Part shown: piece by piece, positions 1 to 64,000 of the stretch | Numbering within the stretch: position 1 is the first letter of the stretch | Layout: each line of letters starts with the position of its first letter | Assembly (NCBI GenBank): GCA_002269645.1 | Contig: NIVC01002782.1 | Location: 33,466-97,465 of the forward strand | Origin: Macrostomum lignano | Lineage: Eukaryota | Direction of reading: 5' to 3' | DNA: 64,000 nucleotides | Made by a program: the position numbers and the translations under genes | The notes under the pieces: model-generated | Seen by the model: the letters and a program-made list of their open reading frames with translations, nothing else | The model's database searches: none | Told to the model about the DNA's origin: nothing

Positions 1-600
1 CCTCCCCGACCCATCTTTACCCTCCCCGACCCATCTTTACCCTCCCCGATCCATCTTTACCCTCCCCGACCCATCTTCACCCTCCCCGACCCATCTTTAC
101 CCTCCCCGACCCATCTTTACCTTCCCCGACCCATCTCTTTCCAGCCTGACCCATCTCCACTCAGCCTGACCCATCTCTACCCAGCCTGACCCATCTCTAC
201 CCAGCCTGGCCCATCTCTACCCAGCCTGACCCATCTCTACCCAGCCTGACCCATCTCTACCCAGCCTGACCCATCTCTACCCAGCCTGACCCATCTCTAC
301 CCAGCCTGACCCATCTCTACCCAGCCTGACCCATCTCTACCCAGCCTGACCCATCTCTACCCAGCCTGACCCATCTCTACCCAGCCTGACCCATCTCTAC
401 CCAGCCTGACCCATCTCCACTCAGCCTGACCCATTTCTTCCCAGCCTGACCCATCTCTACCCAGCCTGACCCATCTCTTCCCAGCCTGACCCATCTCTAC
501 CCAGCCTGACCCATCTCTACCCAGCCTGACCCATCTCTACCCAGCCTGACCCATCTCCACTCAGCCTGACCCATCTCCACTCAGCCTGACCCATCTCTAC
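1..600. repeat. 20-bp minisatellite (CCAGCCTGACCCATCTCTAC), about 30 copies, cut off by the window edge
   Basis: Period-20 units read directly; the first units are the variant CCTCCCCGACCCATCTTTAC. Confidence 0.95.
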
Positions 601-1409
601 CCTCTCTTCCAGCTCAGCTGCGCAGCTTCCTCGCTCATTAATTCCCACTAGCGTGAGCTGCGAGATTCTCAAAACCCATCGGCGAACCGTGAGATCCTAC
701 GGCTCCGCCCCGCTCCTCACTTGAGAAGCTCCGCCTCTGGGAGACCCCCCGCCGTCTTTTTGTGAGGATCCGGGAGATTAAACTCGGCAGAGGGTCGGGG
801 AAGGGGGGGGTTGGACGACAACTTCCGAGACTGAGAGAGCGCAGCGAGAGAGGAGAGAGAGAGAGAGAGAGAGGGGGCGGAGACCCCAGGCTGCGAGCTG
901 ACAGAGTCGGGTATTGCGTGCGGCATCCAGCAGCTCAATAATAGGCCTCAAGCAGGATGTACCGGCTGAGTGGGTGGCACAATGATTCGCAGGACTGCTT
1001 CGGCACCTCGTCCAGCAGTCTACGGGATTGAAAACTTTTGAACAGAGCCCATTGACTTCAATATGCAGCCTGATTTTAAGTTGACCCCTTGCTCCGGGGG
1101 ACGAGCAGGCAAAACTTTAGCTAGTTCTGAAGTGGTCACAACAACGAGGCCGAGGACTCGGAGCAGGGCACATCCGATCTGCGATCCGCCTCCTCCTGCC
1201 ACAACTTCTTGTTAGCTTTCTATAGGGGTCTGGGAGGGGTTCCTCTCGTCTACTCAATCGGGCAGATTGTTCAAAGCGATTTGCCGTGTTTTATACGAAC
1301 ACCAAGTGGACAATTTTGTAGAGAGGTGAGGTAAGGCAGATCCAGTGCTATTCTTGTTTGCAACACTGATTGATATTGGGATCTGAATATGCACCACTGC
1401 CAGGTGTTG

Positions 1410-1645
1410 CTGAGGGCAGAGGAGAGAAGAGAGAAGAGGAGAGGAGAGGAGAGGAGAGGAGAGGAGAGGAGAGGAGAGGAGAGGAGAGGAGAGGAGAGGA
1501 GAGGAGAGGAGAGGAGAGGAGAGGAGAGGAGAGGAGAGGAGAGGAGAGGAGAGGAGAGGAGAGGAGAGGAGAGGAGAGGAGAGGAGAGGAGAGGAGAGAG
1601 GAGAGGAGAGGAGAGGAGAGGAGAGGAGAGGAGAGGAGAGTGGAG
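1410..1645. repeat. (AGAGG)n pentanucleotide microsatellite
   Basis: Read directly; it produces the SSPLL and RRGEE ORFs in the track. Confidence 0.95.
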
Positions 1646-2649
1646 GGGACAGAAATTGCTGGAGAGGCTCATAGCCGAACAGAAGAAGCGGATGGAGACG
1701 GTTGCAGGCTGCCAGCAATACAAGAAACAGAGGCTCAATGTCGATTCAGCTTCGGAGCGGACTACAGCACACGGACAGTCAGGGTACAGAAACAAGCACA
1801 CATTAACTGAGTTTCAAGCAAGCAAAATAAAAAAAACCCACAAGAAATTCTAAGGCTACGAAAAGAGAGCAGCACATGATGAACTGGCGGCAGCAGCAGC
1901 AGCTTCGGTCCGCCTTGCTGAGTATCAAGTGGTTTCTATGAGAGCAGGGAGACTGAGAGAGAGGGGGAACAGAGAGATGGAGTGACAGCGACTCCGAATT
2001 CATAGCGGCCACACCGACGCTCCCAAAACCGCCGCGGACACTCCGGCTGCGCAGTCGCTAATGAGTGGAAAATTGGGGTATGGGGGGGCAATTTCTGGCT
2101 GGGGATAAACTCCCACTGCCCAAGTGCCCATCCGCAGCTATATCTATCAGCCAACACCCAGCCGCGCGCGCCCCTCTCTCACTTCACGTCTCTCCCCAGG
2201 CGTGTGTGGCGAGTTCGGGCTCGAATTTCAATTTCCTATCAGACTCGATATCCTCTCCATACACGCTGAGGGGAGAGAGAGAGTGGGAGAGCTATTGGGA
2301 TAGAAACTTCGCTGCGGCGGACAGACAGATCTGCTGCTTCCCTCCATAATAGCGGGTATCAGTCGCAGCCTCCGCTTCATCGACTCGACACCCGCGGCTC
2401 CGGCCCCCACCCTGATAGTCCCAGACCCTATAAACTATCAATAATGATTTTTCTTAGCGGCTCGGGCGCGAGCCGAACCGAATCTGCTAAAATCGGATTA
2501 TTGGCAGGAGGAGGCTGGGCATGATGATGCTGTTGATGATGATGATGGAAACTGCTGCCACTTAAGCGGACTGCGGCTGAAAATGAGAACTGAGATGACG
2601 GCCTGGGAACTTCTCACTAATAGCGTCTGCGTGCTACCTCGTACTCTAC

Positions 2650-3310
2650 TCCCTCTCCTCTCGCACCCTCCCTCAGACTTCCCCAGACTCTCCCCTGATC
2701 AGCCTCCCTCACACTCTCCATCAGACTCTCTCCTAGCTCAGATTCTCTATCAGACTCTCCCCGACTCTCCCCTCACAATCTCCCTCAGACTCTCCCTCAG
2801 ACTCTCCCTCACACTCTCCCATCATACACTCCCTCAGACTCTCTCCTCAGACTCTCCCCTCACACTCTCCCTCAGACTCTCGCTAAGACTCTCCCTTACA
2901 CTCTCCCTCAGACTCTCGCTAAGACTCTCCCTTACACTCTCCCTCAGACTCTCGCTAAGACTCTCCCTTACACTCTCCCTCAGAATCTCGCTAAGACTCT
3001 CCCTTACACTCTCCCTCAGACTCTCGCTAAGACTCTCCCTTACACTCTCCCTCAGACTCTCGCTAAGACTCTCCCTTACACTCTCCCTCAGACTCTCGCT
3101 AAGACTCTCCCTTACACTCTCCCTCAGACTCTCGCTAAGACTCTCCCTTACACTCTCCCTCAGACTCTCGCTAAGACTCTCCCTTACACTCTCCCTCAGA
3201 CTCTCCTTCAGATACTCTTCACACTCTCCCTCAGACTCTCCCTTACACTCTCCCTCAGACTCTCCCTCAGACTCTCCCTCAGACTCTCGCTAAGACTCCG
3301 TCACACTCTA
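2650..3310. repeat. 12-bp CTCTCCCTCAGA-type minisatellite with a 36-bp higher-order unit
   Basis: Repeated CTCTCCCTCAGA-CTCTCGCTAAGA-CTCTCCCTTACA. Confidence 0.9.
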
Positions 3311-3809
3311 CCCTCACACTTTCCCCCTTACTCTTGCCCTTCATTCACACTGCAGCTTCGATATTGAATCAATTCCACGCGGAAAGTGCTGACACCGAAG
3401 CGGGGTACAATTAGCCTTTAGCCTGCAGTAGCTGGAGCTCCCCGCAGCCGCAAGGCTCTCACAGTTTCTCTACTCAAATTGACAGCTAGCGAGCGGGCCC
3501 TGACGACCCGATGACAGATCCAGATAGTATATTTCATCCTCAACTGTCACTGTCACCGGAAACTGCTGGAGTCTGTGCTGGGTGGCAGGCTGTGTTTCTA
3601 CTCTGTGCGCAGATTGAAAGCTTGGCTAGTCAGTTAGTAAGCCAAAGCAATAATCACTGCCAGTCACGAAACCGCGCTTTGTGGCCGCGCATTCTGTGTG
3701 GCGAAATTTACACCAATTTGCCTGGGGTGAAACTCGTACTTCAATGCATGTTTCTGCCAACAGATCTGCTAGTTTGTGGTAGAAACGTTTTATCAAAACC
3801 CACCACTAT

Positions 3810-3985
3810 CGAATCCAAATTGCTGGCTCTAGATTGTACCCACCCCACTCCCCAGCCACTCCGTCTTCCTGAATTCCTATTGGCTGGCTCTGGATTGTAC
3901 CCACCCCACTCCTCAGCCACTCCGTCTTCCTGCATTCCTATTGGCTGGCTCCTTGATTGCACCCAACCCACTCCCGGCCACTTCG
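3810..3985. repeat. About three copies of a 61-bp unit, two with ATTGG (reverse-strand CCAAT)
   Basis: ATTGGCTGGCTC at 3879 and 3940, degenerate copy near 3820. Confidence 0.7.
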
Positions 3986-4813
3986 TCCTGTATTTTAATT
4001 TCAACGTCAAACAGCCAACCCTTATCGATTGTAAAGTTTAATTTGTTACGTTTTAGACTTGTTTATCATTGCGTACGTAGCTATACATGTATACTGTAAA
4101 TAAAACAGTCTTCTTAACACGAAAACACCCAAATCATCTTATTAAAAGTGGCAATTTAGCCTTTAATCTTATAAAAATATTACTTATCATATAATAAATA
4201 GATATAGACAGACAAATATATCATTTAAAGATCTGAAAGCATGGCACACGGAATCAGAGTTGAGAAGGCTGATTTAAACATACGAGTATAAATATATCCA
4301 CAAAACACATTTAGAGTTCGGAATAAGTTTGCGTGTAGCTAACAAGATACATTTATATTGACGCAATGTGGTATGTAAGCAGTGTGTTAGCAGCAACTGA
4401 ATGATGTAATTAAATTTGGAGAAAACTGAACACTTAATCAGTATTCACAGTGCGATTACCTTATGAGTGCAACTGTTTACGAGCGTAGTCAGTCAATCTC
4501 CGATATGTACAGTATCATAAACAAGTGTCTACAATATTGAGGGCGAGAGTTGGACAAAAAATGGGACTTGAACCAAAGGTGCAGTCTTTTCTGTTTTGAG
4601 CTCAGCGATTTGGTTCACTTTCATTCACAATCGGTAAAAGAGAGACAAAAAAAGAAAGAATAGAGAGAAAAGAGAGGGAGAGAAGAGAGAAAAGGGAGAA
4701 GAGAGAGAGAAGAGAGAGAGAGAGAGGGGAGAAGAAAGGGAGAAGAGGGAAAAGAGAGATGAGAGTAAACAGGAAGCAGACAGTTGGCACTGGCAGACTG
4801 AGATGCGAGTCTA

Positions 4814-5485
4814 TCATACCTGACCGAGATAGAGCTTCTTGGTGAGGTGGCTGACGACTCCCACAGACCAGGGCGCCATATCGTCAGGCCTCGGCAGCTG
4901 CAGAACCCGCTGGTTCACCAGAGTCATGAGCTGGTGAAACTCCAGCTGGTTGCCAAACTTGGTGACTAAATCGCACAGGGTGACGGTGAACTGTGGGCCG
5001 CCATGCCCCAGCACCAGTGCCGTGTCAGCGAAGACGGGAAGGCCGCTGGCCGCAGCCGCCTGCGACCCATTCGGCAGCCTGTTGGCGTCGCAGCAGATCC
5101 TCGACTTAGTCAGCAGGCCTTCGTTATCGTACTGAACGATGAACACCTTGGGCTTGCAGCGCCACACCGGGGACTTGCTGAACGGCTCCAACAGGCGGTC
5201 AAAGTCCACGTCCAGGCCCGACACGTTGATGCCCCAGCCGTCCAGGGCGTTGTAGCAGCCCGACAGGCCGACCACCAGACAATCGTACACGTCGCAGCTC
5301 TGATCGTCGGCGAGGGTATCGAAGTACTCGTACACCTCCCGGTTGGTCTCGCCACTCAGCACGTTGCGCTCCCGGCGCTCGAACTGGAGGCTGTCGAAGG
5401 CGTCGCGCATCGGCTGCAGTCGGACCCGGGGATTGTCGCGATACAGCACGCAGAGCTTCCGGCTGCACGGGTACTGCTGCGGCAT
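4814..5485 (-). CDS. Catalytically dead caspase-like domain C (p20+p10 fold in one exon)
   Basis: Caspase motifs DCLVVGLSG (cf. DCFVCVILSHG), KPKVFIVQ (cf. GKPKLFFIQ), FADTALV, LEFHQLMTLVNQRV (cf. LEFMHILTRVNRKV), SHLTKKLYL (cf. SMLTKELYF). QACRG is replaced by QYDNE and the SHG His is missing. In-frame acceptor at 5510/5509; CAG|GTATGA donor at 4820. Confidence 0.8.
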   Translation of the reverse strand: MPQQYPCSRKLCVLYRDNPRVRLQPMRDAFDSLQFERRERNVLSGETNREVYEYFDTLADDQSCDVYDCLVVGLSGCYNALDGWGINVSGLDVDFDRLLEPFSKSPVWRCKPKVFIVQYDNEGLLTKSRICCDANRLPNGSQAAAASGLPVFADTALVLGHGGPQFTVTLCDLVTKFGNQLEFHQLMTLVNQRVLQLPRPDDMAPWSVGVVSHLTKKLYLGQV

Positions 5486-5514
5486 GGCCGGGGCAGCGGC
5501 GGGGTGCGGCTGAC

Positions 5515-5560
5515 TGTGTCTGTCTGTTTGCCTGTCTGTCTGTCTGTTTGCCTGTCTGTC

Positions 5561-5635
<75 letters not shown>

Positions 5636-5722
5636 GCCTGTCTGTCTGTTTGCCTGTCTGCCTGCCTGCCTGTCTGTCTGTCTGTCTGTCTGTCTGCCTG
5701 TCTGTTTGCCTGTCTGTCTGCC

Positions 5723-5789
<67 letters not shown>

Positions 5790-5842
5790 TTGTCTGTCTG
5801 TCTGTCTGTCTGACTGCCTGCCCGTCTCTGCCTGTCTGCCTC

Positions 5843-5905
<63 letters not shown>

Positions 5906-5918
5906 GCCTGTCTGTCTT

Positions 5919-5987
<69 letters not shown>

Positions 5988-6035
5988 GTCTGTCTGTGTC
6001 TGCCTTTTTGTTTTTGTCACTGTCTGTCCGTCTGC
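5515..6035. repeat. (CTGT)n/(GACA)n microsatellite
   Basis: Read directly; abuts the acceptor of caspase-like domain C. Confidence 0.95.
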
Positions 6036-6303
6036 CTACCCTTCTGTGTACCATCCTGCCTGTTAATCTACGCGTAAAAAAGTAAACAAGGCTGCCATTT
6101 GTCAATAAAAATCTCTACACAATTGTATTTTACTGATAAAAAAACTTTTTTAAGACTCCGTTTGACTCCATGTCAAAATTATAAAACAGTTTTCCTAAAT
6201 TCGAAAAGACAGCGTACTAACTATGCTACTTATTGTTAGTAAAAAACACAGCATTTGAAATTCGTATTAATGGCACCAGTTTAAAAACCTGCGCCGATCT
6301 AAG

Positions 6304-7911
6304 CTAATAGCGACCGACCCGACCGTCGCTGGCAGGGAACCGCACCAGCTTAGTCAGGGTGCTGAACACCTTCGGCATGGCGATCTCGGCGCAACCGCTG
6401 TCTCCCACCTTGGCCATCAGCTCCAGCACCATGTCCGTCAGCTCGGCGCCGCGGTCAGAATTTTGCTGTCCTGCTGTCAGCATCGCCTTGGCCAGCTCCT
6501 GGGCCGGGTTCGGCACCCGATGGCTGTCCATGAAGGGCAGCGGCGCATACAGGATGTAGAAGTCTGGGCCCAGCTGAAACTCCTGGCAGCGGGTCAGGGA
6601 GATGTACTCTTCCAGCCGCCCGGGGTTCAGCATGAAACCAAAGTGGTGCCGGCGAATTCGCTGCATACAGTCCAGGCGTTCCATTTCGCGCGGGGTGTGC
6701 ACGATGAACAGACGCGGCTTGCCGGCCAGGGCTGGACAGCGGTCCGAGCTAAACCGGCTGAACACCTCCTCGTGCAGGCGAAGTTTCGGGCGCAGCGGGT
6801 TCTCCAGGACGGCGTCGGTTTGGTTGCTAGGGACGCTGTACCTGCTGCTGCCGTAGCGATAGTAGCCGGAGTCCATGCCCTGCAGAGCGGGGATGGGATT
6901 TTGGGTCAGGGGATTGCGTGTCAGGGGATTGTGGGTCAGGGGATTGTGGGTCAGGGGATTGCAGGTCAGGGGATTGCGGGTCAGGGGATTGTGGGTCAGG
7001 TGATTGTGGGTCAGGGGATTGAGGGTCAGGGCCATTGTGGGTCAGGGGATTGTGTGTCAGGGGATTGCGGGTCCGGGGATTGTGGGTCAGGGGATTGTGG
7101 GTTAGGGAATTGTGGGTCAGGGATTGCGGGTCAGGGGATTGCGGGTCAGGAGATTGTGGGTCAGGGGATTTTGGGTCAGGTGATTGTGGGTCAGGGGATT
7201 GAGGGTCAGGGGATTGTGGGTCAGGGCCATTGTGGGTCAGGGGATTGTGGGTCAGGGGATTGCGGGTCCGGGGATTGTGGGTCAGGGGATTGTGGGTTAG
7301 GGAATTGTGGGTCAGGGATTGTGGGTCAGGGGATTGTGGGTCAGGGATTGAGGGTCAGGGGATTGTGGGTCAGGGATTGTGGGTCAGGTGATTGTGGGTC
7401 AGGGATTGTGGGTCAGGGATTGTGGGTCAAAGGATTGTGGGTCAGGTGATTGTGGGTCAGGGATTGTGGGTCAGGGGATTGTGAGCAGGATTTCGATTAA
7501 GAAGCGAATGCATTAACAGCCCACCTGCTCCGACCTGACGCCCGGGTGAACCACCCCCGACGGCGGCGTCAGAAGGAAGCCGTACTCGCAGATCAGGATG
7601 ACCACCAGACAGTCCAGCGGGTTGTGTTCGGCTGACGCTGCCAGCCGGCCGAGCTCAGAGTTCACCGACCCGGAGTTCACGTCGTCCAACCGGACGATTC
7701 GTTGCTTGTCGAAGCCGAGGCCCAGCAGGGCGCGCTCGTAGTCTTCGGCCCGGGCCGGCAGGTCGGCTTTGAAGGGCGGTGAACAGTCGCCGAATTTCAT
7801 GGTGGCGATGAGGCAGTGGCCTCGTCTGGACAGCGGGTAGGCAGCCAGCAGCTCGTCGGGATCCTGCTGCATGTGGGTGCCGGGTCGGACTGCAGCAAGG
7901 GTTGGAGGCAT
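6304..7911 (-). CDS. Catalytically dead caspase-like domain B; exons 7911 (or acceptor at 7889)-7525 and 6879-6304
   Basis: YPLSRRGHCLI, ALLGLGF, HNPLDCLVVILICEYG (no SHG), CPALAGKPRLFIVHTPRE (QACRG replaced by HTPRE), PDFYILYA, STLTKLVRF. Phase-0 intron CAG|GTGGGC...CTGCAG|GGC joins RSEQ to GMDS in frame. Confidence 0.8.
6890..7490. repeat. 15-bp minisatellite (GGGTCAGGGGATTGT), intronic
   Basis: Read directly; fills the intron of domain B. Confidence 0.95.
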
Positions 7912-7924
7912 TTAGGATCAGGGT

Positions 7925-8620
7925 TGGGCTGTGGGTCATTCATCACGGGTCAGTGGGTCATTCACTGTGGGTCGACAGTGGGTCATTCACTGTGGGTCGA
8001 GAGCAGGTCATTCACTGTGGGTCGACAGTGGGCCAGTCATCATGGGTCAGTGGGTCAATCATCATGGGTCAGTGGGTCATTCGTCATGGGTCAGTGGGTC
8101 AGTCATCATGGGTCAGTGGGTCAGTCATCATGGGTCAGTGGGTCAGTCATCATGGATCAGTGGGTCATTCGTCATGGGTCAGTGGATCATTCATTGTGAG
8201 TCGACAGTGAGCCAGCGGTCATGGGTCAGTGGGTCAGTCATCATGGGTCAGTGAGCCAGTGGTCATGGGTCAGTGTGCCATTCGTCATGGATCAGTGGGT
8301 CATTCACCGTAGGTCAGTGAGCCAGTCATCATGGGTCAGTGAGCCAGTCATCATGGGTCAGTGGGTCAGTCGTCATTGGTCAGTGTGCCATTGGTCAGTG
8401 GGTCATTCACCGTAGGTCAGTGGGCTAGTCATCATGGGTCAGTGGGTCAGTCATCATGGGTTAGTGGGTCAGTCGTCATGGGTCAGTGGGTCAGTCATCA
8501 TGGGTCAGTGGGTCATTCGTAATGGGTCAGTGGGTCCTCCTGCTCTTCCATCACGGGTCATTGGGTCATTTATCATAGGTCAGTAAGTAGATCATTCGTC
8601 TCAGGTCATGGGTATTGTGG
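7925..8620. repeat. Degenerate GGGTCAGT/CATCATGGGTCAGT minisatellite
   Basis: Read directly; lies between caspase-like domains A and B. Confidence 0.9.
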
Positions 8621-8804
8621 GGTCACTGACTCATTAATTATAAATCGCAACAAAACTATTGAAATGTGAAAAAGATCACTTGGCAAGGCACTATATATTT
8701 ATAAATTTTCAGACCGGAACAGCCAGTGGAAGAGGCGAGATTATGTATAAAAGTCCTCTACTATAAATTCTCTAATATAAGTCCTCTAATAGATACAGGG
8801 TATT

Positions 8805-10300
8805 CTATCGATAAATACTTGTACTCATAAGGTACAGCGGTTTCAGCAGAGCCCCGGTGCTGGCAAAGAAGTCCGGACTGACTCCATGCTCAAGCTGCTG
8901 GCTATAGTTCTCGTGAATTCGCTGCACCACATCGAACCGGAAGTCCTGCCTTGCGACCGCCTTGTCCTGCAGGGCAGACCGGACGGCCTCCGTCAGGTGC
9001 TCGCCGGCGCGGATGACCGCAAAGTCGGTCCAACTGGCAGGGAATGTCTCGGAATAGCCGGGGCCGATTGGGCCCGCGTCCGTGGGGAGCAGCGGCTTCG
9101 TGCGGCTCACCTGCGCGAGGGGGAGGCTAAGTAGGTCAAGTCAGGGTCAGACCAGGGTCAGGTCAGGGTCAGGTAGGTCAGGGTTAGGTAGGTTGGAGTC
9201 AGGTAGGTAGGGTCAGGTAGGTTAGGGTCAGGTAGGTCAGGGTCAGGTAGGTTAGGGTCAGGTCAGGGTCAGGTCAGGGTCAGTTCTGTCAGGTCAGGGT
9301 CAGGTAGGTCACGGTCAGGTCAAGGTCAAATAGGCCAGGTCAGATCATGTAGGTCAGGGTCAGGTCATGATCAGGTGTGTCAAGGCAGGTAGGTCAGGTC
9401 AGAGTCACAGAGGTCAAGGTCACAGACCTGGTAGTCAGGTCAGGGTTGGGTTAATTCAGGTCTAGGTCAGGGTTGGGTTAATTCAGGTCTAGGTCAGGGT
9501 TGGGTTAATTCAGGTCTAGGTCAGGGTTGGGTTAATTCAGGTCTAGGTCAGGGTTGGGTTAATTCAGGTCTAGGTCAGGGTTGGGTTAATTCAGGTCTAG
9601 GTCAGGGTTGGGTTAATTCAGGTCTAGTTCAGGTAGATCAGGTCATGGTTAGTCAGGTAAATTAGATCTGGGTCAAGTAAGTTGAGGTCAGGTACATGTA
9701 TTTCAGGATCAGGTATGTTAGGTAAAGAATGCAATATCATCTGGCCATACCTAGTAAGGTTATATAAGGTTCATAAGAAAGATGGGACTAAAGTAAAATG
9801 AGTTATGAAACATAAGGTTAGTAAGGTCATGATTTATAAAATTCTAATTGGGTTACAATAAAAAGTATTTTAAAAATGTAAAATGTTGGATTTTAACTAG
9901 GCTTATACATTTACAAAAAAAATTAACCAGCCAGGTGGGTCATTCTCACCTGAAAAAAGAAAATCTTTGGCTTTCCTTTCCACTGAGTGGATGTCATAAA
10001 TGGTTCAATAACTGAGTGAAAATCAAATGGTGCTCCATTGATAGTCAGTTGATAATTGCATAGGCAGCAGCCAGCAAAGTACAAAACAAAACAGCTTCCA
10101 GTCTCATTGGCATATTTCATGAGCTCTGTACTTAGCCAGTCATCGGCCAGTCCATTAGGCAGGTCTTGGTATTTAGTTCTAAAGCCAAGACTTTCAAATA
10201 TTGAAGGAATTCCATTCAATGAAGCTAGTTGCCAGTCCCGAATAACAAGGCAGATTCTTTGGCCAGTATGAGTGTCATAGGGCTCAACTGAACCAGCCAT
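8805..10300 (-). CDS. Catalytically dead caspase-like domain A; exons 10300-9950 and 9110-8805 (218 aa)
   Basis: RICLVI, FESLGF, SCFVLYFAG (no SHG), WKGKPKIFFFQ|VSRT (QACRG becomes QVSRT), WTDFAVI, ALLKPLYL. Phase-0 intron CAG|GTGAGA...GCGCAG|GTG. Confidence 0.8.
9130..9700. repeat. GGTCAG-rich intronic repeat with a 27-bp core (GGTCAGGGTTGGGTTAATTCAGGTCTA)
   Basis: Period 27 between 9438 and about 9625, with degenerate flanks. Confidence 0.9.
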
Positions 10301-11446
10301 GCTTTGGTTGATTAAAGCTTATTATATTATTTGATTGTTTGAGTTGGTATTTGATATATACTTAGTTCTGAAATATCCAATAATTTATGAATTAAGACAC
10401 TATTAGATACATCCATTACTAAAAATAGTATCAGCTAAACATGAGAATAATGTTTATAATATAGTATAACATTCATTAGTCTTTTATCTGAAACTATTTT
10501 TTGCATATTTTAACTCCTATTGACAATAAAAGTATGTATTAAAAAATTTCTATTACCTTAAAATGCACAAGGCCAAGGGTAGTGTAATAATCATTAATGT
10601 AGATATTATTCTTTTATCTCTTTAAATTTGATTTCAAACCTCAACTTGATTAAGAAAAAAGGTGTTTGCTAGAATATTAACTTAGTCTAATTGAATGTAT
10701 TTAAAAAACTAATTATTATTGCTACCAGAAATATTGAATGGGCCAGTGGGCCTAAAAACATAACAATTTAAAATACAAACATGATAACAACTTTTTCAAG
10801 TCAAGAAATTACATTTCTAAATACAAAGGCTCTAAAATCAACATATATACATTAATAACAAACAAAAGTCATCATTTCTAAAAAATAAGATCCTGTTAAT
10901 TCATAACTGGTATCAAGAATTTTTGTAATAGACATTTTAAACCTAGTTTTCACGTTTAATATATATTTCGAAACGTTCTAGAGTGTTTTCTTTTAACCTT
11001 TATAAAAATTACTATTTATAATATATTTCCATTCCACTTCTTTATATATTTATAAAACGTACAAAGCGTTAAAGAACGCGGTACTAAAGATATTATTAAT
11101 CCTTCGCTAATCTTGTTACAAAATCGCGTCTTTCGTGGAAAGTCGCCTTTTTGAAATACTAAAATTGTAGTTCCGCGTTTTTTCTTAAACTAACAAATTT
11201 TTATATATCCAACTCAGCTAGCAATGTTAAATTGACCAAAATGACTTAAAATACAAAATATAAGTTAGTCAAAATATAAAAAGCAAAAATAACCTGAATT
11301 TTCATTTAAAGACTTTAAATTGTGTGAAAGGAAAACTCCGAGTGGGAATCACATTGCTGTCGCAGTTTGGAAAGACCTTTGTTAGAAAAGTAGCAACTTA
11401 TATATTACTACATGTAATATATTTTTAAACTGTTAAATTAGCAGGG

Positions 11447-11810
11447 GCATCACCCGGATTTTATGGTGGGGGGACAAGGCCAATAATTCAACATGTTTAT
11501 ACATGATAAATTCCTACATTTTCATTATTTTGAGAATCCGTGTTGTCAGCACTCATTTGGCGCCGTAGGCAGGCACTCTTTTTAGCGCCGCAAAGATTCC
11601 TTTTAGCGCCGCAGGAACTCATTAGCGCAGTAGGCATGTACTAGTGTACTACTCATTTTGGCACCGAAGGCGCTATAGTTTGGCGCCTTGAAGAAAAATT
11701 ATTGTTTACCACAACGAGTCACAGGTGGGGTGGGGGGGGACAAAGCATTGGCACGTCCCCCCATAGCTTTTAATGGGGGGGACATGTCCTCCCTGTCCCC
11801 TCCGATGATG
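11447..11810. mobile_element. Possible decayed non-autonomous DNA transposon
   Basis: GC-rich island in AT-rich DNA starting CAGGGGCATC, with GGGGGGACA and TGTCCCC motifs near both ends; TIRs are imperfect and no TSD was found. Confidence 0.3.
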
Positions 11811-12340
11811 GATTAAATTAAATGTAACTTACTATATTAAAAGCATAACAATTAGCTATATATTCCATGTAAATATGCAGTTACAGTTACATGTAATTTC
11901 ATGCCGCAAATGAAATTAAGCATGCAGAAAACAACATGTACATGTATAAAGCGCGAGCTGTCGACCTGTCAAGGGCATAATTAAACTTCATATAGTGAAT
12001 AATTAAATAGATAAAGAAAAAACACCCGTGTTAATTAGAAATATAGGTAATAAGAGCGTCAGAGTAACAATTTTTATTTATGAATAAAAAACTTGCAGAT
12101 TGCATAAGGTAAGGTATATTACAAATTAATAATAATTTTTACGAATAAAAGTTAACGAACAAAAAGTCCGATACCCAAAAATAGAAAATAATAGAATTTA
12201 GCTGTAGAAAAATATGGAAGATAATTAAAATTGGAATTAAATTACACAAATTACAGAGGAAAAAAATATTTACGTTTTTATTATTGCTACGTGTAGCTGA
12301 GTCATTGCTCAATTGCTCGTCATTGCAAATCTGATCAGTC

Positions 12341-15273
12341 TCAAATCAGGTGGAAATGTTTCAGACTGTTGCGCAGGTGCACCAGCTCGCGATCGATGCT
12401 GTCCAACTTCTGCTCGAGCAGCTCCTGGCCAATTCGAGTTTCGGGGTTCATGAGAATCGTGAATGAAGATGTTTGGCATGTATGTAGCGGGACACGAGGG
12501 TTGCGGGGCACCCTGGGCGCAACGCCTTCAGCGAAATCAATACACATCCACCTGCCCATTCCGCTGACTCTCTGTCTTGGGGGTTGGCCCTCACGGGTGT
12601 AAATCGCGCAACAACTGGTTATCGTGATTGATACAGGTAAAGAGTAATTACAGTCTTACAGCGTGTTAGAAAATCGATTACAAAATGATAGATTGTATAA
12701 ATAATAAAGTTTGCAAGTTGATCATGATGACTCTAGCAGCTAAACTTGTCCGCAACCGTCACCTACGTGAGGCCTTTTTTGTCCAGTCAGAGAGATTCGC
12801 ACTACTTTTTTAATCCTGCGACTCTGAGTGAAGGTTTGGAAAAATTTTTCAAATAGGTTTCTGTTTAAAATACGATTAATACTACTTAGTAGAAAATACC
12901 CACAGTAGCTTATTAAGAGTGTCAGGAACTTTTATAAAAATGTAATAATCAAGAAATTATTTATGAACTATGTAATTTATTAAAGATGTAACTTTAAAAT
13001 TATGAAATTTATGAATTATGAGCTTTGATATTGAGATAATTATGGCTTATGGAAAAATGAATTACGAATTTGATGATTCTGAAAGCATTAAATATACAAT
13101 TTAGGAATTATTATGAAATTTATGACCATAAACTTTATGAATTATGCAATTATGGAATTCAAGAAACTCAATTGTAGATGGCAGCCAGACCTGATCCCGC
13201 ACGCTGTGCCAAGTGTGATGCGCAGAGTCGGTCCGGGGCACCCTAGTCAGGGCAGCCTCAACCTCGCGCCGTTCCACTTGCAGACAGTCGTAGCGCCGCT
13301 CCAGTTCAGCGGGATCGCCCGGCAAGTCAAGAGCGTCTGCGGTGTCGATGATTCTCCGGCGCTCCAGATCGGCCAGAGAACGGCGCAGACTGTCGGCGGC
13401 GGCGTCTCCTGCTACCGTTTGAGCCTAAAATTAGTAGGTAGGAATAATGTACTGCTTATAATTAGCACACAGATAGATTATAAACTACTGACTGCACTAC
13501 TTACAGTAGAAATATTAGCACACAGATAGATTATAAACTACTGACTGCGCTACTTACAGTAGAAATATTAGCACACAGATAGATTATAAACTACTGACTG
13601 CACTACTTACAGTAGAAATATTAGCACACAGATAGATTATAAACTACTGACTGCGCTACTTACAGTAGAAATACTAGCACACAGATAAATTATAAGCTAC
13701 TGACTGCACTACTTACAGTAGAAATATTAGCACACAGATAGATTATAAGCTACTGACTGCACTACTTACAGTAGAAATATTAGCACACAGATAGATTATA
13801 AACTACTGACTGCGCTACTTACAGTAGAAATATTAGCACACAGATAGATCGTTTGCAGTTCAACAACTTGACGATTTTTCCTCACCTGTTGTTCGGCCGC
13901 ATCGCCTTCGTCCCCGCCGACAGCTATCATAGAGACTCGCCTGTTGCTGCTCCGATTTCGCAGGTACTGCAGCTCGGCCTCCGCAGCTGTCAGTCGGCCC
14001 AGCAGACTGTCGCACAGGTGCCGACTGCGGGCCAGTTGGTTCTCCGCTAGCGCCAGCTCGCGCTCTTTGGCAGCCAGCGCCAAATGGAGTCGAGCTAATT
14101 CGTCTGCTTCGGAGCCTACAGAAGCGCCGCTGTTTGGAATTGGCTGGGCCTCGGTTGCCAAGCTGGCGGGCTGCGAGCAGGTGAGTAAAGAGACTCTTGC
14201 GCCACTTTACTTTTACCTAATCTTGGCGCCATTCCTGTCACTCCTTGGCGCTACTCCTGTCACTCCCTGGCGCCATTCCTGTCACTCCTTGGCGCCCCTC
14301 CTGTCACTCCTTGGCGCCATTACTGTCACTCCTTGGCGCCATTACTGTCACACCTTGGCGCCATTCCTGTCACTCCTTGGCGCCCCTCCTATCACACCTT
14401 GGCGCCATTCCTGTCACTCCAATTGGTCAACCTAAGCGCTCACCTCAGCCAGGTGATCGCACAGGTTGCGCCTCTCCTCTGTGCTGATTGGGGTCAGATC
14501 TGGAATTAAAAAAAACCAGCTATTACAGGTGGCCAAAAGTTTTTTGTCAATTTTTACAGGCAGTTTTAAGTTCACAAGGCAATCCAAGACAGTTGGGATA
14601 TTCAACATTATTTCAAGAAGGTCGAGCTCCTGGACCTAAATATTATCAAAAGCAGGGTTATGGAAATTTTCAATTGAAAATTTCAACTACTTGCCTCCCG
14701 AGCCCTTGGACTTGCGATTGGTGGCCAATCCGGGGTCATCAGCAATGGCGCTCCTGTGATTGGCAAGCTGCTCGTCAAGTAGGCGACGCTCTGTAGCCAG
14801 GTTTCGCCTTACAGTATTCTGCAAAAGAAATAATTTTCGCGCAGATATCGATTTAAGCTACTGTTAGTAGAAATATAGAAACACACATGAATAAATATAC
14901 ATTTGCAATCTAAAAAGCTAACCTGCAATTCGCGCAGCTCATTACAGTGCTGCTCCGTTTTCTGACACACGTAGGCTTGGTGGCGGCTGTTCAACTGGTT
15001 GAATACCCGATCCCATTGCTCCTGGAAGCAGATTGTTTGCAAATGCTTAAAGATCACTGAAGATTAAGTTTTACTATAATTAAAATTGAAACAGGCAACC
15101 CAGTTATTTACCTCGCTGCAGTCTTTTGCAGCAGTTTTAATGCACATAAGAGCAGTGGGATTGTCCTGCACAATGGCCTCCTTAAGGCGATGCAAAAGTG
15201 AATTGTCTGCATGGGCATCAGTGTGGCTACCAGCTAAATTGTGCTGTGTTGCTCTACTGCTCTTAGTTGTCAT
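12341..15273 (-). CDS. MPHOSPH9: MPHOSPH9-like coiled-coil protein (about 343 aa); exons 15273-15112, 15021-14923, 14818-14691, 14483-14444, 14170-13886, 13424-13191, 12424-12341
   Basis: All exons have GT/AG ends and consistent phases (1032 nt). The C-terminus ERREVEAALTRVP...DQELLEQKLDSIDRELVHLRNSLKHFHLI resembles the MPHOSPH9 C-terminus as I recall it (IESALSRMP...NQEALEDRLERINRELGSVRMTLKKFHVL). The start codon is uncertain. Confidence 0.65.
13460..13850. repeat. 53-bp minisatellite, about 7.5 copies, intronic
   Basis: TTAGCACAC at 13462 and 13515 gives period 53. Confidence 0.95.
14220..14420. repeat. 22-bp minisatellite (CCTTGGCGCCATTCCTGTCACT), intronic
   Basis: About 9 copies read directly. 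Confidence 0.95.
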
Positions 15274-17954
15274 TGCAAAGGCTGAAATACCAAACTGATT
15301 TTTATTGACAATAGTTAAGCAAGTTAGGCAAAGGAGGGTAGAGAAAAGAGAAACCAAGAAGAAAAAAGAAAAAAAGAAAAGAAAAGATAATATATAATGA
15401 AATTAAAAGTAAATATAAACCTTTAACATGTTAGATTACTATCAAAAATTTGAAAGGACTTATAAACTAGATATTTCATTTTCATTTGGTAAGTTGGGGC
15501 TATCAAGGGGCCCTGCGCATCAGCCCTGGGGAGGGCTCTTATGCAACTAATTTATTTTAGTTTCCAGTTTGAGCGATACATTAAGTATTTTGTTCGAGAA
15601 ATAAAACAAATATTTTCTAATAATACAATGATGCCATTTAAAAACTTAAAACAAATAATAGGGTACAATTAATCAATATAAAGTCAATTTAAAGCAAATG
15701 GTTGAAGTATTGAGTAAAACAAATAAATATAAATAAATATGATTGATAAAACTAAAACAAATATTGGGGTGTAAATATGTACAGTGAATCACAAAGCAGT
15801 GATGTTTTGAGTGTTTTGGTTTAAAAATGGAGGCCAGCTTCTTCACTACTAATGAGAGTAGGTAGACACAGCTATGATATAGGAACCTGCCTATGTTAGT
15901 TAACCTTACGAAAACGAAGGATTCCCTGGGAATACTTGGAGAACACCGTAAGTAGAGAGGTCCCAAACCCACAGTTGAGGGTTGAGCAAATTTTGTTAAT
16001 CATCAAACCAGACGCAACAGCATCCCAACAAAGCAAGCCCAATTGGTAAGTTCAACATTCAGATATCCTAACTTTGTGATAATTATGTGTAGTGGACCTG
16101 GCCCCACAATAAACAGCATTTTGGGTGAATAATGTACTTATTAAGAGGACTTATAAGCTAGATAGAAAGGTTTGGGGGCTATATATATAGTTTTGCAAAT
16201 AAGAGTTTGCAAAACCTTGATGCTTGATCAGGGGTGGACTTAGATAGAAATGCAAAGGGCATATGCCCCTATTAGTTTTTTCATCCTAGGTAAAAAATTG
16301 GTTAAATAATAATATTATATCTTTATATATATAACTTATAAGTTTGATAGGGTACCCCCTGCCCCATCAAAAATGTTTTGTATCTATGACTATATCTAGC
16401 CCTAATTTAAACCAGATAAAAATGCTTTGATTTTGTTTTCTTGAATTTACCTGTCTTAGGTCATATTAAAACCACTAAGAATATTGAAAAAAGGAATAAT
16501 TATTAAGGAAATATAAAGTATCATTATTGACTAATTCTCAACTTGCTAACTGTGAATTTATCTATATAACTTGTATAAATCTATATCTATATATAAAACT
16601 ATAAATCTAAAGCTTAGACTATTCTGTGACTCTCTGCTACATAGAATAGAACCTAATCTTTAACTTACTTTAAACATGAAACTTAGGACTTCATCATTTT
16701 AGCTTATAAAAATGAAGCATAGTAGCAGGGACTACAACTACAAGTATTCTTACTGTGACTTACTCTAGGTTTAAGAACAAAATATTAAATGCACTGCACG
16801 TCTGCAGTCCTATGTAGAATGGAAAAAGTTGGTGACACCGTCATCGATTTCTCATAAAAGAATCATAGGACATAATACAATGTCAAGACTGTAGTGTGGT
16901 GCCTGTGGAAGTGTAGCCGCAGCAGATTTTATAGGTTGGGCCTTCGCCTTTGGACTGCATTTAATAAAATAAAGCTTTACCACTTAAACTATTGAGGCAA
17001 TATACAACAATGGAAGTGGAGTCGACGAGATGCAACGATTACCGAATTTTGAAGCTTAACATGCTCAAGTATTAATTTTATCGTCTTACCGAGTAAGACA
17101 TCGATAGCAAAAGTGCAAAAGTTCAAGATAAATTTTTGTACGCAGCATTACCTAAAGTAAAACAAAGTTTACTTTTTTTGCCTGAAAGGCTTGTCTCAAA
17201 CTTCTCTTTCTGAGTAACAAATAACAAGCTATTGATTAGAATTTTTTCAGTATTTTTTGTTAGTATGATTCTATATGCAAATTAGAGTCAGCATATTATT
17301 TGACCGGCTTACATTCTTTTAATTTGCACAGCGAAGAAAGTTTTAAAAGCTTCATGTTATGTAATTGTTGAACGCGGTTTTCTTTCTTTGATCCAGTTGT
17401 TTTATCTTCTGTCTTGTCTGTCTGTCTGACACAGAAGATAATAGATACAAAGCAATTTAACTTAATATAGAATAGTCATTTTATTATTTTATTATTTTAT
17501 TCTGTTGACTGTGTTGTCAAAAAACTAAATATTATCATTTAGTCGAGGCTAAAGCATATCAAAACAATAAGTTTTATAGTTCATGGCTTTTTTCATCAGC
17601 TCATTCAAGTTAAAAAATATTGATATCACCCACTCAATTGAAACGTGATGAAAGATTTTATTGTGTTGCCAAACAATTTCTACATTTTTTATCTTCATGT
17701 GTAGACTATATTTAAAAAATTAAAATAAATATGGTCTTTTAAAAAATCAGCATTGTTGTTTTCAGTTATGATTTTAGCTCGTAATGTATAAGAAAATATA
17801 ACTTTAATAGTTGAAAGTCGTTTATTATTGATTAAATTAAGACATCTTGGCTTTTTTGTCCTCTTTCTCTTGAGCAACAGAATCACCGATCTTACTTTTC
17901 TGCTTTGAATTTCAACTCAAAAAAGCAAAGCAACACCAGCGGCTGGCCCGCCAA

Positions 17955-29410
<11,456 letters not shown>

Positions 29411-29744
29411 GAGCCTCCGCAGCATTGTCGATCCAGCGTCGATTTTTAGCCCGAAGGATTTTAGTTCAATTTTTGTGTTGCGCACTTATAATACTTATAA
29501 AACATTTTCAGTAGTAGTGTAGTAGCATTTTTTGTTAAGTTTTTGTGATTACGCTCGTATATTTATCAATCCACCCTTAGGTAGCAAAAATACTTAAAGT
29601 TATTGGCTCATCATTTTTAATACTATTGTGCCTTAATCTTTCCAGTTCCTGATACCGCTATAGGTAGTAAGCTTCCGATTCCTAAAATACTTTGCACCTG
29701 GAAGAAATTACTGGGAATTCGGGGTGGCTACATGATATGAGGGA

Positions 29745-30310
29745 TGGGTAGTATTGTGGGTGCTGGAGTGAGAGAATGGGAGTGGGGTGGGTGCAGGAGT
29801 GAGAGACGGGGAGTGGGGTGGGTGCAGGAGTGAGAGACGGGGAGTGGGGTGGGTGCAGGAGTGAGAGACGGGGAGTGGGGTGGGTGCAGGAGTGAGAGAC
29901 GGGGAGTGGGATGGGTGCAGGAGTGAGAGACGGGGAGTGGGATGGGTGCAGGAGTGAGAGACGGGGAGTGGGGTGGGTGCAGGAGTGAGAGACGGGGAGT
30001 GGGATGGGTGCAGGAGTGAGAAACGGTGGTGGGTGCAGGAGTGAGAAACGGTGGTGGGTGCAGGAGTGAGAAACGGGGGTGGGTGCAGGAGTGAGAGACG
30101 GGGAGTGGGGTGGGTGCAGGAGTGAGAGACGGGGAGTGGGGTGGGTGCAGGAGTGAGAGACGGGGAGTGGGATGGGTGCAGGAGTGAGAAACGGTGGTGG
30201 GTGCAGGAGTGAGAAACGGTGGTGGGTGCAGGAGTGAGAAACGGGGGTGGGTGCATGAGTGAGAGACGGGGAGTGGGGTGGGTGCAGGAGTGAGAAACGG
30301 GGGTGGGTGC
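29745..30310. repeat. About 30-bp G-rich minisatellite (GGGTGCAGGAGTGAGAGACGGGGAGTGGGGT)
   Basis: Read directly; lies between the convergent ZNF106-like and Tob 3' ends. Confidence 0.95.
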
Positions 30311-30829
30311 AAGAACGAGGGACAGAGTAAGTTAAGTAAAACAAAAATCAACTTTTTCGATGAACGCTTTCTCGTAGTGCTGAGCTGTTTGTTACAGCTG
30401 GTTAATTGTTTGATCTTTTTTGAATGTTTTTTTAATGCGTTTTGTATAATTTTTTACAATAAATCGAATTTTTGAACTATTGCTTAACGGATGGGATACA
30501 GAAAAACACTTTTGCTTGAGCAGCTGGTTGCTCTCAGCACTGCTGCAAAAATTGATCAATTTTATTCAATCCTCGAAACAATGAACAAGATTGTGTCTAA
30601 AATACTGCTTTTAGTAAGCTCATATTCCTCGATAGGTTCTATTTTCTCTTTAAAATTGACGCTAAACTTACTCAAATACGTAAAAACGGACATAAACCAG
30701 AAATAAATACATTTATTCTCAAAACTGTAATAATGGTCGCTATTGAATGAATGCCCTACAGTGGAACTTGTGGAGTGTCCAGAAAGTGCTTAAAAAACTC
30801 AAAGCAAAGTTTTAATCCACATTTAATTG

Positions 30830-31420
30830 CCGAACTTCAGACATCAGACTTCAAATCTCCTGTTTCAGCCTTCAAATTGCAAATCTCAGCCTTTAATTTT
30901 TAAATCTCAGCTTTCAACTCTCAAATCTCAGCCGTCAACTTTCAAATCTCAGCCTTTAATTTTTAAACCTCAGCCTTCAATTTTTAAATCTAAGCTTTCA
31001 ACTTTCAAATTTCAGCCATCAACTCTCAAATCTCAGCCTTCAAATTTCAATCTCAGCCTTAAATCTCAAATCTCAGCCTTCAAATCTCAAATCTCAGCCT
31101 TCAAATTTCAAATCTCAGCCTTTAAATCTCAAATCTCAGCCTTTAAATCTCAAATCTCAGAGTTCAAATTTCAAATCTTAGCCTTTAACTCTCAAATCTC
31201 AGCCTTCAATTTTTTAAATCTCAGCTTTCAACTCTCAAATCTCAGCCGTCAACTTTCAAATCTCAGCCTTCAAATTTCAAATCTCAGCCTTCAATTTTTT
31301 TAATCTCAGCTTTCAACTATAAAATCTCAGCCTTCAAATTTCAAATCTCAATTTTCACATTTTTTAAAACTCAGCATTCAACTCTCAAATCTCAGCTTTC
31401 AAATCTCAGATACCAATCTT
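30830..31420. repeat. Degenerate TCAAATCTCAGCCT repeat
   Basis: Read directly; begins at the Tob stop codon. Confidence 0.85.
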
Positions 31421-34338
31421 CGAATCTGAAATCTGGTGCTGCACCGGCGGCGACGGCGGCACCTCTGGCAGGCCGCCGGTAGACCATGGAGCGGCAGCGG
31501 CCCCCCAGCAGCCGGCTGAAAACGCGGGTGTCTCATCTGGCGCAGGAGCCGAGCAGGACCGGCTGTAGGCTGGGGGAGGCTCGGCGGCTGCTGGCACGGC
31601 TGGCAGCTGGCAGAGCTGATGCGGCTTGCGCTGCAGGTCCCGGCCGCTCCTCCCAAACCGGCCGCCGCCGCCGCCGCCGCCGCTGCGCCGGTCACCGGGC
31701 GCCGCCTGCCGCGGCTTAGTGCTGCCGAATTTTGTCTGGGCGAAGGCGGCCGCGGTGAAGAAGCTGGACGACGAGCTGCTCTTCTGCACCAGTTGCATCT
31801 GAGGCTGCTGAGGCCGCTGCTGAGACCGCTGGCTGTACAGCGTCAGGAGCGGCCCTGAGAGGGGTGTGAGATGTAGGGTGTGAGATGTAGGGTGTGAGAT
31901 GTAGGGTGTGAGATGTAGGGTGTGAGATGTAGGGTGTGAGATGTAGGGTGTGAGATGTAGGGTGTGAGATGTAGGGTGTGAGATGTAGGGTGTGAGATGT
32001 AGGGTGTGAGATGTAGGGTGTGAGATGTAGGGTGTGAGATGTAGGGTGTGAGATGTAGGGTGTGAGATGTAGGGTGTGAGATGTAGGATGTGAGATGTAG
32101 GGTGTGAGATGTAGGGTGTGAGATGTAGGATGTGAGATGTAGGGTGTGAGATGTAGGGTGTGAGATGTAGGGTGTGAGATGTAGGGTGTGAGATGTAGGG
32201 TGTGAGATGTAGGATGTGAGATGTAGGGTGTGAGATGTAGGGTGTGAGATGTAGGGCGTGAGATGTAGGGTGTGAGATGTAGGGTGTGAGATGTAGGGTG
32301 TGAGATGTAGGGTGTGAGATGTAGGGTGTGAGATGTAGGGTGTGAGATGTAGGGTGTGAGATGTAGGGTGTGAGATGTAGGGTGTGAGATGTAGGGTGTG
32401 AGATGTAGGGTGTGAGATGTAGGGTGTGAGATGTAGGATGTGAGATGTAGGGTGTGAGATGTAGGGTGTGAGATGTAGGGTGTGAGATGTAGGATGTGAG
32501 ATGTAGGGTGTGAGATGTAGGGTGTGAGATGTAGGATGTGAGATGTAGGGTGTGTGATGTAGGGTGTGAGATGTAGGGTGTGAGATGTAGGGTATGAGAT
32601 GTAGAGTGTGAGATGTAGGGTGTGAGATATAAGGTGTGAGATGTAGGGTGTTAGATGTAGGGTGTGAGATATAAGGTGTGAGATGTAGGGTGTGAGATGT
32701 AGGGTGTGAGGTGTAGGGTATGAGATGTAAGGTGTGAGATGTAGGGTGTGAGATGTAGGGTGTTAGATGTAGGGTGTGAGATGTAGGGTGTGAGATGTAG
32801 GGTGTGAGGTGTAGGGTATGAGATGTAAGGTGTGAGATGTAGGGTGTGAGATGTAGGGTGTGAGATGTAGGGTGTGAGATGTAGGGTGTGAGGTGTAGGG
32901 TGTGAGATGTAGGGTGTGAGATGTAAGGTGTGAGGTAGGTAAGAGGTAGGATGTGAGAGGTAGGATGTGAGAGGTAGGATGTGAGAGGTAGGTGGTGAGA
33001 TGTAGAGTGTGAGGTAGGATGTGAGGCAGAGTTGAGTTTGGGTGTGGATGTAGGTGAAATCAAGGACAACTTAAGTTGAAGGACACAACACTCAAAATCT
33101 ATGGCAATTTTTTGAAGGCAAAAAAATTAACAAAATCCCAATTTTCTGAACGAAAAGCTTTATGAATATCAATAGAGCTATAAGAAAGGCACAACATATC
33201 AAATGATGAACAGTGAGTCTGCCTTCTATCGAAAGCAATATCAAATTTTTGTGCTGAAAAAATGAAAAATTCTTATCTCCGTAGTGAATTTTTCGGCGAA
33301 AAATTGCCTTCAAAAATTACCATAGATTTTGAGTGTTGTGTCCTTCAACTTAAGTTGTCCTAGGGTGAAAGTTACGAGTAGGTGAGTTTCAGGTTAGAGG
33401 TAGGTGAGAGGTAGGTTAGAGGTAGGTGAGAGGTAGGTTAGAGGTAGGTGAGAGGTAGGTTAGAGGTAGGTGAGAGGTAGGTTAGAGGTAGGTTAGAGGT
33501 AGGTGAGAGGTAGGTGAAAGGTAGGTTAGAGGTAGGTGAGAGGTAGGTTAGAGGTAGGTTAGAGGTAGGTTAGAGGTAGGTGAGAGGTAGGTTAGAGGTA
33601 GGTGAGAGTTAGGTTAAAGGTAGGTGAGAGGTAGGTTAGAGGTAGGTGAGAGGTAGGTTAGAGGTAGGTGAGAGGTAGGTTAGAGGTAGGTGAGAGGTAG
33701 GTTAGAGGTAGGTGAGAGGTAGGTTAGAGGTAGGTGAGAGGTAGGTTAGAGGTAGGTGAGAGGTAGGTTAGAGGTAGGTGAGAGGTAGGTTAGAGGTAGG
33801 TGAGAGGTAGGTTAGAGGTAGGTGAGAGGTAGGTTAGAGGTAGGTGAGAGGTAGGTTAGAGGTAGGTGAGAGGTCTGAGAGGTAGATGAGAGGTAGGTGA
33901 GAGGTCTGAGAGGTAGGTGAGAGGTAGGTGAGAGGTCTGAGAGGTAGGTAAGAGTGTGCGCTCGGCCTAGTCCTCGTCAGCGCACATTCATGGCGGTGAA
34001 GCCGCCCCAGGCTCACCCTTCTCCCCCACCCGGTAGGTGACCTCGCCGGGGTCAATCCACAGCGTCAGACCGTCGGGCAGCACCGCCAGGATCTCGGCGA
34101 CGTCCAAGCCGACCTCCCTGGCCGAGGCCAGCAGCAGTTCATCCGGTCGGCTTCCGGTGATTGACAGGCAACGGAAACCGGCGCCCCGGAGCGGCTGGTC
34201 CTCATGCCAGTGGCCGGTGAACTTCAGTCGAATCGCCTTCTCTAGCTCCTCGGACAGCAGCTGGACTCGGCGACGAGGCACTCGGCCGAACAGAAAGGAG
34301 GCGATGAACCCGACAGCTGCGGCAACCTCGGAGTCCAT
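31406..34338 (-). CDS. TOB: Tob (BTG/Tob anti-proliferative family), 256 aa; exons 34338-34017 and 31854-31406
   Basis: BTG domain MDSEVAAAVGFI...KFTGHW...GAGFRCL...LTLWIDPGEVTYRVGEKG|PLLTLY (phase-1 intron) plus the Tob-specific motif FTAAAFAQTKFGSTK. The true 3' end could include one more exon. Confidence 0.9.
31860..33050. repeat. 14-bp minisatellite (GGGTGTGAGATGTA) in the Tob intron
   Basis: Read directly, about 80 copies. Confidence 0.95.
33061..33363. mobile_element. MITE with about 60-bp TIRs starting C(A/T)AGGACAACTTAAGTTG, P-superfamily-like ends
   Basis: 33061-33121 matches the reverse complement of 33304-33363 with 2 mismatches and 1 indel; GGTGAAA is duplicated at 33053-33059 and 33364-33370. 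Confidence 0.85.
33375..33950. repeat. 11-bp alternating minisatellite AGAGGTAGGT(T/G) in the Tob intron
   Basis: Read directly. Confidence 0.95.
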
Positions 34339-34364
34339 GGCGGGCGCGGCGACTGGACTGGAAG

Positions 34365-34805
34365 TTCAATGGATTGCTAGTCTAGCCAACGACTCAATGA
34401 ATCTAAGTGGATTGCTAGCCTAGCCAAATACTCAAAGTATCTGAGTGGATTGCTAGTCTAGCCAATGACTTAATGAATCTAAGTGGATTGCTAGCCTAGC
34501 CAAATACTCAAAGTATCTGAGTGGATTGCTAGTCTAGCCAATGACTCAATGAATCTAAGTGGATTGCTAGTCTAGCCAATGACTCAATGAATCTAAGTGG
34601 ATTGCTAGCCTAGCCAAATACTCAAAGTATCTGAGTGGATTGCTAGTCTAGCCAATGACTCAATGAATCTAAGTGGATTGCTAGTCTAGCCAATGACTCA
34701 ATGAATCTAAGTGGATTGCTGGTCTAGCCAATGACTCAAAGAATCGAAATGGATTGCTAGTCTAGCCAATGACTCAATGAATCTAAGTGGATTGCTAGTC
34801 TAGCT
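34365..34805. repeat. 38-bp minisatellite upstream of the Tob ATG (probably in a 5'UTR intron)
   Basis: TGGATTGCTAG at 34370 and 34408 gives period 38. Confidence 0.9.
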
Positions 34806-35099
34806 TGTATGTGCTATAGCTGATGTAATTAAAAAACCAATACATTTCTAGTTTAGACTACAAAGCATTGATATAGTGATTGCAATTGTCATAAATTAAA
34901 ACTTTAACCAACTGAAGCAGATATAACTTGTAACAGTATTTAGAATTAAAGTGAATGCAGAAACAGTAACGATTTGGGGTACCTCGATCGTATTAAGGGG
35001 AGTAGGGTTTAACGCAATACAATCTGTAAACATATCCAGGTGCGCCGCCGCTGTCTTTCTTGGCTTGTTCTCAGCGAATTAACTGGAACTCGCAGCTCG

Positions 35100-35160
35100 A
35101 GTCAGGCCCTGCGAGTGACTTATTGGCCTGACTAGAGGTGGGCGGGACTCAGAGAGGTGC
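35100..35160 (-). promoter_or_regulatory. Candidate Tob promoter (GC box plus CCAAT box)
   Basis: Plus strand has ATTGG at 35122 and GGGCGG at 35140 in a CpG-rich patch, followed on the minus strand by an initiator-like TCACT. Confidence 0.35.
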
Positions 35161-35259
35161 GTCTGCTGAGCCGCAGCTACCGTTTCTCATGAGAGTTCTT
35201 CATGTAGAATCTCCAGATTCACTTTATTTCCGTTTTGCCCGTTTTACTGTGTCTGCCTC

Positions 35260-35745
<486 letters not shown>

Positions 35746-36174
35746 AATCCCTGTATCTATCGAAGGACTCAGTCTAAGCTCATACGGCAGAGGGTTGCCT
35801 CTCTCAACCAGCTGGCAATCTAAACTGCTGTTCGACCTGAGCAGAAGTCTGAGTATATTGCTTGTATTTACAAATCAATTAATCAGTGGCTGGTGAGGGT
35901 TGCACATAAAGAACTAATTTGCCTTTCAGCTACTTACTGGGTCTTGTATCCTAAACTGCAGTAGTACGAGCGTGTTTGCTTGCCGGTTATAAAACTTATG
36001 AGCACTCGCTTTCAGCTCTGCTTCGCCTGTTAATCCGAAACTGCTCAAGTGAGTTCTCGATTCGATTCGTGGAATCGACAGGGACTTAATAATTATTCGA
36101 GTTCATGTGCCACACGAAGTCTGATTGGTTGCGGCAGAAGAAAAATGCGTTTTTAAGTAATTTGAAGCAAAGCG

Positions 36175-36780
36175 TGACGCAGAGTGACAATTAGAGAGTG
36201 ACACAGAGTGACAATTAGAGAGCGACACAGAGTGACAATTAGAGAGTGACACAGAGTCACAATTAGAGAGTGACACAGAGTGACAATTAGAGAGTGACAC
36301 AGAGTGACAATTAGAGAGTGACACAGAGTGACAATTAGAGAGTGACACAGAGTGACAATTAGAGAGTGACACAGAGTGACAATTAGAGAGTGACAGAGTG
36401 ACAATTAGAGAGTGACACAGAGTGACAATTAGAGAGTGACAATTAGAGAGTGACAATTAGAGAGTGACAATTAGAGAGTGACACAGAGTGACAATTAGAG
36501 AGTGACAATTAGAGAGTGACACAGAGTGACAATTAGAGAGTGACAATTAGAGAGTGACACAGAGTGACAATTAGAGAGTGACACAGAGTCACAATTAGAG
36601 AGTGACGCAGAGTGACAATTAGAGAGTGACACAGAGTGACAATTAGAGAGTGACACAGAGTGACAATTAGAGAGTGACACAGAGTGACAATTAGAGAGTG
36701 ACACAGAGTGACAATTAGAGAGTGACACAGAGTGACAATTAGAGAGTGACGCAGAGTGACAATTAGATAGTGACAAGGAG
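36175..36780. repeat. 24-bp minisatellite (AGAGTGACACAGAGTGACAATTAG)
   Basis: Read directly. Confidence 0.95.
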
Positions 36781-37224
36781 TGACGGTTTCAGGGTAAAAG
36801 TTTTGAGACAGAGGCTGACGCAGAGTGACAGGGAGACAGAGGATGGCACAGTGACAGGTTTTAAAACTAGAGATTAAATTAAGAGGGACAATTCATGACA
36901 GGTGTTTATTGCAACAGTTTTAATCATGTTATGATAATAGTATTTGAAATTTTACTTAAGTCACTTTGCCAATAAAGATACCAAATGAAATAATAAATTA
37001 TTTGGCGCAGGTGACGTTCAGGGTACATGTGCCAAATTATTCAGCTGGTGATATGCAAAAACCTTATTCGCAAGGTGCTAATTAGCTAGCAATAAATTTT
37101 ACATTTTATGAATTCAAAATTTTATTCAAGACCTGAATGCACGTTTGAGCCATTGAAGTTTATAGTCCTAGTTTTTTACTTTGTGACCTTAAGTGACCCG
37201 AGCAGACGAGGAACTTGGATGACC

Positions 37225-37905
37225 TCATATGACCTCAGATAACCATTGTTCAATGACCTCAGATAACCATTGTTCAATGATCTCAGATAACCATTGTTCA
37301 ATGACCTCAGATAACCATTGTTCAATGACCTCAGATAACCATTGTTCAATGACCTCAGATAACCTTTGTTCAATGATCTCAGATAACCATTGTTCAATGA
37401 TCTCAGATAACCATTGTTCAATGACCTCAGATAACCATTGTTCAATGACCTCAGATAACCATTGTTCAATGACCTCAGATAACCATTGTTCAATGATCTC
37501 AGATAACCATTATTCAATGACCTCAGATAACCATTGTTCAATGACCTCAGATAACCATTGTTCAATGATCTCAGATAACCATTGTTCAATGACCTCAGAT
37601 AACCTTTGTTCAATGACCTCAGATAACCATTGTTCAATGATCTCAGATAACCATTGTTCAATGATCTCAGATAACCATTGTTCAATGACCTCAGATAACC
37701 ATTGTTCAATGACCTCAGATAACCTTTGTTCAATGACCTCAGATAACCATTGTTCGATGACCTCAGATAACCTTTGTTCAATGATCTCAGATAACCATTG
37801 TTCAATGACCTCAGATAACCATTGTTCAATGACCTCAGATAACCATTGTTCAATGATCTCAGATAACCATTGTTCAATGATCTCAGATAACCATTGTTCA
37901 ATGAC
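37225..37905. repeat. 24-bp minisatellite (ATGACCTCAGATAACCATTGTTCA), about 28 copies
   Basis: Head-to-tail with no spacers. Confidence 0.95.
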
Positions 37906-39160
37906 CCAAATTGAACGCAAAGAACCAATATTAAAATATTTACGCTAGCATACTCACCAAAGTTGTAATAAATCCTCGAGTCGAGCAAACAGAAATCTAT
38001 GCGCAATTTGTTGTTCAATTATGAATGTTGCTCAGCAGTCAGTTGCTCAAACTGTCAGTTAAATATTTCCCCCAGAACCCTCTTGTTATCCTATTTTCAG
38101 GACTCAAGTCCAATGCCTCCAGCTCAATATTGGCTGCTCAATCTGTCCCATAGCCATGCGGCATTGAAGGAAAACATGCAAATCTAATAACCGGCGTCTG
38201 TCTTTGATGTCAGACCAGTTGCTTCTGACAGGCCCTCCTCCCAGGAATTATGTTCCTGTGATGAAGCTTGGCCCTGCAACTGGGATACCAACCCTGCAGT
38301 CTTTGAACTGTTTTTGGCAGCCCCCCTCCTTTGTCTGTCAGTTTTACTTTGAAAAATAAAGTTGAAGAAATTTTGTGACAAAATTATTTTGGTTGCTGGG
38401 GTTGCACGTCGTGATATTGATAGGCCTGGAGAGTGTACTTGGAGTACAGTATTCGCGCGCTTCTATGTGTAGGTGCCCCAGCTACATGTAAGAATTGAAT
38501 CTGGATCGAAGCAATTTATCTTCTGGGTTCTTCAATTCATTTTCTAAAAAAGGTTCTCGAACAGTGGTAGTAAAGGTAATTTGCTCGAGGAACTGCAGGA
38601 GGGGCCCATAAATTTTCGTCATCCCCATCTGAGTTCCGGGCTTCCGAGCCAGAATTCGCAGGAAAATTCGTCTGACACTGCAGGCCCTCTGCATGCTTTC
38701 TGCGGGATCGCAGCTGGGCAGGAATTGAGAACGCTGCTGGCGGAATATAAGAGGGAAATGTCGAGTTAATCCTTCTCTTCCAAAGAAGAGGTCTCCAATT
38801 TCTGGAGCATTTTCCTGTCGCGGTGCATTTTTTATTCCTCACTCGCTGAGAGAATCGCCGACTCGCTTACGCAGCCTTGCTTTAAGGCAAATTGCTTCAT
38901 TTTCCAGCGCTACTTCCAGCGCATTTAGCGCTTAGGCACTTAGACAACAACAGCTCAGACTGCAATTGAGTCTGTCGAAGGGTATATAGGTACTATTCTA
39001 TAAATTGAGAAATGAGGAATGCTTTTAATTCAAGAAATCGAAATAGTACAACAAAGACCACTGAATGGAATATATCGGTAATAATAGAACAAAGCTCCGC
39101 TTGGGTGAAGGCTTGACCAACGAAGTCAGAACTGATTCAGAAAGACAGAGTATAATGGTT

Positions 39161-39272
39161 GGTTATTCGTAAGTGAGACTTTAGGATAATAGTCCTATGC
39201 TCTCGATTGGAGCCAGTAAGTGGCATAGGAAAAAGCCGGACTATTATCCTAAAGTCTCACTAACGAATAACC
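39161..39272. repeat. 35-bp inverted repeat (34/35 identical) around a 42-nt loop
   Basis: GGTTATTCGTAAGTGAGACTTTAGGATAATAGTCC (39161-39195) matches the reverse complement of 39238-39272. Confidence 0.95.
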
Positions 39273-39486
39273 GCATTGTCGAATTTCAGTAGGGCCATAG
39301 ACAAAAAGGGCATCGAAAGGAGAGAGGGGTTACCGAGGAGAGAGAGACATAAAGACTGAGGTGGTTTACTGGAGTTTGGGCCATAGACAACGAAGTTGCA
39401 AACAGGCCGGGGGTTAAGAGGGTGGAAAGGAAGGAGATGTGGAGAGAAAGAGAGAATAAAACGTAAATAGCTACATTCGCTTGGCC

Positions 39487-40890
39487 ATGGAGAACCAGAC
39501 GTCATATCCGATCAACTGGGACAATCTGCCTGTCGAAAGTTTAGCCAACGTATCTAGCAGCGAACTCAATTGGATCTCAAGACTTTCCACATCTCAGAAG
39601 GACATGAAGGATGACGAAGACTTTTTGAACTTCTTGCACTTTCTTGAGAGCGGTAATACTGCCGATGATTTGCCTCTGCTACCGGCCGAGGATGATGCTC
39701 CAGCTAAAGAGGATGGAGAGAATGAAACTGAGCCGAAACGAGTTCCTTTGGATATGCAAGAGGCAATGACGAAAGATGAAATAGTGAGCCTACCAACCAA
39801 GACGCGAGAGCAGATGATTGCTCATGGTAACGGTTTTGTGCAGTTCCTTCGCGAACATGGAGCTGCTGTTCATGAATTGAGTCGTGTTGAGATGTGTGAG
39901 TTTCTTAGGTATTACTACTACCAATTGCGTCGCCATGATGGCGGTCCATACTCGCCTGCAAGTCTTGTGTGCATCCGCGCCGGGATACAGCGCTTTCTGA
40001 CTATGGTGGCTGGATTAACGATCAACATTATCGATGGTGAGGAATTCATTCTAGCGAATAGAATACTCCGAATGAAAGTCAGGGAATGGCACAACTCCGG
40101 CGGTCAGGTTCGATCATATCCGCCAATCGAGGAGGGTGATATGGAGAAGCTACGGACGTATTTCGACAGATCAAGTGCAGAGACCACTCAGGATGAGTTT
40201 CTATTTCGCGTTATGTACGGCCTAGGAGAACGAGGAAGGGAACATCTGGAGTCGATTGAATCCAAGAAGTGGTTGGTGAAGCGCGAAGACTCGGATGGAA
40301 GACCGTACTACGCATTGCCTGTACTGAATTCCAAAAACAAGTCTGCCGATCCCAATCGAGCCAAGCGTGACATCGACGTAAAGCAGGCGAGAATCTACGA
40401 TGTTGGAATTGTGGACGACTACATGGCTATATTACCAACGGAGACGAAGAACAACTCATTGTTTCCCAGGCCACTGAAGAATGCAGGAGGCACCAGACGA
40501 TTTTGCTTGAAGCAGAAACGAGGAATAAATTACCTGAGGACTTTCATGAAGGCGCTGAGCAAAAAAGCGAAGCTGTCTAAGGAATACACCAATCATAGCA
40601 TTCGGTGAGTCAGTTGGTCGGGGAAGTGCATGTGATGTTTTCAACTTGTGTCTGATTGAGTCTAATTTACAGTTCAATTGCTCAATTGTTCTAGACTTAG
40701 CAGAGTGTGTGACCTGGAATCGGCTGGGCATTCGATGAGCGAGATCATGGCTATCACGGGTCAAAAGTCCGAGAGCACGGTCCGGCGCTACCTGGCAGTT
40801 AAACGGGACAAGTCCCTGCAACAATGCAGCGATGCAGTTGAACATGGGACAAAGCGCCGCGACCCACGGTCAAGTAACAATGCCTGCTGA
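39487..40890 (+). CDS. Crypton-like tyrosine recombinase; exons 39487-40604 and 40695-40890 (apparent frameshift; the +1 frame continues to 41008)
   Basis: gccATGg start; YSPASLVCIRAGIQRFL, GLGERGREHL (catalytic Arg), SKN (Lys), NHSIR|LSRVCDL (HxxR joined across a 90-nt phase-2 GT-AG intron), ITGQKS...RRY (Tyr nucleophile). Confidence 0.85.
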
Positions 40891-42309
40891 CATCAGCATC
40901 CAAAGTTCCATCGTGCAAGAAGCAGTGAGCGTGTCTGATGGTCGTCAGATGAACGGTCGGAATATCTTTATTATGAACAACTGCACTTTCAACAATTGCT
41001 ATCTGTAATGGTCTTCGGCACTATGACAATCGCGCCATATTGATACTGCACTATATATTAACTTTCCATAGCGCTAATCTTTTGTTGTTGGTGTTTGCTG
41101 TTTTGTTCTAAAAATAGGCGTCCATTATCCCGAGTTCGAAATCATTATCCTGAAGTTTAAGTGAAAAAATAAATGGAATGTGCTCATGGTTTAACCATCG
41201 ACGATTGCATTATCCTAAAGGCTGATTTTTGACAATGCCATAGACTCACTAAACAGTAACAGAACGAAAGTTAAGCGAAGCCCAAGTGACATAATATACA
41301 ACATAGACAGAAAAACAACAATGCATTAAAGCTATAGGCTGAGCTCTACTGCACAACAGTAAAAAATAATCTGGCTTTACCATCTAAATACAAAGAATGA
41401 TAACTGTGCTTAAATTTACAATTTTATTCAATAGTCACACGTGCAAGTTTTTTTTTTAGCTCGTACCGTTGACTAGCCAATAACGCCGAGAAAGATTAGA
41501 TCCTTCGGTAATTACAATGAACAAAAATACTGTTTGACAATATATTAGGCTTCATGCGTAATATTTATGTTTAATTAGTAAAACAAAAATTATGTGTTGC
41601 ATCTGATATCATCTCAGGCGTCTAGTACTGAAAAGTTTTAATATTTTTATTTTACTTAACCCAATTTAAGAAATTTAGAATGAACTTTCTCGGTAATTTA
41701 TCGCGCTGCTGTTTAATTTTATCTAACAATTATCGTCCTGTCGCGTTTCGTATTCAAGTGCAGTCGCGTGCAATCTCGACTTAACGAGTAAAAACATTTG
41801 GATTACTAGGTATTATCTGCATCGTCGATAATAGCATATTTTTTTGCCAGCCATTGGGCGTTAATAGTATATTTTCGAGCTAATTCACAAATGTTGTGCA
41901 TAAACAATTGGCTGCATTTTTATTTTCGATTTCATCTGAATTTAGCCTTTTCACAGAAGCTCAAATGTAAAATTAGAAATAAAACTGAGAGCTTTTTAAC
42001 TTCATATCATATATCTTAATACCTGAATCTACAGATATACAGATATCTACCATATTCCATTTGTAACCTGTTTTTTTATTATTGTCGGAATTTAGAAACA
42101 TTTTAGAAAATATAACATAATGCTTAAATTGTTAAAATTGCTTTTGGATTTTAATTTAATTTTCATTCAATCTTGTCACTTTAATTCAGACTTTATATTT
42201 ACTATCTCTTGCCATAAGATCATTATTTCAGTAAAATGATCATGCTGCTTTGATAATAAATGTTTCTATTTGAGAACTTTCAAAAATTTATATTTTTTAA
42301 TTTTGTAAG

Positions 42310-43018
42310 CAAGGACTACTCAAGTGGGACGAAAAAGAACGTTTTTTAGAAAATTTAGGAGGCAGATTTTATAGAAAAAATACGTTGCGGAGATAGGAGG
42401 TTTTCATTTTTTAGAACAAAAAATTCTTAGAAGATTGCTTTTAATAGAAGGCAGACCCAGTTTTCATCTTTTGATATGTCTTGACTTTCTTATAGATCTA
42501 TTGATATTCATAAAGCTTTTCATTTATAAAATTAAGATTCTATGTTAATTTACATTAAGATTAACATCCTAATTAACATTAAGATTCTATGTTAATTTTA
42601 TAATGTACGTACGTTTTATGAATCCATTGTATCATTCTGTAAAAGTTTTATTACACAGTCATTATTCTAGAAATCATAAAATAGATTAATCAAATGAATG
42701 AGTGTAGCTATAATGCCATTTTTGCGATTTTCAGCCGCAGAACATGTGCAATTAATTATACGTTGGATATAAAATTAACATAGAATCCTAATTTTTTAAA
42801 CGAAAAAACTTTATGAATATCAATAGCCAGCTATAAAGAGAAGCCAGACGTAGCAAAATATGACCATTAGGTTTCCCTTCTATATCAAACGCGAAAAAAA
42901 TGATTTTTTGTTGAAAAATGAAAACCTCCTATTTCGTAATGCATTATTTCGGTAAAACCTGCCACGTAAAATTTTCCGAGAAACGTACTTTTCCGTCCTT
43001 CTACCTAAGTAGTCCTTG
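42310..43018. mobile_element. 709-bp foldback element of the same family as the 33.1-kb MITE
   Basis: Ends CAAGGACTAC...GTAGTCCTTG; both roughly 220-bp arms are homologous to the MITE interior (CTTTATGAATATCAATAG motif in opposite orientations); TTTGTAA is duplicated at 42302-42308 and 43019-43025. Confidence 0.75.
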
Positions 43019-43372
43019 TTTGTAACAATTTCAGTGCATCGAATAATCATATTTTGTTTTGAGTTTTCAACAAAAAAGTCGTCAGAAACACTTGTACACA
43101 TGTATTAAAAATGTGTTTAATAATTCTAACTTTTTTCATTATTTCAGTAAAATCCTCGCACTCAAATTTCGAAGGGTTCACAGATCTCCATGATTTTCCT
43201 CCTCAAGGAAGGATCCTACTAAATTTCCTTTTTCGGTTTTAAGAATCCACTGCGCCTCCAGATGCTGATTTCGGGCCCGACTTTTGGCGAGATCTTCTCG
43301 TCCGAGTTTGTTAAGCGCAATCTATATTGATGCTCTCAACAGCTCAAAATAGCGGCAAGCGTCGCATTTGTT

Positions 43373-43414
43373 GTTTCTATGGCAACAACCCAACGACATC
43401 GTCGCCATGGAAAC
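43373..43414. promoter_or_regulatory. Paired RFX X-box motifs
   Basis: GTTTCTATGGCAAC (43373-43386) and GTCGCCATGGAAAC (43401-43414) fit GTNNCYATRGNAAC. Confidence 0.45.
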
Positions 43415-43604
43415 GAAGACGATTAGACGGCAGACTTTCGCAAACAACTCCTGAACCAGCGTGCGACCACGGATTTCGTCAGTCTCTGGTAAATATTTGG
43501 AGGTTTTGATTGCAGAAGAAATCGAATATTGCATTAAGAATAAAAAATTTGTTACTTCATCTCTAACCAAATCATTTGTAAGTCACATACTTCGTAGGCT
43601 ACTA

Positions 43605-44585
43605 GACCAACTGACCCACAGAATCCTCATTAATCCACAGATTCCTGGACCCACTGACCCACAGATTCCTAAATTCAGTGACGCACAAATTCCTAAACTC
43701 ACTGACCCACAGATTCCCTAAACTCTCTGACCCACAGAATCCTAAACTCACTGACCCACAGAATCCAAAACTCACTGACCCACAGAATCCAAAACTCACT
43801 GACCCACAGATTTCTAAACTCACTGACCCACAGATTTCTAAACTCTCTGACCCACAAAATCCTAGACTCACTGACCCACAGATTTCTAAACTCTCTGACC
43901 CACAAAATCCTAGACTCTCTGACCCACAGATTCCTAAACTCTCTGACCCACAGATTTCTAAACTCTCTGACCCACAAAATCCTAGACTCACTGACCCACA
44001 GAATCCTAAACTCACTGACCCACAGATTTCTAAACTCTCTGACCCACAAAATCCTAGACTCACTGACCCACAGATTTCTAAACTCTCTGACCCACAAAAT
44101 CCTAGACTCACTGACCCACAGATTCCTAAACTCACTGACCCACAGATTTCTAAACTCACTGACCCACAGATTTCTAAACTCTCTGACCCACAAAATCCTA
44201 GACTCACTGACCAAAAAATTCCTAAACTCTCTGACCCACAGAATCCTAAACTCACTGACCCACAGATTTCTAAACTCACTGACCCACAGATTTCTAAACT
44301 CACTGACCCACAGATTTCTAAACTCACTGACCCACAGATTTCTAAACTCTCTGACCCACAAAATCCTAGACTCACTGACCCACAGATTCCTAAATTCTCT
44401 GACCCACAGAATCCTAAACTCACTGACCCACAGAATCCTAAACTCTCTGACCCACAAAATCCTAAACTCTCTGACCCACAGATTCCTAAACTCTCTGACC
44501 CACAAAATCCTAAACTCTCTGACCCACAGATTCCTAAACTCTCTGACCCACAAATTCCTAAACTCTCTGACCCACAGATTCCCTA
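43605..44585. repeat. 24-bp minisatellite (CTCACTGACCCACAGATTTCTAAA)
   Basis: Read directly. Confidence 0.95.
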
Positions 44586-45204
44586 ACCTAAAATATCGTT
44601 TACAATATTAAGAATTTTAAGAATGAAAAATATTATTGTTAATCCGCACTAATTTGCAAAAGCAAAATGGACTCTAATTATTAATTCAAGCTTAGCAGCG
44701 GCATTCTACTCTCAATGATGTCCACTTTTTTCAACAAAGCAACAAGAGGGTCACGAGTTGCCGCAGTTTTTGCTATTCTCTATTCATCAAGCAGAATTGG
44801 GACCCATTGTTGCTTGATGCATCTTTTGAGTCCAAACTTGGGCCAGGCCTCCAGCCTCTCCTTCCGAGCGATGTCTCTTCGCAGCAATAAACCATAAATG
44901 ACTCCCTTCTCTCCCCCCTCTGCCTCTCTCTCTGTGTATGTAATTCTTAGCCAATTTTTCAACTCAACGATCGAGCAGGTGCATTATGAAGGGCGAGGTC
45001 CATTGTGATGCCCACTCTGCCGGGCTACCCGCAGAGAAAGGCGACGACATTCCCAGCGGTGTTTCTCTGTAGCAAAAAAGACTTAAATAAGAAAACTGCC
45101 CCGGGGCCTGAGCTCTGACCGCTGATAGAACGGCGCTTGGCGCAGAGTTAAAAATATTTTTTGTCGCAGCAACTTTCATCCAAACGGCATGGTACCTTCT
45201 TAAG

Positions 45205-61501
<16,297 letters not shown>

Positions 61502-61524
61502 GTGAGTGGTCTGCGGGGGAGAGA

Positions 61525-62050
61525 ATCGTCTCTTAAAATCTCTGCTGAGAATCGCCTTTAGGAATCTCCGCCGAGAATCGCCTTTAAGAATCTCTGCTGA
61601 GAATCACCTTTAAGAATCTCTGCTGAGAATCACCTTTAAGAATCTCTGCTGAGAATCACCTTTAAGAATCTCTGCTGAGAATCACCTTTAAGAATCTCTG
61701 CTGAGAATCACCTTTAAGAATCTCTGCTGAGAATCACCTTTAAGAATCTCTGCTGAGAATCACCTTTAAGAATCTCTGCTGAAAATCACCTTTAAGAATC
61801 TCTGCTGAGAGTTCCATTTCGAAATTTCTGCAGAGAATTGCTCCTAGAAATCTCTTCTCTGCTGAGAATCGCTCCTAGAAATCTCTTCTCTGCTGAGAAT
61901 CGCTCCTAGAAATCTCTTCTCTGCTGAGAATCGCTCCTAGAAATCTCTTCTCTGCTGAGAATCGCTCCTAGAAATCTCTTCTCTGTTGAGAATCGCTCCT
62001 AGAAATCTCTTCTCTGCTGAGAATCGCTCCTAAAAACCTCGTCTCTGCTG
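61525..62050. repeat. 26-bp then 31-bp related minisatellites (AAGAATCTCTGCTGAGAATCACCTTT; AGAAATCTCTTCTCTGCTGAGAATCGCTCCT)
   Basis: Read directly. Confidence 0.95.
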
Positions 62051-62754
62051 GGAATCAATGCTACCCCCTCTAGTGGCCTTAGGCTTGGAGTTTTGTCATT
62101 TACGCTTATGCACATGTACATGTACTCATTACAGTGTACAATATAGAGTACACAGTACTGTATAGAGCAGAAATATGGAGGACCAAGGTACACTCGGCAA
62201 ATAACAAACTGGCAAATGCAAGGTTCCCAGTCTCTGGCCCGGCCTAGCCAGGCGGGCCATTTTAAAGCTCTCAGCCAAATTTGCGACTGAAGGAGAGAAA
62301 ATGAAGGTGCAGTAAAAGCAAAGGTTTCTCTTAGCCTGGTAGGTATATAACCGTTATTATTTTAAGCGCAAACCTTCCGAACCATTCTTGGTTTTAGTCT
62401 TTTGTTCGTCTGCAACTATTTCTTCTTGCAAAAGAAACATTTGAGTTTTGATAATATAAATATAGTCTTAACAACATGCACGCGAGCACTTGCAACCATG
62501 GCTATTGAAGTTGGAGATTTCGAGGCCCCGAGGTTGCTGCTTTTTGCGACATGGCTTCTTTTGTAAGTTCGAAGTTGATCGAATTGAGTCGCTTCTTTGA
62601 GCTTGTGAAGAGTGGAGAGAGTTGGATGTGTGGAAGGGTAATCGGAAAATAGTAAAGTAGTGCAGTGTGGGCTGCATGTGAAGGAAATGAAGGAGGCGAA
62701 CAAAGGATTAAGGAGATCAAAAAGGGGAGTTGAGTGGTTGAACTGGAGAGATCC

Positions 62755-63600
62755 AGGGTGAGAGTGAGTGAAGCGATGTGAGAATAGGAAAGTGATAGAC
62801 TCAGGGTGTGAGTAGAGTAACTGAAGCGATAGAGTCAGTGTGAGAGTAGAGTGTAGAGATAGACTCAGGGTGAGAGTAGAGTGTAGAGATAGACTCAGGG
62901 TGAGAGCAGAGTGTAGCGATAGACTCAGGGTGAGAGCAGAGTGTAGCGATAGATCCAGGGTGAGAGTAGAGTGAGTGAAGCGATAGATCCAGGGTGAGAG
63001 TAGAGTTTAGCGATAGATCCAGGGTGAGAGTAGAGTGAGTGAAGCGATATATCCAGGGTGAGAGTAGAGTGAGTGAAGCGATAGATCCAGGGTGAGAGTA
63101 GAGTTTAGCGATAGATCCAGGGTGAGAGTAGAGTGAGTGAAGCGATAGATCCAGGGTGAGAGTAGAGTGAGTGAAGCGATAGATCCAGGGTGAGAGTAGA
63201 GTGTAGCGATAGATCCAGGGTGAGAGTAGAGTTTAGCGATAGATCCAGGGTGAGAGTAGAGTGAGTGAAGCGATAGATCCAGGGTGAGAGTAGAGTGAGT
63301 GAAGCGATAGATCCAGGGTGAGAGTAGAGTTTAGGGATAGATCCAGGGTGAGAGTAGAGTGAGTGAAGCGATAGATCCAGGGTGAGAGTAGAGTTTAGCG
63401 ATAGATCCAGGGTGAGAGTAGAGTTTAGCGATAGATCCAGGGTGAGAGTAGAGTGAGTGAAGCGATAGATCCAGGGTGAGAGTAGAGTGAGTGATGCGAT
63501 AGATTTGGGGTGATAGATTCAGAGTGATAGATCCAGGATGAGAGTAGAGTGTAGCGATAGATTTGGGGTGAGAGTAGAGTAGAGTACAGCGATAGATTAG
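62755..63600. repeat. About 29-34-bp minisatellite (GATAGATCCAGGGTGAGAGTAGAGT...)
   Basis: Read directly. Confidence 0.9.
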
Positions 63601-64000
63601 AGTTTATAGAGAGACATCAATGAGATGAATTGACAAAGTGCATAAAAAGTTCAGATACAGAACCCGCAGCCACTAAAAGGGCATAAGGCACTGCTAACGG
63701 TTCGATAGTTCGGTTTCTAAGCTAGAATGCTCAAAATCGTTTAGAAGTCTCTTAAGTCTCACACCGGTCAATGTTTAAAGGCCGAACTTCCTGTTAGCTA
63801 ATTTTTATGCGAGCAATATTTCTGCTCTAATTAGAAAACTGTGATTCATAATTTTCAAGATCATGCACAGCCTAATTGCGCAGCTTTCAAGTCAAGACGG
63901 CTTAAGTAATTAATTGCTTGTGTGGCTTGGTTTCCGGCATTGGTAATATTTAATAAACTCTCAAGGCTGCCTGGGTCCTCCGTTAGCTGGTCGCAAATAT

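Follow-up and report, generated by a model that had tools for sequence, protein, structure and literature searches.

What three neighboring caspase-like genes might still do after losing the residues with which caspases cut proteins is the question raised by a locus of the regenerating flatworm Macrostomum lignano. The genes, called A, B and C here, adjoin one another on the minus strand of contig NIVC01002782.1 and occupy positions 4814 to 10300 of the window, which is the whole 64-kb stretch of DNA that was analyzed (Table 1). These limits, proposed earlier in a sequence-only reading, proved exact: position 10300 is the start of the gene A ATG, and position 4814 is the final base of the gene C stop codon. 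With moderate confidence, we regard the three same-strand neighbors as short, prodomain-less dead caspase homologs that would serve, without proteolysis, as caspase-pairing regulators. Dead caspase homologs that act as regulators or partners are a kind of protein already known in other animals.

Genes A (218 aa) and B (307 to 320 aa, with the start at 7872 or 7911) have two exons each, and gene C (223 aa) has one. The introns of A and B are canonical GT/AG introns in phase 0, and these models agree with GenBank, whose proteins are 218, 309 and 224 aa long; the GenBank counterparts of gene B are proteins P0005 and P0006. Each gene has its own stop codon and its own transcript-based GenBank model. 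That of A is listed as complete, and an in-frame stop lies six codons before its ATG. The locus had initially been described as three tandem caspase-fold domains, and in this respect the description has to be replaced by three separately annotated genes instead of domains of one protein.

Table 1. Coordinates of the genes, spacers and candidate processing site within the window; a slash inside a motif marks a splice junction.
Feature	Coordinates	Strand	Remarks
Gene A exon 1	9950..10300	minus	117 codons; p20-like half; open reading frame and donor CAG/GTGAGA
Gene A intron	9111..9949	minus	AGGTC-type and 27-bp minisatellites; tandem repeats 9131-9633; GT..AG, phase 0
Gene A exon 2	8805..9110	minus	begins VSRT (Q/VSRT in place of QACRG); terminates in ALLKPLYLMSTSIYR and the stop
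A-B spacer minisatellite	7931..8536		22/44/66-bp units; most of the 915-bp spacer
Candidate SL trans-splice site	7889..7896	minus	GCTGCAG/T, 17 nt upstream of the B ATG; last intron bases CTGCAG fit the motif
Gene B exon 1	7525..7872	minus	from the first ATG after the acceptor; in-frame ATG upstream at 7911
Gene B intron	6880..7524	minus	nearly all 15-bp minisatellite (repeat 6895-7483); donor CAG/GTGGGC, acceptor CTGCAG/GGC, phase 0
Gene B exon 2	6304..6879	minus	insertion, then FSRFSSDRCPALAGKPRLFIVHTPRE (Cys to Pro), ERLDC, DFYILYAP, SHRVP, STLTKLVRF
B-C spacer microsatellite	5517..5997		(TGTC)n / (GACA)n; most of the 818-bp spacer
Gene C	4814..5485	minus	single exon, 223 codons; RKLCVLY, FDSLQF, DCLVVGLSGC (no His), KPKVFIVQYDNEG (no Cys), L3/Arg207 loop deleted, HLTKKLYL

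Profile, pairwise and structural comparisons indicate that A, B and C are caspase homologs, which in A is demonstrable for the p20-like half only. Against the Pfam Peptidase_C14 profile (cut-off 21.4 bits), spliced B scores 26.9 bits (E 4.8e-6) over profile positions 26-230 of 233, C scores 22.9 bits, and both matches span nearly the whole domain, whereas A remains below the cut-off at 15.2 bits. A custom HMM that combines 31 caspase domains with intact catalytic residues and a human caspase-3 sequence gives 45.2 bits for C, 40.5 for B and 26.4 for A over whole sequences. Its alignment of A covers residues 33-120 (25.7 bits), and that of B covers residues 153-297 (28.6 bits; 307-aa form, numbered from the ATG at 7872). 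By BLASTP, A matches C at E ~1e-12 and 51 bits, with the p20 half of A only. Among PDB sequences, phmmer searches with C match the small subunits of caspase-6/3/7, and B was aligned to ancestral caspase-3/6/7 and to caspase-6; cFLIP (3h11) is one of the weak PDB matches of B.

Structures were predicted for A and C. For C, the AlphaFold (AF2) model has low confidence (pLDDT 54.6), with a poorly predicted small-subunit half, and yet the top 50 Foldseek matches of this low-confidence model in the PDB are all caspases (best E 2.8e-5, TM 0.43-0.50). The model of A (pLDDT 44.7) has no significant fold match in the PDB, procaspase-6 ranking fifth at E 0.11. The region of A encoded by exon 2 is predicted at pLDDT <50, and this half (residues 118-218) scores 0.5 bits against a small-subunit (p10) HMM. 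Shuffle tests that paired it with the C-terminal half of C, B, caspase-3 or domain 1 of P0010, an M. lignano protein described below, all gave z<1. Its only caspase resemblance is the terminal motif LLKPLYL, and small-subunit homology of A exon 2 is not demonstrable in these comparisons. The two exons also differ in composition, exon 1 being AT-rich (GC3 0.36) and exon 2 GC-rich (GC3 0.74). The proposal of three tandem caspase domains consequently holds as homology for B and C by Pfam and for A by the custom HMM and BLASTP, but not for the exon 2 half of A.

The altered active-site motifs quoted in the sequence-only reading are all present, and both HMM and PDB alignments bear out its claim that the His/Cys dyad is missing. 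In A, SHG is replaced by AGC(C) and QACRG by QVSRT (His to Cys, Cys to Ser). The corresponding positions of B read ICEYG and HTPRE (His to Glu or Tyr, Cys to Pro), and those of C read LSGC and QYDNE(G) (His to Gly, Cys to Asn or, depending on the alignment, Asp). In all three genes, as aligned, neither the catalytic His nor the catalytic Cys is kept, and for this reason A, B and C cannot be caspase-type cysteine proteases. Of the arginines that bind the P1 Asp (Arg64 and Arg207, caspase-3 numbering), Arg207 has been lost from A and C together with its substrate loop, L3; B retains an Arg in SHRVP. The column of Arg64 is unaligned in the HMM alignment; with MAFFT, A and C show an Arg at that column, in an alignment that is uncertain.

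Core caspase motifs have been kept despite the loss of the catalytic residues. K154, P155, K/R156, F158 and F143 (caspase-3 numbering; the KPKxF motif and Phe143) are retained in A, B and C, and F83, L81 and F78 are retained in A and C, B being unaligned at those columns. The FxxLxF helix and D/SCxV strand are likewise kept in A and C, and B reads LLGLGF and DCLVV. Exon 1 of A carries QRICLVI at beta1, FESLGF, SCFVLYFAGCC in place of the strand ending in SHG, and KPKIFFFQ; that of B carries RRGHCLIA, LLGLGF and, in place of the SHG strand, DCLVVILICEYG. A prodomain is absent from all three genes, as had been proposed: the sequence before beta1 is only 9-17 residues long (or as much as ~30 with the B start at 7911), and the 349-aa gene upstream of A has no death-fold match, with Fez1 as a sub-threshold hit only.

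The strong mutual divergence noted at the outset is evident from the 25% identity of A and C and from B, for which BLAST yields hardly any alignment to the other two. Identity to any other sequence is also ~25%. A profile of A, B and C was searched with hmmsearch against 1.84 billion representative sequences (E<=1e-3) and returned 58 non-self matches, with Peptidase_C14 in all 10 of the best that were scanned; no ortholog outside M. lignano was found among these representatives, the nearest sequences being ~25% identical. The best non-self match (E 7.8e-12) is domain 1 of P0010 (M. lignano Mlig030125, PAA89054.1), which reads GCG and QTHRD at the two catalytic sites. This 1072-aa protein consists of a kinase, a dead caspase domain, ankyrin repeats and an active caspase, and its dead domain groups weakly with B (27/100 in NJ bootstrap). 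Genes A and C may have arisen by local duplication and fast divergence of an ancestral caspase-like gene. B, which groups weakly with flatworm ankyrin-caspases, may come from a separate caspase lineage.

The loss of both protein-cutting residues in A, B and C makes it probable that these proteins regulate real caspases or partner with them. They would act without proteolysis; the conserved beta6 interface might join them to active caspase protomers or to one another, and such pairing would tune caspase activation up or down. The beta6 strand forms the dimer interface in real caspases, and its LTKxLY-like motif is retained near the C terminus of all three proteins. Conservation of this dimer-strand motif is the one feature that hints at caspase binding.

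By analogy with several known systems, a decoy or dimer-partner role for A, B and C is plausible. The earlier suggestion that they might be decoys or scaffolds in cell death, immunity or regeneration is a sensible analogy with cFLIP, CSP-2/3 and CASPS18. One parallel is from the same species: the dead domain of Mlig030125 resembles them in the type of its substitutions and has a shortened small-subunit loop. It is part of a larger protein that also contains an active caspase, whereas A, B and C are free-standing and only ~25% identical to it. The presence of a dead and an active caspase domain in one polypeptide would be in keeping with pairing as the role of dead domains of this kind. Other invertebrate tandem caspase proteins (P0011 of Anabrus, P0014 of Leptopilina, P0015 of Physella and P0016 of Thrips; also P0023 and P0026) have domains without the His and/or Cys beside intact ones. 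Their domains are covalently linked with at least one active, whereas A, B and C are encoded separately and each of the three is dead.

In Caenorhabditis elegans, CSP-3 resembles the small subunit only, unlike B and C, which have both halves, and unlike A, which is recognizable in the large-subunit half only. The sequence relationship of CSP-2 and CSP-3 to the three flatworm proteins is at family level only. Both are non-catalytic caspase homologs that bind a caspase zymogen and block its autoactivation (PMC5088569). Aedes aegypti CASPS18 is presented in PMC4840389 (citing Bryant et al. 2010) as a decoy caspase without a catalytic domain of its own, a lineage-specific paralog of CASPS19 that modulates an active caspase by enhancing it. 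CASPS18 is, like A, B and C, a caspase homolog without catalysis, but it has a known active partner paralog, whereas the flatworm genes are three dead paralogs in a row, much more diverged than CASPS18, with no active caspase within 64 kb. In this window, tblastn with A, B, C and caspase-3 finds only A, B and C. The caspase-like domain of cFLIP-L has mutated catalytic residues and works by heterodimerizing with caspase-8 (PMC11121540). cFLIP (CFLAR) has tandem DED prodomains and adjoins CASP8, whereas A, B and C have neither a prodomain nor an adjacent active caspase. The three genes were rejected as cFLIP orthologs, as they have no N-terminal DEDs and the 64-kb window holds no neighboring caspase-8-type gene.

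A less favorable view of these sequences, which we consider unlikely, is that they are transcribed but drifting caspase relics with no role in caspase regulation. Their extreme divergence (~25% identity to anything), the lack of orthologs among 1.84 billion representatives, the unrecognizable C-terminal half of A and the large insertions in B would all suit such relics. However, drift to 25% identity should yield stops or frameshifts, whereas 5/5 exons are open and the introns are in phase 0. Core fold and beta6 motifs have persisted without the catalytic residues, and the codon-position GC pattern (GC3 0.74-0.85, GC3>GC1>GC2) is the same as in the conserved BTG and kinesin-light-chain-like genes of the window, so that the codon bias of A, B and C is typical of the host. 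Three near-identical genomic copies of the locus exist, with intact reading frames in the window and in a 213-kb sister contig. The copy on a 43-kb contig is 98.5% identical and has frameshifts, but every one of these is a 1-bp deletion and they affect exons and noncoding DNA alike, which points to assembly error rather than decay. Intact frames, core motifs and host-typical codon bias therefore argue against neutral evolution, if only indirectly.

It is decidedly improbable that A, B and possibly C are exons of one gene, with the stops spliced out to give a tandem pseudocaspase polyprotein comparable to the proteins with several caspase domains in other invertebrates. UniProt models P0002 and P0007 do join A exon 2 to B (..LYLMST/TVRPGTHMQQ..), and P0002 ends in ..SDGR with a GT directly after. 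The junction fits donor ACAA/GTATTT at 8818 with acceptor TTGCAG/CAG of the sister contig, CTGCAG/TCC in the window being also in frame. Furthermore, the spacers resemble introns (650-900 bp of minisatellite), and active-plus-dead tandem caspase domains are common among the profile matches. Yet these models come from a non-GenBank annotation and lack A exon 1, whereas GenBank has A as a complete 218-aa open reading frame that includes the stop region (cluster Mlig015211) and B as Mlig012903. The candidate donors all depart from the M. lignano consensus GT[G/A]AG, and chance alone often gives in-frame open GT..AG pairs here (3/10 for A-B, 23/70 for B-C). The older UniProt fusion of A exon 2 with B was itself set aside as a gene model, as its donor is non-consensus and its acceptor occurs only in another allele.

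Least probable is a repurposing of the caspase/hemoglobinase fold, as a binding or scaffold module of another pathway or with an altered catalytic arrangement: the substitutions do differ per paralog instead of being simple knock-outs (in A, Cys stands in place of the His and Ser in place of the Cys, and C has SGC), A and C have lost the substrate loop and no active caspase gene is linked, but a lack of conservation of the new residues among A, B, C and domain 1 of P0010 speaks against a new active site common to them.

For three separate genes that may encode caspase-pairing regulators, the layout of the locus suggests a possible mode of expression. RNA-seq and transcriptome assemblies were the only basis of the GenBank annotation of M. 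lignano (PMC5730564), and the listing of A, B and C in it implies that they are transcribed; a lack of transcription had been named in the sequence-only reading as refuting. Neither their gene identifiers nor their expression pattern was found in searchable papers and supplements. Operons of this species have been defined as same-strand genes <1 kb apart after repeat subtraction, and its spliced-leader (SL) acceptor motif as [T/C]TNCAG (PMC8629364). The spacers measure 915 and 818 bp, 606 and 481 bp of them tandem repeat, and lie within this spacing. No SL-type acceptor motif precedes C (AGTCAG and ACACAG only), and the candidate site upstream of B may be used as an SL trans-splice acceptor, judging from its match to the motif. 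A single transcript may cover A, B and C, spliced-leader trans-splicing then resolving B from it. The sister contig differs at the candidate site upstream of B, where T>A at 7894 creates a tandem CAG/CAG acceptor.

Three adjacent genes of the free-living, regenerating flatworm Macrostomum lignano, here called A, B and C, are transcribed, prodomain-less caspase homologues that lack the catalytic His/Cys dyad. They are carried by nuclear DNA (contig NIVC01002782.1 of assembly GCA_002269645.1, Mlig_3_7), where they are arranged head to tail, each with its own stop codon. The coordinates of these genes and of other features are collected in the table.

Features of the window, with splice junctions marked by a slash and the residues of A, B and C found at the two catalytic sites
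Feature	Position	Strand	Particulars	Product	His column	Cys motif
Gene A	10300..9950 + 9110..8805	minus	donor CAG/GTGAGA, acceptor GCGCAG/, phase 0	218 aa	Cys (..YFAGCC..)	Ser (QVSRT)
Gene B	7872..7525 + 6879..6304	minus	donor CAG/GTGGGC, acceptor CTGCAG/, phase 0	307-320 aa	Glu/Tyr (..ILICEYG..)	Pro (HTPRE)
Gene C	5485..4814	minus	single exon	223 aa	Gly (..GLSGC..)	Asn or Asp by alignment (QYDNEG)
Repeat-rich zone	4639-9633
A intron			AGGTC-type and 27-mer repeats
A-B spacer			22/44-mer repeat
B intron			15-mer repeat
B-C spacer			TGTC repeat
3' of C			AG-rich tract
Coiled-coil gene	12341-15279	minus	multi-exon	349 aa
Spurious reading frame	5003-6085	plus	results from tandem repeats	360 aa
BTG-family exon	33991-34365	minus	Pfam E 4e-32; codon-bias reference
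Kinesin-light-chain-like TPR gene	56159-59753	minus	codon-bias reference
Very large G-rich minisatellites	31862-33025, 49210-51300, elsewhere

Caspase homology was evaluated with several types of profile. The HMMER search against Pfam Peptidase_C14 placed spliced B (26.9 bits, E 4.8e-6, profile positions 26-230 of 233) and C (22.9 bits) above the cut-off of 21.4 bits, bearing out the expected family match for these two, and A below it at 15.2 bits. When PDB sequences were searched with phmmer, C matched the small subunits of caspases 6, 3 and 7, B matched the large subunits of ancestral effector caspases, and no match was returned for A. Between A and C, similarity extends over ~140 residues (E ~1e-12). 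A profile made from all three genes found 58 non-self matches at E<=1e-3 among 1.84 billion representative proteins (HMMER), and Peptidase_C14 is present in each of the 10 best of these 58. From 87 domains cut from the profile matches, the 31 that were full length and carried both SHG and QACxG, together with a human caspase-3 sequence, were used to construct an intact-caspase HMM, which scored C at 45.2, B at 40.5 and A at 26.4 bits.

The two halves of A behave differently. Only residues 33-120, encoded by exon 1, are aligned by the intact-caspase HMM, whereas for the exon-2 half the small-subunit region of this model gives a score of 0.5 bits, and this half is no better than shuffled sequence (z<1) when compared with the C-terminal halves of C, B, caspase-3 and the first caspase-like domain of the M. 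lignano protein P0010, described below. The sole caspase likeness of this half is a terminal ALLKPLYL, which has counterparts in the HLTKKLYL of C and the MLTKELYF of caspase-3. The sequence-only reading is accurate in almost all respects: caspase homology holds for B, C and the first half of A, and the small-subunit half of A is the exception. GC3 is 0.36 in exon 1 of A versus 0.74 in exon 2, and exon 1 is located inside a block of mostly 24-41% GC (about 9600-11200) that starts within the A intron. As only exon 1 can be recognized as caspase-like, A is possibly chimeric, with a p20-like exon joined to a second exon that is unrelated or has diverged very far.

Structure prediction was constrained by the few sequences that could be aligned. 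Since word-indexed homologue searches with C, B or the A/B/C alignment yielded nothing beyond the queries themselves and M. lignano entries almost identical to them, the AlphaFold2 alignment consisted of A, B and C only, and the resulting model of C is weak (pLDDT 54.6). Its N-terminal half is predicted to have the beta-alpha-beta order of caspases, and a Foldseek search with this low-confidence model gave caspases as all 50 of the 50 best PDB matches (best E 2.8e-5, TM 0.43-0.50). A fold search with the corresponding model of A (three-sequence alignment, pLDDT 44.7) returned no significant match.

Active sites were read from the PDB alignments, from a MAFFT alignment with caspase-3 and from alignment to the intact-caspase HMM. 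The absence of the catalytic dyad, originally noticed in the sequence-only reading, was confirmed in all three genes, and because these sites are substituted, none of the predicted proteins can be a conventional caspase. The Arg207 loop is deleted in A and C, and B has an Arg in this place. Other parts of the scaffold persist: the invariant KPKxF and the Phe equivalent to caspase-3 Phe143 are present in all three, and A and C also retain the FxxLxF residues, at which B is unaligned and reads LLGLGF. The observation that no CARD or DED exon is visible upstream has held. Only about 14 (A), 17 (B) and 9 (C) residues precede beta1, the annotated reading frame of A is complete, with a stop six codons 5' of its ATG, and no death-fold match was found in the 349-aa gene directly upstream of A. 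No caspase-like sequence beyond A, B and C was detected in the 64-kb window. The 349-aa coiled-coil gene has only a weak Fez1-like match, and it accompanies the cluster on both contigs that reach that far upstream.

There are several reasons to treat A, B and C as real genes. GenBank gene calls at these positions have 218, 309 and 224 residues, and transcript clusters Mlig015211 and Mlig012903 correspond to A and B. RNA-seq, StringTie/TACO and a de novo transcriptome were the sole basis of the annotation, in which reading frames were called by TransDecoder (PMC5730564), and therefore the entries imply that transcripts exist. No expression data for or mention of Mlig012903 or Mlig015211 was found in the full texts and supplements of the M. 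lignano papers searched. Indirect arguments also favor real coding genes at the sequence level, because the frames are intact although the paralogues are only about 25% identical, the fold motifs are kept while catalytic residues are lost, and codon composition is host-like. With the exception of A exon 1, GC3 is 0.74-0.85 and GC3>GC1>GC2 in the exons, matching the pattern of the BTG-family and kinesin-light-chain-like genes (GC3 0.74-0.78), which are ordinary conserved animal genes. A caspase p20 domain had already been assigned to both A and B by automatic annotation. Dead caspase homologues are well known as a class, and nothing is overturned here.

The A-B-C cluster recurs on two other contigs. 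On a 213-kb contig, all five exons are identical to those of the window. The copy on a 43-kb contig (L002, NIVC01002781.1, 1-6718) aligns at 98.5% identity with 52 gap openings, and its exons differ from those of the window by three substitutions and by fourteen deletions of a single base, a pattern that points to unpolished long-read assembly error and not to pseudogenes. These deletions explain the frameshifted GenBank protein P0003. Because of them, the GenBank entries from this contig include PAA55242.1, a "protein" of 313 aa whose frame is shifted, and a piece of A only 70 aa long.

An alternative to three genes is a fused A-B(-C) polyprotein. Two UniProt models, P0002 and P0007, join A exon 2 to B (..LYLMST/TVRPGTHMQQ..) through the donor ACAA/GTATTT at 8818, 13 nt 5' of the A stop, and the CTGCAG/TCC acceptor in the window is likewise in frame for an A-B fusion. 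The TTGCAG/CAG acceptor of the fused model requires an A at position 7894, the base found on the sister contig. This T>A difference between contig copies (window 7894; L002 2636-2650) converts CTGCAG/TCC to a tandem CAG/CAG acceptor whose upstream CAG is used by the fused model (..MST/TVRPG..), which was therefore built on the other allele. Stop-free, in-frame GT..AG pairs were considered as evidence for fusion and rejected, as they are common by chance (3 of 10 from A to B, 23 of 70 from B to C) and none of the candidate donors matches the species consensus GT[G/A]AG (PMC8629364). Furthermore, the transcript-based annotation retains the A stop region in mRNA. The fused protein is therefore a minority possibility, and three separate genes remain the preferred model.

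Separate genes might nonetheless share a transcript. The spliced-leader acceptor motif of M. lignano is [T/C]TNCAG, and spacers under 1 kb are the criterion for operons (PMC8629364). The CTGCAG/T 5' of B fits this motif, and both the A-B and B-C spacers are short enough; thus, co-transcription with trans-splicing of B is plausible from sequence. The B start at 7872 is the first ATG after this acceptor, and an in-frame ATG is also found upstream at 7911. No [T/C]TNCAG-type acceptor is present upstream of C.

Outside M. lignano, none of the 1.84 billion representatives is closer to A, B or C than ordinary caspases are, at about 25% identity. The best non-self match of the A/B/C profile is another M. 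lignano protein, P0010 (PAA89054.1, Mlig030125; E 7.8e-12), in which a protein kinase is followed by one caspase-like domain, then by ankyrin repeats and finally by another caspase domain that is intact. The match covers the first caspase-like domain (residues about 313-565), which is also dead, with GCG for SHG and QTHRD for QACRG. PMC11463336 reports an M. lignano caspase whose pro-domain resembles a kinase, and Mlig030125 is probably that protein. The description in that paper gives only this pro-domain; its main text never uses the word "inactive", and no mention of a dead domain was found there.

Many of the other profile matches carry caspase domains in tandem, two or three to a protein, with the His and/or the Cys missing from at least one of them; P0011, P0014-P0016, P0019, P0023, P0026, P0035, P0043, P0060, P0061 and P0064, from several invertebrates, are built in this way. 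Tandems of active and dead domains occur in several invertebrate groups, with insects and molluscs among the proteins whose source was looked up, which suggests that the combination of a live protomer with a dead one has been adopted repeatedly. The best BLAST matches of B include an ankyrin-repeat "Caspase-8" of Schistosoma japonicum (P0017) and the similar proteins P0029, P0032 and P0047. In a neighbor-joining tree, A and C group with moderate support (65/100) and B joins the Mlig030125 dead domain in 27/100, but at 1.7-2.1 substitutions per site the distances have reached saturation, so the genes were not assigned to a caspase subfamily of origin.

In mammals, nematodes and mosquitoes, caspase homologues without catalytic activity have an established role in regulating cell death and inflammation, and flatworm regeneration relies on tightly controlled cell death. 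To our knowledge, no catalytically dead caspase homologue has been described in flatworms. The interpretation of A, B and C as pseudocaspases is supported by their sequences, and a role in caspase regulation is suggested by analogy. Such proteins would act through protein-protein contact, without proteolysis. The likeliest contact would be beta6, the strand through which caspases dimerize and whose motif is kept by all three. They might pair with protomers of active caspases or among themselves, and caspase activation could be either raised or lowered. The Mlig030125 protein, in which a related dead domain is in cis with a live one, fits this pairing view. Precedents for such a role are provided by the Aedes decoy CASPS18, which enhances CASPS19 (PMC4840389), by CSP-2 and CSP-3 of C. 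elegans, which block CED-3 autoactivation (PMC5088569), and by cFLIP-L, which forms a heterodimer with caspase-8 (PMC11121540). B has ERLD/C where the caspase-3 linker has ELD/C, and it is speculation that B itself might be a caspase substrate.

A more ambitious proposal, which we consider improbable, is that A, B and C form a co-expressed module (possibly a spliced-leader-resolved operon) derived from the same stock as the Mlig030125 dead domain, and that they act in trans on Mlig030125 or self-assemble into a protease-free signaling platform. If true, cell death in this regenerating flatworm, which lacks FADD-type extrinsic apoptosis, would be under a layer of control specific to its lineage; PMC11463336 reports that the flatworm apoptotic network lacks FADD. 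In this transgenic regeneration model species, the three-gene cluster and the Mlig030125 dead domain offer concrete targets for RNAi and for tests of interaction.

Both introns and both spacers of the cluster are 650-915 bp long, and each is mostly occupied by its own distinct tandem repeat. Such repeats yield long spurious reading frames in other frames, one of which is included in the table. Minisatellites are abundant throughout the window, and the M. lignano genome has been reported to be rich in them (PMC5730564). The very large G-rich examples include a 14-mer in 84 copies and a 16-mer in 131 copies, and the local GC skew at these G-rich arrays reaches 0.85.

Follow-up and report, generated by a model that had tools for sequence, protein, structure and literature searches.

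We identified three genes for caspase-like proteins, here called A, B and C, that lie head to tail on the minus strand of the 64-kb window analysed, which corresponds to the last 64 kb of contig NIVC01002782.1 of the Macrostomum lignano assembly Mlig_3_7 (GCA_002269645.1, 100% identity). No opposite-strand gene lies between them. In the joint reading that we favour, with a probability of roughly 0.55, these are three tandem genes for dead caspases that are co-transcribed, resolved by spliced-leader (SL) trans-splicing and translated into separate proteins. The products would be proteins of 218 (A), 307 (B) and 223 aa (C), each made from its own AUG to its own stop, and a covalent three-domain protein would not be the normal product. 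A sequence-only reading of this DNA had proposed that the splice phases allow a single linked protein of about 760 aa or, failing that, an SL-resolved operon, and had kept three separate genes as a caveat; at the protein level the evidence favours that caveat.

Gene A consists of two exons. Exon 1 (9950..10300, GC 0.41, GC3 0.36) opens with the ATG at 10300 and ends in ...FFFQ at the donor CAG/GTGAGA (slashes mark splice boundaries), and the intron (9111..9949), with 27-mer and AGGTC-type arrays inside, closes at the acceptor CGCGCAG/. Exon 2 (8805..9110) carries its own stop, TAG at 8807-8805. The spliced model of 218 aa is exactly GenBank PAA55237.1 (BOX15_Mlig015211g1), which is annotated as complete and terminates at that stop. 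Gene B (PAA55236.1, BOX15_Mlig012903g5) starts with the ATG at 7872 (MQQDPDELL...) and has exons at 7525..7872 and 6304..6879, the second closed by a TAG at 6306-6304. Its intron (6880..7524) runs from the donor CAG/GTGGGC to the acceptor CTCTGCAG/, encloses a 15-mer array and has a single AG in 645 nt. Gene C is a single exon encoding 223 aa (4814..5485) with its ATG at 5485 and a TGA at 4816-4814. The GenBank annotation, which is RNA-seq-based and in which transcripts were split wherever SL and poly(A) signals had been mapped (PMC5730564), places three genes and no single fused gene at the locus, and its entries for B (309/313 aa) and C (224/225 aa) have CDS starts 3-24 nt ahead of the ATGs. 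Exact matches to B and C were absent from the transcript-derived proteins of public run assemblies, and in those collections the exact A protein occurred only as the GenBank genome entry. Homologue searches with B and C returned M. lignano genome and UniProt entries only, and the identifiers Mlig012903 and Mlig015211 gave no match in literature full text or in the supplements of three key papers.

The three proteins had been labelled pseudocaspases, a label that is borne out by both their family membership and their active sites. Against the Pfam caspase-domain profile Peptidase_C14 (MEROPS C14A), with a cut-off of 21.4 bits, B (27.1 bits) and C (22.9 bits) score above the threshold and A (15.2 bits) below it, and the best PDB sequence matches are caspase-3/6/7. 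A and C align with each other from N- to C-terminus (BLASTP E = 7e-13) with starts 4 residues apart, and both end 3-7 residues past an L-K-x-LYL motif that aligns with the C-terminal LTKKLYF of caspase-6; by this end-to-end alignment, start and stop were duplicated along with the domain. Where caspases read ...FIIQACRG, B aligns with FIVHTPRE, and the KPK-x-F-x-x-Q context places the catalytic site at FFFQVSRT in A and FIVQYDNE in C, so that none of the three retains the catalytic Cys. By eye, the SHG position reads AGC in A, CEYG in B and SGC in C. Since neither the Cys of QACxG nor the His of SHG is kept, A, B and C are, as judged from their sequences, pseudocaspases and not active proteases, and the locus is best read as an ordinary effector-caspase-like tandem cluster that is catalytically dead. 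An AlphaFold2 model of A from its single sequence had a mean pLDDT of 37.9, too low for the model to be of use in judging the caspase/hemoglobinase fold.

Every site proposed for the fused protein is present on the minus strand and in the phase claimed. Exon 2 of A houses two candidate donors, TGA/GTACAA (last exon base 8825) and CAA/GTATTT (8819), both in phase 1; the acceptor CTGCAG/ ahead of B ends at 7890 and opens an exon at 7889, also in phase 1; and the donor CGG/GTCGGT in exon 2 of B (6319) and the acceptor AGTCAG/CCG ahead of C (exon from 5509) are both in phase 0. The joined frame bypasses the stops of A and B at the positions given above and runs uninterrupted for 752 aa (donor 8825) or 754 aa (donor 8819), with junctions reading ...LYLM(ST)-I-RPGTHMQQ and ...FPASDGR-PHPAAAPAMPQQ. 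This splice-phase match is no better than chance. The GTs in the final 48 nt lie in phases 2, 1, 1 in A and 0, 2, 1, 0, 1 in B; when the tails are shuffled, 43% of trials for A and 55% for B place a GT in the required phase among the last 8 codons, and of the window's 156 open frames with 100 codons or more, 37-42% have such a GT in any given phase. The donors are indeed as weak as the proposal had conceded. None of the three is GT[G/A]AG, which is found at 65% of 187,627 M. lignano cis donor regions (PMC8629364), and they match MAG/GTRAGT at 3/9 (8825), 6/9 (8819) and 6/9 (6319) positions, with a C at +3 in the last. The acceptor ahead of C does not conform to [T/C]TNCAG, the motif published for trans-splice acceptors, and is preceded by no pyrimidine tract (pyrimidine fraction 0.275); upstream of it, the sense strand of the B-C gap holds 143 AG and 121 CAG. 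Such a site looks poor for trans-splicing too, and as a cis acceptor for the fusion it appears implausible.

We compared three genomic copies of the locus. Outside the (GACA)n array, two of them have the same sequence, and most differences in the third are 1-nt deletions of the kind seen in unpolished contigs; with two copies nearly identical, the extent to which the junctions are conserved was uninformative and was discarded as evidence. The GenBank CDS starts of B lie at 7878, 7890 and 7896 and those of C at 5488 and 5491, and none of these annotated 5' ends falls exactly on the exon starts 7889 or 5509. For B, the 5' end is annotated differently even in sequence-identical copies, at 7878 in NIVC01002782.1 and at 7890 in NIVC01002007.1. 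A rule of a 1-nt offset between the annotated 5' ends and the window's acceptors fits B in one copy, fails for C and was rejected.

The only fused database models are UniProt A0A1I8H9E4 (411 aa) and A0A1I8I508 (392 aa), which come from an earlier assembly and from the same locus family and join exon 2 of A to B, without exon 1 of A, without C and without a start Met; no database protein containing both B and C was found. In both models the junction reads LYLMST-T-VRPGTH, which corresponds to donor 8819 joined to a GCAG/ acceptor 3 nt upstream of the proposed one, and the AG of this acceptor is carried by the third copy only. A0A1I8I508 terminates in ...FPASDGR, that is, at the proposed B donor 6319. 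One of the two models spans a 1-nt assembly deletion by means of a 44-nt intron (GTACAT...CCCAG, leading into ...NPGGWKNFYILY). Because this invented intron skips a frameshift, the models look ab initio and are probably the output of a predictor keeping frames open, and we advise caution in relying on them at the A-B-C locus.

Tandem arrays fill much of both gaps, with periods of 22/44/66 nt between A and B (7931..8536) and some 120 units of (GACA)n, (TGTC)n on the plus strand, between B and C (5517..5997). Their presence had been taken to make the gaps resemble the introns of this locus; the arrays are there, but they are not specific to introns, as others lie elsewhere in the window (8-602, 1418-1640, 2668-3325, 4639-4765, 13461-13849, 14222-14420 and 18975-19535). 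From stop to acceptor the gaps measure 916 nt (606 nt of array) for A-B and 795 nt (481 nt of array) for B-C, leaving repeat-adjusted distances of 310 and 314 nt, both under the 1 kb used as the operon criterion for M. lignano (PMC8629364). The AT-rich unique stretches that follow the stops of A (8537..8804, GC 0.37) and B (5998..6303, GC 0.35) are probable 3' UTRs; neither stop is followed by AATAAA or ATTAAA, and TATAAA/AATATA lie at +102 to +106 past A and AGTAAA/AATACA at +170 to +175 past B. An AATAAA is present 59 nt past the stop of the gene upstream of A. The 2 kb upstream of A have a GC content of 30%, with a TATATA 60 nt before the A ATG. The unique sequence between array and mRNA start amounts to ~40 nt for B and ~0 nt for C, so that the arrays, which reach almost to the mRNA starts, leave no unique sequence for promoters of B and C.

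The leader of B (7873..7895) begins with the CTGCAG/ acceptor at 7895-7890, followed by 17 nt (7889-7873) before the ATG. This acceptor matches [T/C]TNCAG, which is expected by chance in ~8% of 40-nt stretches and occurs at only 44% of known trans-splice sites (PMC8629364), and the pyrimidine fraction ahead of it is 0.625, compared with 0.63-0.68 for the real introns. If the SL were joined at 7889, its terminal AUG would be out of frame and would open a 31-codon upstream ORF that overruns the B start. The leader of C (5486..5510) has 24 nt between its ATG and the candidate acceptor TCAG/, whose last base is 5510. Neither an SL sequence nor an SL RNA gene was found within the 64-kb window, and Rfam and tRNA scans of the window returned no matches.

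From this arrangement we infer that an A-B-C co-transcript is most likely made, from a promoter within the 2 kb of AT-rich DNA ahead of A. The 3' ends of this precursor would form in the AT-rich stretches past the stops of A and B, separating the mRNAs, and the 35-nt spliced leader would be joined at CTGCAG/ (7890/7889) upstream of the B ATG. C would likewise be trans-spliced, at a site that is less certain, and the tandem arrays would be repeat-inflated intercistronic spacers rather than introns. The polycistronic alternative raised in the sequence-only reading thus survives in part: it agrees with what has been published on how M. lignano operons are built, better at B than at C, whose acceptor is off motif. 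We regard an SL-resolved polycistronic unit as plausible and as the likelier mode of expression.

The strongest competitor, which we consider a real but lesser possibility, is that the three genes are transcribed apart, B and C having their own promoters and capped starts at or within the arrays and no trans-splicing taking place. In its favour, the C acceptor is weak, the annotated 5' ends scatter as transcription starts do and lie off the AG of this allele, a CTAAAT lies ~20-25 nt ahead of the B starts, and most M. lignano genes (~60-70%) are not trans-spliced (PMC8629364, PMC5730564). It must, however, accommodate hardly any unique promoter DNA, with the start of the C mRNA adjoining a 480-nt (GACA)n array, and it leaves to an ~8% coincidence the consensus trans-splice acceptor 17 nt ahead of the B ATG. 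In addition, each CDS start of B and C in NIVC01002007.1 is the first codon in frame past an AG acceptor carried by the third allele, TTGCAG/CAG... for B and CCGCAG/CCCC... for C, as expected of SL-trimmed transcripts.

Cis-splicing from 8819/8825 to 7889 and from 6319 to 5509, with one triple pseudocaspase of ~753 aa as the main product, is by comparison very improbable. The open joined frame, the link between exon 2 of A and B in the two UniProt models and the arthropod gene models with several caspase domains all speak for it, but the phases agree only at chance level, the donors are non-consensus and the C acceptor would have to prevail over the 121 competing CAGs. Furthermore, the GenBank model of A is complete, B and C share no database protein, the UniProt models omit exon 1 of A and one of them depends on the invented intron, and the stops lie 4-7 codons past the caspase C-terminal motif, as in real caspases. 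A minor A-B chimera is somewhat easier to envisage, and it is the C acceptor that makes the full three-domain fusion much less likely than this. Here the cryptic donor 8819, the better of the two A donors, would sometimes pair in cis with the trans-splice acceptor of B, since such an acceptor is open in cis to any upstream donor (a principle cited in PMC8629364), and competition between cis- and trans-splicing would add to the free proteins some tethered two-domain A-B pseudocaspase, in effect a ready-made heterodimer. The UniProt models contain this very junction, yet they are probably ab initio and the isoform is absent from the RNA-seq-guided annotation, and we therefore consider the chimera unlikely as well. 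Were the fusion real, it would offer a rare example of one polypeptide capable of intramolecular caspase-like dimerization and would document the merger of operon genes into one multi-domain product. What the evidence indicates is more ordinary, a lineage-specific tandem cluster of dead caspase-like genes that is probably one more of the many repeat-inflated M. lignano operons, a compact locus suited to probing SL trans-splicing across tandem arrays.

Catalytically inactive caspase homologues include vertebrate cFLIP and C. elegans CSP-2 and CSP-3, which pair with or block active caspases instead of cleaving substrates. A, B and C share with them a caspase-like domain in which the catalytic cysteine is replaced, and might likewise regulate active caspases by pairing. 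The likeness lies in that domain; A, B and C lack death-effector domains and resemble short-prodomain effector caspases. One of the weak PDB sequence hits to B is a cFLIP chain, 3h11. The architecture of the proposed fusion, with two or three Peptidase_C14 domains per predicted polypeptide, is found in arthropod gene models, for example from Lycorma delicatula (XP_075217418.1), Panulirus ornatus (XP_071547584.1) and Thrips palmi (XP_034246694.1). Their similarity is very remote (E between 1e-10 and 1e-3), most are computational predictions, and they are uninformative on splicing at the M. lignano locus; we also rejected them as relatives of the same architecture, their top rank probably arising from scores summed over domains.

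The closest parallel is provided by the SL operons of M. lignano (Wudarski et al. 2017, PMC5730564; Ustyantsev & Berezikov 2021, PMC8629364), which hold ~15% of the genes of this species (PMC8629364). The A-B-C locus differs from them in the C acceptor, which departs from the motif, and in its adjusted gaps of ~310 nt (3' UTR included), which exceed the repeat-adjusted mode of ~100 bp (PMC8629364). It resembles them in its adjacent genes on the same strand, in gaps that are inflated by tandem repeats and lie well below the 1-kb threshold after adjustment, in the [T/C]TNCAG acceptor just ahead of B, and in a first gene, A, with a conventional upstream region.

Gene A, like B and C on the minus strand, consists of exon 1 (ATG at 10300 to 9950, donor CAG/GTGAGA), an intron at 9949-9111 and exon 2 (9110 to the TAG at 8805) and encodes 218 aa. 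Gene B runs from its ATG at 7872 to 7525 (donor CAG/GTGGGC), continues after a 645-nt intron (7524-6880) from 6879 to the TAG at 6304, and encodes 307 aa; gene C is a single exon from the ATG at 5485 to the TGA at 4814 (223 aa). B and C scored 27.1 and 22.9 bits for Pfam Peptidase_C14, over the cut-off of 21.4 bits, and A scored 15.2 bits, under it. Despite this sub-cut-off score, A is tied to the caspase-like C by BLASTP (25% identity, E = 7e-13), with an end-to-end alignment. The PDB sequence matches were effector caspases 3, 6 and 7. Alignment to the PDB caspases places HTPRE at the QACRG position of B, and the conserved KPK-x-F-x-x-Q context places QVSRT and QYDNE there in A and C. As QACRG is replaced in all three, and B and C match Peptidase_C14, the sequence-only reading was fair in calling them pseudocaspases. 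No further copies of A, B or C were found in the 64-kb window by tblastn.

Exon 1 of A (9950-10300) has a GC content of 0.41 and a GC3 of 0.36, whereas exon 2 (8805-9110; GC 0.61, GC3 0.75) resembles B (6304-7872) and C (4814-5485), whose GC3 is 0.82-0.85; a sharp compositional boundary therefore falls inside gene A, at its array-filled intron. Despite its AT-rich composition, exon 1 has its homologue in the N-terminal half of C, which is GC-rich (tblastn). The B intron (6880-7524) is nearly all 15-mer array, and its one sense-strand AG is the acceptor itself; the A intron holds 19 and the B-C gap 143. At the end of C (4814-4822), LGQ-V-stop is spelled CAG/GTATGA, a 7/9 donor match, above all proposed inter-domain donors, and an alternative 3' exon for C through this donor is conceivable; no genes are annotated by GenBank in the 6 kb downstream of C. 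The same-strand neighbour upstream of A (12341-15279, minus strand, multi-exon, 349 aa in GenBank) has array-filled introns (13461-13849 and 14222-14420), and 59 nt 3' of its stop lies a canonical AATAAA.

The window is the final 64 kb of the 97,465-bp NIVC01002782.1 of assembly Mlig_3_7 (contig position = window position + 33465), and the reverse strand of positions 1-20300 is the A-B-C locus copy L001, at 100% identity. The locus has two further copies, L002 (NIVC01002007.1), identical to the window except inside the (GACA)n array, and L003 (NIVC01002781.1), with numerous 1-nt deletions. Two T-to-A differences were also seen, in L003 2635-2645 and 5030-5037 (window 7899-7889 and 5500-5493), each changing CTG to CAG just 5' of the B or C ATG and giving extra acceptors, TTGCAG/ for B and CCGCAG/ for C.

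The sequence-only reading had proposed that splicing from 8819 or 8825 to 7889 and from 6319 to 5509 links A, B and C covalently, or that spliced leader (SL) trans-splicing resolves them as an operon. All of the splice sites it named are present at these positions and in the phases it assigned, and when they are joined, the reading frame stays open over 752 or 754 aa and yields the junction peptides that had been predicted, LYLMSTIRPGTH and FPASDGRPHPAAAPA. As a sign of fusion, the phase match is no more than chance would provide. The last 48 nt of A hold GTs in phases 2, 1 and 1 and those of B in all three phases; a GT in the right phase turned up within 8 codons in 43% (A) and 55% (B) of shuffled tails, and in any given phase in 37-42% of the window's 156 long open frames. 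The open frames 5' of the B and C ATGs have trivial causes, the former extending for 13 codons only and the latter crossing a (GACA)n repeat that is stop-free in that frame. Nor do the arrays in the gaps mark them as introns, since tandem arrays occur throughout the window, also outside introns. An in-frame ATG lies 13 codons 5' of the B start (7873-7911), right after a TAA, and reads MPPTLAAVRPGTH-MQQ...; it is usable only if the B mRNA starts 5' of 7911, and the annotated models start downstream.

In M. lignano, 122,399 of 187,627 cis donor regions carry GT[G/A]AG (Ustyantsev & Berezikov, PMC8629364). None of the three proposed donors (TGA/GTACAA, CAA/GTATTT and CGG/GTCGGT) fits this motif; of the 9 positions of MAG/GTRAGT they match 3, 6 and 6, where the donors of the real A and B introns match 8 and 7. 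The C acceptor, with a pyrimidine fraction of 0.275 compared with 0.63-0.68 at real acceptors, is preceded by 143 AG (121 CAG) of the (GACA)n array, so that cis-splicing from 6319 to 5510 would have to skip more than 100 equivalent CAGs. The B acceptor CTGCAG/ is good and fits [T/C]TNCAG, the top motif at M. lignano trans-splice acceptors (PMC8629364), which occurs by chance in about 8% of 40-nt stretches.

The GenBank annotation was built from RNA-seq assemblies that had been split into mature mRNAs where SL and poly(A) signals mapped and were then processed with TransDecoder (PMC5730564), and it places three genes at the locus. PAA55237.1 is A, complete, the same as our spliced model and terminating at A's own stop; B is labelled 5' partial merely because its frame is open to the mRNA 5' end, with its CDS starting at 7878, 7890 or 7896 depending on which of the three copies is taken, and the CDS of C starts at 5488 or 5491. 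No protein holding both B and C was found in a collection of 5.8 billion. A exon 2 is joined to B (junction LYLMST-T-VRPGTH) in two UniProt models from an older assembly, A0A1I8H9E4 (411 aa) and A0A1I8I508 (392 aa). They splice from donor 8819 to an acceptor that lies 3 nt 5' of 7890 and is an AG only in the L003 allele (TTGCAG/CAG/TCC; the window reads TTGCTGCAG). Both lack a start Met as well as A exon 1; the contrast between AT-rich exon 1 and GC-rich A exon 2, B and C would explain a composition-trained predictor omitting the former and chaining the GC-rich blocks. A0A1I8I508 has GWKN for RLEEYISLTRCQEFQLGPD, which amounts to a 44-nt GT...AG 'intron' spanning a 1-nt deletion, as is typical of ab initio prediction preserving open frames, and this model is unfit as evidence on splicing. 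At window ~6560-6620 it reads ...MLNPGGWKNFYILY... for ...MLNPGRLEEYISLTRCQEFQLGPDFYILY..., the pseudo-intron lying over the older assembly's deletion. The UniProt junction and the L002 CDS starts both agree with acceptors specific to the L003 allele.

In the A-C alignment, the Met of A lies 4 residues from that of C, and both proteins stop 3-7 residues past L-K-x-LYL, which aligns with the caspase-6 C-terminal LTKKLYF, itself three residues from the caspase-6 end. A is the first gene of the trio, and its upstream region is plain. As the alignment runs from start to end, start and stop codons were copied along with the domain, in keeping with a duplication of whole genes.

The open joined frame speaks for a three-domain fusion as the main product, but with phases at chance, donors off motif, a C acceptor behind 121 CAG, three annotated genes and B and C together in no database protein, we consider it extremely unlikely; donor and C-acceptor quality, the annotation and the whole-gene duplication speak against one covalently linked protein. 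A minor A-B chimera, arising through competition between cis- and trans-splicing, is improbable and would be compatible with the other readings. Very probably, A, B and C are made as separate proteins, whether from an operon or from separate promoters.

We favour, with a probability of roughly 0.55, a reading in which A, B and C would be co-transcribed and their precursor resolved into separate mRNAs by SL trans-splicing. The genes lie head to tail, and the stop-to-acceptor gaps of 916 and 795 nt contain arrays of 606 and 481 nt, leaving ~310 nt each after repeat adjustment; operon gaps in M. lignano are inflated by repeats, and a threshold of 1 kb repeat-adjusted has been applied (PMC8629364). 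An AT-rich unique stretch 3' of each stop (268 nt, GC 0.37 for A; 306 nt, GC 0.35 for B) is followed by the array and, within at most ~40 nt, by the next mRNA start, and therefore hardly any space is left for B and C promoters; the DNA upstream of A has 30% GC over 2 kb and a TATATA 60 nt before the A ATG. Independent transcription from separate promoters, for which the arrays leave so little room, is possible but distinctly less probable. The B and C coding sequences annotated in L002 begin (VRPGTH... and PAMPQQ...) with the first codons that are in frame past the L003 acceptors TTGCAG/CAGTCC and CCGCAG/CCCCGG, as SL-trimmed L003-allele transcripts would give, a match noticed post hoc and suggestive only. 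Against the operon, L001 and L002 have different annotated 5' ends despite being identical copies, and neither AATAAA nor ATTAAA was found after the A or B stop (TATAAA/AATATA lie at +102 and AGTAAA/AATACA at +170, respectively). The M. lignano SL is 35 nt long with an ATG at its end (PMC8629364), and at 7889 it would put this AUG out of frame, with a 31-codon upstream ORF spanning the B start. Head-to-tail order, repeat-adjusted gaps and CTGCAG/ for B speak for the operon option, and the weak C acceptor and missing AATAAA/ATTAAA speak against it. Added at 5509, the SL (ending ...TTGCATG) would bring its AUG into the C frame and extend the protein by M-PHPAAAPA (5483-5509); at the B sites 7889 and 7892, and at 5493 as an alternative site for C, the AUG would be out of frame.

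With a limit of E up to 1e-3, an exhaustive search with B returned no more than 8 proteins, namely one paralogue, arthropod gene models and one 221-aa run-assembly protein. Several of the arthropod matches have two or three caspase domains, and multi-caspase-domain architectures thus exist, as predictions; models with two or three complete domains come from mite, planthopper, lobster, thrips and mosquito and may be genuine tandem-domain caspases or neighbouring genes merged in prediction. These matches are remote, their top rank probably arising from scores summing across domains, and they have no bearing on A-B-C splicing. In the literature searched, no account was found of three dead effector-caspase-like genes in tandem in M. 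lignano. GenBank already lists A, B and C as hypothetical proteins; M. lignano has well-described operons and trans-splicing, and pseudocaspases are known as a kind.
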